In this document: positions 1 to 61,458 of the stretch, in pieces
Layout of the letters: each line of letters begins with the position of its first letter
Numbering within the stretch: position 1 is the stretch's first letter
Assembly (NCBI GenBank): GCA_947625185.1
Contig: CANQNJ010000004.1
Span: 1 to 61,458 of the forward strand
Length of the DNA: 61,458 nt
Origin: an uncultured Clostridia bacterium
GTDB lineage: Bacteria; Bacillota; Clostridia; Christensenellales; CAG-314
Direction: 5' to 3'
Notes under the pieces: model-generated
Databases searched by the model: none
What the model was told of the DNA's origin: nothing
What the model saw: only the letters and a program-made list of their open reading frames with translations
Program-made: the position numbers and the translations under genes

Positions 1-279
1 CGAGCACCGCAGAGCAAGAGTGCAGGCTAACGGCCTGTGAAGGCGACTTCAAGGAAAGTGCAACAGAAATATACCGCAGCGGCAACGCTGTAAGGGTGAA
101 ATTGCAGGGTAAGAGCCTACATACGCATTGGTGACAATGCGTGCATGTAAACCCCACTCGGTGCAAGAAATGAGATCAAATACCTGCTCGGTATCTCGAT
201 ATGTTCGCTGGAGACTGTCGGTAACGGCAGCCGTAGACAGATAACCGTCCAATACAGAACTCGGCTTACAGACTGAACT
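1..279 (+). ncRNA. rnpB: RNase P RNA (type A), 5' end truncated by window edge
   Basis: Contains hallmark segments AAGTGCAACAGAAA, GGGTGAAA, GGTAAGAGC, GTAAACCCC and the 3' ACAGAACTCGGCTTA. Confidence 0.93.
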
Positions 280-291
280 CTTACATTCGTC

Positions 292-328
292 AAGTCCCTC
301 GGGCAAAATCCGCGGGACTTGTTTTTTT
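292..328 (+). terminator. Intrinsic terminator after rnpB
   Basis: AAGTCCCtCGG..CCGcGGGACTT hairpin followed by a T-run. Confidence 0.7.
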
Positions 329-476
329 GCGGTTCGGGCGGCAAGGCGTGCAGTGCAATGCCGAAAACAAGGCGTTTGTTCGCTGCGTCGGTGCAAAGCC
401 GTTGTCTTGTCGCAGGTAACTTCGGGCTGTATTTTTGTTGCCAAAAATCGCTTTATTTGATACAATTAACTAAATT

Positions 477-1328
477 ATGGAAATCATCGGTCTCAACAAC
501 GTCAGCTATTACTACAAGTCCTACAACGACGACGGTTCCGTCGGTTCGGCTATCGGCGTCGAGGGCGTCACTCTCTCTGTGGAAGAGGGAGCTTTCGTCG
601 CGCTTGTGGGACACAACGGCTGCGGTAAGAGTACTCTTGCCAAGCTGCTCAACGGCTTGCTTATCCCCAAGAGCGGAACTGTCACGGTCAACGGTCTCGG
701 CACCGCCGACAAGGACAACTTGTTCGATATTCGCAAAAGCGTCGGAATGGTATTTCAGAATCCCGACAATCAGATGGTGGCAAGCATTGTGGAAGAGGAC
801 GTGGCTTTCGGACCGGAAAACCTGGGCGTTCCGCAGAAAGAAATAGTCCAACGCGTTGCCGAGGCTTTGGAAGCGGTAGGTATGAGCGAATATGCCAAGA
901 GGTCTCCGCACAGACTCAGCGGCGGACAGAAGCAGCGTATAGCCATTGCGGGTGCGCTTGCCATTCGTCCCAAGGTGTTGGTTCTGGACGAATCCACCGC
1001 GATGTTGGATCCTCTCGGACGCAAGGAAGTATTGGACGTCGCGCACAAGCTCAATGCACAGGGAATGACGGTGATATTGATAACGCATTTTATGGAAGAA
1101 GTGCTGGATTGCGATACCGTCGTGGTAATGAACGCGGGTCACGTCGTGAGGACGGGTACGCCCGACGAGATATTCGATGACGTGCGTTTGCTCGACGACG
1201 TGGGACTGAAACCGCCCCGCACCGTGCAATTGGCGCGTAAGTTGAAGGACGCGGGCTTCGACGTGAACGAACACGAGCGTTCCGCGCACGATTTGGGAGG
1301 TGACGTATGTCGAAATCTCGCAAAGTGA
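477..1328 (+). CDS. ecfA1: Energy-coupling factor transporter ATPase A1
   Basis: Walker A GHNGCGKS, VFQNPDNQ Q-loop, LSGGQ, DESTAMLDP; operon with ecfA2/ecfT/truA. Confidence 0.93.
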   Translation: MEIIGLNNVSYYYKSYNDDGSVGSAIGVEGVTLSVEEGAFVALVGHNGCGKSTLAKLLNGLLIPKSGTVTVNGLGTADKDNLFDIRKSVGMVFQNPDNQMVASIVEEDVAFGPENLGVPQKEIVQRVAEALEAVGMSEYAKRSPHRLSGGQKQRIAIAGALAIRPKVLVLDESTAMLDPLGRKEVLDVAHKLNAQGMTVILITHFMEEVLDCDTVVVMNAGHVVRTGTPDEIFDDVRLLDDVGLKPPRTVQLARKLKDAGFDVNEHERSAHDLGGDVCRNLAK

Positions 1329-2218
1329 CGCCTCCCGTAACGGACGTCCCGTCGGACGCCGCCATATACGCTCGCGATCTCAATTTTACTTATAACGCCA
1401 AGTCCGATTTCGCCAAGCACGCGTTGGTGGATATAAATCTTACCGTCAACAAGGGCGAGTTCGTCGCCGTTGTGGGACATACGGGCAGCGGCAAAACGAC
1501 TTTCGTGCAGCATCTTAACGCCCTCATACGCGTGCAGAGCGGATTTCTTTCCGTACTCGGTAACGATCTCTCCGTCAAGAAGCCCGATCTCAAAGCGCTG
1601 CGGCGCGAGGTGGGGATGGTTTTTCAGTATCCCGAGTATCAACTTTTTGCCGATACGGTATTGGAGGACGTTTGTTTCGGACTGAAAAACTTCGGCATAG
1701 ACAAGGACAAGCGCGAACAAATGGCGAAAGACGCATTGGAACTTGTGGGATTGGATTACGAACAGATCAAGTCCAAGTCCCCCTTCGATCTGTCCGGCGG
1801 CGAGAAGCGCCGCGTGGCGCTTGCTGGGGTGCTTGCGATGAAGCCGCACATTCTGGTTATGGACGAGCCGACGGCGGGTCTCGATCCGCGCGGCAAGTCC
1901 GAGGTGCTTGATTTGGTGGGCAAACTCAACAGGGACGAAGGCGTTACCGTTATTATGGTTTCGCACGATATGAACGAGGTGTACGAGAATGCCGATCGGG
2001 TATTGGTATTTCGAGAAGGCAATCTCGCTTACGATATGGCTCCGCGGGATTTGTTCCGAATGGAGGAAGAGATAAGGTCGATGAACCTCGAAGTCCCCGC
2101 CATGGCTGCATTTTGCAACGAGTTGGAACGGCAGGGGTATCCTTTGCCGGATAGTTGCCGAACGGTGGACGATGTGTTTGCCGCCGTGCTTAAATTCAAG
2201 GAGACGCGAGATGTTTAG
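1307..2218 (+). CDS. ecfA2: Energy-coupling factor transporter ATPase A2
   Basis: GHTGSGKT, VFQYPEYQLF, LSGGEKRR, DEPTAGLDP. Confidence 0.93.
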   Translation: MSKSRKVTPPVTDVPSDAAIYARDLNFTYNAKSDFAKHALVDINLTVNKGEFVAVVGHTGSGKTTFVQHLNALIRVQSGFLSVLGNDLSVKKPDLKALRREVGMVFQYPEYQLFADTVLEDVCFGLKNFGIDKDKREQMAKDALELVGLDYEQIKSKSPFDLSGGEKRRVALAGVLAMKPHILVMDEPTAGLDPRGKSEVLDLVGKLNRDEGVTVIMVSHDMNEVYENADRVLVFREGNLAYDMAPRDLFRMEEEIRSMNLEVPAMAAFCNELERQGYPLPDSCRTVDDVFAAVLKFKETRDV

Positions 2219-3056
2219 AGACGTAACTTTCGGTCAATATTATCCCGCCGATTCCTTTGTACACAGGATGGACGCCCGCGTCAAATTGGTATTGACGCTG
2301 CTGTTTATGGTGGGCATATTCTTCGTGCAGAGCTTTGCCGTATTCGGATTTGTAACGGTGTTTTTGCTTGCGGTCATATTGATATCCCGCGTGCCGTTGA
2401 GATCTATACTCAAATCCGTCAAGGGCATAGTGGTTCTGCTTATTTTTACCGCCATACTCAACGTGTTCTTCACCAAGGGCGCCGAGGGCGAACAGCCGTT
2501 GTGGTCCTGGTGGAAGATAGAGATATACGTTCTCGGTCTCAAAAACGCCGCCAAGATTTTTTTGCGTTTGGTGTATCTTGTCATCGGGTCGTGCGTACTG
2601 ACGTTGACCACGACGCCGGTGGATCTGACTCACGCGGTGGAGAGTCTGCTCAAACCGTTGAGAGTCATCAAGTTTCCCGTACACGAGTTTGCGCTGATAA
2701 TGAGCCTTACGCTCAGCTTTATCCCGAGTCTCATCGACGAGACGGATCGCATTATACGCGCGCAGAAGGCGCGCGGCGCAGACTTCGACACGGGCGGACT
2801 CGTCAAGCGTGCAAAAGCGTTTGTCCCGATACTCATTCCCCTGCTTGTGGGCGGTTTTCGCCGCGCGGAAGAACTTGCCAACGCAATGAACAGCCGCTGT
2901 TACGAGGGCGCGACCAAGCGTACCTGTATGCGCGTTATGAAGTTGACCTGGCGGGACTATGTCGCATCGCTTATCGTCGCGGCGTTCTTTGCGGGGGTAT
3001 TTCTGCTGTACGGTATGGCAGACAAGTGGGGCGGAATAATCTGGCTGTATTATTAA
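2211..3056 (+). CDS. ecfT: ECF transporter transmembrane component T
   Basis: GQYYPADSFVHRMDAR N-terminus, AQKARG and AMNSRCY motifs, hydrophobic helices; ATG 2211 after GGAG. Confidence 0.92.
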   Translation: MFRDVTFGQYYPADSFVHRMDARVKLVLTLLFMVGIFFVQSFAVFGFVTVFLLAVILISRVPLRSILKSVKGIVVLLIFTAILNVFFTKGAEGEQPLWSWWKIEIYVLGLKNAAKIFLRLVYLVIGSCVLTLTTTPVDLTHAVESLLKPLRVIKFPVHEFALIMSLTLSFIPSLIDETDRIIRAQKARGADFDTGGLVKRAKAFVPILIPLLVGGFRRAEELANAMNSRCYEGATKRTCMRVMKLTWRDYVASLIVAAFFAGVFLLYGMADKWGGIIWLYY

Positions 3057-3078
3057 AAGCGAGTTTCGGTATCGTCAT

Positions 3079-3813
3079 ATGACCAAGATCAAGCTTACAA
3101 TCGAATATATAGGCACGGATTTTTGCGGTTGGCAAAGTCAGACCAACGGCGTCTCCGTTCAGGATACGGTAGAGCGCGCACTCGGCAAGTATTTCGATAC
3201 GGATCCCGTACGCGTTTATGCCGCCGGCCGCACCGACACGGGCGTACACGCCAAGGGACAGGTGGCGCATTTCGTCACGGATAAGGCGGTCGATTGCTAC
3301 AAGTTGTGCCTCGGACTCAACACCTATTTGCCGAGTACCGTCGCGGTAATTTCGGCGGAGAAGGCGGAAGAGGACTTCGACGCACGTTTTTCCGCGCAAT
3401 CCAAGACGTATTGTTACCGTTTGTATTGCTCGCCCGTACGCAGACCGCTTTTGGACGTCGATCACGCACAGGTATACAGGCGTTTGGACGTTGCGGCGAT
3501 GAAGCAAGCCGCGGCTTTGCTCGTGGGTACGCACGACTTTGCCGCTTTTCAGAAGGCGGGCAGCAATCTCAACGGCACCGTGCGTACGATAAACAGTTTT
3601 CAAGTGACGGACAACGGCGACGACACCATTCTGTTTACGGTAAACGGCAACGCGTTTTTGTACAATCAGGTGCGCCTGATGTGCGGTTTGTTGGTAGCGG
3701 TGGGCAAGGGCAAGTACGACCTTGACGACGTGCGCGCCATGCTCGGCGGAACTCGTCTTGCCGTCCGTACTATGCCTGCCGTAGGTCTCACATTGGAACG
3801 CGTTTATTATTGA
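3079..3813 (+). CDS. truA: tRNA pseudouridine(38-40) synthase
   Basis: EYIGTDFCGWQ, AGRTDTGVHAKGQ, FLYNQVR motifs. Confidence 0.95.
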   Translation: MTKIKLTIEYIGTDFCGWQSQTNGVSVQDTVERALGKYFDTDPVRVYAAGRTDTGVHAKGQVAHFVTDKAVDCYKLCLGLNTYLPSTVAVISAEKAEEDFDARFSAQSKTYCYRLYCSPVRRPLLDVDHAQVYRRLDVAAMKQAAALLVGTHDFAAFQKAGSNLNGTVRTINSFQVTDNGDDTILFTVNGNAFLYNQVRLMCGLLVAVGKGKYDLDDVRAMLGGTRLAVRTMPAVGLTLERVYY

Positions 3814-3831
3814 CGGAATACGAGGTAAGAA

Positions 3832-4176
3832 ATGAAAAAGGAAAAAATCATTCTTCGGACGTTTTTTTATCTGCTGATTGCGGTTATGGCGGCGTGCGTT
3901 GTCACGGCGGGCTGTCTGTATGCACATCATCCCGTCGCAAGTTATTGTCTGTTCGGCGGCGCGGGCGCGGCGTTGCTCGCGCAGTTGTTCATCGCGCTGG
4001 GCGTCACTCTTGACGGCAAGCGTAAGTTCAACGGCTTTGCGCAGTGGGCAACCTCTTGGGAAGTGTCTGCCGCCATCGTATTGATCGTTGCGCTTTTGCC
4101 ATTGCTGCTCATATTGTTCGCCGCGGGCAGCATACGCACCCGTATGCTCGATCGGCAAGCCGATTCCGACAAGTGA
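3832..4176 (+). CDS. Small hypothetical membrane protein
   Basis: GAGG RBS, about three hydrophobic segments, co-directional with truA. Confidence 0.65.
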   Translation: MKKEKIILRTFFYLLIAVMAACVVTAGCLYAHHPVASYCLFGGAGAALLAQLFIALGVTLDGKRKFNGFAQWATSWEVSAAIVLIVALLPLLLILFAAGSIRTRMLDRQADSDK

Positions 4177-4316
4177 CCGTCGCCTCGCCGCAGCGAATTT
4201 GCGGATGTCTTGCGATATTTTCGTTCGGTAACGGCTTCTGTTCAAAATGTTTTATAGTATAATGACGGTGTTCTTTACGCAAACTACCTCCGAAAAGAAT
4301 ATTCGGAGGTATTTTT

Positions 4317-4766
4317 ATGAAAAAAATTATAAGAACGGTATTTCTCGTAATGGCAATAGCGTTGGCTGTGTATGCGCTTGTCGCATGCGGCATTTCCAAC
4401 AACCCCAAGAAAGCCAAGGAAGCGCTTGAAGACAAGCAGTACACAGTAGAGACTATCATAGGCGACAACGACCTTGACGCTCAGGCGGAGTTGGACAGCA
4501 TGAGCGACGAAATGCACATTACCGCGGGCGACCTTGTGGCAATGCTTGCCGCTTACAAGGGCGGAACGGACGATATGGCGCAGGACTTCATTTACATTTA
4601 TTATTTCAAGGACGGCTCCGTCGCAAATAAATTCTGGGACGCCAACAAGAAAGAGATAGAGGACCTCGGCGCTACCGAATATAAGGACGTCGAAGGTTTT
4701 GAAATCAAGAAGCAAGGCTCGGTGGTGTATTTCGGCACGAAGCAGGCAATTTCCGACGCAATGTAA
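4317..4766 (+). CDS. Hypothetical lipoprotein
   Basis: MKK + hydrophobic stretch + lipobox LVA|C; GGAGG RBS. Confidence 0.75.
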   Translation: MKKIIRTVFLVMAIALAVYALVACGISNNPKKAKEALEDKQYTVETIIGDNDLDAQAELDSMSDEMHITAGDLVAMLAAYKGGTDDMAQDFIYIYYFKDGSVANKFWDANKKEIEDLGATEYKDVEGFEIKKQGSVVYFGTKQAISDAM

Positions 4767-5134
4767 ATTCATAGAAAACATTTTACTTGCCCGTTAAAAT
4801 TTGCTACGGTTCAGACAAGGTGATTGCCTCTGATGAACAAGTGGAAGGTTTCTTAAATGACAATCAAGGAACCGTTTGGAATGATGACCACAATGAACCT
4901 ATTATTTGGCAATAGCCTATATAAGTACAATAAGTCGATAATGATAGGGTATTTATATTTAGTTAGAGGTTTAGCGGACAAATATGAACCCAAGAAGATA
5001 AAATATTAAAAATCACCATATGTGGTGCAAAAAAACAAGGTCTTGCAACAATGCAAGTCCTTGTTTGCTTTTGATAACGATATGACTAAGATATAATCAA
5101 AATTATAAATACTGCTTTTTACAAACAAGTATGT

Positions 5135-5260
5135 ATTTGACGGTGGAGAGGCAAGGTAGGCGAGGCAGGTGCGGATTGCCCAAGGGAGCATACCGAGCGT
5201 ATGTGACCGCAGGACAAACGCAAACCTAACAACGCATACCGCGTCTATACGCCGTCAAAT
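5135..5260. repeat. ~125-bp hairpin-rich element with 9-bp terminal inverted repeats (ATTTGACGG/CCGTCAAAT)
   Basis: TIRs seen directly; internal hairpin CATAC-cgagc-GTATG; overlaps the aminopeptidase stop codon. Confidence 0.4.
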
Positions 5261-6487
5261 CACCCATTCTCCATCGCGGAACAACGCTACCACGCTGCCG
5301 TCGTAACCGATACCGTCGATGTCAATATCCTTGGTCCCCACCATAAAGTCAACGTGTTGCAGGCTTTGGTTCATACCGTGTTCGGCAAGCTGCCGTTCCG
5401 TCATATCGTTGCCGCCCTTGACGGTTGTGGGATAGCTCGCGCCGAAAGCGAGGTGACAGCTTGCATTCTCGTCGAACAGCGTATTGTAGAAGAGTATGCC
5501 GCTTTCCGCAATGGGGGAGTGTTTGCCGATGAGGGCGATCTCGCCGAGGCTAAGCACGCCTTCGTCGGTCGTCAGGATATTCTTCAACGCTTCGTAGCCG
5601 ACTTTTGCCTTGTAGTCTACCACGCGTCCCGCCTCGAAGGTGATCTCGAAGTCGTCAATCACGTTGCCGTTATTGACAAGCGGAAGGGCGTTTACCACTT
5701 TGCCGTCTATCTTTCTGTTGTGCGGCGCGGTAAATATCTCTTCGGTAGGCATATTGGCGGTAAACGGAATGCCGTCTTGTCCGAGTTCCTCGGCGGCGAT
5801 CCATTGATGATCCGTTGCAAGACCGACGCGCAGATCGGTGCCGCGGCGGTTGGTAAGATGGATATATTCGAAGTTGTGTTCGTTGAGGAAGGCGGCGCGG
5901 CGGTGCAGCGTATCGATGTGCCGTCTCCACGCTTCCGTCGGATCGTCGGTGTCCAGACGCATGATGTGACCTATCGCGTTCCACATTTTGTCCGCAGCCT
6001 CTTCGGGATCGGCATCGGGAAAAACTTGTTTTGCCCACGCACGGGTGGGTATGGATACTATCGTCCAGCGCAGCAGGTTGCTCATTGTCGCCGCGCGGAA
6101 TTCTTTGTTGGCTTGCATCGAAGCAAGGCTGCTTGCCTTCATTTTGTCGGGATCGCAGCCCTTCATAATGTTCGGGTCGCCCGCGGATATGCTTATCAGG
6201 CATACTTTGTGTTCTATGTAGTATTTGTTTTGCGCAAGGAGATATTCCGGCACTTCCGTAAGCGCCTCTTTGCTTGCGCCCAGCATATTTATGCGGCCGA
6301 GTACCTCGTCGCGCCATTGCATATGCACAAATTTCGCTCCGAACCGGTACGCTTTCTCGGCGATAAGGTGCGCAAATTCGGCGCACTGCACGTCGCAGCG
6401 AATAACTACTTCCTGACCTTTTTGCATATTTGCGCCCACGCGGACGGCAAGTTCGGCAAAGTTTTGCAATTGTTTTTGATTAAGCAT
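5255..6487 (-). CDS. pepS: Aminopeptidase, M29 (PepS/AmpT) family
   Basis: ANMPTEEIFTAP, LGEIALI, NTLFDENASCHLAFG, HVDFM motifs; start MLNQKQL after GAGG. Confidence 0.9.
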   Translation of the reverse strand: MLNQKQLQNFAELAVRVGANMQKGQEVVIRCDVQCAEFAHLIAEKAYRFGAKFVHMQWRDEVLGRINMLGASKEALTEVPEYLLAQNKYYIEHKVCLISISAGDPNIMKGCDPDKMKASSLASMQANKEFRAATMSNLLRWTIVSIPTRAWAKQVFPDADPEEAADKMWNAIGHIMRLDTDDPTEAWRRHIDTLHRRAAFLNEHNFEYIHLTNRRGTDLRVGLATDHQWIAAEELGQDGIPFTANMPTEEIFTAPHNRKIDGKVVNALPLVNNGNVIDDFEITFEAGRVVDYKAKVGYEALKNILTTDEGVLSLGEIALIGKHSPIAESGILFYNTLFDENASCHLAFGASYPTTVKGGNDMTERQLAEHGMNQSLQHVDFMVGTKDIDIDGIGYDGSVVALFRDGEWVI

Positions 6488-6619
6488 ACAAATACCTCTG
6501 TGTAGTAAAATTTTTTCTCGGATCCGCGTCGCGGCATAGTTGTTGTTGCCGCCCGAGCGCGGATTTGATGTTTTTACCAATTATACAACTATCGCGCTTA
6601 CAAAGTCAATCAAACGTCA

Positions 6620-6648
6620 TTGTCAAACGGCAATATTTGTAGTATAAT
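6620..6648 (+). promoter_or_regulatory. sigma-A promoter of cyclophilin gene
   Basis: TTGTCA-17-TATAAT. Confidence 0.65.
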
Positions 6649-6838
6649 TATCATTGATTTTCAATTGCGGACGAGTCGGCGCGCGGTATATCCGGCTGTA
6701 TGCGTGTGCAATGTTTTTTATGGCTGCTTGTCGAGATGTCCGTCGGGCAAGGGCATTGCGCATATGTCCCGTTTCAACGATTATTATGTCCCGCGCGCGT
6801 CAGGTTTGGCGTACGTTCGGACGAAAGGAGCAATATAT

Positions 6839-7366
6839 ATGTCAACTATCAATCCTACTGCGGTCATTACTATGCAAAACGGCAAACGTATCACGTTGGA
6901 GCTGTATCCCGACGCGGCGCCCAATACCGTCAATAACTTTATCGCCCTTGCCAACGGCGGATTTTACGACGGGCTTATATTTCATCGCGTCATACGCGAC
7001 TTTATGATCCAGGGCGGCTGTCCGCAGGGTACGGGCACGGGCGGTCCGGGGTATTGCATTGTCGGCGAATTTTCTCAGAACGGGTACGACGGCAATTATC
7101 TCAGACACGAGCGCGGCGTTATCAGTATGGCGCGCGCAATGGACCCCGACAGCGCGGGCAGTCAGTTCTTTATTATGCACCGAGATGCTCCGCACCTTGA
7201 CGGCGCTTACGCCGCATTCGGCAGAGTTACCGACGGTATGGACGTGGTGGACGAGATCGCCGACGAGTACACCGATTATCGCGACCGTCCCTATTCCGAG
7301 CAGAAGATGGCGTCCGTTCGCGTCGATACTCACGGAGTCGCCTATCCCGCCCCCGAGAAGCGCTGA
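6839..7366 (+). CDS. ppiB: Cyclophilin-type peptidyl-prolyl cis-trans isomerase
   Basis: FHRVIRDFMIQGG, ISMARA, SAGSQFFI, HLDGAYAAFG; AAGGAG RBS. Confidence 0.92.
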   Translation: MSTINPTAVITMQNGKRITLELYPDAAPNTVNNFIALANGGFYDGLIFHRVIRDFMIQGGCPQGTGTGGPGYCIVGEFSQNGYDGNYLRHERGVISMARAMDPDSAGSQFFIMHRDAPHLDGAYAAFGRVTDGMDVVDEIADEYTDYRDRPYSEQKMASVRVDTHGVAYPAPEKR

Positions 7367-7486
7367 CCTTTGTCTTGCGCTCGCGCCGATATCCCGCTTT
7401 GCGCGACAGCCTTTGCACTTTGCAATGCGCCCAAGCCTGCCCTTTTTCGGACGGGCTTTTTTGTGACCATTTCGCCTGCTTAAATA

Positions 7487-7515
7487 TTGCAATAATATTT
7501 TTCTTGTGTTATACT
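7487..7515 (+). promoter_or_regulatory. sigma-A promoter of R-M island
   Basis: TTGCAA-17-TATACT with extended TG. Confidence 0.65.
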
Positions 7516-7551
7516 GTATTTGTAGAAGTTTATGATAAACGGAAATTCTTA

Positions 7552-8880
7552 ATGAACAAAGCAGATATCAAAGAAAATTACATAATCAAGATCGACCGCG
7601 AATTGTTATCCGTATTACTCAAAGATCGCAGTTCCGGCAAAAATATCATTTGGGCTACGGATGACTATGCCCGCAGGGGCGAGATGTACCTTGCAAATGA
7701 GCAAATTACCGTTAGATCCGTCAGCGGGCATAACGGCAACGTTATCAAACCTCGTATAGAGAAGTCTAAAAAGGAACAAGCATTTCGCATAAAAAACAAA
7801 GCCGAAGTTTTCACCCCGTCTTGGATATGCAACAAGCAAAATAACCTTGTGGATAACGCTTGGTTTGGGCGCGAAGGCGTTTTCAATACGGAAACAGACC
7901 AAACGTGGATTGCCACAACGGAAAAAATACCTTTTCCTGCTGCCGACGGCAAAACGTGGAAGGATTATGTCCGCGCAACTCGTCTGGAAATCACTTGCGG
8001 CGAAGCGCCCTATCTGGTCAGCCGTTACGATACGGTTACGGGCGAAAGCATAGATATCCCCTCCCGAATCGGACTGTTGGACAGAAAATTGCGCGTCGTT
8101 TGTGAAAATGTCGACAATGAGCAAGAATGGGTGGAGTGGGCGATTGCCGCTGTTCAAAGCGTTTACGGCTTTGATTGGCAGGGCGACAACGTTTTACTTG
8201 CGCGAGAAAACCTGCTGTTCACCTTTGCGGATTATTATTCTTACCAATTCGGGACCTGCCCTACAAATGAGAATTTGTTAAAAGTCGCGGATATTTTATC
8301 CTGGAATATCTGGCAGATGGACGGGCTGAAATTTGTAATTCCCAACAGCTGCAAGCCGACGCCGAGATTGCAAATGTCGATTTTCGACGACGAAGAACAG
8401 CAAGAAGAATGCGAAGGGTGCAAAACAGGAAACAATTCCAAGCATACAGGCACTTATTCAATAATAAAAGATTGGCAAACAAACAAAGCGATAAAGTTCT
8501 ACAATTTGCTCGGAGAAAAAAAGATGAAATTTGATTTTATAATAGGAAATCCGCCTTATAATACGGAAAGTGAAGGTGCAAAAATAGCCGACGATTCAAT
8601 TTACCACTATTTTATCGATATGGCATACAAGCTTTCAGATCGAGTGGCATTGATTACGCCCTCAAAATTTCTGTTTAACAATGGAAATACACCCACGGCG
8701 TGGAATAGAAAAATGCTTGAAGATGAGCATTTCAAAGTATTACTTTATGAACCAAACGCACAGAAAATTTTCCCCAATGTAACGTTTAGGGGGGGGTTGC
8801 CATTCACTACAGAGATAAAAATAAATATTTTGGCGCCATTCATCAATTTACTGAATTTAATGAACTCAATTCTATATTAA
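7552..8880 (+). CDS. N6-adenine DNA methyltransferase (Eco57I-like), 5' part, frameshifted at G8 tract
   Basis: EVFTP (motif X), LEITCGEAPYL (motif I-like), FDFIIGNPPY (motif IV); reading frame continues in -1 frame after 8796. Confidence 0.85.
   Translation: MNKADIKENYIIKIDRELLSVLLKDRSSGKNIIWATDDYARRGEMYLANEQITVRSVSGHNGNVIKPRIEKSKKEQAFRIKNKAEVFTPSWICNKQNNLVDNAWFGREGVFNTETDQTWIATTEKIPFPAADGKTWKDYVRATRLEITCGEAPYLVSRYDTVTGESIDIPSRIGLLDRKLRVVCENVDNEQEWVEWAIAAVQSVYGFDWQGDNVLLARENLLFTFADYYSYQFGTCPTNENLLKVADILSWNIWQMDGLKFVIPNSCKPTPRLQMSIFDDEEQQEECEGCKTGNNSKHTGTYSIIKDWQTNKAIKFYNLLGEKKMKFDFIIGNPPYNTESEGAKIADDSIYHYFIDMAYKLSDRVALITPSKFLFNNGNTPTAWNRKMLEDEHFKVLLYEPNAQKIFPNVTFRGGLPFTTEIKINILAPFINLLNLMNSILY
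8789..8796 (+). repeat. Poly-G (G8) tract at the MTase frameshift
   Basis: TTTA-GGGGGGGG-TTGCC; one extra G gives FRGGVAIHYRD... continuous into the 8922 ORF. Confidence 0.8.
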
Positions 8881-8921
8881 AAAAAGTTTTAGCTCTAAAA
8901 GAGCCATCTTTAACTACTATA

Positions 8922-9542
8922 ATGTACAATCAAAACAAATTCGTTTTGGATACATTATATTTAGATTATCCCGAATTAAAAACTGTAATCAGCAGCGACG
9001 GCAAAGAAAAAAGATTAACGAGCGGGTGTTTGAAATACAGTTGTTTCCATACAGATAAAATTGATAAAGACGATATTGAAATTTTAGGTGTAATCAATAA
9101 TAAGCGGACGAGATTGTTTGTTGGACGAAAGTATATTGAAATGCTGCATCCAAATCTTGAAAAATATAAGGTTATAGTGCCCGCGAATAATGGGTCTGGT
9201 GCCTTGGGAGAGGTATTATCTACGCCATTGATTGGCTCGCCATTGATTGGCTTTACACAAACGTTCATAAGCATTGGCGCATTTGACAATAGAGCAGAAT
9301 GCGAATGTGCATTCAAATATGTAAAATCAAAATTTTGCAGAGCAATGTTGGGTGTTCTTAAAATAACACAAAACGGCAAGAGAGAAATGTGGAAGTACGT
9401 TCCTATGCAAGATTTCACGTCAAATTCCGACATTGATTGGTCACAATCGGTGGCGGAAATTGACGTTCAATTATACAAGAAGTACGGGTTGGACGACAAG
9501 GAGATTTCCTTTATTGAATCTCACGTAAAGGAGATGAATTGA
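8922..9542 (+). CDS. Methyltransferase 3' part (target-recognition region) in shifted frame
   Basis: Frame is open from 8796; ends VPMQDFT..DIDWS..IDVQLYKKYGL..EISFIE, typical of Eco57I-type MTase C-termini. Confidence 0.75.
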   Translation: MYNQNKFVLDTLYLDYPELKTVISSDGKEKRLTSGCLKYSCFHTDKIDKDDIEILGVINNKRTRLFVGRKYIEMLHPNLEKYKVIVPANNGSGALGEVLSTPLIGSPLIGFTQTFISIGAFDNRAECECAFKYVKSKFCRAMLGVLKITQNGKREMWKYVPMQDFTSNSDIDWSQSVAEIDVQLYKKYGLDDKEISFIESHVKEMN

Positions 9543-9543
9543 C

Positions 9544-12500
9544 ATGAGCAAAATAAATGTTAAAACATCGGTTGCCGTAACGCCAATGATTTATGCCTAC
9601 ACAACACCGGGCATTGTTTATCACGAGGGTTGGACTAAAATAGGATATACGGAACGAGACGTAGATATCCGTATCAGGGAACAAACACAAACGGCAAATA
9701 TCGTTGCAAAAAAGGAATGGCAGGATATTGCCATCTTTTCTGATGGAAAAACACGTTTCACGGACAAAGAGTTCCATGCGTATCTTTCCAAAAACGATGT
9801 GGAGCGCAAAGAACCGCAACCGGACGGCGAAGGCTGTCCCGAATGGTTTAAGATAAGCGGCGACGATTCCTATGTTCTTTTCAGTAAGTTCCGTAGAAAT
9901 ATGGGTGTATTGCAAACACTTGGTGTTGTGCCGTATGTTTTGCGTGCAGAACAAAATGTGGCTGTCAATGCTACTTACGACTATTTTTCCGCAAATACGG
10001 ATGCCGAATTTTTGTGGAATGCAAAACCGCGTTTCGGCAAGACGCTTGCCGCATACGATTTATGCAAAAAATTGAATGCAAAAAAGGTGTTGATTGTAAC
10101 CAATCGTCCTACTATTGCCAACTCTTGGTATGAAGATTACGTAAAGTTTTTGGGGACTGAATCTGGATATTACTTTGTAAGCAACGTAGATGGTCTCAAA
10201 GGTCAAAAGTATGTTTTGTCGCGTGAACAATACACGCAATCCTATCTCAAAACAGCTAATCACAAAGGTTGTATTGAATTTGTTTCACTGCAAGATTTGA
10301 AGGGATCAATCTACTTTGGCGGTGAATACGACAAATTGGAAGAAGTCGCAAAGCTCGTTTGGGACGTACTTATTGTTGATGAGGCTCACGAAGGCGTTGA
10401 TACATACAAAACCGATGTTGCGTTCGACCATATTCAAAGAAAGTACACGCTTCACCTTTCAGGCACACCGTTCAAGGCATTTGCAAACAACAAATTTCCC
10501 GAAAAGGCAATTTTCAATTGGACGTATGCGGATGAGCAAGAAGCAAAAAGACGTTGGAACACCTCTTCGGAAGTGGAAAATCCCTATGCTAATTTGCCAC
10601 AGCTAAATTTGTTTACCTACAAAATGTCCGACATTGTAAGAGATAAGATTGAACAGGGCGCGGACTTTGATGATGATGGTGAAAGAGAAGCCTTTTGTTG
10701 GGATTTGAATGAATTTTTCAAAACCAATGCCGGCGGTAAGTTTATTCATGACCAAGCTGTTGACAAGTTTTTGGATGCGTTGACTACGCAGGAAAAATTT
10801 CCGTTTTCCACAGAAGAACTATGCAATGAGTTGAAGCATACGCTGTGGCTGTTGAAATATGTTAGCAGTGCAAAGGCTCTCGCAAAGAAATTAAGCGACC
10901 ACCCTAAATTCCAAGGTTACAAAATCGTTTTGGCGGCAGGCGATGGAAAGCTGGACGACGAAGGTACAAGTGTAGATGAAAGAACGGTGGAAAGAAACAT
11001 CAAGAATTCATATGACAAAGTAAAGGACGCCATCAAAACCAATGACAAAACCATAACGCTCTCTGTCGGTCAGTTGACTACGGGCATTACAATTCCGGAG
11101 TGGACGGGCGTGTTGATGCTCTCGAATATGAAAAGCCCTGCTCTTTACGTTCAAGCGTCGTTCCGCGCACAAAATCCGTGCTTATTTAATATAGGTGGGG
11201 TGCCACATCGCAAGAAAAATTGTTACGTTTTCGACTTCGATCCGGCAAGAACGTTGAAGATTGTAGAACAATTTGCCAACGATTTGCACCCCGATACCGT
11301 CAATGGTATGGGCGATACAGATTTGCGCAAACAGCACGTCAGAGAGTTGCTGAATTACTTCCCCGTATATGGTGAAGATGACGCAGGCGAAATGATTGCT
11401 CTGGATGCTGAAAAAGTGTTGTCAATTCCGCGCGCAATACACGCAAAGGAAGTTGTACGTTGTGGCTTTATGAGCAATTTCTTGTTCCAAAATATCGGCA
11501 GTATATTCAATGCGCCACAAGCCGTAATTGATATAATTCAAAAAATGCAACCTGCCGAAGAACCCGTCGGAGTAAATCAATCGACCAAGGGCGAATTGAA
11601 TGTTGACGGAAATGGCGAAGTGGCAATTCCGGAAGAAAAGATTATTGGTACGGCAACCGAAATCTTTGGTGATAAGCTGTATGGTGACATTCAAGAAGAA
11701 TTGATCGAAACGGTTACGGAAATTCAACAGCAACAGACAAGATCATCTAAAAAGGATGAGAAACTTGAACAGTTGCTGAACGTATTCCACACCAATGTTA
11801 CGAACAAATTGGTAGAAACAGCAAAAACACAGTACGGCGAAGATATGTCGAAATCTACCCAACAAGCACTTGTGCGTAAAATCAACACTACGGCAGATAG
11901 TACAGTTCGTAAGCATTACGGCGATTATAAAATACAAGACAACAGATTAGAAGCCGAGCGCGCAAAACAAATTGATCAAGCAATTGCGTCCGGTAGAATG
12001 TCGGAAATCAATGCTATTCAACATGCATTTGATGAACAAAAAAAAGTTATTGAAAAGACGTTTATTGAAGGCATACAGGCGGAAGTCCAGACTGTTGTTG
12101 AAGAAGCAGGAAATACTATCGTTGAAACAGTAGAGAAAAGCAAACAAGAAAAGAAGAGAGACGAGCTTATGGATAACGTGAGAGACCATTTACGTGGTTT
12201 TTCACGAACAATTCCATCGTTTATTATGGCGTATGGTACTGAAACTACTTCGCTTGAAAACTTCGACACGATAATTCCCGATGAAGTGTTCAAAGAAGTT
12301 ACAAGTATTTCGTCGGATGAGTTCAGAAGGCTACGTGATGGCTTTGAATATACGGACGAAAATGGTATATTGAAAAGATACAATGGATTCTTTGATCCAA
12401 TCGTATTCAACGACTCTATCAAGGAATTTTTACGGTTGAAACGTAAACTTGCCAACTACTTTGCGGATGATCAGACGGAAGATATATTCGACTATATCCC

Positions 12501-12906
12501 GCCGCAAAAAACCAATCAGATATTTACTCCGAAGAAAATAGTCAAGCAAATGGTTGATAATCTTGAAGTTGAGAACCCTGGCTGTTTTGATAACCCCGAT
12601 TTTACTTTTGCTGACCTATATATGAAGTCGGGATTGTATATCACGGAGATTGTCAAGAGGCTTTTCAGAAGTGCAAGGATGAAGTCACTGTTCTCCGATG
12701 AAACCGCAAGAATCAATCATATTTTTGAGAGGCAAGTCTACGGCTTTGCTCCGACGGAGATTATATATAGAATTGCGCTTGCGTTTATTTTGGGATTCAG
12801 TGATGAAATCAAGATCGAACACCATCATTTGATGTTGCTTGATACATTGCCATATGCACAGGAAGGGACGCTCTCTGCAAAGCTCGATGAATTATTCGAA
12901 AAATGA
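9544..12906 (+). CDS. Restriction endonuclease-helicase: GIY-YIG/T5orf172-like nuclease + SF2 (ResIII-like) helicase + C-terminal half-MTase domain
   Basis: PMIYAY..KIGYT..R..EWF; NAKPRFGKT, DEAH, LSGTP, QASFRAQ; C-terminal QIFTPK..FADLYMKSGL. Confidence 0.85.
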   Translation: MSKINVKTSVAVTPMIYAYTTPGIVYHEGWTKIGYTERDVDIRIREQTQTANIVAKKEWQDIAIFSDGKTRFTDKEFHAYLSKNDVERKEPQPDGEGCPEWFKISGDDSYVLFSKFRRNMGVLQTLGVVPYVLRAEQNVAVNATYDYFSANTDAEFLWNAKPRFGKTLAAYDLCKKLNAKKVLIVTNRPTIANSWYEDYVKFLGTESGYYFVSNVDGLKGQKYVLSREQYTQSYLKTANHKGCIEFVSLQDLKGSIYFGGEYDKLEEVAKLVWDVLIVDEAHEGVDTYKTDVAFDHIQRKYTLHLSGTPFKAFANNKFPEKAIFNWTYADEQEAKRRWNTSSEVENPYANLPQLNLFTYKMSDIVRDKIEQGADFDDDGEREAFCWDLNEFFKTNAGGKFIHDQAVDKFLDALTTQEKFPFSTEELCNELKHTLWLLKYVSSAKALAKKLSDHPKFQGYKIVLAAGDGKLDDEGTSVDERTVERNIKNSYDKVKDAIKTNDKTITLSVGQLTTGITIPEWTGVLMLSNMKSPALYVQASFRAQNPCLFNIGGVPHRKKNCYVFDFDPARTLKIVEQFANDLHPDTVNGMGDTDLRKQHVRELLNYFPVYGEDDAGEMIALDAEKVLSIPRAIHAKEVVRCGFMSNFLFQNIGSIFNAPQAVIDIIQKMQPAEEPVGVNQSTKGELNVDGNGEVAIPEEKIIGTATEIFGDKLYGDIQEELIETVTEIQQQQTRSSKKDEKLEQLLNVFHTNVTNKLVETAKTQYGEDMSKSTQQALVRKINTTADSTVRKHYGDYKIQDNRLEAERAKQIDQAIASGRMSEINAIQHAFDEQKKVIEKTFIEGIQAEVQTVVEEAGNTIVETVEKSKQEKKRDELMDNVRDHLRGFSRTIPSFIMAYGTETTSLENFDTIIPDEVFKEVTSISSDEFRRLRDGFEYTDENGILKRYNGFFDPIVFNDSIKEFLRLKRKLANYFADDQTEDIFDYIPPQKTNQIFTPKKIVKQMVDNLEVENPGCFDNPDFTFADLYMKSGLYITEIVKRLFRSARMKSLFSDETARINHIFERQVYGFAPTEIIYRIALAFILGFSDEIKIEHHHLMLLDTLPYAQEGTLSAKLDELFEK

Positions 12907-13033
12907 AATGTGTTTATATCGTAACAAAACAATTTATTCACAATATGGCGCACTCGTCGACTAAATAAATTTCATCGAGTTGAAGCCTATAAGTAAAGAA
13001 ATAATATTCAATATTCTAAAATTAAAATCAACG

Positions 13034-13066
13034 AAGCTGTGAGCAGAAGCTTGCGGCTTTTTATTT
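13034..13066 (+). terminator. Terminator after R-M island
   Basis: AAGCTGTGAGC-agaa-GCTTGCGGCTT followed by T-run. Confidence 0.55.
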
Positions 13067-13329
13067 ATTTTATATCTTCTTCCTATGCTGCATTGCCGTT
13101 GTCTGCGGTGCGCAGGGCGGCGGAGGATCTTGCGCAAAGATATATAAAATTTCAATTTGGTATTGTATTTTCCAAAGGTTTGTTGTATAATATACTCCCT
13201 GCCGACGGGGCATTTATTTGCCCCGAACGCGGCTTGCGTTTTGCGCTTTTACGTCAAGCGGAAACATAAGCGCCGCCGAGCAAATTTCGGCGGTGGATGG
13301 ATATGCAATAACACTTCAAGGAGATAGAT

Positions 13330-14976
13330 ATGTTCAAAGTAATCATTGACGGCAAAACTACGGAACTCAACGAAAAAACGCCCATCAGAGACATTCTGCC
13401 CGATCCCGCCAAGCAATTTATGGCGGCAAAGGTCAACAACCGCCTGCGCGAGCTTACTTACGAGCTCAGTTTCGACAGCGAAGTGGTGCCGCTTGATCTC
13501 ACCACATCGGACGGCGTCAAGGTGTACGAGACGTCCTTCCGCTATTTGCTTGCGATGGCGTTTCACAACCTGTACCCCACCTATCAGATGAAGATAAGCT
13601 ATGCGATATCCCGTTCGCTGCTTGTAACTATGGTGGAGCCGAAAATGACAATGGATCGCCATATGATAGCTGCGGTGGAGGCGGAGCTTGATCGACTTGT
13701 CGCGCTGGATCTGCCCTTTGAGCGTACCGTGATGAGCAAGGAGGACGCCTACGATTACTTTGTCGCGCAGAAGCAGCAAGACAAGGCGGACGCGTTGCAA
13801 TACCGTCCGGAAAAGACCTGTCATTTTTATCGTTGCGGCGATTATCTCAATTATATGTACGGGTATATGGTGCCCTCCACGGGCTATCTCGGCAAATACA
13901 AGCTGTTCGGTTACGACGGTCATATGATAGCGCAATACCCCCGCTATGAGGCGGGCGGCGTTATCCCGGAGTTCAAGGACGAACCCACTTTCAGCAAGGT
14001 GCTTAAACGCGCGCACAAGTGGGCGACTATCTGCAACGCGGATATCATCTCCAAGATGAACGACCACGTCAACGAATCCACCTATGTGGACTTTATCAAT
14101 ATGAACGAGACCTTGCACAACGATATGCTGCACGACTTGGGAGATCGCATAGCCGAGGATATCGAGAATATCCGTCTGATATGTATTGCGGGACCGAGCA
14201 GCAGCGGCAAGACCACTTTCAGCAACCGTCTGCGTATCGAATTGATGTCGCGCGGCATAACGCCGCTGCGTATTTCGTTGGATATGTACTACAAGGACCG
14301 CGATCAAATTCCTCTGGACGAATTCGGCGAAAAGGACTTTGAGCATATCAACGCGTTGGACGTGGAGCTGTTCAATCAAAATATGCTTGCGCTCATCAAC
14401 GGTGAGGAGGCGGAATTGCCCAATTACCAATTCGAGCGCGGGCGTGCGGAAAAGGGCATAATAACAAAGATCGGTCCCGATACGCCCATCATCATCGAGG
14501 GCATACACGCGCTCAACGATCAATTGAGTTACCTTATCCCCAAGCATCAGAAGTTTAAGATATACATCGCGCCGCAATTTCAGATCAATATCGACTATCA
14601 CAACCCCATCAGTTACACGGATATACGCCTGCTCAGACGTATCGTGCGCGACAAAAAATATCGCGGAGCCAGCGCAGAGCGTACGTTGGATATGTGGCCC
14701 TCGGTGCGCCGCGGCGAATTTAAGTGGATATATCCCTATCAGGAAGGGTGCAATTATGTGTACAACAGCGCCCTCACCTACGAGTTGTGCGTGTTGAAGA
14801 AATATGCGCTGCCCGCATTGCAGGAAGTCAAGTCGGACAGCCCGCACTATATCACCGCCAACAGACTTATCAAGTTCCTCAAATACTTCAAGGAAATGGA
14901 CGACAAGTGGGTGCCCTGCAACTCGCTGCTACGCGAGTTCATCGGCGGATCGTGTTTCGCCGAAGTGGACGAGTAG
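13330..14976 (+). CDS. Nucleoside (uridine) kinase with N-terminal ThrRS-like domains
   Basis: IAGPSSSGKTTF P-loop, IIEGIHALN, RLLRRIVRD; TGS-like N-terminus. Confidence 0.85.
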   Translation: MFKVIIDGKTTELNEKTPIRDILPDPAKQFMAAKVNNRLRELTYELSFDSEVVPLDLTTSDGVKVYETSFRYLLAMAFHNLYPTYQMKISYAISRSLLVTMVEPKMTMDRHMIAAVEAELDRLVALDLPFERTVMSKEDAYDYFVAQKQQDKADALQYRPEKTCHFYRCGDYLNYMYGYMVPSTGYLGKYKLFGYDGHMIAQYPRYEAGGVIPEFKDEPTFSKVLKRAHKWATICNADIISKMNDHVNESTYVDFINMNETLHNDMLHDLGDRIAEDIENIRLICIAGPSSSGKTTFSNRLRIELMSRGITPLRISLDMYYKDRDQIPLDEFGEKDFEHINALDVELFNQNMLALINGEEAELPNYQFERGRAEKGIITKIGPDTPIIIEGIHALNDQLSYLIPKHQKFKIYIAPQFQINIDYHNPISYTDIRLLRRIVRDKKYRGASAERTLDMWPSVRRGEFKWIYPYQEGCNYVYNSALTYELCVLKKYALPALQEVKSDSPHYITANRLIKFLKYFKEMDDKWVPCNSLLREFIGGSCFAEVDE

Positions 14977-14979
14977 GTT

Positions 14980-15210
14980 CCGACCGGGCGCGAGGCGGTT
15001 CGGTTGACTGACGCTACGCGCAACCGACCCCTGACGGGGCGCGAGCGCCGCCTCGGTCGGGCTACTAAGGAAGGCGCTACACGCGCCTTCATTTAATTTG
15101 ACTTTCGCCGTGGAGTCGCGTGCCCCGGCATCCCCCGCAAGGGCTGCAATCTCGGTACACGCCCGAGATTGCAGACGGGATTTGCTACGGCTCACGACTC
15201 CGCAAATTCC
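14980..15210 (+). repeat. Dispersed structured repeat family A, copy 1
   Basis: Shares GCGCAACCGACCCCTGACGGGGCGC...CATCCCCCGCAAGGGCTGCAA with copies at 21.9, 49.3 and 60.9 kb. Confidence 0.85.
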
Positions 15211-15284
15211 TACATTAATTTGGAATACTGACTACAAGACACTAATTGTTTCCTATATGTTTGCTTACAGCCCTGTTTTTCCAT

Positions 15285-15700
15285 CCGTCCTCACCCCGAC
15301 TGCTCCTTTGAGAAGCATAAGGGACGGTTCACGTCGCGGGTGAAAACTTGTTACCTATGGGCAAGCAAAAAGAGAGTGCTCACGCTGATGGGTAGGTTCA
15401 AACTCCTGTTGCCGATAATGGTGCTATTGCAGCAAATTACCTCAAAAAAACAGCTGAAAATAGAACACTACGCCACACATAGTATATCAAATTCAGCGAT
15501 CTATGTTATATTTGTGCGTTTTCGGCATGATTATGCCAAATTGCTTGGTCACATATCAATTATATTATCAGACGCAATGATCTCGTCCATTCTGCTCCTC
15601 AAAGGGACCAAATGGACGGTTCGGGTCGCGGGTGCAAATCGGCTACCTAAGGGCAGGGGAGTTACAAACTATCGAGTAGTCGGTTCAATCCGCTGTTATC
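15285..15700 (+). ncRNA. Tandem pair of candidate structured RNAs (unassigned)
   Basis: 15322-15363 and 15614-15655 are 34/42 identical without gaps; both have a CGTCC/GGACG hairpin and CTGCTCCT upstream. Confidence 0.35.
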
Positions 15701-15766
15701 GGCCTTCTCCACGCGGACGGGGTGGGCGGACGCCTTGTGACACCGAGGAGTTCGGATATTTTACGC

Positions 15767-15804
15767 AAAAAGGGCTTCACTTCGCGTGCGAAGTGAAGCC
15801 CTTT
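15767..15804. terminator. Bidirectional terminator-like hairpin
   Basis: AAAGGGCTTCACTTCGC-gt-GCGAAGTGAAGCCCTTT near-perfect palindrome with A-run on the left. Confidence 0.65.
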
Positions 15805-15857
15805 GGGAACATACAAGTTTGCAATTGCAGCTAAAACATACGAGTTTGCAATTGGCG

Positions 15858-16460
15858 TTAAAGTTTTTCCGTTTCCGCAAGTATTCGCATACCTTGATCG
15901 ACCAAAGACGCGCCGAGCGATGCGTCGTTTATCAATTCGGCGTTTGCGCGTACGTTCAGCATACTGTTCCGAGCGACGGCGCGCAGCAGATCGACGGCGA
16001 TGGTGCAGTCGCTTGCGACATATTTGCCGAGCAGCGGAGCTATGCGTACGGTGGTTATGCGTATCAGCTCGCGGCACAGTCCCATAACGTCAAGCGGCAC
16101 AAGCGCCGCGCGGTGATATGCTTTCTGCAATTGGCAAGCGCGCGATTTTTTCTCTTCTTCGGTTGTTTTGGGCAATTTGAAACCGTCCGCGATACGTTGA
16201 AACACCGCCGCGTCGTCGTTGGACAGTCTGTAAAGCGCTTTCTTCGCGCGTGCAACGGCTTCGCGCTGCCCGTTGAGATATGTGTAATTCTCTTCGTCGG
16301 GGTCAAGTTTTGCCGTCGTTACGTTTATCGCCATTTCCACGAGCGAACAAGCTGCGACCGCCACCTGACACAGCGCGCTGCCTCCGCCCGGAGTGGGCGC
16401 CTTGCTTGCAAGTATATCGTTGTATTCTTTTAACGTCAGTTCTTCGAAATTCTTTTGCAT
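15858..16460 (-). CDS. Cyclodeaminase/cyclohydrolase (FTCD C-terminal) family protein
   Basis: LASKAPTPGGGSA, LSNDDA, AALVPL, LNVRAN motifs. Confidence 0.85.
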   Translation of the reverse strand: MQKNFEELTLKEYNDILASKAPTPGGGSALCQVAVAACSLVEMAINVTTAKLDPDEENYTYLNGQREAVARAKKALYRLSNDDAAVFQRIADGFKLPKTTEEEKKSRACQLQKAYHRAALVPLDVMGLCRELIRITTVRIAPLLGKYVASDCTIAVDLLRAVARNSMLNVRANAELINDASLGASLVDQGMRILAETEKL

Positions 16461-16690
16461 ACCGACAGTATACAATATATTTTTACCGCGGTCAACCTTT
16501 GCGTGCGATCGCGGCGTCTTTTGCGTGCGACCGCCGCAAAAGCGTCGCAATATGAAATAGTGGTTCATTATGGCGCGTAATATATACGTTTTAGCATTGT
16601 AGCGACTGCCGCGCATACGTTCAATGGCAACGGAATGGCTCGCAGTGGTTATTCTACAAAAAAAAGCAAGCGCACAGGCTTGCTTCCAAG

Positions 16691-16795
16691 GACAACAATA
16701 ATTTCGCAGATGACGATATCGCCGTGACGACGGTCAAGTTGAACAAGAAAATGCTTACATTTGAAGTGGGCGAGAGCGAGAAACGTATCGTATAG
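16691..16795 (+). pseudogene. Remnant of a bacterial Ig-like (Big_2) domain gene
   Basis: Reads IAVTTVKLNKKMLTFEVGESEK*, resembling a Big_2 N-terminus; no start or RBS. Confidence 0.4.
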
Positions 16796-16893
16796 GTGGC
16801 GTCATCGTTGCCGCAGTATTCGGACGGCACAGCGGCAGTTCGCGCGCGGCATGGCGCGGTTGCAAAAATTTTTTGAAAAATTGAATAATATCG

Positions 16894-16922
16894 TTGACAA
16901 CGGGAGAATATAGTGATATATT
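16894..16922 (+). promoter_or_regulatory. sigma-A promoter of hrcA operon
   Basis: TTGACA-17-TATATT with extended TG. Confidence 0.8.
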
Positions 16923-16933
16923 AGAAGCAGAAT

Positions 16934-16960
16934 TTAGCAGTCGAAGGCAAAGAGTGCTAA
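16934..16960 (+). promoter_or_regulatory. CIRCE operator (HrcA site)
   Basis: TTAGCAGTC-N9-GAGTGCTAA, one mismatch from consensus, upstream of hrcA. Confidence 0.95.
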
Positions 16961-16992
16961 CACTCTGAATAAAATGTTGACAGGGGGAGAAA

Positions 16993-18018
16993 ATGCTAAG
17001 CGACAGAAAAAAGAAAATACTGTGCGCCGTAGTGGACAGTTACATCGAGTCGGCGACTCCCGTTGCCAGCAAGGACATTCAGGCGGAATATTTGCCGGAT
17101 TGTTCGTCGGCTACCATTCGCAACGAGTTGTCCACCCTTGAAAGTATGGGTTATCTTATACAGCCGCACGTTTCCGCGGGGCGTATTCCTTCGGAGAAGG
17201 CTTTTCGTTTCTACGTCAACGAGTTGATGTACGAGAACAATCTGTCCGCGCAGGAGGCGGAGCTTATCGAGAAGTATCTCAATCGCAAGATAGGCAGTCT
17301 CGAAGACGTAATGACGGCGATAACGCACATCATCGCGGAGATAACCAACTATACGTCGGTGGTGGTCAAGGAGGATATGTCCGATACAATCACGGCGATC
17401 AAGCTGTTGGATCTCAGCAACGGCAAGTTGCTTGTAGTCATCGTAACGGACAGCCGCGTGTTGAAAGACGGCATGGTGGATCTGCCGGACGACTTCGACG
17501 AGCAGATGATCGCGCGGGCGCAGCATTGGTTAAACAAGATATTCTGCGGCAAGCACGTCAGCGAGTTTATCAACTTCGATTATCCCTTCGCGCTTGTCAA
17601 CGAGGAGTTTTCACAATACAACGCGTTGTTCAAGAAGATCATCGACGTGCTTAAAAAGGTATCGTTGATGAACGGTATGGACGTGGAGATGTACGGCGAA
17701 AATCAGACCCTTGCTCACAGCGAATACTCCAAGGTGGAGGACGCGCGCAAGTTTCTCGCCCAGATGGAGAACAAGGAACGTATCGCGGAGATACTTACCA
17801 ACGACGGCGGCGCGGACGGAAGCATGACCGTCAAGATCGGCGCCGACGAAAACGCTCCCGAGGGGTGCGCCGTGGTGACTACCCGCGTCAGTCTGGGAGA
17901 AAACGTCAGCGGTTCGATCGGGGTCATCGGTCCCGTCAGAATGAATTACCGCAAGGTGTTGGCTGTGTTGGATAAAATAAGCGATATCATCATAGATCTG
18001 GTGGGCAAAGGAGAATAA
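16993..18018 (+). CDS. hrcA: Heat-inducible transcription repressor
   Basis: SSATIRNEL, QPHVSAGRIPS, GVIGPVRMNY; CIRCE upstream. Confidence 0.96.
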   Translation: MLSDRKKKILCAVVDSYIESATPVASKDIQAEYLPDCSSATIRNELSTLESMGYLIQPHVSAGRIPSEKAFRFYVNELMYENNLSAQEAELIEKYLNRKIGSLEDVMTAITHIIAEITNYTSVVVKEDMSDTITAIKLLDLSNGKLLVVIVTDSRVLKDGMVDLPDDFDEQMIARAQHWLNKIFCGKHVSEFINFDYPFALVNEEFSQYNALFKKIIDVLKKVSLMNGMDVEMYGENQTLAHSEYSKVEDARKFLAQMENKERIAEILTNDGGADGSMTVKIGADENAPEGCAVVTTRVSLGENVSGSIGVIGPVRMNYRKVLAVLDKISDIIIDLVGKGE

Positions 18019-18627
18019 ATGAGTAAGGAAAAAAAGCACAACGAATACAAAGAAACGGTTGAACCCGCAGCGGAACCCGCAGTTCAGACCGTCGCCAAGA
18101 CGGAGTTGGAGCGGGCGCTTACCGAAGAAAACGAAAAGTTAATCGCCGAAACGGAAAGCCTCAGGGCGGAGAACGACAAACTGCACAAAACCTGCAAGCG
18201 TCTGCAAAGCTCGGCGGACAAGTCGGACGCCTATCTCAATCAATTGGTCGCTATGAAGAACGATTTTGAGAGCTACAAGCGCCGTATGAAGTTCAACGGC
18301 GAACAAGCCAAGGCGGAAGGCGTGCAGAGCGTTATCGTCAAGTTGATTGCCGTATGCGACAACTTCGACCTGGCAAAACAGCACCTCGACGGCGACAATC
18401 TCAAAGCGTTTGAAATGGTTTACGCCAAGTTTCTGCAAATACTCGCCGATTGCGGCGTGGAAGAGATGAACGTAATGGGACAACCCTTCGATCCGCAGAA
18501 GATGAACGCCTTGTCCAAGGTGGATCGCGGCGAGGATAACAAAGACGTCGTGGTGGAAGTGTACAAGAAAGGTTACGTTATGGGCGACAAAGTGCTGCGC
18601 TATGCGGAAGTAATAGTGGGCGCATAG
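18019..18627 (+). CDS. grpE: Nucleotide exchange factor
   Basis: DFESYKRR, FDPQKMNA, KGYVMGDKVLRYAEV; synteny. Confidence 0.93.
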   Translation: MSKEKKHNEYKETVEPAAEPAVQTVAKTELERALTEENEKLIAETESLRAENDKLHKTCKRLQSSADKSDAYLNQLVAMKNDFESYKRRMKFNGEQAKAEGVQSVIVKLIAVCDNFDLAKQHLDGDNLKAFEMVYAKFLQILADCGVEEMNVMGQPFDPQKMNALSKVDRGEDNKDVVVEVYKKGYVMGDKVLRYAEVIVGA

Positions 18628-18700
18628 AGGACATAGCAAACTCGTTCGGGGCGAATACCCCGAAGCATAAATCTGATAATAATGAAAGGAGATGAATATT

Positions 18701-20515
18701 ATGGGAAAAATCATAGGAATAGACCTCGGAACAACAAATAGCTGCGTGGCGGTATTGGAAGGCGGCGAACCCGTCGTTATCGCCAATGCGGAAGGAAATC
18801 GTACCACGCCCTCCGTCGTGGCGTTCACCAAGGACGGAGAACGTCTTGTGGGAAGCGTTGCCAAGCGTCAGGCGGTGGTAAACGCCGAGAGGACGGTATT
18901 GAGCATCAAACGCGAAATGGGTACGAATTACACCGTCAATATCGACGGCAAACATTATTCGCCGCAAGAGATATCCGCCATCATTCTCAGCAAGTTGAAG
19001 GCAGACGCGGAGAGCTACCTCGGCGAAAAGGTAACTCAGGCGGTCATTACCGTCCCCGCTTATTTCAGCGACGCGCAACGTCAAGCCACCAAGGACGCGG
19101 GCAAGATCGCCGGTCTGGAAGTATTGCGCATAATCAACGAGCCTACCGCGGCGGCGCTTGCTTACGGCTTGGACAAGGGCGAGAATAAGAACCAAAAGAT
19201 ACTTATTTACGACCTCGGCGGCGGTACTTTCGACGTATCCATATTGGAGATAGGCGACGGCGTATTCGAAGTGCTTGCCACCAACGGCAACAACCGCTTG
19301 GGCGGCGACGACATAGACAAGATAATTATGGATTATCTGATCGGCGAATTCAAGAAGACAAGCGGCATCGATCTCAGCAACGACAAGCAGGCACTTCAAC
19401 GTCTCAAAGAAGCCGCCGAGAAGGCGAAGATCGATCTGTCCGCAACGCTCAAAACGACCGTTTCGTTGCCCTTCATCACTGCGGATCAGACAGGTCCCAA
19501 GCACCTCGAAGTGGAGATCACCCGCGCAAAGTTCGAGAGCCTTATCGACGTTATCATCAAGAAGACCATCGAACCGATGAAGAAGGCAATGGAGGACGCC
19601 GGCGTAACCAACAACGACCTCAACCGCGTAATATTGGTAGGCGGTTCCACCCGTATCCCCGCCGTTGTCGAAGCGGTCAAGAACTTCTGCGGCAAGGAAC
19701 CGTACAAGGGCATCAATCCCGACGAATGCGTAGCCATCGGCGCGGCAATTCAGGGCGGCGTTCTCGGCGGCGAAGTCAAGGACGTATTGCTTCTCGACGT
19801 TACTCCGCTGTCTCTCGGTATCGAGGTGTTGGGCGGCGTGACGGCACGACTGATCGAGCGTAATACTACCATACCCACGAGCAAATCGCAAATATTCTCC
19901 ACAGCGGCGGACAACCAGACAAGCGTGGATATACACGTTTTGCAAGGCGAGCGCGAAATGGCTGCGGACAACAAGACTCTCGGTCGTTTCTCTCTTACGG
20001 GCATAGCGCCCGCACCGCGCGGAATTCCGCAGATCGAAGTCAAGTTCGATATAGACGCAAACGGCATCGTACACGTCACTGCAAAGGATCTCGGCACGCA
20101 GAAAGAGCAATCCGTAACCATCACGTCCAGCACCAACCTTTCCGAAGCGGATATCGACAAGGCGGTCAAGGACGCGGAGAAATATGCCGAAGAGGACAAG
20201 AAACGCCGCGAAGCGGTAGAAGCGCATAACGGTTTGGATCAGATGATCCTGTCCGTAGAGCAGATCCTTCGCGATCCCAACGCCAAGCTGTCGGATGAGG
20301 ACAAGTCTACTCTGGAAGAAGAGATCAAGAAGAGCAAAGAGGTTTTGGATAAGCAGGGCGCCTCTACCGACGAACTGAAAGCGGAAACCGACCGTCTGGC
20401 TCAGGCTTGCGCTCCCGTTTTCCAGAGAATGTATCAACAGGCGTCGCAGCAAAGTGCTCAACAAGAGGACGGCAGCGAAGTCAAGTATGACGTTCACGAC
20501 GAGGACAACAAATAA
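18701..20515 (+). CDS. dnaK: Chaperone DnaK
   Basis: [28 protein letters not shown]. Confidence 0.98.
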
Positions 20516-20595
20516 TCTTCGCAATCACAACAAATTTTTACTCGGCAAGAAGTCTTGCAACGGCAAGGCTTCCTGCTTGATGTTTAGAGGTAACA

Positions 20596-21750
20596 ATGCC
20601 GACAAAAGATTATTACAAAACATTGGGCGTGGAAAAGACAGCGTCGCAGGACGAAATCAAGTCCGCATACCGCCGTCTTGCCAAGCAATATCACCCGGAT
20701 CTGCACCCCAACGATAAGGAAGCCGCCGAGAAGTTCAAGGAGATCAACGAGGCGTATTCCGTCGTGGGCGATCCCGACAAGCGCGGCAAGTACGATCGCG
20801 GCGAGATGGATATGGGCGCGGGCGGCGCAGGCTTCAATCCCTTCGGCGGAGGCGCGGGCGGCGGCTTTACGGCTACCGGTTTCGACGACATATTCGATAT
20901 GTTCAGCGACGCTTTCGGCTTCGGCGGAAGCAGAACGCGCAGCCGCAGGTCTCAATCCTCCGTCGGCAGCGATATCACTCAGCAGATAGAGCTTACCTTT
21001 ATGGAGTCTATCCTGGGCTGTACCAAGCCGATAACCTTTTCGCGGTTGGAGAAGTGTCCTTCCTGTCACGGTACGGGCGCCAAGGACGACGCGCATCTCA
21101 AAACGTGCGACAAATGCGGCGGCAGCGGTCAGGTCAGACACGTTCAGAATACCATTTTCGGTCAGCAAATCACCGTCGGCGCCTGCGACAAATGCGGCGG
21201 AACGGGCAAGATCGTCACGGAAAATTGCAAGACCTGCGGCGGCAAGGGAGTAGTCACCAAGAATAAGGTCATCAACGTCACCATACCTGCGGGTGTGGAG
21301 AACGGTTCCGTGCTGCAACTGACGGGAGAGGGCAACGCTCCGAGAAACGGCAACGGCAGAAGCGGCAATCTTTTGTTGGAGTTTTCCGTCAAGCCAAGCG
21401 CCCTGTTCAAGCGCGACGGCTACAACCTGTATGTAAACGTCCCCGTCAGTTATCTTACGGCGGTGTGCGGCGGACAGGTGGAGATACCCGCGCCGGACGG
21501 AGTGTTCATTCACAATTTGCAGGAAGGAACTTCCAACGGCGAGACGCTTCGTTTCCGCGGCAAAGGCATACGCACTCAACGCGGCGCGGTGGGGGATCTG
21601 TTTGCGACGATAAGCGTCGAAGTACCCAAGGGCATCACGCGCGCGCAGAAGAAATCGTTGGAACAGTTCGAGAACGACAACACCCTCAAAAACTACTCCA
21701 AGAGACGCGCTTTTCTCGACGAGATCGCCAAGACCTATCCCAAGAAGTAG
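20596..21750 (+). CDS. dnaJ: Chaperone DnaJ
   Basis: HPD J-domain, G/F-rich region, four CxxCxGxG repeats. Confidence 0.97.
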   Translation: MPTKDYYKTLGVEKTASQDEIKSAYRRLAKQYHPDLHPNDKEAAEKFKEINEAYSVVGDPDKRGKYDRGEMDMGAGGAGFNPFGGGAGGGFTATGFDDIFDMFSDAFGFGGSRTRSRRSQSSVGSDITQQIELTFMESILGCTKPITFSRLEKCPSCHGTGAKDDAHLKTCDKCGGSGQVRHVQNTIFGQQITVGACDKCGGTGKIVTENCKTCGGKGVVTKNKVINVTIPAGVENGSVLQLTGEGNAPRNGNGRSGNLLLEFSVKPSALFKRDGYNLYVNVPVSYLTAVCGGQVEIPAPDGVFIHNLQEGTSNGETLRFRGKGIRTQRGAVGDLFATISVEVPKGITRAQKKSLEQFENDNTLKNYSKRRAFLDEIAKTYPKK

Positions 21751-21851
21751 ACGCGTTTTATCGGAAAATACAATAACGACGGCATTGAGCCGTCTTGCGA
21801 CTTGCAATGCGCCGCGAAAGGCATTTATTTCGCCTTTTGTAGGCGCGTTTT

Positions 21852-22160
21852 GGCTCTATGTCAAATGTTGGGGTCAAAGAAAATCATAAAGAGAAACAAG
21901 GCTGTTGTGCCCCAACATTTTGTCATTAGAGCCACCGACCAAACGCAAGTCTGTACGGTTGACTGCGCAACCGACCCCTGACGGGGCGCAAGCGCAGACT
22001 TGGTCGGACTACTAAGGAAGCCGAGGACACCTCGGCTTTCATTATTTGTACTTTCGGCGGGGAGTCGCATGCCCCGCCATCCCCCGCAAGGGCTGCAATT
22101 TCGGTACACGCCCGAGATTGCAGACGGGATTTGCTTCGGCTTACGACTCCGCAAATCCCT
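21852..22160 (+). repeat. Repeat family A, copy 2, starting with an ~80-bp GGCTCT...AGAGCC palindromic module
   Basis: Direct similarity to the 14980 copy and reverse-complement similarity to the 49.3 and 60.9 kb copies. Confidence 0.85.
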
Positions 22161-22549
22161 TGCATTAGTTTATGATGACCTATCTCTGTTCACAGGGAGT
22201 AAGTCGTTTTCGGTACTTCATTTTCATCTACACCCCAACATTTCTAACAGGACATTTATTTCGTCTTTCGTAGGCGCGTTTTTATGCGAGAAGGAAGAAG
22301 TCAAACGCAATTGGCGATTTATGCCTTGGTAATGCGCAAACGCGCCCGCTGCGGCGGTCGGAACGCCGTCCGAGGCATAGCAAAGGGCGCTTTGCCGACC
22401 GTTTTGTATATGTCGGTGTGTTTCACGAAGTTTCATATTTGCGACAAAAAAAATATAAATTTTATTTTTCAAAAAATGCCCTTTGCACGCTTTACAAATT
22501 GTCGCAAGTTTGTTAATCTATATTACAGACATAGTATGGAGAGCAAAAG

Positions 22550-22873
22550 ATGAAAGTTATTTCAAGTGATCTTTTGCGCGGTCACATTGACACGTTTGTT
22601 TTGTCCGCTTTGATGAGCGGCACCAAGTACGGCAATGAGATACGCAAATTCATCGCGAAAAAAACCAACAATTTGTACGTTCCCAATGAGCAGAGCCTGT
22701 ATTCGGCATATCACCGTTTGGAGGATATGGAATGTATCAAGGGCTATTGGGGAGAGAATGTCGGTGCCACGCGTAAGTACTATACCATCACCGAGAAGGG
22801 GCGCAATATGTACGCCGTCAACAAGCGTGAGTGGGAAAATGCCAAGATGCTGATAGATATTCTCATCAAATAA
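22550..22873 (+). CDS. PadR family transcriptional regulator
   Basis: SSDLLRGHID, YGNEI, SLYSAYHRLE, RKYYTITEKG. Confidence 0.9.
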   Translation: MKVISSDLLRGHIDTFVLSALMSGTKYGNEIRKFIAKKTNNLYVPNEQSLYSAYHRLEDMECIKGYWGENVGATRKYYTITEKGRNMYAVNKREWENAKMLIDILIK

Positions 22874-22875
22874 CT

Positions 22876-23775
22876 ATGGATTACAGCGAAATTGCCGTTT
22901 ATACGACGTCGGAGAAGGCGGAGATCGTAGCCTACTTCTTATCCGAGGTGTGTATGGACGGCGTAAGTATTTTCGACATAAACGACCTCTATGACAATCC
23001 CGGTTGGGACTACAAGGAAGAGGGCATAGAGCAACGTTATGACAGCGAGGTAGTCGTCAAAGGCTACTGTGATTCAGAGGACACGGACCGTGTTCTCGAT
23101 TTTTTACGTCGGGAACTTGACGGGTTAACCGACGCAGGCAGCTTGAAGATAGAAGTTCGCGTCGTGGACGGCGACGCCTGGGTGGACAAGTGGAAAGAGA
23201 CTTTCCGCCCCATCGAGACAGACAAGTTGGTCATTTGTCCCGAGTGGCAGAGCGTCGAGACGGACAAGAAAGTTTTTCTTATGGACAGCGGCGTCGCATT
23301 CGGCACGGGACAACACGAGACGACTTCTATGTGCCTCGAATTTATGGAAAAGTTGCCTCTTGACGGCAAGCGCGTATTGGACGTGGGCTGCGGCAGCGGC
23401 ATACTCGGATTGTGCTGTTTGCTGTTGGGCGCCGATAGCGCCGAACTTGTGGATATAGACCCTCAGGCGACGGATATTGCCCGTCACAACGCGGCAATTA
23501 ACGGTTTGCAGTCCCGCACGGCAATAAAAACGGGCAATCTCACCGAGCAGACGGAAGGAACGTTTGACATAGTATTCGCCAATCTTACCGCAGATATATT
23601 GGCATTGCTGCACAAGGACATAAGTAAAGTGGTGCATAGCGGCTCCGTCGCGGTACTCAGCGGCATATTGGACGTCAAGTCGGACGAGGTGATCGATATG
23701 TACTCCGACCGATTCGACGTAATAGAGATAAAGGCAAAGGGCGAGTGGCGCGCGTTGCTGCTCGCGACGAGATAA
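22876..23775 (+). CDS. prmA: Ribosomal protein L11 methyltransferase
   Basis: AFGTGQHETT, LDVGCGSGIL, ANLTAD, LSGI. Confidence 0.93.
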   Translation: MDYSEIAVYTTSEKAEIVAYFLSEVCMDGVSIFDINDLYDNPGWDYKEEGIEQRYDSEVVVKGYCDSEDTDRVLDFLRRELDGLTDAGSLKIEVRVVDGDAWVDKWKETFRPIETDKLVICPEWQSVETDKKVFLMDSGVAFGTGQHETTSMCLEFMEKLPLDGKRVLDVGCGSGILGLCCLLLGADSAELVDIDPQATDIARHNAAINGLQSRTAIKTGNLTEQTEGTFDIVFANLTADILALLHKDISKVVHSGSVAVLSGILDVKSDEVIDMYSDRFDVIEIKAKGEWRALLLATR

Positions 23776-23776
23776 A

Positions 23777-25012
23777 ATGAAAGTTTCCGTATTCACATTG
23801 GGATGCAAGACCAATCTGTATGAGAGCGGTCAGATAATCGCCGAACTCAACGCTCGCGGTATAGAGGCGACTCACGGACTTGAACCGGCGGATGTATTCG
23901 TACTCAATACCTGCGCCGTCACGGGAGAGGCGGAGCGCAAGTCCCGCCAGGCGGTGGAACGCGCCCGCAAGCTTAATCCCGATTGCCGCGTGCTGATCGT
24001 CGGTTGCGCGGCAGAGAAGAACGCCGAGCAATTTGCGTCTATGGAAAACGTGACCCTGATCAAAGGGGTCGCCAACAAGACGGCGGTTGCGCAAGAAATA
24101 GAGCGCGCGGGAATAGAAGTGGATATGTTGCCCTCCGTTATCATGGAGAAGGTATTTTCCGCGCAGGAGCGCACCCGTGCGTTCGTCAAAATACAGGACG
24201 GCTGCAACAATTTTTGCAGTTATTGTATCGTGCCGTATCTTCGCGGTCGCAGCAGAAGCCGCCGCGTTGCCGACGTCGTACAAGAGGTGACCGGCGCCGA
24301 TTGCGCCGAAACGGTACTTATCGGCATAGATATATCTCAATTCGGTCGGGATACGGGCGAGAGCCTTCCGCAGCTTTTCGACGCTTTGCGGGGAGTACGC
24401 ACGCGCATACGTCTGGGCAGTCTGGAAGCGGGCGTTGTCACCGACGAACTGCTCGAAAGCCTCACCCATATCGATTTTTGCCCCCATTTTCACCTCAGTT
24501 TGCAGTCCGGCTGCGATACCGTACTCAGGCGTATGAACCGCAAGTACACGACGGCGGATTACTACCAAGCCGTGTGCAAGATACGCAAGGTCTTTCCATC
24601 CGCGGCGATAACCACCGACGTGATAGTCGGTTTCTGCGGCGAGACGGACGAGGAGTTCGAAGTCACGCGCAGCTTTGCGGAGAAGGTGAACTTTGCGGAT
24701 ATCCACGTGTTTCCCTATTCGCCTCGCGAGGGTACCGTCGCATACCGTTGGGAGGACGTAGACGGCGCAACCAAGGCGCGTCGCGCGGAGATACTCGGTC
24801 GGTTAAAGCTGCGGCTCAAACGGCAATTCGCCGAGAGCTTTGTCGGCACAACCAAGGACGTGCTTGCCGAGCGCAGGCGCGGCGGTTTGTGGGAGGGCTA
24901 CACCAAGGAGTATCTCAGGGTCTATTTCGAGGGAGAAACAACCGTTGGCTCCGTTGTCAACGTGTGTATAAAAGAGCCGTATAAAGACGGCGCAAAAGGA
25001 GAAATATTATGA
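23777..25012 (+). CDS. mtaB: tRNA methylthiotransferase (radical SAM)
   Basis: TLGCKTN, NTCAVT..A..KSRQ, KIQDGCNNFCSYC; synteny. Confidence 0.92.
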   Translation: MKVSVFTLGCKTNLYESGQIIAELNARGIEATHGLEPADVFVLNTCAVTGEAERKSRQAVERARKLNPDCRVLIVGCAAEKNAEQFASMENVTLIKGVANKTAVAQEIERAGIEVDMLPSVIMEKVFSAQERTRAFVKIQDGCNNFCSYCIVPYLRGRSRSRRVADVVQEVTGADCAETVLIGIDISQFGRDTGESLPQLFDALRGVRTRIRLGSLEAGVVTDELLESLTHIDFCPHFHLSLQSGCDTVLRRMNRKYTTADYYQAVCKIRKVFPSAAITTDVIVGFCGETDEEFEVTRSFAEKVNFADIHVFPYSPREGTVAYRWEDVDGATKARRAEILGRLKLRLKRQFAESFVGTTKDVLAERRRGGLWEGYTKEYLRVYFEGETTVGSVVNVCIKEPYKDGAKGEIL

Positions 25013-25410
25013 ACGATTGTATTTTCTGCAAGATCATAAAGGGAGAGATCCCTTCATACAAGATTTATGAGAACGACAAAGTTTACGCCTTTCTCGATAT
25101 CGCTTGCGACGCCGCGGGGCACACTCTCGTCATTCCCAAGAAGCATTGCGTCAATATTATGGATTGCGATCCGGAGTATCTCGAAGCGGTAACGGACGCC
25201 GTTCGGCTCATCTCCCGTCACTATGTGGACGATTGCGGATTCGAGGGCGTCAACATTTTCAATGCAAGCGGAGCAAGCGCCGAACAGTCGGTATTCCATT
25301 TGCACTTTCACATCATTCCGAGGAAATCGGGCGACGGTCTCGAAATGTGGCCTCTCGAAGGCAAACGGGATATGGATTTGAAGGAAATTTGCAAAAAACT
25401 TGCTCTGTAA
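25009..25410 (+). CDS. HIT family hydrolase
   Basis: DCIFCKI, HLHFHII triad. Confidence 0.92.
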   Translation: MNDCIFCKIIKGEIPSYKIYENDKVYAFLDIACDAAGHTLVIPKKHCVNIMDCDPEYLEAVTDAVRLISRHYVDDCGFEGVNIFNASGASAEQSVFHLHFHIIPRKSGDGLEMWPLEGKRDMDLKEICKKLAL

Positions 25411-25581
25411 CGTTTGACAACGGCATTGCGTTATGAGATAATATTATATGACTTGCGGAGATGAGTTTTCCGTTTTGCGGTCATTGTCGGACTGACGATA
25501 TTTGCGGACGTGCGACAGCCGTCGGAGACGCGTTTATCCGTTATTACAGCGGTTTTACCGAAAGGAGGCGAAAAGAAATTC

Positions 25582-25758
25582 ATGGCTACTATCAAGGTTG
25601 GTGAGAACGAGACTTTGGACAGCGCACTACGCCGTTTCAAGAGACGTTGCGCCCGTGACGGTATCATTGGCGACCTCCGTAAAAAGGAACAATACGAGAA
25701 GCCCAGCGTGCGCCGCAAGAAGAAGGCGGAAGCCGCACGCAAGCGCAACAGATCCTGA
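25582..25758 (+). CDS. rpsU: 30S ribosomal protein S21
   Basis: [25 protein letters not shown]; AGGAGG RBS. Confidence 0.96.
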
Positions 25759-25779
25759 TTTTAATTTATTACCAAAGAA

Positions 25780-25820
25780 GCAGCTGCTTACCGAAGATTT
25801 CGGTAAGCAGTTTGTATTTT
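25780..25820 (+). terminator. Terminator after rpsU
   Basis: CTGCTTACCGAA..TTCGGTAAGCAG hairpin plus T-rich tail. Confidence 0.7.
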
Positions 25821-25894
25821 ACCGAATTTATAAGTCAAATTTCGCAGGCAAACGCCAAATTTTGCAATCTTTTTTATATTTTATCGGAGGAACA

Positions 25895-26281
25895 ATGTCA
25901 ACATTCAAGGACTACGCCAAGCGCGCCAAGGAGCGAATGAAAAACGGTTTTTGGGAGCAAGCTCACAAAAACATTCGGACAGAACAGCAAGTGGCAGCGA
26001 CTCTCGGACTCAACGCTCACAAAGTGGACGAGGAGGGCAAGCGTATGTTGGAACGTCGTATATACGATTACGACGGCTTTTGCGAAGAGCAGGAGTTTTA
26101 TAACAAAGTGGTGGAGATAATCGAGAGCGACGAACTCGTATCCAATCCCATAATGCGCCTTGCGGACGCCGATTATATGTCGCGTCTCACCCCGTCGGAG
26201 AAGCAGAGCTATATTTCCAGACTTGCCGCCAAGTATCGCAACGCCGTCGAGCGGTACAACTCCCTTCGGAACAAAAGGTAA
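25895..26281 (+). CDS. Hypothetical protein
   Basis: GGAGG RBS, typical codon usage, 128 aa helical. Confidence 0.7.
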   Translation: MSTFKDYAKRAKERMKNGFWEQAHKNIRTEQQVAATLGLNAHKVDEEGKRMLERRIYDYDGFCEEQEFYNKVVEIIESDELVSNPIMRLADADYMSRLTPSEKQSYISRLAAKYRNAVERYNSLRNKR

Positions 26282-26454
26282 TTGACTGTTTTAAGTTAAT
26301 ATGTTACAATTATTTGTACGATAAAGCAGAGCGTGCGTCGCTTCGGCGAACGTTCTCGGTATGTCGTTTTAGTCGCGCGCCGATGAGTTTTACGGCGGTC
26401 GTTTTGTAAGCGACTCGGCGGCATACGCGGCAAATTCAATCGGGAGGGAGAACT

Positions 26455-27069
26455 ATGCCCACAATTACCGATCTGCAAATTCAGAAGAACAACAAGACGC
26501 GCGCCAACGTATACATCGACGGCGAGTTCTGTTGCGCCCTCGAAATGCTTACGGTGATGAAGTTGGGATTGAAGATAGGCGGAGAAATATCCGCCGCCAA
26601 GCTCCGTGAAGCCGCCTCGGACAGCGAGCGCTCGGTCGCTTTCGAGAAAGCCATCGGCTACCTTTCGCGCGGATACAAGACGGTGCATCAGACGCGCGAG
26701 TATCTTGCCAAACGCGGCTACGCTTCCGACACGGTGGAGTATGTGATAGCCAAGCTAAAAGATTACCGTTACCTCGACGACGAGGCATACGCGCGTATGT
26801 ATGTCGAGCAGAATATCGCGTCCAAGGGCGCACGGCGCATCCGACAGGAACTTATCTTCAAGGGGATATCTTATACGTTGGCGGAGCAATATTCCGTTCA
26901 GGATCCCGACACATCCGTCGATAACGCTCGCCGTCTTGCGAGTAAGTATATGAAGAACAAAACGCCCGATATCAAGGAACTTCAACGGCTTCAACGTTAT
27001 CTGCTGAGTCGCGGTTACGGTTTCGACGTCGTCAACACGGTGGTGCGCGGTTACGGTCTCGTAGAATAG
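26455..27069 (+). CDS. recX: Regulatory protein RecX
   Basis: RANVYIDGEF N-terminus, YLDDEAYA, IRQELIFKGI, LLSRGY repeats. Confidence 0.9.
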   Translation: MPTITDLQIQKNNKTRANVYIDGEFCCALEMLTVMKLGLKIGGEISAAKLREAASDSERSVAFEKAIGYLSRGYKTVHQTREYLAKRGYASDTVEYVIAKLKDYRYLDDEAYARMYVEQNIASKGARRIRQELIFKGISYTLAEQYSVQDPDTSVDNARRLASKYMKNKTPDIKELQRLQRYLLSRGYGFDVVNTVVRGYGLVE

Positions 27070-27152
27070 CCGCTTCCGATATTCGTTTTCTCACAGTCTT
27101 TTTATCTCGGATAGAAAGGCTTTTTTTGTTGCGTTGAGGTTACTGTGTACAA

Positions 27153-27473
27153 GTGAAGTTTGCCGCTGTGCGGCAAGTTGCGGCGGGACATTAGTTAAAA
27201 CAACTTGTTTCTTAACAATACTTATTTCACAATAGTTATATATGCCTATATGACCGTCCCCGTAACGGGGAAAGTCTTATGCAGAGACCAAACTGACAAC
27301 AGTGATAAAAGGCTCCCTTTCAAGTGGAAGGGGAGCTGTCTGCGTTAGCAGACTGAGGGGTTTGACATTCAAAAATAATTTTCGACCTCAACTTGCCGCT
27401 TTGCGGCAAACTTCACCGTACAACAACCGTCCCCGTAAATTGCGCTTCGCTCAATTGACGGGGACGGGATTGC
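27153..27473. repeat. Composite repeat cluster (GTGAAGT-hairpin units, GGCTCCC..GGGAGCTG..GACTGAGG module, CCGTCCCCGT palindrome)
   Basis: Modules recur at 34.0-34.7, 54.7-54.9 and 58.9-59.1 kb. Confidence 0.8.
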
Positions 27474-27594
27474 ACAAATTCGCTTACGTCATTTTTCTGC
27501 AAAATACGTCCCCTTTCGCCCGAAAAAGTTTTGTCGAAAGGGGTTTGCGTTCTTCTTGCGGTGGTACAATGGCAGGTGACAAGGGGGTGCGAAT

Positions 27595-28356
27595 ATGGCA
27601 CGAAAAATCGTCGTAACGGGAGGCAAGGGCGGCGTCGGCAAGACGACGGTCTGCGCCAATCTCGGAATTGCGTTGGCGCGTATGTCGCATAGGGTTCTGT
27701 TGATGGATCTGGATATAGGATTGAACAACCTCGACGTTGTTATGCAGGTGGAGGACAAGGTGGTATTCGATCTTGTTGACGTGGTGGAGAATCGCTGCCG
27801 ACCGTCGCAGGCGTTTATACAGGACGCCTCGGAGCCGACGTTGTACGTTATGCCCAGCTGTCATCTTGCCAAGCGGCAGATATCCGTCGATCAGATCAAG
27901 AAGGTGGTGGGCAGATTGGAAGATAATTTCGAATATATACTAATTGATTGCCCCGCGGGGATAGACAGCGGTTTTCGCAGGGCGGTGGCGTGCGCCGACG
28001 AGGCAATCATCGTGGTCACGCCCCATCTCAGCAGCGTACGCGACGCGGACAAGACCGTGGCGGAGCTTGTGGGCAACACCGTTGTCAACGTCGTCGTCAA
28101 TCGGGTTCGCGGCGATCTGGTGGCAAGCGGCGAGATGTTGTCCGCATTCGAAGTGTTCAGCCTGTTGGGGCAGACGGCTCTCGGCGTACTCCCAGAGAAC
28201 GACGACGTCAACTGCAACGTCAGAAAGTGTTCGTCCGCGGCATTCGATATGCTTGCAAACAATCTCGTCACGGGCAAGTGCGAGATGTACGATTGCGTTA
28301 CCCCTTACAAGGGCATATTCGGCAAGCTTCGCCGCAAACTCAAACGCAACGCGTGA
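27595..28356 (+). CDS. minD: Septum site-determining ATPase MinD
   Basis: KGGVGKTT, DLDIGLNNLD, IDCPAGI, SSVRDAD. Confidence 0.92.
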   Translation: MARKIVVTGGKGGVGKTTVCANLGIALARMSHRVLLMDLDIGLNNLDVVMQVEDKVVFDLVDVVENRCRPSQAFIQDASEPTLYVMPSCHLAKRQISVDQIKKVVGRLEDNFEYILIDCPAGIDSGFRRAVACADEAIIVVTPHLSSVRDADKTVAELVGNTVVNVVVNRVRGDLVASGEMLSAFEVFSLLGQTALGVLPENDDVNCNVRKCSSAAFDMLANNLVTGKCEMYDCVTPYKGIFGKLRRKLKRNA

Positions 28357-28363
28357 GGTGAAT

Positions 28364-28573
28364 GTGAAATCCAAGCAATTTGACCGAGCAGAGGCGATGG
28401 TATACGCCGACAAATTCAATATGCGCAAGGGCGAGTTCTTCGAGGAACTGTGTCGTCTTGTCGGAGAATATATGGACTACGACGGATTGACGGTGGACCT
28501 TACGCGCGGTCCCAACGCAAATCTGATAATTACCGTCTCCGTAAAAAAAGTCAGACCATCCTTCCGCACATAG
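28364..28573 (+). CDS. Divergent MinE-like protein
   Basis: GTG start after GAGGTG; DRAEAMVYADK..EELCRLVGEYMD..LIITVSVKKVR parallels the MinE pattern; directly follows minD. Confidence 0.55.
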   Translation: MKSKQFDRAEAMVYADKFNMRKGEFFEELCRLVGEYMDYDGLTVDLTRGPNANLIITVSVKKVRPSFRT

Positions 28574-28626
28574 GAATAATGGCGGCTTCGGCAACGTATT
28601 GTATTGTGAGTAACGGAGGTGTAATT

Positions 28627-29241
28627 ATGGATTTCGACGGTGTAAACAGTATCGTATGCGATGCGGAAGAAACGGATTGGTTGGACGTGTCCTATTCGGA
28701 ACGCAACTATGTGGACGACCAACCCAAACAAAAAAACAAACCCCATATCAAATTTAAGCTGTCCAAACCGCTCAAAATAGCGGCGATCGCGCTGCTGTGC
28801 GCGGCATTGCTTGCGGCGTTGCTGTTTGTTGACGGGCAGTTTGCCAAGGACGTATTCGAGACGGCTAAGGCGGCGTTCTCTTCCACGGTGTTTACCGATC
28901 GAGAGCCGGACGCAACCGCTCCGTCGGTGGCTATCCCTCGCAAATACGATCTTGTCGACGTCGCGGACGGCGTTGCAACTTTCAACGGCGGCAAAGCGGC
29001 ATTGTCGTTCACAGCCGGCAAAGTAGTTGCGACGGGCGACAATTCGGTAACTGTGGAGATGGACGACAATACCGACATTGTGTACAACAATCTTACCGAT
29101 ATCTTTGTCAAGACGGGCGACGTAGTAAGCGTCAATTCGCTTCTTGCCAGATATGACGGCAGTTTCACCGTTACGGTAATGGTAAACGATACTGCGGTAG
29201 ACGTTGTCGGCAGCGAGACGCAACTAACGTGGAACGTCTGA
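28627..29241 (+). CDS. Membrane-anchored degenerate M23-like protein (SpoIVFA-like by synteny)
   Basis: One TM helix; AGKVV..YNNLTDIFVKTGDVV resembles M23 fold without HxH; precedes M50 protease. Confidence 0.55.
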   Translation: MDFDGVNSIVCDAEETDWLDVSYSERNYVDDQPKQKNKPHIKFKLSKPLKIAAIALLCAALLAALLFVDGQFAKDVFETAKAAFSSTVFTDREPDATAPSVAIPRKYDLVDVADGVATFNGGKAALSFTAGKVVATGDNSVTVEMDDNTDIVYNNLTDIFVKTGDVVSVNSLLARYDGSFTVTVMVNDTAVDVVGSETQLTWNV

Positions 29242-30074
29242 ATATAAGAATACAACCGAGTTTCTGGTTATTCATCGTGGCGGCGATAGTGTTCCGACAG
29301 GGATACTTCGCCGCCATGTATTCTGTTGCGGTATTGTTGCACGAGATATCTCATTACATAGCGGCGAGCAAGCTGTTCTACCGTTGCAAGGAGATACGAT
29401 TGGATATTTTCGGCGCGGTGCTGTACGGCGAATTTCAGGACGTCGAGGGACGGGACAGGATAGTTATTGCGTTGGCGGGACCGCTTGCCAACCTCGCGCT
29501 GTGTCTGGCGTGTCTCGCGCTGTGGTGGATAGTGCCGGACAGCTACTATTACACGGAGGTATTCTTTACCGCCAACCTCACTATGGCGTGCGTCAATCTG
29601 CTCCCGTGCTATCCGTTGGACGGCGGACGCGTACTGACGGGGTTACTCGAAAAACATTTGGGAAGCAAAGCGCTTGCCGTTACCAAGCGATGCACGGTGA
29701 TCGCGTCTTTGGCGGCGTTTGCGCTGTTTGTCTTTTCGCTGTTTACCGAAACAAAACTTTTTGCATTGGGACTGTTTGCCGTAGGACTTTTTTCCGGTTC
29801 GTTTATCAAGGGCAGAGACGCATACGAGCGTACCGTGATCACGAGCAGAGAACACTTTTACCGCAAGGGTATGGAAAAGAAAACGTTGGTATTTTACGAA
29901 CAAAACACGCTGTCGGACGTTGCAAAGCGTATGCGGGGCAATTATCTTTACTGTCTCGAAGTCGTCGATATCGATATGCGCGTCGTCGCCCGCTTCGGTA
30001 TAGCCGAGTTGGAGCGTCTTGTGGTCACGGAGCCGTTGAACTCCCGATTGCGCGATATTGTCAATTCAAGGTGA
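29229..30074 (+). CDS. spoIVFB: Site-2 (M50) intramembrane metalloprotease, SpoIVFB-like
   Basis: LHEISH, ALAGPLAN, NLLPCYPLDGG; minD-spoIVFA-spoIVFB synteny. Confidence 0.75.
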   Translation: MERLNIRIQPSFWLFIVAAIVFRQGYFAAMYSVAVLLHEISHYIAASKLFYRCKEIRLDIFGAVLYGEFQDVEGRDRIVIALAGPLANLALCLACLALWWIVPDSYYYTEVFFTANLTMACVNLLPCYPLDGGRVLTGLLEKHLGSKALAVTKRCTVIASLAAFALFVFSLFTETKLFALGLFAVGLFSGSFIKGRDAYERTVITSREHFYRKGMEKKTLVFYEQNTLSDVAKRMRGNYLYCLEVVDIDMRVVARFGIAELERLVVTEPLNSRLRDIVNSR

Positions 30075-30846
30075 CGGACGTCGGTTGAACGTTGTACCGT
30101 CGGTTGACGAGAGAATATATAGCGAGGATAAGACAAATCGTCGCCCAGGACAGCGTGTACCATTTGATATACGATACCACGCTCAGTGCCGCGGTAAACA
30201 GCGACGAGGCGAAATACCACCCGAACCTTTTTCTGTTAAAGGCGACTTTGGGTGCAAAACGCGTCTCGGAAGGCGTTTTTCTGCTCGGCAGTTGAGGCAT
30301 TTTGTCGCTTTGCAGCAGCAATTCCGTCAGGTTGGCGTCGTCCACGAGGTCTGTCTCGATATATGCGCTTGCCTGTTTCAGCAACGATTGCTCCGCTCTG
30401 TGGGCAAAGAGGTACAATTTGCAACAGTGCGCCCGTCGGGCGGCGACAACGCAGCGCGCCAACTCCTCTTTGTTGACGGCGTCCGCGGCATAGCGCAGGG
30501 CGACGTAGCATTTCTTTCCGTTCTTTTCCGCGACGAGGTCGTCTGTTCCTGCGGATATAACATCGAATCGGTAATAGCGCATCATATCCGAGATGAGCGC
30601 AATATTGTTGTCGCCGTATCTTAGATATTCGCCGAGCGCGGCTGCTTTTTTCGATTGAGCGTTTTTGCGGCTTTTGCGCTTGTCCGACGCGTTTTGCGCG
30701 CGGTAAATAAGATACCCCGCGGCGATAGCGGCAATCGCCGCCAAGCAAAAGGACGTTATGCCGTCTTTGGTGCAGTATACTATCCACAGAAACGTCAGCA
30801 TAAACACGGCGACAGCGCTTAATACCGTATTCAATATCTTAGCCAT
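30061..30846 (-). CDS. Membrane protein with central degenerate Mrr-like domain
   Basis: 2 TM + GTDDLVAEKNGKKCYVALRY + 2 TM. Confidence 0.6.
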   Translation of the reverse strand: MAKILNTVLSAVAVFMLTFLWIVYCTKDGITSFCLAAIAAIAAGYLIYRAQNASDKRKSRKNAQSKKAAALGEYLRYGDNNIALISDMMRYYRFDVISAGTDDLVAEKNGKKCYVALRYAADAVNKEELARCVVAARRAHCCKLYLFAHRAEQSLLKQASAYIETDLVDDANLTELLLQSDKMPQLPSRKTPSETRFAPKVAFNRKRFGWYFASSLFTAALSVVSYIKWYTLSWATICLILAIYSLVNRRYNVQPTSVTLN

Positions 30847-30913
30847 AACCCTATTGTTGACAAATTTGCTCTTTTTTATTGTAAAGTTTGCAAAAATATT
30901 GTAGAATAATAGT

Positions 30914-32047
30914 ATGAAAATAGGCATTTTCGGAGGGACGTTCAACCCGCCGCACAATACCCACGTCGCGATGGCTTCGGCGGCGATGGAGCAACTGCGC
31001 TTGGACAAACTCTTTGTATTGCCCTGCGGCGATCCCCCTCACAAGCATTGCGATGTGGACGCGGATATAAGGCTGACCCTTTGTCGCCTTGCGTTCGGGG
31101 ATATTGCCGAAGTGGACGATTACGAGGTGGTCAAGCGGGGCAAGAGCTACACCGTGGAGACGCTGCGTCATTATCGGGAGCTGTATCCCGACGCGCAGCT
31201 GTATCTTATTATCGGAGGAGACAGCCTGCTTGGCTTTCACAAGTGGTACCTTCCGGAAGAGATAGCGCGTCTTGCTTCGCTTACGGTTGTTTGCCGCAAA
31301 CGGCGGATGCCCGCCTCTGTTGCGCGCAGAATTGAACAACGCTTCGGCGCCGAGGTGAATTTTTTGCGGATGGAACCCACTTCGCTCAGCTCGACGGAAC
31401 TGCGATTGAGGTACGAGTTCGGTATGGATAACGGAGAATTCGTGCCGCAAGCAGTGGACGAGTACGTTCGGGACAGGCAGCTTTACTGCAAATACCGCGC
31501 GATGACGGACAAATTGAGGCAATATCTCACGCCTCAACGGTTCGAGCACACCTTTTACGTCGTCAAGCGGGGACAGGAACTTGCCGCGGAAGAAGAGAAG
31601 GACAAGGCGTTCGTCGCCTGCTTGCTTCACGATTGCGCCAAGTATATACCCAAGCGGAGATATTCCGAATACGGTTACGTTCAACCCGATGATATGCCCG
31701 ATTCCGTCGTACATTCCTTTCTCGGCGCCAAGGTGGCGGAGCGCGACTTCGGCATTACCGACGACGAGATCCTCGACGCCATCGCCTATCACACAACGGG
31801 GCGACCGGCAATGACCCGTCTGGATAAGATAGTGTATGTGGCGGACAAGACGGAGGACAGCCGCCCTTACCCTCTTTCTCATCTCAAACGCGGCGATCTC
31901 GACCGACAGTTCGTCGCTTGTCTTAAAGAAGCCTATGCGGTGTGTCTGGAACGGCATTGCGACAGCGTGTGTCCGCTGTCCGAACAAACGATAAATTACT
32001 ATTGCGATCAAAAAACTGACAAATCTGACAAACGGAGAAAACTATGA
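30914..32047 (+). CDS. nadD: Nicotinate-nucleotide adenylyltransferase fused to YqeK-type HD hydrolase
   Basis: GGTFNPPH, SYTVETL, IIGGDS, LSSTELR; then RFEHT, LLHDCAK, YHTTG, VADK. Confidence 0.92.
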   Translation: MKIGIFGGTFNPPHNTHVAMASAAMEQLRLDKLFVLPCGDPPHKHCDVDADIRLTLCRLAFGDIAEVDDYEVVKRGKSYTVETLRHYRELYPDAQLYLIIGGDSLLGFHKWYLPEEIARLASLTVVCRKRRMPASVARRIEQRFGAEVNFLRMEPTSLSSTELRLRYEFGMDNGEFVPQAVDEYVRDRQLYCKYRAMTDKLRQYLTPQRFEHTFYVVKRGQELAAEEEKDKAFVACLLHDCAKYIPKRRYSEYGYVQPDDMPDSVVHSFLGAKVAERDFGITDDEILDAIAYHTTGRPAMTRLDKIVYVADKTEDSRPYPLSHLKRGDLDRQFVACLKEAYAVCLERHCDSVCPLSEQTINYYCDQKTDKSDKRRKL

Positions 32048-32415
32048 CAAATTCTACAAACGTATCGGAAATCAACCCGACGGTCAACCAAATCTGCAAG
32101 GCGCTTGCGGAAAAACAAGCAACGGATATCAGGATATTGGAGATAAGCAATATCAGCAATATCGCAGACTACTTTGTTATATGTTCGGGACGCAGCATCC
32201 CGCAGGTCAAGGCGATATTCGAACATCTCGAAGAACAGATGGAGAAGCAGGGCAAGTTTGCCGCGCGCAAGGAAGGCTATTCCGAGGGCAGGTGGATAGC
32301 CGTAGATTACGGCGAGATCATCGTTCACATCTTCCACAAGGATACCCGCGAGATATACGGTCTGGACAATCTGTGGAATAACGGCAGCAACGTCATCGCT
32401 TACGATCCGGAGTGA
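32044..32415 (+). CDS. rsfS: Ribosome silencing factor
   Basis: IADYFVICSG, WIAVDYGEIIVHIF, YGLDNLW. Confidence 0.95.
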   Translation: MTNSTNVSEINPTVNQICKALAEKQATDIRILEISNISNIADYFVICSGRSIPQVKAIFEHLEEQMEKQGKFAARKEGYSEGRWIAVDYGEIIVHIFHKDTREIYGLDNLWNNGSNVIAYDPE

Positions 32416-32459
32416 TGTGCCGCGCCTGACGAAACCAATAGACTATAAGGAGAGAAAAT

Positions 32460-32705
32460 ATGAATTACAAAACTCAGGGCGTATGTTCGCGCGAAATACA
32501 ATTTGACGTGGAGGACGGCAAAGTAACCAACGTTCACTACGTCGGCGGTTGCAACGGCAATACTCAGGGCGTTGCGGCGCTTGTCGAGGGTATGGAAATA
32601 CACGAGGCGATCCGCCGTCTCAAAGGTATCAAATGCGGCTTCAAGGGGACTTCTTGCCCCGATCAGCTTGCCATTGCATTGGAGAGTTATCTCGCTTCCC
32701 ACTGA
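32460..32705 (+). CDS. TIGR03905-type TSCPD domain protein
   Basis: GVCS, GGCNGN, GIKCG, TSCPDQLA. Confidence 0.9.
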   Translation: MNYKTQGVCSREIQFDVEDGKVTNVHYVGGCNGNTQGVAALVEGMEIHEAIRRLKGIKCGFKGTSCPDQLAIALESYLASH

Positions 32706-32736
32706 TCTCGCGGCAGCACGGCGTCCGTCGCCGCAC

Positions 32737-32765
32737 AAAAAAAAAGCGCGTTTTTTACGCGTTTT
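32737..32765. terminator. Bidirectional terminator-like hairpin
   Basis: A9-GCGCGT-ttttt-ACGCGTTTT. Confidence 0.55.
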
Positions 32766-32777
32766 CAGTCAAAAAAT

Positions 32778-32981
32778 AATGTACACAGAATATGCTAATC
32801 TGTGTACATTTCTGCTATTATTATAAGTCGATTTCCTCGATATGTCAACAAATAGATAGAAATTTTTTGCAATAATTTTGTTTTACTTGTCTCGTAATTG
32901 TCTCGCACGGCGGTTGCGAGGCTTTTTTTATGTCGAAACGGCGAGAAATAAGTCCATAGATTAGCATATTCTATGTAATTT
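32778..32981. promoter_or_regulatory. Candidate invertible promoter segment flanked by inverted recombination-like sites
   Basis: Sites 32778-32810 and 32949-32981 share AGAATATGCTAATCT in inverted orientation; TTGACA-17-TATAAT on minus strand at 32848-32820. Confidence 0.7.
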
Positions 32982-33063
32982 TGTCGCAAAAGCGGCTCAA
33001 CAAGACATTTCCGCCGATCATCCCAGCGGCATGTATAAAACTATTTATAAGGAGAAGCACAAA

Positions 33064-33504
33064 ATGTTGAAAATCAAAAGTAAAAAGGGCTTTACGCTTG
33101 CCGAGTTGCTGATCGTCGTTGCGATCATCGCAGTACTTGTTGCAATCGCAGTACCCGTATTCGTCAGCGCTCTTGACAACGCCAAGGAGGGCGTTTTCAA
33201 TGCGAATGTCCGCTCCCTCAAAGGTCTTGCCGTTACGGAGATTCTCACGCACCAAAACAAGCAAGAGACGATTTTGGGCGAAGGTCAAGATTGCTGGGTT
33301 GCAAAAGGATATTGGGATAGCGATGGTACATTGCACCTTACAAGTATAAGTGCCGGTACCAAAAGCACAGACGAGTCGAATGTTACTACGTTTGAAGCCT
33401 ATAAAAAGTTTAAGAAATTCGGCACGGGTACGGAAGTAATTACTTTGATAGTTACAAAAGCGGACGTTAGTACTGTTAAGTACACAGATCCTACGGCAGA
33501 ATAG
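33064..33504 (+). CDS. Type IV pilin (prepilin N-terminal cleavage/methylation domain)
   Basis: KKG|FTLAELLIVVAIIAVLVAIAVPVF class III signal peptide; AAGGAG RBS. Confidence 0.92.
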   Translation: MLKIKSKKGFTLAELLIVVAIIAVLVAIAVPVFVSALDNAKEGVFNANVRSLKGLAVTEILTHQNKQETILGEGQDCWVAKGYWDSDGTLHLTSISAGTKSTDESNVTTFEAYKKFKKFGTGTEVITLIVTKADVSTVKYTDPTAE

Positions 33505-33782
33505 GCTTATTTCCAACTAAATTTCAACTTGGAAAAATTATTTTAAGTTTAGGTTTGCAGACATAATTTTTCTTTGACGGATACCTTTCCTGCGCTGGTG
33601 AGATACGCTTTGAAGCGTTGTCCGAGCGGTGACAACCGCAAGTATTGAGTTGCAGGGGGACCGTCATCAATATCAATTGCTCCGCGGCATAGCAAGGGTG
33701 TGTCGCGAGAAGCATATTCGTACTTATAGGGATGTACGGTACGGAACCTGCGGGGCGCTCGTTTGAGTGCCCCGCTTATTTT

Positions 33783-34670
33783 TCGCTCGGGTGTTCGGTG
33801 CAAAAAGGAAGTCGCTCGTGCGGTCGCGCTCAAAAAGGCTTCACTTCGCGCACGGTGTGCGCTCGTTGCAGATTATTTTGAGTCGCGACGCACTCGCTCG
33901 TGGTGGAACCCACCGTTCCACGCCCCGACCACCCGCCCCTGTCCGCAGGGGCAATGTTGATTTCTGTATATACAACCGTCCCCGACAGTCGAAAGCGTCA
34001 GCGAGACTTTCGGGGAAGGGGGACCGCGCTATGCGCGGTGGAAGAGGGATAACAGGAAGAAAGTGAAGTTTGCACTACGTGCAAGTGAAGTTGCTGCGCA
34101 GTGAAGTTTCGGCTAACGCCGAAGTGAAGTTTGCCGCTGTGCGGCAAGTTGCGGCGGGGCATTAGTTAAAGTAGCTTATTTCTTAATAATGCTTATTTCA
34201 AAGTAATTTAATTTTCGCTTATAAAGGTGTTGTTTTGTTAAAAGCGTAAAGTTAAGAAAGATTTGTTTCAAATATCCCTCTATCGTCGCCCTGCGGGCGC
34301 CACTTTCCCCGTAACGGCTTGCCCGTGACGGGGAAAGTTTTGTACAGGGACAAAACTTATAACTGTAACAAAAAGGCTCTCCTTGATGAGCAAGGAGAGC
34401 TGGCACCCGTAAGGGTGACTGAAAGGTTTGAAGTCTCAATTTAATTCCGACCTCAACTTTGCGCTCTGCGCAAAACTTCACATTTGCAACTGTAACAAAT
34501 CGTTTCTCCGCGGACAGGGGTGGGCGGTCGGGGACCTTGTAACACTCGGAGCGAGGGTATTCCAACGCAAAATAATCTGCAACGAGGGCGTAGCCCGAAG
34601 CGAAGCCTTTTTGCGTGGAATACCCTATGCGACTTACTTCACTTGCCGCCTTGCGGCAAACTTCACCTTC
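33783..34670. repeat. ~900-bp mosaic of dispersed hairpin repeat modules
   Basis: Contains family C copies (33811-33899 minus, 34549-34633 plus), a 4-unit GTGAAGT array (34063-34147), a GGCTC..GAGCTG..GACTGA module and CCCCGT modules. Confidence 0.85.
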
Positions 34671-34747
34671 TCTCTCCTCTTGCCCCAAAGGGGCAAAATA
34701 TTTTTATCCTGTTTACAAACTTCGGACAATGTGCTAAAATTATCGTT

Positions 34748-35758
34748 GTGAAAACAAGGTATCTGCAATTTACCGACCGCGACCTCGCGATTGCGGGCGA
34801 ACTTATCCGCGCGGGAGAATTGGTGGGATTTCCCACCGAGACGGTGTACGGCTTGGGCGCAAACGCCTTCGACGTAAACGCCGTCAAGGAGACTTATGCC
34901 GTCAAGGGACGTCCCGTAGACAATCCTCTCATCGTACACATATTTGACAAGGCGCAGATATACGATATTGCAAGCGAGGTCAATTCATACGCGCAGACGG
35001 TGATAGAGCGCGTTATGCCCGCGCCCATTACCATCGTCCTGCCCAAGAGGGATATTATCGGCGGCGTGGTGACTGCCGGATTGCCGAGCGTTGCCATACG
35101 AATGCCGCAGTCCTTAGAGGCGCGCAGTTTTTTGCGGGCGGCAGCCGTGCCCGTAACAGCGCCGAGCGCCAATCTGAGCGGACGTCCGAGCCCTACGACG
35201 TGGCAGCGCGTAGGCGAGGATATGGACGGGCGTATTGCCGCGATACTGTGCGGCGAGCCGTGCGGCGTAGGCATAGAGTCCACCGTCTTGGATCTGTCTA
35301 GCGACGAACCGACGGTCTTGCGCCCGGGAGCCGTCTCTGCGGAATACCTTTCGGAATTGTTGGGCAGGACGGTCAATATACTCAGCGATCCTACTTCCAA
35401 GGTCAACAGCCCGGGTATCCGCTACAAGCATTACGCGCCGAAGGTACCGATGGTATTGGAGTTGGACGACGATTGCGACAAACTGTGCGCTTTTTACGAC
35501 GGCAAGGTCGCCGAGGGATACCGTCCCGTGCTGTGGGTCAGCCGTCCTCATCGGTTCGGCGGCAGAAATGCGGTATCTATGGGAGTCAACGACCGCGAGG
35601 CGGCGGCGAAATTATTTGAAACCATGCGTACTTTGGAGACGGAATACGATTTCATCATCGCAAGTTTCTGTTGGCGCAAAAATTCGATTTACGACGGACC
35701 CGCAAGTCGCGGAGTTCTGGACAGGCTTATGAGAGCCTGCGGACACAATATTATTTGA
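34748..35758 (+). CDS. sua5: L-threonylcarbamoyladenylate synthase (Sua5)
   Basis: FPTETVYGLGA, KGRPVDNPLIVH, APSANLSG, SPGIRYKHYAP; GTG start inferred. Confidence 0.92.
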   Translation: MKTRYLQFTDRDLAIAGELIRAGELVGFPTETVYGLGANAFDVNAVKETYAVKGRPVDNPLIVHIFDKAQIYDIASEVNSYAQTVIERVMPAPITIVLPKRDIIGGVVTAGLPSVAIRMPQSLEARSFLRAAAVPVTAPSANLSGRPSPTTWQRVGEDMDGRIAAILCGEPCGVGIESTVLDLSSDEPTVLRPGAVSAEYLSELLGRTVNILSDPTSKVNSPGIRYKHYAPKVPMVLELDDDCDKLCAFYDGKVAEGYRPVLWVSRPHRFGGRNAVSMGVNDREAAAKLFETMRTLETEYDFIIASFCWRKNSIYDGPASRGVLDRLMRACGHNII

Positions 35759-35765
35759 GGTGGGT

Positions 35766-36194
35766 ATGAATATTTCTTTGGCGTGCGATCACGGCGGTTA
35801 TCAATTGAAGAGTCAGGTGAGCGATTATCTGAAACAACTCGGTCACGTCGTGCGCGATTTCGGAACATTTTCTTGCGACAGCTGCGATTATCCCGATTTC
35901 GCCCGTCCCGCGGCGGAAGCCGTAGCAAGCGGCGAATGTGAGCGCGGCATAGTTATCTGCACTACGGGTATAGGCGTGAGTATGGTCGCCAACAAGGTCA
36001 AGGGAGTACGTTGCGCACTGTGCGTCAACCCGGATATGGCGCATATGACGCGAGCGCACAATAACGCCAATATGATAGCAATGGGGCAGAAATACGTTGA
36101 CTTTGCCACGGCAAAGCTCATTGTGGACGAGTTTCTCGGCACCCCGTTCGAAGGCGGCAAACACGCGCGCCGCGTCGACAAGATAGAACAGTAA
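35766..36194 (+). CDS. rpiB: Ribose-5-phosphate isomerase B
   Basis: CDHGG, DYPD, ICTTGIG, HNNAN, FEGGKHARRV. Confidence 0.93.
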   Translation: MNISLACDHGGYQLKSQVSDYLKQLGHVVRDFGTFSCDSCDYPDFARPAAEAVASGECERGIVICTTGIGVSMVANKVKGVRCALCVNPDMAHMTRAHNNANMIAMGQKYVDFATAKLIVDEFLGTPFEGGKHARRVDKIEQ

Positions 36195-36206
36195 CAGAGG
36201 ATCGTT

Positions 36207-36512
36207 ATGATAGAAGAAGTTGTAAATTCCATAATCGAAGCCGAGGACGAGGCAAAGCGCCGCGTACAGGCTGCCGAAGCCGAAGCCGCCGAGATAGAAG
36301 CCCGTGCGGAAGCGGAAGCGGAGCGCATACGCAGAGAAGCCGCCGCGCAAGCCAAGCAATATCAGCAAGAGCGTCTTGCCGAGGCGGACGCCGAGGCTTC
36401 TCGCTTGGCAAAGGAATTGCTTGAAGAGAAAAAACGTCAAGCCGACGGTGAGACGGCAGAGCTTCGCCGCAATATGGAAAGCGCCGTCAAATTGATAACG
36501 GAGTCGCTGTAA
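36207..36512 (+). CDS. V-type ATPase peripheral stalk subunit H/G
   Basis: Ala/Glu-rich coiled coil at the head of the V-ATPase operon. Confidence 0.75.
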   Translation: MIEEVVNSIIEAEDEAKRRVQAAEAEAAEIEARAEAEAERIRREAAAQAKQYQQERLAEADAEASRLAKELLEEKKRQADGETAELRRNMESAVKLITESL

Positions 36513-36516
36513 ACAA

Positions 36517-38544
36517 ATGGCAATCGTCAAGATGAAAAGGCTTACCCTATTGGCGCTAAACGCCGACAGGGACAATATTTATGACGCGCTCGTTCGCTTG
36601 AATTGCGTACAACTCAAACGCAGCGCGGATATCGACAGTTTCGTCGATACGGATCAGTCGCAGGCACGGGAGAATGTGCTTGCGGACGTTTCGCGCGTCG
36701 AGGAAGCCATTGCATACGTCGGCGACGTCACAGACAAGTACAATTCCGCCCACAAGAAAGAAACCAAGGTCGTCATTGCCAAGAACAGCTTCGCCCGTCC
36801 CAGGACGGAAATAGATTTCGACTACTACCTCGGATTCGGCAAGCACGTCGAAGAGATAGAGCGGTCGCTTGCCGCCGTGGCAGGTAAGAGGGAGGATATT
36901 TCTCGGCTCAACTCGCTCAAAGCGCAGAAGTCGGCGGAGGCGGACAAGCTGCAAGCCTATCGCGCGCTTCCTCATCCGACGATATGGTATCATGATACCG
37001 ATACTTCCGTCGTGCAGTTGTCGCAGTTGCCCGATAGCGGTCTGAGCGAACTGCAAGCGCTTGCGGAGAGTTACGAGACTGTTACGACGGAGACGGTGGA
37101 CGTCTATGCGGGCGTTGCGTTGGTCGTCGTAGTCGCGCACAGGAGCGAAGCGTCATTCTTCGAGAAAGCCGCCGCCTTGGGTTTGACCAAATGCACTTTG
37201 AATACCGACGTGTTGCCTCGCGTAACGATAGAGGCGTTGGAAAGACAGATCAACGGTATCGACGCCGAGATAGAGCAATGTACGGAAGAGATAGTACGTT
37301 ACGCTCGGGATATTCCGCAATGGAAGATATACGTCGATTGGCTTTTGCTCTGCGAGAAGAAACTTGCCGCCGACGGAGACGTGCAGCAGACGGCTTCGAC
37401 GTTCGTTCTGGAAGGATACTACCCCGCAGAGAAAGAGCAGGAAGTGGACAACGCGTTGAGATCGGTAACGGACGGTATAGTGATCACCTATGACGACATA
37501 GCCGATGACGAATTTGCTCCCACTCTCGTACAGAACAACAAATTTACTCAACCGTTTGAGTTCGTAACCAATTCTTATTCCGTACCCGATTATCACGAAG
37601 TGGACCCCAATCCCGTGATGTCGATATTCTATTTTATCATTTTCGGACTTATGGTGGCGGATATAGGTTACGGTTTGCTGCTTGTTGCGTTCGGACTGTT
37701 TGCGACGTTTGTCATCAAGCAAAGGACGGGTATCAGGATAATGTTGCAGATGTTCGGCATATGCGGCATATCGGCGATAGCGGTGGGCGCGCTGTTCGGC
37801 AGCGTGTTCGGCTACACATTTTGGGATAAGATATTTACCGACCCCTCCCACCCATTGCACAACGGGATAATACCCAACCCCGCCGGTTATCCGATGGTAA
37901 TGATGATAATCAGTCTGTTGTTCGGCGTGGTGCATCTCGCCGCGGGCATCGGCTGCAAAATGGCGGTCAAGATCAAGCATAAGCAATATCTTTCCGCCTG
38001 GCTTGCCGATTTTCCTTGGATAATCGTATTTGCCGGTTTTGTCTTGGCTATATTCAATTCCGCATTGGATATGGCTGCGTATGAACCGTACAACGTGCTG
38101 CGGTTGCCGACGATAGTGTCGCGGATATCCCTTTATGTATGTCTTGCGGCGCTTGCGGTGGCGCTTGTATGCGCGGGTCTGGGCACCAAGGGTTTGTTGG
38201 GCAAGGTCATCAAGAGTTTCAGCAGCGCTTACGGGATAATCAACTATGTCAGCGATATTATGAGCTACATTCGCGTTTTCGGATTGATGCTCAGTTCCGC
38301 CATTATGGCGACGGTAGTCAATCAGCTTGCAGGGATGGTCTCGGGCAGCGGCGGCTTCGGATATGTGTTGGCGGCGTTGGTATTGGTATTTGCGCATATG
38401 TTCAACCTTGTTATGGGCTTGCTGTCGGTATACATTCACAACGGCAGATTGCAGTATGTCGAGTTCTTCGGCAAGTTCTATACGGGCGAGGGACAGTTGT
38501 TCGTGCCCTTCGGCAGCGATACCAAGTATACATTGGTCAAGTAA
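36517..38544 (+). CDS. ntpI: V-type ATPase subunit I
   Basis: DPNP..FGLMVADIGYG, SDIMSYIR, RLQYVEFFGKFY. Confidence 0.93.
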   Translation: MAIVKMKRLTLLALNADRDNIYDALVRLNCVQLKRSADIDSFVDTDQSQARENVLADVSRVEEAIAYVGDVTDKYNSAHKKETKVVIAKNSFARPRTEIDFDYYLGFGKHVEEIERSLAAVAGKREDISRLNSLKAQKSAEADKLQAYRALPHPTIWYHDTDTSVVQLSQLPDSGLSELQALAESYETVTTETVDVYAGVALVVVVAHRSEASFFEKAAALGLTKCTLNTDVLPRVTIEALERQINGIDAEIEQCTEEIVRYARDIPQWKIYVDWLLLCEKKLAADGDVQQTASTFVLEGYYPAEKEQEVDNALRSVTDGIVITYDDIADDEFAPTLVQNNKFTQPFEFVTNSYSVPDYHEVDPNPVMSIFYFIIFGLMVADIGYGLLLVAFGLFATFVIKQRTGIRIMLQMFGICGISAIAVGALFGSVFGYTFWDKIFTDPSHPLHNGIIPNPAGYPMVMMIISLLFGVVHLAAGIGCKMAVKIKHKQYLSAWLADFPWIIVFAGFVLAIFNSALDMAAYEPYNVLRLPTIVSRISLYVCLAALAVALVCAGLGTKGLLGKVIKSFSSAYGIINYVSDIMSYIRVFGLMLSSAIMATVVNQLAGMVSGSGGFGYVLAALVLVFAHMFNLVMGLLSVYIHNGRLQYVEFFGKFYTGEGQLFVPFGSDTKYTLVK

Positions 38545-38617
38545 CGGAGACAGTTTTGCGGGCATTGCGCCCGACTGTATATATCAAAAAAAAATTCCCA
38601 ACGGAGGAAAACAAAAA

Positions 38618-39199
38618 ATGACAGGTTTAACAATAGGCATCATCGGTCTTGCGCTTACCGTACTGCTTTGCGGCGTCGGTTCGGGCTTGGGACTCAGATT
38701 TACCGGCAAAGCCGCTGCCGGCGTGCTTGCGGAAGATTCGAGCAAATTCAGCAAGGTTATCATTCTTTCGCTGCTTCCCGCGACGCAGGGCATTTACGGC
38801 TTTCTGATCGCCATTCTCGGCGCAAACGCGCTTCCTACGACCGCCAATCTCGGAGATCAGACGGTTACTTGGGCGCAAGTAAACGCGCAGGGTTGGTACG
38901 TATTCTTTGCGTGCATTCCCATGATGTTGGGCGGCACGGTATCCGCTATTTTGCAGGGTCGCAGCGCCGCAACGACAATCATCGCGGTCGGCAAGCGCAG
39001 CGAGATAGCCTCCAAGTCCATCATCTTCCCCGCAATGATAGAGTTCTATGCGTTGCTGGGCATGGTGGTGTCCATTATGATGTTCAACTACTTCCCCGTA
39101 GCCAACGTCAGCCAGATCGTCACCCGTCCGGAAGTTCAACAGACGGTAGAGGAAGCAGGCAAGGCGGTTGCGGCGCTTGCGGGCGCATTCGCCGCATAA
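38618..39199 (+). CDS. ntpK: V-type ATPase subunit K (c), Na+-type motif
   Basis: Four TM helices, LLPATQGIYG, SAILQG, MIEFYA. Confidence 0.9.
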   Translation: MTGLTIGIIGLALTVLLCGVGSGLGLRFTGKAAAGVLAEDSSKFSKVIILSLLPATQGIYGFLIAILGANALPTTANLGDQTVTWAQVNAQGWYVFFACIPMMLGGTVSAILQGRSAATTIIAVGKRSEIASKSIIFPAMIEFYALLGMVVSIMMFNYFPVANVSQIVTRPEVQQTVEEAGKAVAALAGAFAA

Positions 39200-39217
39200 G
39201 TCCATTCCGAGGAAGAG

Positions 39218-39796
39218 ATGAACGGTAAGGAAAATATTATCAACAAGATACTCTCCGACGCAGACGAACGGTGCGCGGAGATCGTTGCCGATGCGGAACG
39301 TCGGGCGGCACAGACTGTCGGCGCGGCGGAAGAGGCTGTCAAGCGCGACAGAGAAGCGTTGGACAGACGTTTGCAAGCCGTTTTGCAGGAAAAACTGCGC
39401 AATGCCCGCGCCAACGCCCAACTCGACGGCAGGAAATACCGTTTGGAGGTACGTCAACGGCTTGTGACGGAGTGCTATGACGAGGTACACAGGCGTCTTG
39501 CGGCAATGAACGAAGAGGACAGATTGGATCTTATAGGCGAATTGCTGTCCAAATTTGCCGAGGACGGCGAGATCGTATACGTCACCAAGGCAGACTCCAA
39601 GGGCGTAACTCCCGCGTGGTTGAAGGGATTTGATAAGAATCTTACCCTCGGCAGCAGATACATACGCGCAGAGGGCGGAGTCGTACTCGAAGGCGACGGC
39701 TACGAGAAGGATCTCACCGTCGCAAGCGTGGTGCGTTATCTGAGAGAAAAGACCGAGGGCGCAGTGGCTGACGCTTTGGGAGTACGAGATGAGTAA
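39218..39796 (+). CDS. ntpE: V-type ATPase subunit E
   Basis: IINKILSDA coiled coil, GGVVL; operon position. Confidence 0.85.
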   Translation: MNGKENIINKILSDADERCAEIVADAERRAAQTVGAAEEAVKRDREALDRRLQAVLQEKLRNARANAQLDGRKYRLEVRQRLVTECYDEVHRRLAAMNEEDRLDLIGELLSKFAEDGEIVYVTKADSKGVTPAWLKGFDKNLTLGSRYIRAEGGVVLEGDGYEKDLTVASVVRYLREKTEGAVADALGVRDE

Positions 39797-40727
39797 CGAA
39801 CAGCTTTTTGCCAACGGCCGCATTGCGGTGCTTTCCAATAAGCTGCTCACCGCCGACAAATATATCCGTTTGACGGAATGCGGCAATCTTGCCGAGGCAT
39901 TGAGAACGCTCGGAGAATGCGGATATTCCGCGGCGGCTGCCGAGTCCGATTACGAACAGGCGCTGCGCGCCGAGCTGGACGAGTTGCTTGCCGAGATCAA
40001 GGAATTGTGCGCCAATGTCAACGCGTTGAAATATTTGCTGTGCAAATACGATTATCACAATGCCAAGGTTTTGGTCAAGGGCAAGTATATGCGACGGGAC
40101 TTCACGGCGTACTGTTTCGAGAACGCCTCTTATCAGCCTGCCGCGATGCGCGATCTCATCAACAATGACGATTACGGTAAATTCTCCCGCAATATGGCGG
40201 AAGCCTGCGATTCGATAGACGCTCGGTTCGCCGACGGCGACAGAAGTCCGCAGACGGTGGACAGATTGTTGGACAAGGCTTATTTCGCGGATCTTGCGCG
40301 TTACGCCAAGGCTTCGCTGTCGCGCCTGATGAGCAAGCTGTCGGAGCAGTACGTCGATTATACGGATCTTACGCTCGTTATGCGTATGCATAAGTTGGGT
40401 ATAGACGCGGCAGAAGCGGACAAGTGGCTTATCGACGGCGGTTCTATCGGGCGCAAAACTTTGCTCGGACTGTGGTCGGGAGAGCTTTCCGTAAGCGATC
40501 TGCCGGAGGAGTGGCGCGGAATTTGCAGCGGAGTCGACTCCGAACGCCGTTATGCGTCTATGCGCAACAGACTTATCGAAGAATACGCAGATCCGCTTAC
40601 TTTGCAGCCTGCGCTTAAATATTTTTATGCCAAGACGGACGAGACGGAGCTTGTGAGGCGTATTCTTGCCGATATCAAGAACGGCACGGACAAGGAAAAG
40701 ATAAAGGAAAGACTAAATGCCAAATAA
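39789..40727 (+). CDS. ntpC: V-type ATPase subunit C
   Basis: NGRIAVL, YDYHNAKVLVK, LDKAYF, IKERL. Confidence 0.85.
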   Translation: MSNEQLFANGRIAVLSNKLLTADKYIRLTECGNLAEALRTLGECGYSAAAAESDYEQALRAELDELLAEIKELCANVNALKYLLCKYDYHNAKVLVKGKYMRRDFTAYCFENASYQPAAMRDLINNDDYGKFSRNMAEACDSIDARFADGDRSPQTVDRLLDKAYFADLARYAKASLSRLMSKLSEQYVDYTDLTLVMRMHKLGIDAAEADKWLIDGGSIGRKTLLGLWSGELSVSDLPEEWRGICSGVDSERRYASMRNRLIEEYADPLTLQPALKYFYAKTDETELVRRILADIKNGTDKEKIKERLNAK

Positions 40728-41049
40728 GATAGCAGTTATCGGAGACAAGGACAGCGTGCTTGCGTTCAAGGCGGTGGGCGTGGAAGTATTCGACGCCGCC
40801 ACGGCGGAGCAGGCGCAACATCTCGTAAAAAAACTTTCGCAGGAGCGCTACGCGGTAGTGTTCATCGCGGAAGATCTTGCCGAGCTTATTCCCGAGACGC
40901 TTAGCAAAGCCAAATTGCAGACATATCCCGCCGTCGTGCCCATTCCTACGGGCAGGACGCCGAGCGGATTCGGTATGCAGGGTATCAAGAGCGATGTGGA
41001 GAAGGCTATCGGCGTGGACGTAATATTCAACAAAGAGGACAAACAATGA
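40717..41049 (+). CDS. ntpG: V-type ATPase subunit F
   Basis: [26 protein letters not shown]. Confidence 0.9.
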
Positions 41050-42803
41050 TTGGAAAGATAGTAAAGGTAAGCGGACCGCTCATCGTTGCCGAAGGACTTG
41101 CCGACGTAGAGATGTACGACGTAGTCAAGGTTTCGGATAAGAAACTTGTCGGCGAAGTCATCGAACTCAGAGGCGACAAGGCAAGCATACAGGTCTATGA
41201 GGAGACAAGCGGACTCAAAGTGGGCGACGAAGTCGTCTCCACGGGTGCGCCGCTGTCGGTGGAATTGGGACCGGGGCTTATCGAGAGCATTTTCGACGGA
41301 ATTCAGCGTCCGCTGAACGTATTGATGCAAGTATCCGGCGACCGCATAGCGCGCGGTATCGAGGTCAATTCGTTGGATCGCAACCGCAAGTGGCACTTTG
41401 TACCCAACGTCAAGGCGGGGGACAGAGTGATTGCGGGGGATATTCTCGGCACCGTGCAGGAAACAAAGGTGGTATTGCACAAGATACTCGTCCCCGTCGG
41501 GACGGAGGGCGAAGTGGACTTCATCGCAAGCGAGGGAGACTATACCGTTGCGGAACTCATCGCCATAGTGGACGGCAAGGACCTCACGATGATACAGCGT
41601 TGGCCCGTTCGCAAGGGACGTCCTTATAAATCCAAGATGGCGCCCGATCTGCCTATGGTGACGGGTCAGCGCGTGATAGATACGTTGTTTCCCATTGCCA
41701 AGGGCGGCGTGGCTGCCGTCCCGGGACCTTTCGGAAGCGGCAAAACGGTAGTTCAGCACCAATTGGCTAAGTGGGCGGACGCGGATATCATCGTATATGT
41801 CGGTTGCGGCGAGCGCGGTAACGAGATGACGGACGTTCTCAGAGAATTTCCCGAGTTGAAGGACCCTCGCACGGGCGAACCGCTTATGAAGCGGACGGTA
41901 CTCATCGCCAATACGAGCGATATGCCCGTCGCCGCGCGAGAAGCGAGCATTTATACGGGTATAACGATAGCGGAGTATTTCCGCGATATGGGTTATACGG
42001 TGGCTATAATGGCGGACAGCACTTCGCGTTGGGCGGAGGCGCTCAGAGAGATGAGCGGACGTCTGGAAGAAATGCCGGGCGAAGAGGGCTATCCCGCCTA
42101 TCTTGCAAGCCGTATCGCCGAGTTCTATGAACGCGCCGGCATAGTACGCGTTCTCGGAAGCGGCGACGTGGTGGGAGCCATTTCGGCGATAGGCGCAGTG
42201 TCTCCGCCGGGAGGCGACTTGTCCGAACCCGTCAGTCAGGGGACTTTGCGCATAGTCAAGGTGTTCTGGGGACTGAGCGCGCAGCTTGCATATCGCAGAC
42301 ACTTTCCCGCGATAGATTGGCTTACGAGCTATTCTCTGTACGACGACAAGTTGGCGGATTGGTATGCCGAACACGTTGCGGAGGACTTCAACGAACTCAA
42401 AACGGAACTCAGCTTCATATTGCAGGAAGAGAATCAACTCAACGAGATAGTTCGCCTTGTGGGTATGGACGCCCTCGGCGCGCGGGACAGACTGACTATG
42501 GAGACCGCCAAGTCGATAAGAGAAGACTATCTTCACCAGAACGCTTTTCACGAGGTGGATACATACACTTCTCTTGACAAACAGTACAAGATGATGAAGT
42601 TGATACTCGGATTCTATCACGAGTCGTTGGACGCTCTCGACAAGGGCGTAGAGCTCGACGATTTGCTCCGATTGCCCGTAAGAGAACAGATCGGACGCAG
42701 CAAATATATAGAGGAAGCCAACCTGTATCGTTTTGACGAAATACAGCGCAATATCAAGAAAGAAATAAATGCTCTTGTAAGCAAAGGAGAAGCCAATGCT
42801 TAA
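41046..42803 (+). CDS. ntpA: V-type ATPase subunit A
   Basis: [26 protein letters not shown]. Confidence 0.97.
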
Positions 42804-44178
42804 AGAATACAAAACTATCCGCGAAGTGGTCGGTCCGCTTATGTTGGTGGACCATGTTTCAGGGGTCAGCTACAACGAGTTGGTAGAGATCAAACAGGAA
42901 AACGGCGAGGTCCGCAAGGGCAAGGTACTCGAAGTCAACGGCGATCGCGCTCTCGTGCAGCTGTTCGAAGGCACGCAGGGACTGAAAATATCCACTGCCA
43001 AGGCTCGTTTCCTCGGCAGAAGCCTCGAACTTGCCGTCAGCGAGGATATGCTGGGGCGCGTATTCAACGGAATGGGCGAACCGATAGACGGCGGCGCCCC
43101 CGTCATCGCCGACGAACGGTTGGATATCAACGGACAGCCCATCAATCCCTATGCGAGAGATTACCCCAACGAATTTATTCAGACGGGCATATCGGCAATA
43201 GACGGCTTAAATACGCTTGTTCGCGGACAGAAACTGCCCGTATTCTCCGCAAGCGGTCTGCCGCACGCACAGCTTGCCGCACAGATCGCGCGTCAGGCGC
43301 GAGTGTTGGGCAACGACGAGAAATTCGCCGTCGTTTTCGGCGCGATAGGCATCACTTACGAGGAAGCGGACTTCTTCATCAAGGACTTCAACAAGACGGG
43401 CGCCATCGAACGCACCGTAATGTTCATCAATCTTGCCAACGACCCCGCCATCGAGCGTATAAGCACGCCGCGTATGGCGCTCACGGCAGCGGAGTATCTC
43501 GCTTTCGAGAAGGGTATGCAGGTGCTTGTCATTCTGACGGATATCACCAACTATGCGGAAGCTCTCCGCGAGACATCGGCTGCGCGTAAGGAAGTCCCGG
43601 GGCGCCGCGGTTATCCGGGATATATGTATACCGACCTCGCGCAGATATACGAGCGCGCAGGACGTATACACGGTTGCAAGGGCAGCATAACTCAGATACC
43701 CATTCTGTCGATGCCCGAGGACGACAAGACCCATCCGATCCCCGACCTTACGGGATATATCACCGAAGGACAGATAATCCTCTCGCGCGAGCTTTACAAG
43801 CGCGGATACAATCCGCCCATAGACGTGTTGCCGAGCCTCTCCCGTCTGAAAGACAAGGGCATAGGCGCGGGCAAGACCCGCGAGGATCACGCAAGCACGA
43901 TGAATCAGCTGTTCTCGGCATACGCTCAGGGCAAGGAAGCCAAGGAACTTTCGGCGATATTGGGCGAAGCGGCGCTTTCCGACGTGGACAAATTGTACGC
44001 CAAGTTCGCCGCGGAATTCGAGAAGCGTTATATCGCGCAGGGATTTACCACCAACCGTACGATAGAGGAGACTTTGGACCTCGGTTGGGAATTGCTCGGT
44101 ATCCTGCCGCGCAGCGAACTCAAACGCATTTCCGAAGAAATGCTGGATAAGCATTACAAGCCCGCACAAGTGGAGTAG
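42796..44178 (+). CDS. ntpB: V-type ATPase subunit B
   Basis: [35 protein letters not shown]. Confidence 0.97.
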
Positions 44179-44184
44179 TAATAT

Positions 44185-44808
44185 ATGGCGGTTATGAATG
44201 TCAATCCCACCCGTATGGAGATGAAGAGGCTGCAAGCCCGACTTCGTACGGCGACGCGGGGTCACAAATTACTCAAAGACAAGACGGACGAGATGATACG
44301 TCGTTTCATCACTCTCGCCGAAGAAAACAAGCGCCTGCGCGAACAAACCGAGCAGGAGCTGTGTTCGGCATTGTCCGCTTTTGCCGAGGCGCGCGCAACC
44401 ACCGACGCCCGCGTAACGGAAGAAGCCATACTTATGCCCGCGCGTACCGTCAGTCTCGCCTGTTCCAGGAAGAAGGTAATGGGCGTCGACGTACCCGCTA
44501 TGGAAGTAAGCGACAGCGGCGGAGAACTGTATCCTTACAGTTTTCTTACCGTCACGGCGAAGTTGGACGACAGCCTGCGCGGATTGAACGCCGTATTGCT
44601 CAAATTGGTGGAGCTTGCCGAGACGGAAAAGACCTGCAATATGCTCGCCGAGGAAATAGAGAAGAACAAACGACGCGTCAACGCGTTGGAGAATATTATG
44701 ATCCCGCAACTTACCGAGACTATCCGGTACATCAAGATGAAGTTGGACGAGAGCGAACGCGCCGCCACTGTACGTCTTATGAAGGTGAAGGATATCATCA
44801 ACAAATAG
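44185..44808 (+). CDS. ntpD: V-type ATPase subunit D
   Basis: NPTRME, GHKLLKDK, RRVNALE. Confidence 0.95.
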   Translation: MAVMNVNPTRMEMKRLQARLRTATRGHKLLKDKTDEMIRRFITLAEENKRLREQTEQELCSALSAFAEARATTDARVTEEAILMPARTVSLACSRKKVMGVDVPAMEVSDSGGELYPYSFLTVTAKLDDSLRGLNAVLLKLVELAETEKTCNMLAEEIEKNKRRVNALENIMIPQLTETIRYIKMKLDESERAATVRLMKVKDIINK

Positions 44809-45080
44809 CTGTCATTGCCGAAAGTGATCATATGCGCACACCGAACAAACTTGCCTATAAAGCAAGTTTTTTCTTATATTATTCCTTTTGTTTGTTACGT
44901 AATTTAATGCCGACATTTTGACAAAAATTTTTGCAATATTAGTGGATTTTTGAAAATTCGGCTGTATTTATAAATAGGAAAGTGTGTGACTTTGCAAAAT
45001 TGCAATAAATTTGTTCGATTTACTTAATAAATCGAACGATTGAGCGGTATTATTCATATAACGGTTGAGGCTCTTGGGTA

Positions 45081-46838
45081 ATGGCAGATTGGTCGGACTT
45101 CATTCAACAGATCAAGCGACAGAACGACATAGTGGACGTAATAGGAAGCTATCTCGAACTGCGGCGCAGCGGCGCCAATTTTATGGCACGCTGTCCTTTT
45201 CACGGAGAAAAAACGCCCAGCTTCAACGTCAATCGCAATTTGCAGATATACAAATGTTTCGGATGCGGCGAGAGCGGCGACGTGATCAAGTTTGTGGAGA
45301 AGTACGAGTCGTGCAGTTTTGCCGAAGCGTGCGAGATCCTCGCCAAGCGCGCGGGCATTCCAATGCCGGAGAGTTCCTCTTCCGGAGAGGACAGGGAGTT
45401 TCGCGAGCGCAAGAAGAAGCGCGACGTCTATCTTAATATATGCCGAGATACGGCAAGATTTTACTATCGCGCCTATTACGGCGAGGTTGGTAAGGTCGCG
45501 CGGGATTATATGACCAAGCGCGGCTTCGACGAAGCCACAGTCAAGAAGTTCGGCATAGGCTATTCTCCCGACGGCTATTCGTTGGTGGATCACCTTCGGT
45601 CCAAGGGCTACTCTACGGACGATTGTATCAAATGCGGAGTATTGCAGCAAACGCAGCGCGGCGTAACGGACGCGTTGAGCGGCAGACTTATCGTGCCCAT
45701 ATTCAATATGCAGGGGCAGGTGATAGCTTTCGGCGGAAGAGGACTTGACGATTACACTATATCGCGCGGCAAGTACAAGAATACGTCCGATACGCCGTTA
45801 TTTACCAAGAAGGACAATCTGTTTGCCATCAATATCGCCAAGGAGCAGAAACAGCATTCCGCTCTGCCCAATCTCGTCGTGGTCGAGGGATATATGGATG
45901 TGATCGCGATGTATCAGGGCGGTTTCAAGGGCGCCGTTGCAAGTATGGGGACTTCTCTTACCGAGCAGCAAGCCAAGTGGCTGTCGCGGCTGTCCGATAC
46001 GGTATACATATGTTATGACGGAGACTCCGCCGGACAGAAAGCAACGGTGCGCGGTCTGGATATATTGGATAGAGCTGGGCTTGAAGTACGCGTTATGTCC
46101 GTACCGGAGAAATTGGACCCCGACGAATACATCAAGAAATACGGCTCGGAAGCATTTGACAAACTTATCGACGAAGCGATGCCTTTGCCGGATTACAAGT
46201 TGAAATTGTTGGCGGACGCCTTCCCCATCGACAGTGCGGACAGCGCTCGACGCAACAATGCCCTGCCCAAATACGTCAAGGGCGCGTTGACGATGCTTCG
46301 GGCGTTGGACGACGTGCGGCAGGCGCGTTATATCACGGCGGTATCCGTCAAGACGGGCTATTCGGAAGATTACTTCCGCCGCAAATTGTCGCAGAACGAT
46401 GCGGACGTAAGCGAGACGGAAGAATACGGCGTTTCGCCCGAGGACAAAGCAAAGTATTTTATTGCGGCGTGCATATTGCGCGGCGAGAGCTATGCGTCGA
46501 TAGAGGACAAACCGCTGTGCAATTCTAAGTTTTTGTCCGATCTGTACGATTATCTGTTCGATTGCAAGGCGCAGGGCGTCAAGCCGAGCATGGATATGCT
46601 GTATACGGTATGTCCCGACGCCGCCCCCGAGCAGTATGCGGAGATAATCGACATCGGTTTCGACAAGGACAAGGAAATCAACGAGCGGTATTTCCGCGAG
46701 TGCAGACGGCTTGTTACCGTCGAGAAACTCAAACGCAAACGAGACGAACTTATGAAACAAATCAAAGACAACCCCGAGGACGGTTCGCTGTTGGAACGGC
46801 TGTCGGAACTCAGCAAGAAAATAGCGGACGTTAGATAG
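45081..46838 (+). CDS. dnaG: DNA primase
   Basis: CPFH..CFGC zinc finger, FGGR, KYKNT, EGYMD, YDGDSAG. Confidence 0.96.
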
Positions 46839-46851
46839 ATTAGGAGGAAAT

Positions 46852-47901
46852 ATGGAAATCACGCAAAAATATCTTCAAGATTTGCTCGACGACGTAAAGA
46901 GCGGCGGTGTCACCAAGATCTCGTACGAAGATCTCGAATCCCGTTTGGAAAAGACGGATCTGACCCCCGAGCAAAACGCCGAGATCTACCGTTATCTAGA
47001 ACAGAACGGCGTCAAGATCGTGGACACGTTCGATAAAGACAATTCCGCTCTGTATCGCAATATCGGCGACGTGGCGGTGGACGACCCCGTCAAGATGTAT
47101 CTCAAAGATATAGGAAAGGTCCCTCTGTTGTCCAGCGAAGAGGAGGCGGAGCTTGCGCGCCGCATGCTCGAAGGCGATGAGGAAGCTAAGCAAAAGCTGT
47201 CCGAAGCAAACCTTCGGTTGGTCGTATCCATAGCCAAGCGCTATGTCGGCAGAGGTATGCTTTTTCTCGATCTGATACAGGAAGGCAACCTCGGACTTAT
47301 GAAAGCGGTTGAGAAGTTCGATTATACCAAGGGATTCAAGTTCAGTACATATGCCACCTGGTGGATACGCCAGGCAATTACCCGCGCCATAGCGGATCAG
47401 GCGCGGACGATACGCATTCCCGTGCATATGGTGGAGACTATCAATCGTCAGGTACGCGCACAGCGCACTTTGTTGCAGGATCTGGGACGCGAACCCACTC
47501 CGCAAGAAATAGCTGACTATATGGGCATATCCGTAGACAAGGTTGTCGAGATACAGAAGATCGCGCAAGACCCCGTCAGTCTCGAAACGCCCATCGGCGA
47601 AGAAGAGGACAGTCACCTCGTGGACTTCATCGAGGACACCAAGGCGGCTCCTCCCAGCGACGTTGCGGCGCAGACGATGCTTCGCGAACAGCTCATACAG
47701 GCGCTGCACAAGCTCACCCCGCGCGAAGAGAAGGTCATTCGTCTCAGATACGGTCTGGACGACGGCAAACAGCGCACCCTCGAAGAGGTGGGCAGAGAGT
47801 TCAACGTCACACGTGAACGTATCCGTCAGATAGAAGCCAAGGCGCTCAGGAAGCTGCGCAACCCCACTAAGTCCAAGAAGCTTCGCGATTATCTCGATTG
47901 A
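46852..47901 (+). CDS. sigA: Primary sigma factor
   Basis: [42 protein letters not shown]. Confidence 0.97.
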
Positions 47902-47903
47902 TT

Positions 47904-48548
47904 ATGAGCAAACGTTTGGACAAGCTTGTGGAACTTATTCCGGAATGCAATTCTCTCGCCGACGTCGGGTGCGATCACGGCTATGTCGGCATAGAGATAT
48001 TGCGGCAGAATAAAGCCGACGACGTTACCTTTATAGATGTGTCGCAACTCAGCCTGGACAAAGCGCGGCGCAATTGCCCCGAGGAATTGACGGACAAGGT
48101 CGGCTTCGTATGTCAGGACGGTCTGGGCAATATCAATGTGGACTGCGCCGTGATAGCGGGTATGGGCGGATTGGAAATCATAGACATACTCGACAGAGCG
48201 GTTTTTCCACCCCATATGCTCGTTTTGCAGCCCAACCGCAATGCCGTCGACGTGCGCAGGCGTCTGGCGCGGGATTACAGGATACAATACGACCGTATGA
48301 TATGCGACGGCGGCAAATTTTACAATATGATAGTGGCGGAGCTATGCAACGAGCCTATGCAGCTGACGGAGCTTCAAGAAGAGTTCGGCATTACCAATCT
48401 TCTTGCTCCCACAGAGGACTTTCGTCTGTATCTCCGTACCGAGCAGACAAAACTTACGCAAATACTCAAAGGGTGCAACGACCCCAAGGTCTCGGGGCGT
48501 CTGAGCCTTGTTGAACAGGCGATTGCAATTACAGGAGGACTACAATGA
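47904..48548 (+). CDS. trmK: tRNA (adenine-22-N1)-methyltransferase
   Basis: ADVGCDHGY, IAGMGG, LQPN; follows sigA. Confidence 0.88.
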   Translation: MSKRLDKLVELIPECNSLADVGCDHGYVGIEILRQNKADDVTFIDVSQLSLDKARRNCPEELTDKVGFVCQDGLGNINVDCAVIAGMGGLEIIDILDRAVFPPHMLVLQPNRNAVDVRRRLARDYRIQYDRMICDGGKFYNMIVAELCNEPMQLTELQEEFGITNLLAPTEDFRLYLRTEQTKLTQILKGCNDPKVSGRLSLVEQAIAITGGLQ

Positions 48549-49252
48549 TACAACAGGAAATGCTTAGTTATCAGCAATTGGACGGCGAGCTCAATCGTAT
48601 CGAGCGCGACCTCAAAAAAAACGACAACTTTATCAAACGCAGACAGTACAAGGCGGCAAGTCAGGAGTGCGAGGAGAATATCTCCAAGTTGGACGCGCGC
48701 GCGCTGGATCTGCGCAATCAGCTTGCGCAAGCGCAGCAGACGTTGCAGGACATCACCGCCGTAATAGACGAACACTCCGGCGAGATAGGTTCGTTGGAAG
48801 ACGAGGACGAACTCAACTATATGAACAAGAAGCTCAACGAGCAGCTTGCCGAACTCAACAACGTTGACAAGGAGATCAAGCGTATCATTCGCGAGGGAGA
48901 GGAACTGTCCAAAGCGTTTGACGAGGCAAGCGCCAAGTTGCCGAGACTTATTGCCGGCTATCGCAAGTGCGACGAAGAGTTCAATAAGGTCGCCGCCGAG
49001 GTCAAGCCCCGCGTCAACGAGATCCGCGCGCGTCAAACGGAATTGAAAAAAGTTATCGACGAGAATATCTTCAACGTTTATAAGAAAGTGGCGGACGGCG
49101 GTCTGTATCCCGTGTTTGTGCCGCTCGAAGGCGGTACTCGTTGCGGCGGTTGCCGTATGGAAATGCCCAAGGCTGTCGTGGACGCGCAGTTCGCCAGCAA
49201 GAGCTATATGAAGTGCGAACACTGCGGCAGGATCATATTCAAGCCGGAGTGA
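48545..49252 (+). CDS. Coiled-coil protein with C4 zinc ribbon (DUF164/CT398-like)
   Basis: Long coiled coil + CGGC...CEHCGRI. Confidence 0.82.
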   Translation: MIQQEMLSYQQLDGELNRIERDLKKNDNFIKRRQYKAASQECEENISKLDARALDLRNQLAQAQQTLQDITAVIDEHSGEIGSLEDEDELNYMNKKLNEQLAELNNVDKEIKRIIREGEELSKAFDEASAKLPRLIAGYRKCDEEFNKVAAEVKPRVNEIRARQTELKKVIDENIFNVYKKVADGGLYPVFVPLEGGTRCGGCRMEMPKAVVDAQFASKSYMKCEHCGRIIFKPE

Positions 49253-49299
49253 TAAGGATAAATATTCAAAGGGTTGTTGACAAAGCAACCCTTTTTTAT

Positions 49300-49699
49300 G
49301 GTTTATGTGAGAAATAATGGGATTTAGAAGTAAATAAAATACAGAAGCCGACTTCCATATCAAAGCGGAATTTGAGCGCGCGGAGATGTGCGTGTCGCGC
49401 ATAGTAGCGAACAAAGCGAAAATTCCGCCTGCAAGCGGCGACCTGCGCGGCGCTTGCAGCCCTTGCGGGGGATGGCGGGGCAGGCTGCTCCCCGCCGAAA
49501 GTATAAATAATGCAAGCCGAGGTGTCCCCGGCTTCCTCAGTAGTCCGACCACGTCTGCGCTTGCGCCCCGTTAGGGGTCGGTTGCGCAGTCAACCGTACA
49601 GACTTGCGTTTGGTCGGCGGCTCTGATGGCATAATGTTGGGGTAAAGCAGGTTTGTTTTTATTTATGTTTTCTTTCACCCCAACATTTGCCATAGAGCC
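49300..49699 (-). repeat. Repeat family A, copy 3
   Basis: Reverse complement of the 21852 copy, including the GGCTCT..AGAGCC module (49619-49699). Confidence 0.85.
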
Positions 49700-49910
49700 T
49701 TTGCGGCATTTTTATTCCGGAGGGCTATTGAATGTCCTTATATTGTCGGACAGTCATTCGTCTCCGCTTTTGGAAAGTTTACGTCTTGCCGACGAACAAA
49801 TCCGTATCGCAGTTGGAACTTTGGAAAATCTAACTGCGATTCTTGACTTTGATTTTTCATATTTGGTATAATATTTGCATACTCACATCGTTGTATAAAG
49901 GGAATTTAAC

Positions 49911-51218
49911 ATGGCAAAAGAAAAAACGCACAATCGCAAAAGGCGCATAATAGTTTGGAGCATATTAGGCGGTATACTTGCCGCATTGCTTGTCGCTGCC
50001 CTTGTATTGGGCATACGCGCGGCGGTGCATATGCGGGAACCCAACGAACCGTGGGGAAGTTACAGCTTTGACGGTGGCGCAGCACAGTTCCAATTGGATA
50101 TGTTTCCGTACCTCATTGTCGACAAGAACGCCGACGAACTGAAAATAATGCAGATCGCCGATCCGCAGATAAAATTCGGCTCCTTTACGCGCGATCGCAA
50201 GACTATGGATCTGTTGGATCGCGCCATACGGGCGGAGCAACCGGATATCTGCGTTGTCACGGGAGACCTCACTCTGTCGGTATTTACATACGACGCGTTC
50301 AGATATTTTTGCGAGTTTATGGAGAAGCGTCGTCAACCCTGGACGTTTGTATTCGGCAATCACGACAGCCAATTCGATTGCAGTAAGCATACTATCGTCG
50401 AAATGTTGCAAGAATACGAGTATTGTCTGTTCGACTCCGGTCCCGACGACATTCACGGGCACAGCAATTTTCTCGTCAACATATTCAAAGGCAGCAAATC
50501 GGCGGAAAATCTCATTTACAGTCTGGTATGTCTGGACAGCGGTATGTATCCCGATGCCGAGAACGTGCCTCTCACCGATTGGGTGTACGATTGGATAAGG
50601 CAGGATCAGATGGATTGGTACGATTGGGCGGTAAAGGGCTTGAAACAATGCAATCCCGACGTGCAGAGCAGTATGTTCTTTCACATTCCCGTCAAGCAGT
50701 TTGCCGATATGTACTATCTCAACGAATTGGCGCAGGGCAGAGCCGTATCCGACGCGGTAAAGGCGCAGTTGCCCGATGTGACCGTCAGCGACGTCAAGGG
50801 AGTGGTGCGCGAGAGCGACAAAAAGGACAGCGAGTATGTGTGGGGCGACGACGGATACACGGTGGGGATATTTTATCAAGGCAATGCCGAGGGCGTCACG
50901 GATCACCCCGATGTGTTCGACTACATCAAGCAAAGCGATTGCACCAAGGCGCTGTTCTGCGGACACGACCACGTCAATAATCTCAAAGGATACTTTGACG
51001 GCATATATCTCGGGTACGGTTTGTGTTGCGGTTACCATACTTATCCGTTTTTCAACAATCCCAAGATACTGACGGGCAAGGTGTTGTACAACGCCAAGCT
51101 GTGGACGGATGAAGAGGGCAATCAAATGGAGAAGGGCGTCACTGTTATCGAGGTGTCGTTGGTATCCGATTACGGCGCGCTTACCGTTAACGATCGCCCA
51201 AACAGTTACTACAAGTGA
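49911..51218 (+). CDS. Membrane-anchored metallophosphoesterase (calcineurin-like)
   Basis: N-terminal TM; IADPQ, TGD, FGNHD, FHIP, GHDH. Confidence 0.88.
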   Translation: MAKEKTHNRKRRIIVWSILGGILAALLVAALVLGIRAAVHMREPNEPWGSYSFDGGAAQFQLDMFPYLIVDKNADELKIMQIADPQIKFGSFTRDRKTMDLLDRAIRAEQPDICVVTGDLTLSVFTYDAFRYFCEFMEKRRQPWTFVFGNHDSQFDCSKHTIVEMLQEYEYCLFDSGPDDIHGHSNFLVNIFKGSKSAENLIYSLVCLDSGMYPDAENVPLTDWVYDWIRQDQMDWYDWAVKGLKQCNPDVQSSMFFHIPVKQFADMYYLNELAQGRAVSDAVKAQLPDVTVSDVKGVVRESDKKDSEYVWGDDGYTVGIFYQGNAEGVTDHPDVFDYIKQSDCTKALFCGHDHVNNLKGYFDGIYLGYGLCCGYHTYPFFNNPKILTGKVLYNAKLWTDEEGNQMEKGVTVIEVSLVSDYGALTVNDRPNSYYK

Positions 51219-51495
51219 CGTCTAGCGGGCGCGACGTTGATCTGCGGCAAAAGTCTTGCGTATCGCTTTTGCAGCAAGTCGTCGCACGACGAGTGATCTT
51301 ACTTGCCGACCGATCGGCGCAGATAACAAGAAACGGACATAAAACACAGTCATTCAACCGACGGTTGAGCGTATTCTCTCCGTTTGGTTGAGCAAATGCC
51401 GACAAATTCGACAAACAGTCGCTGTCCTTTCGCCGTCAGAAAGCGTATAATTCAGTCGTACGGTAAAGTACGACTTGATTTTTAAGGAGGATATT

Positions 51496-51984
51496 ATGAA
51501 CGAAACTTTCGGTCAGCGCTTGCAACGTCTGCGTAAGCAGGCAAATCTTACGCAGGAAGAAGTTGCAGCAAAGCTCAATATTACTTTTCAGGCGGTATCC
51601 AAGTGGGAAAACGACGTTTCCGCACCGGATATATCCGTATTGAACGAGCTGTCGGATATTCTCGGCGTAACGTTGGACGAGCTGTTGGGCAAGCAACCCG
51701 TCACGCAGTTCGTTCCGGAACAAAACCGCAAGGACGTCAACAAAATGTTTTTGCATATCAAGGTACTCAGCTCCGACGGCGACAAGGTCAACATCAATTT
51801 GCCTCTGGCGGTGGTCAAGGTGTTTCTGGATAGCGGCATGGAGATCCCCGTTTCCGCAGGCAAGGTATCTTTGGAAAATATAGATTTCAGACAGGTTTAC
51901 GATATTGTTGCAAGCGGCGTGGTGGGCAAAATAGTGGAAGTGGAAAGCGCCGACGGCGACCGCGTGGAGATTTGGGTGGACTGA
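51496..51984 (+). CDS. XRE-family HTH regulator with C-terminal extension
   Basis: LRKQANLTQEEVA..QAVSKWE; AAGGAGG RBS. Confidence 0.88.
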   Translation: MNETFGQRLQRLRKQANLTQEEVAAKLNITFQAVSKWENDVSAPDISVLNELSDILGVTLDELLGKQPVTQFVPEQNRKDVNKMFLHIKVLSSDGDKVNINLPLAVVKVFLDSGMEIPVSAGKVSLENIDFRQVYDIVASGVVGKIVEVESADGDRVEIWVD

Positions 51985-52337
51985 TGCGTATCCGAGTAGG
52001 CAAAAAAAGACTATTCCTTTGCCTGTGGCTACCGCTGTCGTTTTTGAAGAGTAAATTCGCCCTGTGGCTGATTCGCCAAGCCGTTGACGATGAAGCGCCC
52101 GCGGGCACAAGAGTTCCTACTGCTTCCATTGCAGACGGTGAAACCGCGGGATCGTCCGACGTAGCCGTCTACTGTCGGGATGATGCAGGCAGATTAGAAG
52201 CTGACGTCGGATTTCCTACGCGGGAGCAGCTTACAGCCCTGTATCGGGCTCTGCGCAGCACGGTAAAAATTTGCGGTCACTTCGACCTCGTGCGGGTATG
52301 CTCTTCCGACGGAATCGTCGTTCGCATCAGGATATGA
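51984..52337 (+). CDS. Hypothetical protein
   Basis: TGATG overlap with upstream gene; ends V..SDG..VRI like the partner's C-terminus. Confidence 0.55.
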   Translation: MRIRVGKKRLFLCLWLPLSFLKSKFALWLIRQAVDDEAPAGTRVPTASIADGETAGSSDVAVYCRDDAGRLEADVGFPTREQLTALYRALRSTVKICGHFDLVRVCSSDGIVVRIRI

Positions 52338-52587
52338 TCTGCGCAATATTTGACGCCTCTCGCATTGTGCGAGAGGCGCTTTTGTATATATGGGGTAAAA
52401 AAACTCTGCTTTTATGCAAAAAGTTCCTACCCTTTCGGGGGGATTTTTTGCGGAAAACTCTTTGTTTGTGTTATTGCTTTTTCACGGAACCCGTGCTATA
52501 CTTTTCTTGAAATGCAGATACGGACGCCGCGGAAGATACCGTCCGCAAAAAAGCGGTGTAGTATACTGTGTCAGAAGAGGAAAACTT

Positions 52588-54666
52588 ATGGAAAAGAAGA
52601 AAATCGTAATAATCGTTGCGATTGCGCTTGCCGCAGTCATTGTTCTCGCGCTTGCGTGCAGCATTCCCTTCCTGCTCCCCCGCGGGACGGAAGAGGTCTC
52701 ATATGAATTCGAAGCCCCGACGCTTCAAGACGAGACTTTATATCCCAAGTCCCACGACGGAAAGAACTACTATGTGTCAGCCGACGGAAAGGACATTGAC
52801 CACGCCGACGGCTCTATTGAAAATCCCTACAACATTGACGCTATACGTTGGTTTACGCGAGACAAAACAGAGGGCGACGAACTCAAATTCAAGGCAGGCG
52901 ACCAAATTCTGTTAAAGCGCGGGGACGTCTTTCAAGACAACCTCGAAATTCGTTATTGTCACGGCGAACCCGACAATCCCATCACCATCGCAACCTACGG
53001 CGACGCGGAGGAAAGACCTCGCATCGTTATCGAACAGGACGTACACCACATGAGCGATTCCATAGGTATAGTGAGCGCCGTAATGCTCGTCCGCTGCTCG
53101 AATATCGTCGTCCGCGACATCGAGGTTGAACTCAAATGGCATTCGAGAAAGACGACGAAGGACGGCGGCGTGGGCATCGTCGCCGAATACGACCATGCAA
53201 GGGGAAATCATTATCAAAATCTCTATATCGTGAACAACGTCGTCCACTCCGAGTGCTATGAAGAACCCGAAAGGCCCTTCTTCGCCAACACGGCTGGCAT
53301 CAAGGTGAACGGCTTCGAGGACTTTTACGACGACACGCCCGACGACGGATATGTGATGACGGGCGTATGGTGTACGAACAACCTTGTCTACAACATCGGA
53401 AGAACGGGGATCAGCGCTGGCGGCTGGATACTGAACGACGGCATGATGCAGATGAAGTTTACCACCTTCTACGACGTGCATCTCGACAACAACGTCTGTT
53501 ACAACATGGGCTGTTGCGGCATCAGCGCGGGCGCGGCTACCAACTGCACGATGAACCGCAACCTCATCCACGATGCAGGCGTCTATGTGTGCGGCGATTA
53601 CGACGGGGATGACCCGCCGCAGGAGGGCGAGGGCGGCATGATGTCCATCTGTTTGCGGGACAGCGAGATTGCTTATAATGAGGTGTATGATATCTACCGT
53701 CAGGGCACGCCTTACGACGCTATGGGTATCGATATCGATTGGAACTGCACAAACATCACCGTCAGATACAACCACACTTACAACTGCGAGGGCAGCGGCA
53801 TCGCCACAATGGCAAACGCTAACGGCAAGATCCTCAACAACCGCGTGGAGGACAATCTCGCCTATACCAACCAATACGGACAGATCGCGGTGTGCGACTA
53901 TGTGCCGTGGGGACCGCAAAACGTTTTGTCGCGCGATTATATCCGCAAAAATTCGCCCGACTTGCTTGCGCTCACCAATCTCGAAGTCGCCGAAAATCTC
54001 ATCAAAGCCGCCCCTGAAAACGGCAAAAACGTCCTCGGCGAAGATGTAAAAAAGAGCATGTTCCTTGCAAAAAAGGCAAACGGCGAGGAAGAATGGAAGG
54101 GAAACAACTTTCACGACAATCGCATCGTCTACACGGGCGACGGCGACAATTTCTACTTCAACCGTGTGATCGACGAAACGTCTGACACCAAGAACAAGGC
54201 GCATTGGTACCGTTTTGCGGACAACAGGTACTTTGCCCCATCCCTTTCCGCCTTTCCTTGCGTGGATACGACTCCTGACAACAAGATCAACCTCCAAGAA
54301 GGCGCGCTCCCTTATGTCTCGGAGGGTAGGACATTCGCAAGTTGGCAGCTCCGCGACACGGGTTCCACCTTTGAACGGTACGACCCCGACGCGACGCCGT
54401 CCTCTCCCACGCAACAGAGTGTGTCTTTCCGCGACGGTAGGTTGGAACTCTCATGGAAGGCGTCGAAAGGCGACGTATGGCATTATAATATCTATAAGAT
54501 CGCCGAAGGCGGCAAGGCTGATTATCGCAATCTTCTCGCACAGACAAATACAGCGTATTATACATATATCCCCCAAGCAAAAGGCACGTTTTACATAGTC
54601 ATTCAACCCGAAAGCAACACGGGGATAGTGGGCAAAGCCGTTACAATCAAGATAACGCTCAAATAA
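52588..54666 (+). CDS. Secreted/anchored right-handed beta-helix protein with C-terminal FN3-like domain
   Basis: N-terminal TM, YYVSADG, GDQILLKRGD, PITIATYG, Asn-rich parallel beta-helix repeats, LELSWKAS..YNIY. Confidence 0.8.
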   Translation: MEKKKIVIIVAIALAAVIVLALACSIPFLLPRGTEEVSYEFEAPTLQDETLYPKSHDGKNYYVSADGKDIDHADGSIENPYNIDAIRWFTRDKTEGDELKFKAGDQILLKRGDVFQDNLEIRYCHGEPDNPITIATYGDAEERPRIVIEQDVHHMSDSIGIVSAVMLVRCSNIVVRDIEVELKWHSRKTTKDGGVGIVAEYDHARGNHYQNLYIVNNVVHSECYEEPERPFFANTAGIKVNGFEDFYDDTPDDGYVMTGVWCTNNLVYNIGRTGISAGGWILNDGMMQMKFTTFYDVHLDNNVCYNMGCCGISAGAATNCTMNRNLIHDAGVYVCGDYDGDDPPQEGEGGMMSICLRDSEIAYNEVYDIYRQGTPYDAMGIDIDWNCTNITVRYNHTYNCEGSGIATMANANGKILNNRVEDNLAYTNQYGQIAVCDYVPWGPQNVLSRDYIRKNSPDLLALTNLEVAENLIKAAPENGKNVLGEDVKKSMFLAKKANGEEEWKGNNFHDNRIVYTGDGDNFYFNRVIDETSDTKNKAHWYRFADNRYFAPSLSAFPCVDTTPDNKINLQEGALPYVSEGRTFASWQLRDTGSTFERYDPDATPSSPTQQSVSFRDGRLELSWKASKGDVWHYNIYKIAEGGKADYRNLLAQTNTAYYTYIPQAKGTFYIVIQPESNTGIVGKAVTIKITLK

Positions 54667-54689
54667 CGGAAAAATATTGCACAGCCCCT

Positions 54690-54891
54690 CGTCCCCGTCA
54701 ATTGCGCTCCGCTCAATTGACGGGGACGGTCTTATAGGCATATATAACTATTGCGAAATAAGCATTGCTAAGAAACAAGTTATTGTAACTAATGCTCGAC
54801 CGCAACTTGCCGCACAGCGGCAAACTTCACTTCGGCGTTAGCCGAAACTTCACTGCGCAGCAACTTCACTTGCACGTAGTGCAAACTTCAC
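54690..54891 (-). repeat. Composite repeat with 4-unit GTGAAGT-hairpin array
   Basis: 54807-54891 is the exact reverse complement of 34063-34147. Confidence 0.9.
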
Positions 54892-55121
54892 CTTTCTCCG
54901 CAAGCGGTCCCCCTTTCCTGTAATACATCGTATAACGAGGAAGGTTATTATTACAGTAACAAACTTTGTCTCTGCGAACAGTAGTGGGGGTCGTGAGATC
55001 TTATGGCAAAATAGGGAGAGATGCAGCACAACAGCAATAATGCCCGCAACGAAGAACGCCGCACAAAGTGGTTTTTACCAAACCGTGCGGCGTAAATATA
55101 ATAGTATTAAATTATTCTAGA

Positions 55122-55222
55122 CTTTATAACACCCGGAGCGAGGGTATTCGGTGCAAAATAATCTGCAACGAGGGCACTCCGTGCCCGAAGCGAAGCCTTT
55201 TTGCACCGAATACCCGAGCGAC
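55122..55222 (+). repeat. Repeat family C copy
   Basis: Core AAAATAATCTGCAACGAG..CGAAGCGAAGCCTTTT shared with 33.8 and 34.55 kb copies. Confidence 0.8.
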
Positions 55223-55225
55223 ATT

Positions 55226-58829
<3,604 letters not shown>

Positions 58830-58871
58830 GGATTAAATAAATACAAAATTAAGGATAATCTATATAATAAT

Positions 58872-59140
58872 GTGAAGTTGTGCCGATGGCACAGTGAAGT
58901 TCACCTCGCGGTGAGTGAAGTTGTGCTTACGCACAGTGAAGTTTGCGACTGTGTCGCAAGTTGCGGTCGGACATTAGTTGATACGGCTTGTTTCTTAGCA
59001 ATGTTTATTTCGGGGGTAGCTTGATATATATGCATAAACAATGTTTGTCACTATACAAGTCCCCGTCACGGGCAAGTCGTTACGGGAAAAGCGACGCCCG
59101 CGGGGCGACGACAGAGGGATACGCAAAACAAGTTTGTTTA
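58872..59140 (+). repeat. Composite repeat with 4-unit GTGAAGT-hairpin array (different hairpins)
   Basis: Same linkers and tail (GTTGCGG..CATTAGTT) as the 34063 copy. Confidence 0.85.
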
Positions 59141-59153
59141 TTGCAACTCTTTT

Positions 59154-60554
59154 TCACTCGGCGGCTGTTTTCTCACGCGCAAGTAAATTTATTTTTTTGA
59201 TGGCGCAGCAGTACAGCAGCACAGATGAGACAATCGCCGTCAATGCCTCCGCTATGGGAAACGCCCACCAGAAGTTGTATGTCGGGTTATTCGCATACGA
59301 AAACAGCCAAACCGTAGGAAATACAAAAACTGCAAGTCGCAGCGCGGATATAAGCAGAGGGTACAATGCGTAACCGAGAGCCTGCAATACGCCCTGTATG
59401 GCGATGCTCGCCCCCATAAACAGATATCCGATTGCGGCAATGCGTATCGCAACGGTAACTACGCGTGTGATTTCGCCGTTGTTCGTTCCGCTTGCCAATC
59501 CGAACAGGTTTGCAAGGGGATTTGCCAATGCTTCGAACAGCGCCGTTATCGCCGCGCACGTTATCAACGTATACACGATCCCCCATTTGACGCATTGCAT
59601 CGAGCGGAGTCTGTCCTTCATTCCGTAGTTGTAGGATAGCGCGGATATAATGGTATTGGACAATCCGAAGCAGGCAAACATCGCAAATTGCAGTATCTTG
59701 TAGTACACGCCGAAACTGCCTTGGGCGAGATCGGTATCCTGCGGAAATTTTCCGAGGATAAGATTGACTCCCAACATCATTACGGACAGCAGTCCCTGCA
59801 TCAGCGCGGCGGACAGTCCTATGCGGTATATCTGCCCGATTATTTTGCCGCTCGGGATGATATTTTTGACCCCATTGTGCAATTCCTTGTTTGTGGCGTA
59901 ATGAAATGCCATCGCCGCTATCAGCGACACAGTCTGCCCGATGACCGTTGCCCATGCGGCTCCCGCTATGCCCCAACCGAGGGGATAGATGAATACCCAA
60001 TCCAATACGATGTTGGCAACGGCTCCCGATATTTGCGCAACGGTGGAGTACAGTGTTTTGCCTGTGCTTTGCAGAAAGCGTTCGTATATGGTGAAACCTA
60101 TCGCGCCGAAACTGCATGTGCAGCAGATGGTAAGATACTGCGTACCCATTTCCGCGACTTTCTCGTTGCCTCGCGCCTGCATTTCGATAAACGCGCGCGA
60201 ACCGAACAGCCCGAAAAGGAGAAATACCGCATATATGCATATGCCGAGGAATATGCCGTTGCCCACCGTTTTATCCGCCTTTGCGAAGTTCTTTTCGCCA
60301 AGCGACTTGGACAGAAGCGTATTCAATCCGACGCCGGTGCCGACGCCTATCGCTATGATGAACAATTGTACGGGAAACGCGTACGTCAACGCCAGATTGC
60401 CGAGTACGCCGTCCTCGCCCATATTTATCACGAATGCGGTATCCACAATGTTGTATACCGCCTGCAATACCATAGATACTATCATTGGCAGACCCATTTG
60501 CGCGATGAGTTTTCTTATGGGCAGATAGGACATTTTGTTTTGATTTTCTTGCAT
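59154..60554 (-). CDS. MATE family efflux transporter
   Basis: PMIVSMVLQAVYNIVD, NIVLD, GIAGAAWATVIGQ; about 12 TM; GGAGG RBS. Confidence 0.93.
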   Translation of the reverse strand: MQENQNKMSYLPIRKLIAQMGLPMIVSMVLQAVYNIVDTAFVINMGEDGVLGNLALTYAFPVQLFIIAIGVGTGVGLNTLLSKSLGEKNFAKADKTVGNGIFLGICIYAVFLLFGLFGSRAFIEMQARGNEKVAEMGTQYLTICCTCSFGAIGFTIYERFLQSTGKTLYSTVAQISGAVANIVLDWVFIYPLGWGIAGAAWATVIGQTVSLIAAMAFHYATNKELHNGVKNIIPSGKIIGQIYRIGLSAALMQGLLSVMMLGVNLILGKFPQDTDLAQGSFGVYYKILQFAMFACFGLSNTIISALSYNYGMKDRLRSMQCVKWGIVYTLITCAAITALFEALANPLANLFGLASGTNNGEITRVVTVAIRIAAIGYLFMGASIAIQGVLQALGYALYPLLISALRLAVFVFPTVWLFSYANNPTYNFWWAFPIAEALTAIVSSVLLYCCAIKKINLLAREKTAAE

Positions 60555-60571
60555 TTTTTCCTCCGAGCGAC

Positions 60572-60661
60572 AAAAAAACAGGCGCAGATCCACAATTGGA
60601 TTTACGCCTGTTTCGCTACACATTGTATTGTTATTATACGCTTTTTTCCTCCGAAAGTCAA
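60572..60661 (-). promoter_or_regulatory. MATE promoter and leader terminator/attenuator
   Basis: TTGACT-17-TATAAT (60661-60633), then a long hairpin ending in U7 just before the RBS. Confidence 0.6.
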
Positions 60662-60865
60662 CCGAAATTCGAGTTTTGCATACGTCTCCGTCGCCAAATG
60701 CTTATATGAAGTCGATCTTCTTGTGCGCTCGCGGTGACGCCGCGGCAAAGACGTATTCATATGACGAACGCGTCTTTACTGTTGTGATGAAGTCCGACCA
60801 AAACGGAGCTTTATGCCCCGTCAGGTGTCGGTTGCGCAGTCTCGCCAATACGGAGTCAAAATAAA

Positions 60866-61390
60866 GGTTTTTATGAAAAATGTCGGGTATAGAAGTGAAT
60901 GAAATACAGAAACAGACTTCCATACCAAAGCGGAATTTGAGCAAGCGGAGATGCGCGTGTCGCGCATAGTAGCGAACAAAGCGAAAATTCCGTTGCAAGC
61001 GGCGACCTGCGCGGTGCTTGCAGCCCTTGCGGGGGATGGCGGGCGTGGCGCGTTAAACCAATCACCACAGTGTGGTGTTGGTAGCTGCCACGAGAGGGCG
61101 CACAAGTATATATATGTACCCGTGCGCCCGTGTACCTTAGAATTTGCGACTCCCCGCCGAAAGTATAAATAATGTAAGCCGAGGTGTCCTCGGCTACAAG
61201 GGTACCCGCACAAGTTGAAGGATGAAACTTGTGCGGGAGAGGAACAACCGAGTGACGTTGGCACCGCTTGTGCTTGCACAAGCGGTAACGTCAAGCGAGA
61301 GTTGTGACGAAGTCCGACCAAGTCTGCGCTTGCGCCCCGAAGGGGTCGGTTGCGCAGTCAACCGTACAGACGTGCGTTTGGTCGGTGACT
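60866..61390 (-). repeat. Repeat family A, copy 4, with two ~100-bp hairpin insertions
   Basis: Colinear with the 49300 copy apart from insertions at about 61044-61145 and 61196-61310. Confidence 0.85.
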
Positions 61391-61458
61391 CCAATGGGAC
61401 TCGTCTCCGCCTATGCGGAGTGAGCGGAACGCAGTGGAGCGCTACGTCATTTCGCACT

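Follow-up and report, generated by a model that had tools for sequence, protein, structure and literature searches.

A DrdVI-type locus with redistributed methyltransferase halves and a catalytic/target-recognition module that may serve both modification and restriction

The 61,458-nt stretch of DNA analysed here (the window), from an uncultured Clostridia bacterium, holds two consecutive genes that combine parts of an N6-adenine methyltransferase with a nuclease and a helicase-type motor (Table 1). Gene 1 consists of a SAM-binding half (N1) followed by a module (C) with the catalytic NPPY motif and the target-recognition domain (TRD), and a run of eight G interrupts its frame. Gene 2 carries the nuclease and the motor and ends in a second, divergent SAM-binding half (N2). 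Promoter-like sites such as the one upstream of gene 1 are no more numerous in the region than in shuffled sequence.

Table 1. Features of the locus, with positions counted in the window
Feature	Position	Strand	Description
Promoter-like site	7487..7515	+	TTGCAA, 17 nt spacer, TATACT, TG before -10; upstream of gene 1; pattern match only
Gene 1	7552..9542	+	N1 then C; start ATG 7552; frame broken at the G8 tract
N1	7552..8520	+	codons 1-323 of gene 1; M1-type SAM-binding half, gamma-class N6-adenine methyltransferase
Internal Shine-Dalgarno sequence (SD) and ATG	8512..8526	+	GGAG (8512-8515), 8-nt spacer, ATG (8524-8526); head of the C module
C module, part 1	8524..8796	+	motif IV (GNPPY) and following catalytic half; gene 1 frame; Pfam Eco57I, PADLOC PDLC03375
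G8 homopolymer	8789..8796	+	frameshift within C; nine G would restore the frame
C module, part 2	8799..9542	+	remaining catalytic half and TRD; frame that G9 would join; stop 9540-9542
15-nt tandem repeat	9223..9252	+	2.0 copies; encodes PLIGS-PLIG inside the TRD
Gene 2 (R)	9544..12906	+	1120 aa; T5orf172/GIY-YIG-superfamily nuclease, SF2 ResIII motor, E/Q/K-rich linker, N2
N2	12151..12903	+	divergent second SAM-half, C-terminal end of gene 2; alignment, AF2 model, BLASTP against M2.DrdVI
Terminator-like hairpin, then T run	13033..13060	+	downstream of gene 2; pattern match

N1 carries motifs X (EVFTP, residues 85-89 of the translation), I (LEITCGEAPYL, residues 145-155), II (VYGFDWQ), and III (WQMDGL); a comparison with M1-type and N2 sequences finds its motif II acid canonical and its motif I near-canonical. 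PADLOC profile PDLC03390 covers it over positions 6-325 of 327 (E 7e-130), and 43 of 120 homologues are stand-alone N1 proteins of 322-334 aa that end exactly where N1 ends. The in-frame ATG at 8524 opens MKFDFIIGNPPY. Pfam Eco57I matches gene 1 at residues 203-407, PDLC03375 matches the first part of C (profile positions 6-110), and the second part matches both PDLC03375 (positions 206-348) and PDLC03626 (positions 1215-1359). The corresponding NPPY and TRD parts share a single frame in 17 homologous loci. A further copy of the 15-nt TRD repeat is present in the contig of sequencing run X7, and the protein of relative P0301 contains the repeated unit three times. The C module of the window is the only one in the whole genome, which is 95.9% complete.

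Gene 2, the frame of which is intact, begins with a nuclease domain at residues 16-110 (nt 9589-9873) that matches Pfam T5orf172 and MUG113 at E 1.7e-5 and 8e-6, both above the cut-off. It is followed by a ResIII motor (Pfam E 3e-14) at residues 132-310 (nt 9937-10473, with further motifs later), where helicase motifs I, II, III, and VI read GKT (165), DEAH (279), SGT (306), and QASFRAQN (537). The original prediction had described this gene as a GIY-YIG-like nuclease and SF2 helicase ending in a second motif X/I half devoid of NPPY and TRD, which the Pfam and motif searches bear out: the pattern [NDS]PP[YFWH] is absent from the entire protein and gene 2 has no TRD. The long helical linker that it placed between motor and C-terminus is borne out in part: in residues 640-870 E, Q, and K abound and P or G are scarce, and in an AF2 model of the last 251 residues helices lie ahead of three strands.

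By sequence, the system stands closest to DrdVI and MaeIV, a group that REBASE calls 'split methylase/RM'. DrdVI (Deinococcus wulumuqiensis 479, plasmid pDrdVI) and MaeIV are described as Type IIG systems composed of M1, M2, and a GIY-YIG translocase-REase, which recognize GCAGCC and GCACY, respectively, and form m6A (PMC6430315, PMC4996451, PMC10113651). The passages on the family in this literature give the sites and the label 'so called split methylase/RM' with no mechanism for M1 and M2, and those on DrdVI do not state whether M2.DrdVI alone is inactive. The family is little studied, and no printed account was found of the new arrangement of genes described here, of the conservation of an internal start, or of the way in which the SAM motifs of N2 diverge.

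All parts of DrdVI have a counterpart in the window. Gene 2 is 30% identical to the 851-aa translocase-REase of pDrdVI (BLASTP, residues 14-757, E 3e-82), so that a GIY-YIG-type nuclease and an SF2 motor homologous to DrdVI R are joined in both. N1 matches M1.DrdVI (E 1e-6), and the alignment brings together motifs X, I, II, and III of both; like an M1 subunit it has motifs X-III and no NPPY, although it is fused to C and not free. N2 matches residues 7-119 of M2.DrdVI (E 1e-9), approximately the N-terminal third of that protein, and C matches residues 201-535 (E 2e-34) when queried with the intact C of relative L005, which is 71-72% identical to the C pieces of the window. The two counterparts of M2 thus both occur in the window but in separate genes, the C part being frameshifted. 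DrdVI has the gene order M1 (212 aa), M2 (N2::C, 539 aa), R (851 aa), whereas in the window the break in M2 falls after motif III and before motif IV. There R carries the N-terminal third of M2 at its end, the Eco57I-type catalytic/TRD part of M2 is fused to an M1-type half of greater length (N1, 323 aa, PDLC03390), and a G tract breaks the frame. Inside M2.DrdVI, as in the window, an SD and ATG precede M(Q/K)FD..GNPPY. Of the classifications suggested with the original prediction, PADLOC gives PDLC03390, PDLC03375, and PDLC03626, and the relatives are those that REBASE lists as DrdVI/MaeIV.

The original comparison with Type ISP enzymes needs correction. LlaGI and LlaBIII do arrange the same functions in the order nuclease, SF2 motor, linker, gamma-class methyltransferase, TRD (PMC3553950, PMC3874165), the window likewise places an SF2 helicase-like ATPase between its nuclease and methyltransferase part, and single-chain relatives of gene 2 (R-N2::C, 1290-1534 aa) have a Type ISP-like layout. 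Type ISP enzymes are, however, single polypeptides with an Mrr-family (PD-QxK) nuclease, while the window has two genes and a T5orf172/MUG113 nuclease, and the single-chain relatives are always accompanied by an extra M1-type gene. Scans with Pfam, NCBIfam, and PADLOC report no Mrr-type family for the N-terminus of gene 2, phmmer finds no match to gene 2 among all PDB chains at E <= 0.01 and the C-module profile none either, and no sequence match to LlaGI or LlaBIII was obtained; Foldseek pairs N2 with their structures at values that fail the threshold (4xqk, E 0.044; 5ffj, E 0.06). Type ISP is therefore an analogue only. A 2012 paper among the Type ISP sources (PMC3553950, PMC3874165) mentions, in the relevant passage, only the existence of related RM enzymes that carry helicases and GIY-YIG nucleases. 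The DnmA-YeeB-YeeC operon of Bacillus subtilis resembles the locus by description, combining an MmeI/Eco57I-like m6A methylase, an SF2 helicase, and T5orf172, but there a single chain makes up the whole methylase, the helicase and T5orf172 belong to two different proteins, and the account consulted describes no half-methylase genes (PMC9973331).

Among relatives the parts are shuffled freely. Sequences with N1 and NPPY directly precede the gene-2 relative in all 19 loci with sufficient upstream DNA; they form an N1::C fusion in 18 of these, and the fusion recurs in 71 of the 120 protein homologues. The homologue survey that had been called for also recovered stand-alone C genes, in L021, in Treponema pTS1 (where N1 lies across the origin of the record), and in L. 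plantarum, where N1 is followed by R and then by C. Single R-N2::C chains with a small half-methylase gene just 5' occur in Pediococcus, Enterococcus, Loigolactobacillus, Paenisporosarcina, Lactococcus, and Staphylococcus, and DrdVI and Rhizobium have the layout [M1][N2::C][R]. All the linkages open to C are thereby represented (free, N1::C, N2::C, R-N2::C), and an M1-type gene is present alongside every layout examined.

Sequence comparison and modelling support the view that the C-terminus of gene 2 represents only the first part of an Eco57I-type methyltransferase domain, with motifs X-I-II-III, and would need an NPPY-TRD partner. N2 has recognizable motifs X (QIFTPK, near residue 992) and III (LLDTL) and variants of motifs I (FADLYMKSGLY, near residue 1021) and II (VYGFAPTE), in which K-S/T-G replaces G-x-G and the motif II acid is missing. 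Such losses would suit a pseudo-methylase end that never complements C and serves only to anchor a Res-like R on DNA or on the methylase in the manner of Type III systems, with gene 1 as a self-sufficient Mod-like methylase. The weakness of the fold comparison would suit it too: the AF2 model of the last 251 residues (pLDDT 85.7) alternates three strands with helices, and Foldseek gives no match at E <= 0.001. Its best rows, from E 0.016 upwards, nevertheless speak for a methyltransferase half, all being N6-adenine methyltransferases (CamA, StySJI M, LlaBIII, LlaGI, BsaXI, DrdV, and PglX). Similarity between the N1 and N2 profiles is undetectable as well, hhalign recovering the FTP motif alone (probability 2.8%), and so the N1-N2 connection comes solely through M1 and M2 of DrdVI and weak tblastn matches.

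Anchoring is nevertheless very unlikely when the relatives are considered. Among the 150 top-ranking representatives that the N2 profile retrieves, 41 carry NPPY after N2, and 24 of the 41 are at least 1290 aa long. In single-chain relatives N2 passes straight into MKFD..GNPPY under one Pfam Eco57I match; that family matches 12 of 13 scanned chains and begins inside N2 wherever the range of N2 is known, as in P0301 (N2 850-1082, Eco57I 1026-1167, one match spanning both). The match of N2 to the N-terminus of M2.DrdVI is a match to a complete methylase chain, and in the layouts [M1][R-N2::C] and [M1][N2::C][R] the half without C is M1 and not N2.

A predicted complex of N2 and C, both taken from L005, points the same way. 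The pairing of the gene 2 C-terminus with an NPPY-TRD product, suggested at the outset, scores 0.85 when run on these proteins, whereas the best of three controls scores 0.00. In the calibration of the tool, 116 of 157 solved complexes and 2 of 215 mismatched pairs attain this mark, counts that are only rough because custom alignments were fed to the complex prediction. The runs share at least 94% of their contacts, with partner pLDDT of at least 87, and the closest contacts set N2 residues 151-157 (the motif I strand) beside C residues 3-7 (the FDFVI strand before GNPPY), pairing strand beta1 with beta4. The score may echo the model's memory of single-chain methyltransferases, a caution that the tool attaches to the halves of split genes; the prediction speaks for likeness to the methyltransferase fold and not for binding by the window copy. 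Together with the occurrence of C as a free protein and fused to N1 or to gene 2 relatives, it favours the proposal that an NPPY-TRD partner completes gene 2, a proposal in which internal initiation, docking of C on N2, and the separate roles of the two SAM-halves are all steps that we infer.

The original prediction had noted GGAG at 8512-8515, 8 nt before an in-frame ATG at 8524, together with the motifs EVFTP and LEITCGEAPYL in the preceding half, and all of these are present at those positions. Duplex energy with the anti-SD is -6.6 kcal/mol before ATG 8524 and -3.5 kcal/mol before ATG 7552. The start of gene 1 itself is therefore the weaker of the two, as had been claimed, but this is peculiar to the window copy, homologous gene 1 starts ranging from -3.7 to -11.8. 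SD and ATG are retained at 20 of 20 N1-C junctions (the window and 19 loci) despite variable neighbouring residues. Junction energies average -8.86 against -1.63 for 396 other in-frame ATGs of these genes (Mann-Whitney p 4e-14), the internal signal matches the true start of gene 2 in strength (-8.8), and the window junction ranks within the strongest 2.3% of that comparison; pooled junction statistics overstate independence, because the loci are related.

The signal could also be a functionless scar of gene fusion. Gene 1 would then make only the full-length methylase and R would borrow its C, either by N2 displacing N1 through domain swapping or by R docking elsewhere. Fused and split states of N1 have flipped at least five times among the 120 homologues, and the SD and ATG of the window copy could be plain inheritance from a recent split ancestor, since its N1 belongs to a mostly split clade (43 split and 5 fused rows). 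The residues that precede the junction (G, D, E, K, R) alone make purine-rich DNA, and synonymous shuffles of the junctions still bind the anti-SD at a mean of -5.48, compared with the background of -1.63. Met at the head of C is moreover kept in many single-chain N2::C proteins: of 41 representatives, 25 have M there, 7 have V, 6 have L, and 3 have another residue. Yet all 24 real junctions exceed the mean of their own synonymous shuffles (-8.33 versus -5.48), although per-locus p values are modest (median 0.125; <= 0.1 in 7 of 24). In addition, all 11 N2::C fusions with available DNA use a start-type codon at this position (7 ATG, 3 TTG, 1 GTG), even where the residue is V or L. With these codons, the retention at every N1-C junction, and a strength equal to that of a true start, a scar with no free C is rather unlikely.

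As assembled, C is not read through. The upstream frame of gene 1 stops at 8880 and the TRD goes on in another frame from 8799 to 9542; both frames remain open downstream of the tract. The frame break therefore leaves 118 aa from ATG 8524 in place of the ~339 aa originally foreseen, although nine G would give exactly 339 aa. The window copy, being out of frame, yields neither a 339-aa subunit nor a full-length methylase, and the system is OFF in this assembly. The tract, composed of Gly/Arg codons, is the sole G or C run of at least 7 in the window, and 17 homologous loci have at its site no homopolymer, mixed Gly codons, and an uninterrupted frame.

Such a frameshift might simply mark a decaying remnant or an assembly error. 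No in-frame (G9) allele was seen: the window and the contigs of three further samples are all out of frame, with G8 in X1 and X7 and G10 in X3 and X6, in a comparison of four samples from two studies in which X1 may be the window's own source. Decay also touches the relatives, L016 being frame-broken in both genes and 6 of the 120 gene 1 homologues truncated. It is nevertheless a highly improbable explanation of the tract. The length varies by sample while the flanking C module is otherwise identical save for one copy of the 15-nt repeat, the homopolymer is unique in the window and its Gly/Arg stretch is encoded with mixed codons in 17 relatives, both downstream frames are open, and gene 2 is intact. 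Decay of this copy would in any case be compatible with the main explanation for the family. The tract resembles those of phase-variable genes: it lies within the reading frame, its length is not the same in all populations, and that length decides the frame. The original suggestion of a switch gains from this variation; an ON allele beside the OFF alleles did not appear among the contigs, in which only lengths 8 and 10 occur and which lose minority variants, so that a rare ON allele may go unseen.

These observations are best accounted for, with a probability that we place somewhat above even, by a DrdVI-type 'split methylase/RM' operon in which the domains have been redistributed and C is common to the methylase and the nuclease-motor. 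The sharing of the NPPY-TRD module is supported, though not proven, by sequence comparison and structure prediction. Gene 1 would encode N1 fused in frame to C, and gene 2 the nuclease, SF2 translocase, linker, and N2. Free C would also be translated alone from the SD at 8512 and ATG 8524 and would dock on N2 via beta1-beta4 strand pairing, becoming the sole DNA-recognition module of the nuclease-motor, so that an ISP-like restriction enzyme would be assembled in trans. N1::C (or N1 with C) would act as the protective m6A methylase. For N2 with C, the role of a reader is more probable than that of an efficient methylase, because N2 has K-S/T-G for G-x-G and lacks the motif II acid while N1 keeps that acid and a near-canonical motif I; this would explain the M1-type gene beside every layout examined. 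If both activities need the single C, slippage of the G tract would silence methylation and restriction together, and the cell could be switched without harm.

A precedent is offered by Type III R-M systems whose mod gene is phase-variable: the restriction subunit relies on the target-recognition subunit, and a repeat tract in the latter can switch off both activities while the cell survives. The motor of the window likewise matches Pfam ResIII, and a dependence of R on C is proposed here. Unlike Type III systems, the window has a gamma-class methyltransferase (motifs X-I..IV, then TRD) split within its catalytic domain, and its nuclease is N-terminal and of the GIY-YIG superfamily.

A bolder and more tentative reading, which we hold to be less likely than the operon model itself, extends to the entire DrdVI family. 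C would be an exchangeable subunit contested by two SAM-halves, forming the methylase with M1/N1 and a methylation-poor reader that licenses cutting with N2; the internal start would set the supply of free C and hence the balance of modification and restriction, and the G tract would toggle both in the present locus. Natural protein-fragment complementation would then be a control logic for R-M, which would explain why 'M1' genes exist.

Should one NPPY-TRD module indeed serve two alternative SAM-halves, the role of the M1 subunit would be answered, and modification and restriction would share one specificity and one phase switch with no risk of self-restriction. The locus would offer a natural model of split-enzyme complementation, with a ~340-aa module as a compact handle to re-target both activities. 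Gene callers would then be seen to overlook functional internal starts in fused defence genes, the putative start at 8524 among them. DrdVI-type systems are not rare: the N2 profile retrieves 1139 representative proteins at E <= 0.001, matches occur in 92 plasmid records, and a sample of 401 genomes from the phylum includes about 7 with a match. Annotation nevertheless treats such systems part by part, under labels such as 'hypothetical', 'restriction endonuclease', 'N-6 DNA methylase', or 'DEAD/DEAH helicase'.

The 5.4-kb operon (G+C content 0.33–0.46 versus 0.47–0.58 in the flanks) comprises gene 1, which joins a SAM-binding half (N1) to an NPPY catalytic half with TRD (together C), and gene 2 (R), which ends in a conserved domain (N2). 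The gene 1 features described in the original prediction, namely EVFTP, LEITCGEAPYL, the internal GGAG and the in-frame ATG, are all present in the sequence, and its description of gene 2 as a GIY-YIG-like nuclease and SF2 helicase ending in a second motif X/I half is borne out by T5orf172, ResIII and QIFTPK; a scan of the whole gene 2 protein found no NPPY-type motif. An NCBIfam scan gave no useful match for either gene. The low-G+C island (7500–13000) lies between a peptidyl-prolyl isomerase-like ORF (6620–7366) and an ORF at 13330–14976; no integrase or repeat boundary was noticed for it or for 7428–7465.

Features of the two-gene operon in window coordinates
Feature	Position	Strand	Content or basis
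Promoter-like site	7487–7515		Upstream of operon; pattern match only
Gene 1 start codon	ATG 7552	+	Encodes EVFTP and LEITCGEAPYL
Internal SD and start	GGAG 8512–8515, 8-nt spacer, ATG 8524 in frame	+	Opens MKFDFIIGNPPY
Rest of gene 1 protein, other frame	8799 to stop 9540–9542	+	Translation
Gene 2	9544..12906	+	1120 aa
T5orf172/MUG113	Gene 2 residues 16–110		Pfam
ResIII	Gene 2 residues 132–310		Pfam
Helicase motifs I, II, III, VI and E/Q/K-rich stretch	Gene 2		Motif search
Conserved C-terminal domain (N2)	Gene 2		Contains QIFTPK and FADLYMKSGLY
Terminator-like hairpin	13033–13060		Downstream of operon; pattern match only

Each module of the operon has a counterpart in DrdVI, a REBASE system encoded by plasmid pDrdVI and consisting of M1, M2 and R. 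In BLASTP comparisons, R matches the 851-aa DrdVI protein (E 3e-82), C (as the intact copy of the related locus L005) matches M2.DrdVI residues 201–535 (E 2e-34), N2 matches M2.DrdVI residues 7–119 (E 1e-9), and N1 matches M1.DrdVI (E 1e-6). Judged from these matches, the system in the window is therefore of DrdVI type, with M2 divided at a point between motifs III and IV; REBASE already knows this family under the name of DrdVI-like split methylase/RM systems. Whereas M2 of DrdVI is one chain, the window has the N-terminal third of M2 joined to R and the catalytic/TRD portion joined to a long half of M1 type. The kinship with Type ISP enzymes that had been suggested is reduced to analogy, because those are single polypeptides with another nuclease family, whereas this system occupies two genes, and because gene 2 matches no PDB sequence (phmmer/hmmsearch searches with gene 2 and a C profile returned 0 matches each).

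Two published systems were considered and rejected, both on their published descriptions. MANTIS/Gao_RL (bioRxiv 10.64898/2026.09.23.753747) is a different, BREX-related system, and DnmA-YeeB-YeeC (PMC9973331) differs in architecture. A search of the openly accessible literature found no paper that describes sharing of an NPPY-TRD module, an internal start in these genes or divergent motifs in N2.

Pfam Eco57I covers gene 1 residues 203–407, so the match crosses the N1/C boundary. Among PADLOC models, which are built from REBASE and divide gene 1 neatly into two parts, the entire 327-position 'MTase_II' model PDLC03390 is matched by gene 1 residues 5–322 (E 7e-130), and the 348-position 'MTase_II' model PDLC03375 by residues 322 onward together with the frameshifted piece, while the 1359-position 'REase_MTase_IIG' model PDLC03626 matches the gene 2 motor, then the NPPY part of gene 1, then the TRD piece.

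The end of gene 2 can be recognized from its relatives as the first part of a methyltransferase domain. An N2 profile (alignment A1, the last 251 residues of gene 2) retrieves 1139 representative proteins at E <= 0.001, and in 41 of the best 150 of these, classed by NPPY and length only, a GNPPY-type motif follows N2 (24 of the 41 are 1290–1534 aa long). Pfam Eco57I is found in 12 of 13 scanned N2-NPPY chains, beginning inside N2 and extending into NPPY where the N2 range is known; these chains also have ResIII and often T5orf172. In the single-chain relative P0301 (R-N2::C, the double colon denoting fusion in one chain), N2 spans 850–1082 and Eco57I 1026–1167, and N2 ends in ...KLKQIFGTEN, directly followed by MKFDVVVGNPPY. 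An AlphaFold model of N2 (pLDDT 85.7) contains a helical part, then three strands alternating with helices. Its top Foldseek rows are all N6-adenine methyltransferases (CamA, StySJI M, LlaBIII, LlaGI, BsaXI, DrdV, PglX), with no row at E <= 0.001 and a best value of 0.016.

Modelling the end of gene 2 together with C, a check proposed with the original prediction, was carried out on L005, with N2 and C each supplied as an alignment. The predicted complex scores 0.85, against 0.00 for the best of three controls, a mark that calibration of the tool records for 116 of 157 solved complexes and for 2 of 215 mismatched pairs, although this calibration is only rough for user-supplied alignments. Three docking runs share at least 94% of contacts, with partner pLDDT of at least 87. 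The tightest contacts join N2 residues 151–157 (the motif I strand TF.DLYM) to C residues 3–7 (FDFVI, just before GNPPY), which in the model corresponds to the strands paired at the center of the sheet in class I methyltransferases. The face of C used by N2 comprises C residues 1–14, 26–44 and 73–98. N2 and C thus look like one complete methyltransferase; two parts of a single fold may pass such a test because they resemble solved single-chain enzymes, and the completed fold speaks to that likeness and not to binding.

The two SAM-binding halves differ in their motifs. Small M1-type proteins carry the canonical FLEPAxGxGxFLV and YG(I/V)E, and N1 has E..CGEAPYL and YGFD, so that the motif II acid is retained. 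Throughout its family, N2 shows D..x-K-(S/T)-G-(L/V)-(Y/F) and YG(L/F)AP or Y.(C/I)A, in which lysine takes the place of the leading glycine in G-x-G and the acid of motif II is absent; M2.DrdVI has motifs of this type (FLDPCTKSGVF, VFGIGITQ). In class I methyltransferases, the altered positions contact SAM. From this difference we infer that N2+C would serve chiefly to read DNA for the nuclease-motor, with N1/M1+C as the working methylase. Such a division would explain the presence of an M1-type gene beside even single-chain R-N2::C enzymes. Detectable paralogy of N1 and N2 was considered and dropped: hhalign of profiles A4 and A1 aligned only the FTP motif (probability 2.8%), and N1 compared directly with N2 by BLASTP showed no significant match outside FTP. 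The two are linked through M1 and M2 of DrdVI and through an Enterococcus half-methylase that weakly matches each of them (E 1e-5 and 3e-4).

Relatives of gene 2 number in the thousands (about 1116–1125 aa, at least 70% identity). Among the best 120 homologues of gene 1, 71 are fused N1::C proteins (647–684 aa), 43 are stand-alone N1 proteins (322–334 aa) terminating exactly at the junction, and 6 are truncated (439–538 aa), one being the window's own 442-aa product. Twenty-five loci with gene 2 relatives were fetched, and N1 plus NPPY sequence lies directly upstream in 19 of the 19 with enough upstream DNA; of the other six, L002 retains no more of gene 1 than its final 47 codons and five have fewer than 180 upstream bases. 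Across the layouts compared, C appears in every possible linkage.

Gene layouts of the family (brackets, separate genes in order)
Layout	Occurrence	Remark
[N1::C][R]	Window and 18/19 loci	
[N1][C][R]	Anaerococcus L021	TAA between SD and ATG
[N1][C][R]	Treponema pTS1	N1 found across record origin
[N1][R][C]	Lactiplantibacillus plantarum	
[half-methylase][R-N2::C]	Plasmids: Pediococcus pRS5, Enterococcus, Loigolactobacillus, Paenisporosarcina, Lactococcus, Staphylococcus equorum	
[M1][N2::C][R]	Deinococcus wulumuqiensis pDrdVI and a Rhizobium plasmid	

Every layout examined has two SAM-binding halves and a single C, and no second C module was found in the window's genome (1.73 Mb, 95.9% complete). 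The proposal that one NPPY-TRD module serves both enzymes is largely supported by these comparative data on the linkage of C and by those on its start, with internal initiation and module sharing themselves putative; the sequence observation behind it is confirmed, with the qualifications that the window copy is frameshifted and OFF and that the family is DrdVI-like.

Several loci show further peculiarities. In L021 (Anaerococcus sp.), positions 3973–6139 hold, in this order, a C gene that stands free, a 5' fragment of gene 2 (34 codons), another C gene and gene 2 at full length, a tandem duplication that may be real or an assembly artefact; its C modules are 94% identical, and a role as alternative specificities was rejected in favor of plain duplication. 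The copy in L016 (an Acutalibacteraceae MAG) appears broken in two places, with frame changes in the C module (about 4150) and in the gene 2 relative (about 7076–7127). Single-chain R-N2::C with a small half-methylase gene is a common arrangement on plasmids from lactic acid bacteria and from enterococci (Enterococcus accounts for 38–39 of about 91 matching plasmid records), and pipelines annotate the half-methylase as 'hypothetical protein', 'restriction endonuclease', 'methylase' or 'N-6 DNA methylase'.

Conservation of the internal SD and start, which the original prediction had proposed to survey in homologues, extends to all 20 of the 20 N1-C junctions compared (the window and 19 loci): an ATG lies at most three codons from KFD, with an SD-like purine run 6–10 nt upstream, and the encoded residues vary (LGEKK, SGGNK, KGDKK, KRGKK, ERGVN, TRGNHS and others). 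Anti-SD duplex energies average -8.86 kcal/mol at the junctions versus -1.63 (sd 2.27) for a background of 396 further in-frame ATGs from these genes (Mann-Whitney p 4e-14, among interrelated loci), a strength matching that of the true start of gene 2 (-8.8) in most close relatives. Ranked in this background, 18 junctions fall in the strongest 0.8%, that of the window in 2.3% and that of L009 in 5.6%. Start-type codons also occur in 11 of 11 N2::C fusions with DNA (7 ATG, 3 TTG, 1 GTG), with SD energies of -5.5 to -7.8, and M2.DrdVI itself reads ggagagaacATG at this junction. In 41 N2::C representative proteins the junction residue is M (25), V (7), L (6) or another (3: I, F, H), the last three having M or V one residue earlier.

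The junction amino acids by themselves yield SD-like sequence: synonymous shuffles of the seven codons before the junction average -5.48 versus -8.33 for the real sequences. All 24 of 24 real junctions are stronger than their own shuffle mean, a result kept as direction of effect only, the per-locus values being weak when taken singly (median p 0.125). A FastTree phylogeny of 120 N1 sequences shows at least five changes between the fused and the split state, at least three of them forced by well-supported branches. Since the window's N1 belongs to a supported group made up of 43 split and 5 fused rows, its SD and ATG may have been inherited recently from an ancestor with split genes.

In the window, translation places a frameshift in gene 1 at a G8 run (8789–8796), and the upstream frame ends at a stop at 8880; this copy is OFF. 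A G9 tract would connect both parts, joining ...NVTFRGG to VAIHYRDK..., and at this site K/R-G-G-V/I is read through unbroken in 17 of 17 homologous loci compared, with mixed Gly codons and no homopolymer. Logan contigs from four rabbit-gut runs (four samples, two studies) were placed on gene 1. Those of X1, possibly the window's own source, and X7 have G8 as in the window, and those of X3 and X6 carry a GG insertion that makes the tract G10. Tract length is thus naturally polymorphic, as fits a contingency locus; the ON (in-frame) allele was not seen, the lengths in all four runs being out of frame in contigs, which hide minority alleles. Because the tract lies in C, a single module that restriction and methylation would both require, loss of C should silence the two together. 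This position agrees with a dependence of R on C, short of proof.

Other variation was noted in gene 1. At 8516, an A>G polymorphism (all depth in the X3 and X7 contigs, part of it in X1 and X6) converts cggagaaaaaaagATG to cggaggaaaaaagATG (E to G) and lengthens the SD match two bases after GGAG. Within the frameshifted TRD frame, the ORF list includes a 206-aa ORF with its own ATG (8922–9542). The TRD also contains a perfect 15-nt tandem repeat of 2.0 copies (9223–9252), encoding PLIGS-PLIG; one X7 contig has a third copy, and P0301 likewise has three (PLIGEPLIGEPLIG). Such in-frame change of copy number within a recognition domain is reminiscent of spacer-length repeats in certain Type I HsdS genes.

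What the first reader, a model, noticed from the sequence alone, without database searches (positions are those of the whole stretch)
32778..33504. Candidate invertible promoter switch (OFF state) controlling an orphan type IV pilin, with no local recombinase
Seen: site 1 (32778-32810) is AATGTACACAGA-atatgctaa-TCTGTGTACATT, perfect 12-bp inverted arms around an asymmetric 9-bp core. Site 2 (32949-32981) is TAAGTCCATAGA-ttagcatat-TCTATGTAATTT, with the same core reversed. Between them is a consensus TTGACA-17-TATAAT promoter (32848-32820) pointing away from the pilin, starting near site 1 and running into a terminator (32737-32765) with no gene to serve. Inversion would aim it at the pilin RBS about 70 bp past site 2. 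Established: palindromic arms plus an asymmetric core is tyrosine-recombinase (loxP/FRT-like) site architecture, inverted cores give inversion, and invertible promoters phase-vary surface structures (fimS, Bacteroides Mpi-controlled loci, C. difficile RecV switches). Inference: a trans-acting recombinase switches this pilin, possibly choosing among several dispersed pilins.
Basis: partly seen in the sequence, partly recalled or inferred. Interest (0 to 1): 0.85.

Follow-up and report, generated by a model that had tools for sequence, protein, structure and literature searches.

The report
Invertible promoter switch for pilin gene
A short promoter-carrying DNA segment in front of a type IV pilin gene is bounded by two recombinase sites of a kind that is seen flipped in related gut bacteria, so it most likely turns the pilin on and off, as one of at least five such switches in this genome.

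Summary
Two 33-bp palindromic sites with mutually inverted 9-bp cores bracket a 12-of-12 consensus promoter that points away from a prepilin gene.

The locus is not alone. The genome has five switches with the same arms (GTACAYAGA-N9-TCTRTGTAC) and the same layout. Three precede small pilins. Two precede giant prepilin-type proteins, and each of those two lies directly after one of two paralogous tyrosine recombinase genes. These two are the likely trans-acting invertases, and neither lies in the window.

In public assemblies, 92 of 98 neighbouring site pairs have cores that match in inverted orientation. Of 13 loci assembled twice, 3 have the segment exactly flipped, with the inner arms carried along, so crossover lies in the core. 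Of 75 classifiable switches, 70 are OFF and 5 are ON, including one small pilin.

For the window's own locus only OFF was seen: in four metagenome contig sets and in one sister species. Flipping here is therefore inferred from class membership, not observed.

This is a new member of a known kind, the tyrosine-recombinase inverton with one enzyme serving several loci. It is notable because all candidate pilins of the single type IV pilus machine appear to be inverton-controlled. Confidence about 0.8; interest moderate.

The parts
32737..32765 (.). Terminator hairpin between the upstream TSCPD gene (32460-32705) and the switch. On the minus strand it would end the short transcript made by the OFF-state promoter.
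   Evidence: minus-strand stem 32761-32747 followed by a T run. Sequence read.
32778..32810 (.). Distal recombination site (site 1): 12-bp perfect inverted arms, core ATATGCTAA at 32790-32798. The 27-bp centre matches GTACAYAGA-N9-TCTRTGTAC with 0 mismatches.
32811..32948 (.). Invertible segment between the two sites. The inner arms and half-cores would move with it, so crossover is inferred inside 32790-32798 and 32961-32969.
   Evidence: Layout. Behaviour inferred from flipped homologous loci.
32820..32848 (-). Consensus sigma-70-type promoter TTGACA-17-TATAAT, pointing at site 1 and away from the pilin (OFF). After inversion it would lie at about 32911-32939 on the plus strand, with a start near 32946 (inferred).
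   Evidence: 12 of 12. The mapping after inversion is arithmetic on the core centres.
32889..32929 (+). Intrinsic terminator on the pilin's strand inside the segment. In OFF it blocks read-through from upstream into the pilin. The same element sits at the same place in the C7 and C26 switches.
   Evidence: 14-pair stem plus T run. for the paralogous loci.
32949..32981 (.). Proximal recombination site (site 2): core TTAGCATAT at 32961-32969, the reverse complement of site 1's core. Its 27-bp centre has 2 mismatches to the arm consensus.
33050..33054 (+). Ribosome-binding site AGGAG, 9 nt before the ATG.
   Evidence: read from the sequence.
33064..33504 (+). Prepilin-type gene of 146 aa: 9-residue leader, then the G/FTLAEL cleavage-methylation motif. 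The C-terminal body differs between strains.
   Evidence: Pfam N_methyl E 7.5e-8. NCBIfam IV_pilin_GFxxxE E 6.4e-8. No contig cover of 33206-33540 in runs X5-X7 although the switch and N-terminus are covered.

Best explanation
The 32778-32981 region is an inverton, captured in its OFF state. A tyrosine recombinase encoded elsewhere in the genome is proposed to bind the four 9-12-bp arms, pair the two sites and exchange strands inside the 9-bp cores. The best candidates are the two 70%-identical paralogues on contigs C9 and C21.

Because the cores are inverted relative to each other, the roughly 170 bp between them flips.
- OFF: the promoter fires through site 1 into a terminator, and a second terminator inside the segment shields the pilin from upstream read-through.
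- ON (inferred): the promoter lies about 10 bp before site 2 and transcribes the pilin with a 5' leader of about 118 nt.

The same enzyme family and the same arms serve four other switches in this genome: two more small pilins and two giant prepilin-type proteins. The single type IV pilus machine on contig C41 would therefore be supplied with alternative filament subunits chosen by independent ON/OFF switches. The cores differ between four of the five loci, which should keep each inversion local.

Shown: the anatomy, the paralogous loci, the recombinase linkage, and inversion of this site class in relatives. Inferred: flipping at this locus, which recombinase acts on it, and the transcriptional outcome.
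For: 1. Anatomy is confirmed and is not chance.

2. Five loci in G000 share the arms and the order distal site, outward promoter, terminator on the target strand, proximal site, RBS, prepilin gene. They are C4, C7, C26, C9 and C21.

3. On C9 and C21 the first site lies within about 70 bp after the stop of a 303-307-aa tyrosine recombinase gene. These proteins match Phage_integrase at E 1e-26 and carry a SAM-like N-domain. The two are 70% identical.

4. In the genus, all 6 genomes holding a recombinase at least 63% identical to the C21 enzyme also hold such sites: G000, G018, G022, G065, G004 and, with 3-4 mismatches, G019. Of the other 41 genomes, only 2 show anything, and that is one and the same unpaired 2-mismatch 27-mer. 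More distant paralogues (47-55% identical) are followed by 9-N9-9 palindromes with different arms, so enzyme and site diverge together.

5. In two collection scans, 92 of 98 neighbouring site pairs defined by arms alone have cores that match at 8 or more of 9 positions in inverted orientation (68 are perfect). There are 42 different cores. A between-locus control gives 921 of 5000.

6. Of 13 locus pairs assembled independently, with both flanks more than 85% identical, 3 have the segment reverse-complemented: 1.00, 1.00 and 0.98 identity in the opposite orientation against 0.56-0.65 in the same one. In two of these three, a marker mismatch in an inner arm moves to the other site while the cores and outer arms stay put. 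That places the crossover in the core.

7. Of 75 classifiable switches, 70 are OFF and 5 are ON. The ON set includes a 150-aa pilin (L118) and a giant prepilin-type protein (L116) in rabbit-gut MAGs.

8. The sister species G018 has the orthologous switch, and the central core position is changed in both sites together.

9. No sigma-70-type promoter match lies on the plus strand between site 2 and the pilin.
Against: - The flipped form of this locus was not found. Logan contigs of 4 runs from 3 studies span the switch only in the OFF orientation and show no joints. The G018 orthologue is OFF too. Contigs drop minority variants, so this is weak evidence.
- All five switches of G000 are OFF in the assembly.
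- Site 2 has two arm mismatches, so it could be a poorer substrate.
- The link between recombinase and site rests on adjacency and co-occurrence, not on an assay.
- Core individuality is not a rule. C7 and C26 share a core, and the mouse-gut MAG G071 re-uses two or three cores at dozens of sites.
- ON/OFF calls in the survey rest on a consensus promoter score and a simple ORF rule, and 45 of 120 pairs could not be classified.
- The orientation check of the two ON pilin-type loci against OFF loci was only modest: 11 of 16 comparisons were better in the opposite orientation.
Confidence: 0.8

Rival explanations
1. Decayed or locked switch. The locus descends from an inverton of this class but no longer flips and is fixed OFF, for instance because of the two arm mismatches in site 2. 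The pilin would be silent or expressed another way.
For: Only OFF was seen in 4 contig sets and in the G018 orthologue. The 27-bp centre of site 2 has 2 mismatches to the arm consensus.
Against: The 15-bp centre (core plus 3 bp on each side) is still a perfect inverted repeat. The pilin ORF, RBS and a 12-of-12 promoter are intact. Loci with comparably imperfect arms occur in the ON state, such as L118 with 2 mismatches in one arm. G018 changed the central core base in both sites together, which argues for continued constraint. OFF is the usual assembled state of the whole class: 70 of 75.
Confidence: 0.1
2. The switch is real, but it is flipped by another recombinase than the C9/C21 pair. Candidates are the other five tyrosine recombinases or the two serine recombinases of the genome.
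For: Seven Phage_integrase and two Resolvase matches exist. No assay links any of them to the C4 sites.
Against: Only the C9 and C21 genes are directly followed by sites with the same arms. Two further paralogues, on C2 and C58, are followed by sites with different arms (GTTCATCTA type). Within the genus the sites occur where recombinases at least 63% identical to the C21 enzyme occur. An odd-length palindrome with a central region of several base pairs does not fit the short hix-type sites with a 2-bp centre used by serine invertases (recalled knowledge).
Confidence: 0.07
3. Not a recombination switch here. The palindromes would be operators of a DNA-binding regulator or RNA hairpins, and the outward promoter would make a small RNA of about 75 nt (site-1 hairpin plus terminator).
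For: In the assembled orientation the promoter would produce a short transcript with two hairpins. All five loci of G000 have this orientation.
Against: This does not explain why the second palindrome carries the same core in inverted orientation at 92 of 98 loci with 42 different cores. It does not explain why the segment is found exactly reverse-complemented between conserved flanks. It does not explain why tyrosine recombinase genes abut the sites. No Rfam family matches 32500-33300.
Confidence: 0.03

Closest known systems
Clostridioides difficile RecV-controlled switches (flgB, cwpV, cmrRST, pdcB)
   Same: This is a member of the Clostridia in which site-specific recombination reversibly inverts several short regulatory segments at separate loci. 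RecV is named as the recombinase of the flagellar switch. Seen in the abstracts listed: PMC7446863, PMC8890394, PMC9286219, PMC8844915. It shares the logic of one enzyme (or a pair) acting in trans on loci without a recombinase of their own.
   Different: The targets differ: no type IV pilin is among those named in the abstracts. At flgB the control involves Rho after initiation (PMC7446863 abstract), whereas here a plain promoter flips. Neither the RecV sequence nor its repeats were compared here, so membership in that enzyme's family is untested.
E. coli fimS with FimB/FimE
   Same: It has an invertible promoter in front of a pilus subunit gene and tyrosine invertases encoded next to the switch (recalled knowledge). 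The C9 and C21 loci have that arrangement.
   Different: It serves a different pilus type (chaperone-usher). fimS has 9-bp repeats and needs accessory proteins (recalled). The NCBIfam 'tyrosine-type DNA invertase' models score only 20-27 bits against cut-offs of 221-222, so the recombinases here are not members of that family. Three of the five switches here have no adjacent recombinase.
Cre/loxP and Flp/FRT simple sites, including heterospecific spacer variants
   Same: Each site is a palindrome of two arms around an asymmetric spacer that sets direction. Partners need matching spacers, and sites with different spacers do not cross-react (recalled knowledge). Here the arms are shared across loci while the cores match within a locus and mostly differ between the loci of G000. 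The recombinases are short (303-307 aa), with a SAM-like core-binding domain and a catalytic domain only.
   Different: Arms of 9-12 bp and a central region of 9 bp or less, against 13-8-13. The role is chromosomal gene regulation rather than plasmid or phage maintenance. The cleavage positions are unknown.
Bacteroides multi-locus invertible promoters (capsule and other surface loci)
   Same: Many promoters for surface structures are flipped independently, giving combinatorial surface states in a gut commensal. Seen in the abstracts: PMC10403206, PMC4747536.
   Different: A different phylum, different targets (polysaccharides, outer-membrane proteins) and a different enzyme: the master invertase Mpi is a serine recombinase (recalled).
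Pilin variation by inversion of coding segments (Moraxella Piv; plasmid R64/TP114 shufflon with Rci)
   Same: DNA inversion diversifies type IV pilus subunits or tip adhesins. PMC9045228 appears in the listing for TP114; the rest is recalled.
   Different: Those systems swap coding segments of one pilin gene. Here whole, separate pilin genes are switched by flipping their promoters.
PDB 6en0/6emy/6emz 'Int protein'
   Same: This is the closest solved relative of the C21 recombinase: E 5e-18 over residues 38-292, including the conserved box around HALRHTF and the C-terminal tyrosine region.
   Different: It is a mobile-element integrase (recalled: a conjugative-transposon integrase), not an invertase. 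Similarity is low. The proteins here lack any extra N-terminal arm-binding domain.

Membership tests
Invertible promoter (inverton) | A short segment bounded by inverted repeats | tested here: met
   26-nt inverted repeat, 88% complementary, 144 nt apart, with a perfect 15-bp centre.
Invertible promoter (inverton) | A promoter inside the segment that would face the adjacent gene in one orientation only | tested here: met
   A 12-of-12 consensus promoter on the minus strand at 32848->32820. No plus-strand match between site 2 and the pilin.
Invertible promoter (inverton) | Both orientations exist in natural DNA, at this locus | tested here: not met
   Contigs of 4 runs span the switch in OFF only, with no joints. 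The G018 orthologue is OFF. Contigs cannot exclude a minority form, and raw reads were not available.
Invertible promoter (inverton) | Both orientations exist in natural DNA, for the site class | tested here: met
   3 of 13 doubly assembled loci are flipped, and the inner arms are exchanged in two of them. 5 ON against 70 OFF among classifiable loci.
Invertible promoter (inverton) | A site-specific recombinase that acts on the repeats | tested here: inconclusive
   Candidates were found by adjacency to same-arm sites (C9, C21) and by co-occurrence in the genus. There is no functional test.
Simple tyrosine-recombinase core site (lox/FRT/dif-like) | Two inverted binding arms around an asymmetric central region; partner sites share the central sequence | tested here: met
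Simple tyrosine-recombinase core site (lox/FRT/dif-like) | Strand exchange within a 6-8-bp overlap region | tested here: inconclusive
   The crossover is confined to the central 9 bp in relatives. The exact cleavage points cannot be tested with these tools.
Tyrosine recombinase (Phage_integrase, PF00589) | A catalytic-domain match above the curated cut-off and conserved box residues | tested here: met
   94 bits against a cut-off of 27.1 for both the C9 and C21 proteins. The TGLRIGE, HALRHTF, LGH and RYAH motifs are visible.
FimB/FimE-type tyrosine DNA invertases (NCBIfam NF007371/NF007370) | Score above the family cut-off | tested here: not met
   20-27 bits against cut-offs of 221-222.
XerC/XerD/XerA chromosome-dimer resolvases | Score above the equivalog cut-offs | tested here: not met
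   Best scores are 83 bits against 220 (XerA) and 70 bits against 335 (XerC).
Type IV pilin / prepilin-type protein | N-terminal leader ending in G, then the F-T-L-x-E hydrophobic helix (N_methyl) | tested here: met
   PF07963 at 32.1 bits against 21.2; TIGR02532 at 32.1 bits against 16.3.
Type IV pilin / prepilin-type protein | Assembly machinery present in the genome (ATPase, platform protein, prepilin peptidase) | tested here: met
   T2SSE twice, T2SSF and Peptidase_A24 all lie on contig C41.
Serine invertase system (Hin/Gin type) | An adjacent serine recombinase and short sites with a 2-bp centre | tested here: not met
   The two Resolvase matches are at C21:120-554 and C3:62226-62672, next to none of the five switches. 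The sites are odd-length palindromes with a longer centre.
Shufflon / coding-segment pilin inversion | Repeats lie within or between alternative coding segments | tested here: not met
   Both sites lie in the non-coding DNA upstream of the RBS.

The most novel reading that the evidence does not exclude
A small-genome, uncultured gut member of the Clostridia assembles its type IV pilus entirely from phase-variable parts. No prepilin gene sits with the machinery. All three small pilins and both giant prepilin-type (adhesin-like) proteins are behind independent invertons that share arms and are served by one recombinase pair. Locus-specific cores act like natural heterospecific lox sites and keep the five inversions from cross-reacting. 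Relatives expand the same system to about 30 switches in 1.8 Mb, driving paralogous large surface proteins.
Probability: 0.45. Interest if true: 0.7.

Novelty: new member of a known kind. Interest (0 to 1): 0.58.

Why it matters
Invertible promoters are a known way for gut bacteria to vary their surface. What this locus adds is a clean, sequence-defined recombinase and site family in an uncultured lineage: rabbit-gut Clostridia MAGs and mouse-gut MAGs labelled Christensenella.

The family has recognisable 27-bp sites, so switches can be found by pattern alone. Enzyme and arms visibly diverge together. The set of targets suggests wholesale phase variation of type IV pilus subunits and adhesin-like giant pilins.

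If confirmed, it would explain how such bacteria vary adhesion or escape from phage and immunity. It would also give a natural example of spacer-based insulation between recombination sites, and provide compact orthogonal recombinase/site pairs.

In my searches of the paper library I found no description of inverton-controlled type IV pilins in this group. Supplementary tables of large inverton surveys could not be seen and may list such loci.

Tried and rejected
- **Laying public runs on the locus (X1, X5, X6, X7; Logan contigs only).** No joint and no flipped piece. In X7 two contigs meet at 32771-32778, right at the edge of site 1. The next contig runs through both sites unbroken, so I do not read this as a sign of mixed orientation.
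- **Exact 15-mer among all 293 loci fetched by then.** Found only in copies of the window itself, so no second strain of this locus was available apart from the G018 orthologue.
- **Chance.** Rejected.
- **Riboswitch or known RNA in the leader.** No Rfam match at E up to 1. No tRNA at 33500-34700.
- **Strict rule of one core per locus.** Rejected as a rule. C7 and C26 share a core, G018 re-uses one, and G071 re-uses two or three at dozens of sites.
- **Genome-wide search for other palindrome pairs with inverted cores.** My stricter filter returned nothing, not even the known loci, because their proximal sites are too imperfect. That filter was therefore uninformative. The second site family was found instead by looking next to the paralogous recombinases.
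- **Orientation check of ON loci L118 and L116 by segment alignment.** Only modest support: 11 of 16 comparisons.
- **Literature (term searches inside PMC11892184 and PMC11602134).** No paper combined Christensenella-type bacteria or Firmicutes type IV pilins with invertons. I saw only listings, abstracts and term hits, not whole texts or supplements. The original PhaseFinder survey (Jiang et al., Science 2019) is recalled, not seen.
- **Not used:** Structure prediction, fold search, complex prediction, the protein database searches, and the covariance-model tools.

Full report
**What is there**

Site 1 (32778-32810) has perfect 12-bp inverted arms around ATATGCTAA. Site 2 (32949-32981) carries the reverse-complement core between less perfect arms.

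The repeat finder gives the site1/site2 inverted repeat as 26 nt, 88% complementary, 144 nt apart. It shows that the palindrome of site 1 runs on into the 'core' (15+15 nt, one mismatch, 3 nt between), so the truly asymmetric part is only a few central bases.

The shared 15-mer occurs twice in the window, against 0.14 expected even with two mismatches allowed, and 0 of 100 shuffles reached two. It occurs nowhere else exactly in the 1.73-Mb, 96-contig genome, in which the window is contig C4.

The consensus scan finds the 12-of-12 promoter on the minus strand (32848->32820) and a minus-strand terminator just beyond site 1. No promoter match lies on the plus strand before the pilin.

The gene is a prepilin-type protein. 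It most likely starts at 33064 behind AGGAG (146 aa), with an N_methyl / IV_pilin_GFxxxE motif. The upstream neighbour is a TSCPD-domain gene conserved across the genus.

**The locus is one of a set**

I searched the whole genome for the arm pattern GTACAYAGA-N9-TCTRTGTAC. This turned up four more loci, read.
- C7 and C26 each hold a pair of sites with mutually inverted cores in front of a small pilin (142 and 131 aa). About 330 bp, covering the switch and the pilin N-terminus, are nearly identical between the two, while the pilin bodies differ.
- C9 and C21 each hold a pair in front of a giant prepilin-type protein (1484- and 1160-aa ORFs). There the first site lies within about 70 bp after the stop codon of a tyrosine recombinase gene of 307 and 303 aa.

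All five loci have the same order: distal site, promoter pointing at the distal site, terminator on the target gene's strand, proximal site, RBS, prepilin gene. All five are OFF in the assembly.

The two recombinases are 70% identical. They match Phage_integrase (94 bits against 27.1) with a SAM-like N-terminal domain and reach no Xer, integron or FimB/E cut-off. Their closest solved relative is the 'Int protein' of 6en0/6emy/6emz (E 5e-18).

None of the genome's 7 Phage_integrase or 2 Resolvase matches lies on C4, so 'no local recombinase' is correct.

The pilus machinery is on contig C41 only: two T2SSE ATPases, T2SSF and the prepilin peptidase. A motif scan finds 8 prepilin-type ORFs in the genome and none on C41. 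Five of the eight are behind switches.

**Does this kind of site really invert?**

For the window's own locus I could not show it. Logan contigs of four runs from three studies cross the switch in the OFF orientation and show no joints: X1 record 3, X5 record 9, X6 record 17, X7 record 27. Contigs drop minority variants, and raw reads were not on offer.

The sister species G018 has the orthologous switch at 78% identity, also OFF. Its central core base is changed in both sites together, which is what a requirement for matching cores predicts.

For the class, the evidence is direct. By the record titles these are mostly rabbit-gut Clostridia MAGs and mouse-gut MAGs labelled Christensenella.

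Defining neighbouring pairs by arms alone gave 98 pairs. In 92 the cores match at 8 or more of 9 positions in inverted orientation (68 perfectly), with 42 different cores. A between-locus control gave 921 of 5000.

Among 120 non-redundant pairs with inverted cores, a promoter-plus-ORF rule classed 70 as OFF and 5 as ON. 45 could not be classed. The ON set includes a 150-aa pilin (L118) and a giant prepilin-type protein (L116). In both, the promoter sits next to the proximal site and the terminator has turned over.

Most tellingly, I looked at pairs of independently assembled copies of one locus with both flanks more than 85% identical. There were 13, and in 3 the segment is reverse-complemented: identity 1.00, 1.00 and 0.98 in the opposite orientation against 0.56-0.65 in the same one. 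In L085/L182 and L101/L257 a single-base marker in an inner arm has moved to the other site, while the outer arms and cores stay in place. That is the footprint of conservative exchange within the central 9 bp.

An assembler artefact is unlikely. The repeats are shorter than the usual final k-mers and reads, and the marker bases make them imperfect (inference).

**Which enzyme?**

Adjacency is the first argument (C9, C21, and likewise G018:C42 and G004:C3).

The second is co-occurrence. In the 47 genomes of the genus, recombinases at least 63% identical to the C21 enzyme occur in six: G000, G019, G022, G004, G018, G065. All six hold such sites; G019's have 3-4 mismatches. Of the other 41 genomes, two show only one and the same unpaired 2-mismatch 27-mer.

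The third is co-divergence. Paralogues at 47-55% identity are followed by 9-N9-9 palindromes with other arms. These include a second family in G000 itself (GTTCATCTA-type arms) next to the recombinases on C2 and C58. The C2 switch precedes an 883-aa lipoprotein gene.

These are correlations, not an assay. I put about 0.7 on the C9/C21 pair being the invertase of the C4 switch.

**How it most likely works**

Shown: the anatomy, the paralogous set, and inversion in the class.

Inferred: the recombinase binds the four arms, synapses the two sites and exchanges strands in the cores, turning over the DNA between about 32794 and 32965.
- In OFF, the promoter makes a transcript of about 75 nt through site 1 into the terminator at 32738-32761. 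The internal terminator blocks read-through from the TSCPD gene.
- In ON, the promoter would lie at about 32911-32939 on the plus strand, with a start near 32946. The pilin mRNA would carry site 2 as a 5' hairpin and a leader of about 118 nt.

Cores differ between C4, C7/C26, C9 and C21, which should prevent exchanges between loci as spacer variants of lox sites do (recalled). This is not universal in the family.

**Comparison and novelty**

In function this is an inverton of the kind known from C. difficile (RecV acting at several loci; abstracts), E. coli fimS and Bacteroides (abstracts).

It is not a member of the FimB/E or Xer families by their own cut-offs. It is not a serine-invertase system or a shufflon.

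My searches found no paper on inverton-controlled type IV pilins in Firmicutes or Christensenella-like bacteria. Supplements were closed, and large surveys may list such loci.

I therefore rate it a new member of a known kind. The added interest is that the whole pilin repertoire appears switch-controlled and that the sites can be recognised by pattern.

**Verdict**

Flipping at this locus is inferred. Confidence 0.8; interest 0.58.

Noticed in passing
G000:C2:14558-14733 and G000:C58:7616-7790 (outside the window): A second switch family with different arms (GTTCATCTA-N9-TAGATGAAC type), each next to its own paralogous tyrosine recombinase (47-49% identical to the C21 enzyme). The C2 switch lies between the recombinase and an 883-aa lipoprotein gene. 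Contig C58 ends 60 bp past its second site.
   Followed up: partly
G071 (genome reached through L097/L085), many contigs: A 1.8-Mb mouse-gut MAG holds 61 sites with at most one mismatch, which is about 30 switches. Most use two or three cores and precede paralogous large membrane-anchored proteins. Several contigs begin 8-28 bp before a site (C9, C13, C14), as expected if assemblies break at variable switches.
   Followed up: partly
window 33206-33540: The body of the pilin has no contig cover in runs X5, X6 and X7, although the switch and the pilin N-terminus are covered at 95-100% likeness. The strains therefore carry different pilin C-terminal domains behind the same switch.
   Followed up: no
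window 33775-34670: The roughly 900-bp non-coding stretch after the pilin is built of short dispersed repeats present 10-39 times in the genome. They reach very high summed contig depth in metagenomes (up to about 1280). Similar 'GTGAAGTT'-rich hairpin modules flank the C7 and C26 switches. No tRNA lies there.
   Followed up: partly
G000:C7:35060-35080, G000:C26:12950-12970; L064, L112, L118: A 16-bp perfect palindrome (AAAAATCATGATTTTT or a close variant) sits just upstream of the RBS of many switch-controlled small pilins, but not of the window's pilin. It could be an operator or a leader structure adding a second layer of control.
   Followed up: no
G000:C7:34945-35343 and G000:C26:12836-13234: About 330 bp, covering the switch and the first ~35 codons of the pilin, are nearly identical between two loci whose pilin bodies and outer flanks differ. 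This suggests recent duplication or gene conversion of the switch cassette.
   Followed up: no
G000:C9:31409-35860 and G000:C21:18376-21855 (approximate ends): The two recombinase-linked switches drive very large prepilin-type proteins (ORFs of 1484 and 1160 aa) with only the N_methyl motif recognised by Pfam in their first ~380 residues. Each is followed some kilobases later by a small prepilin-type gene (C9:38179, C21:22814). They may be modular pilins carrying adhesin domains.
   Followed up: no
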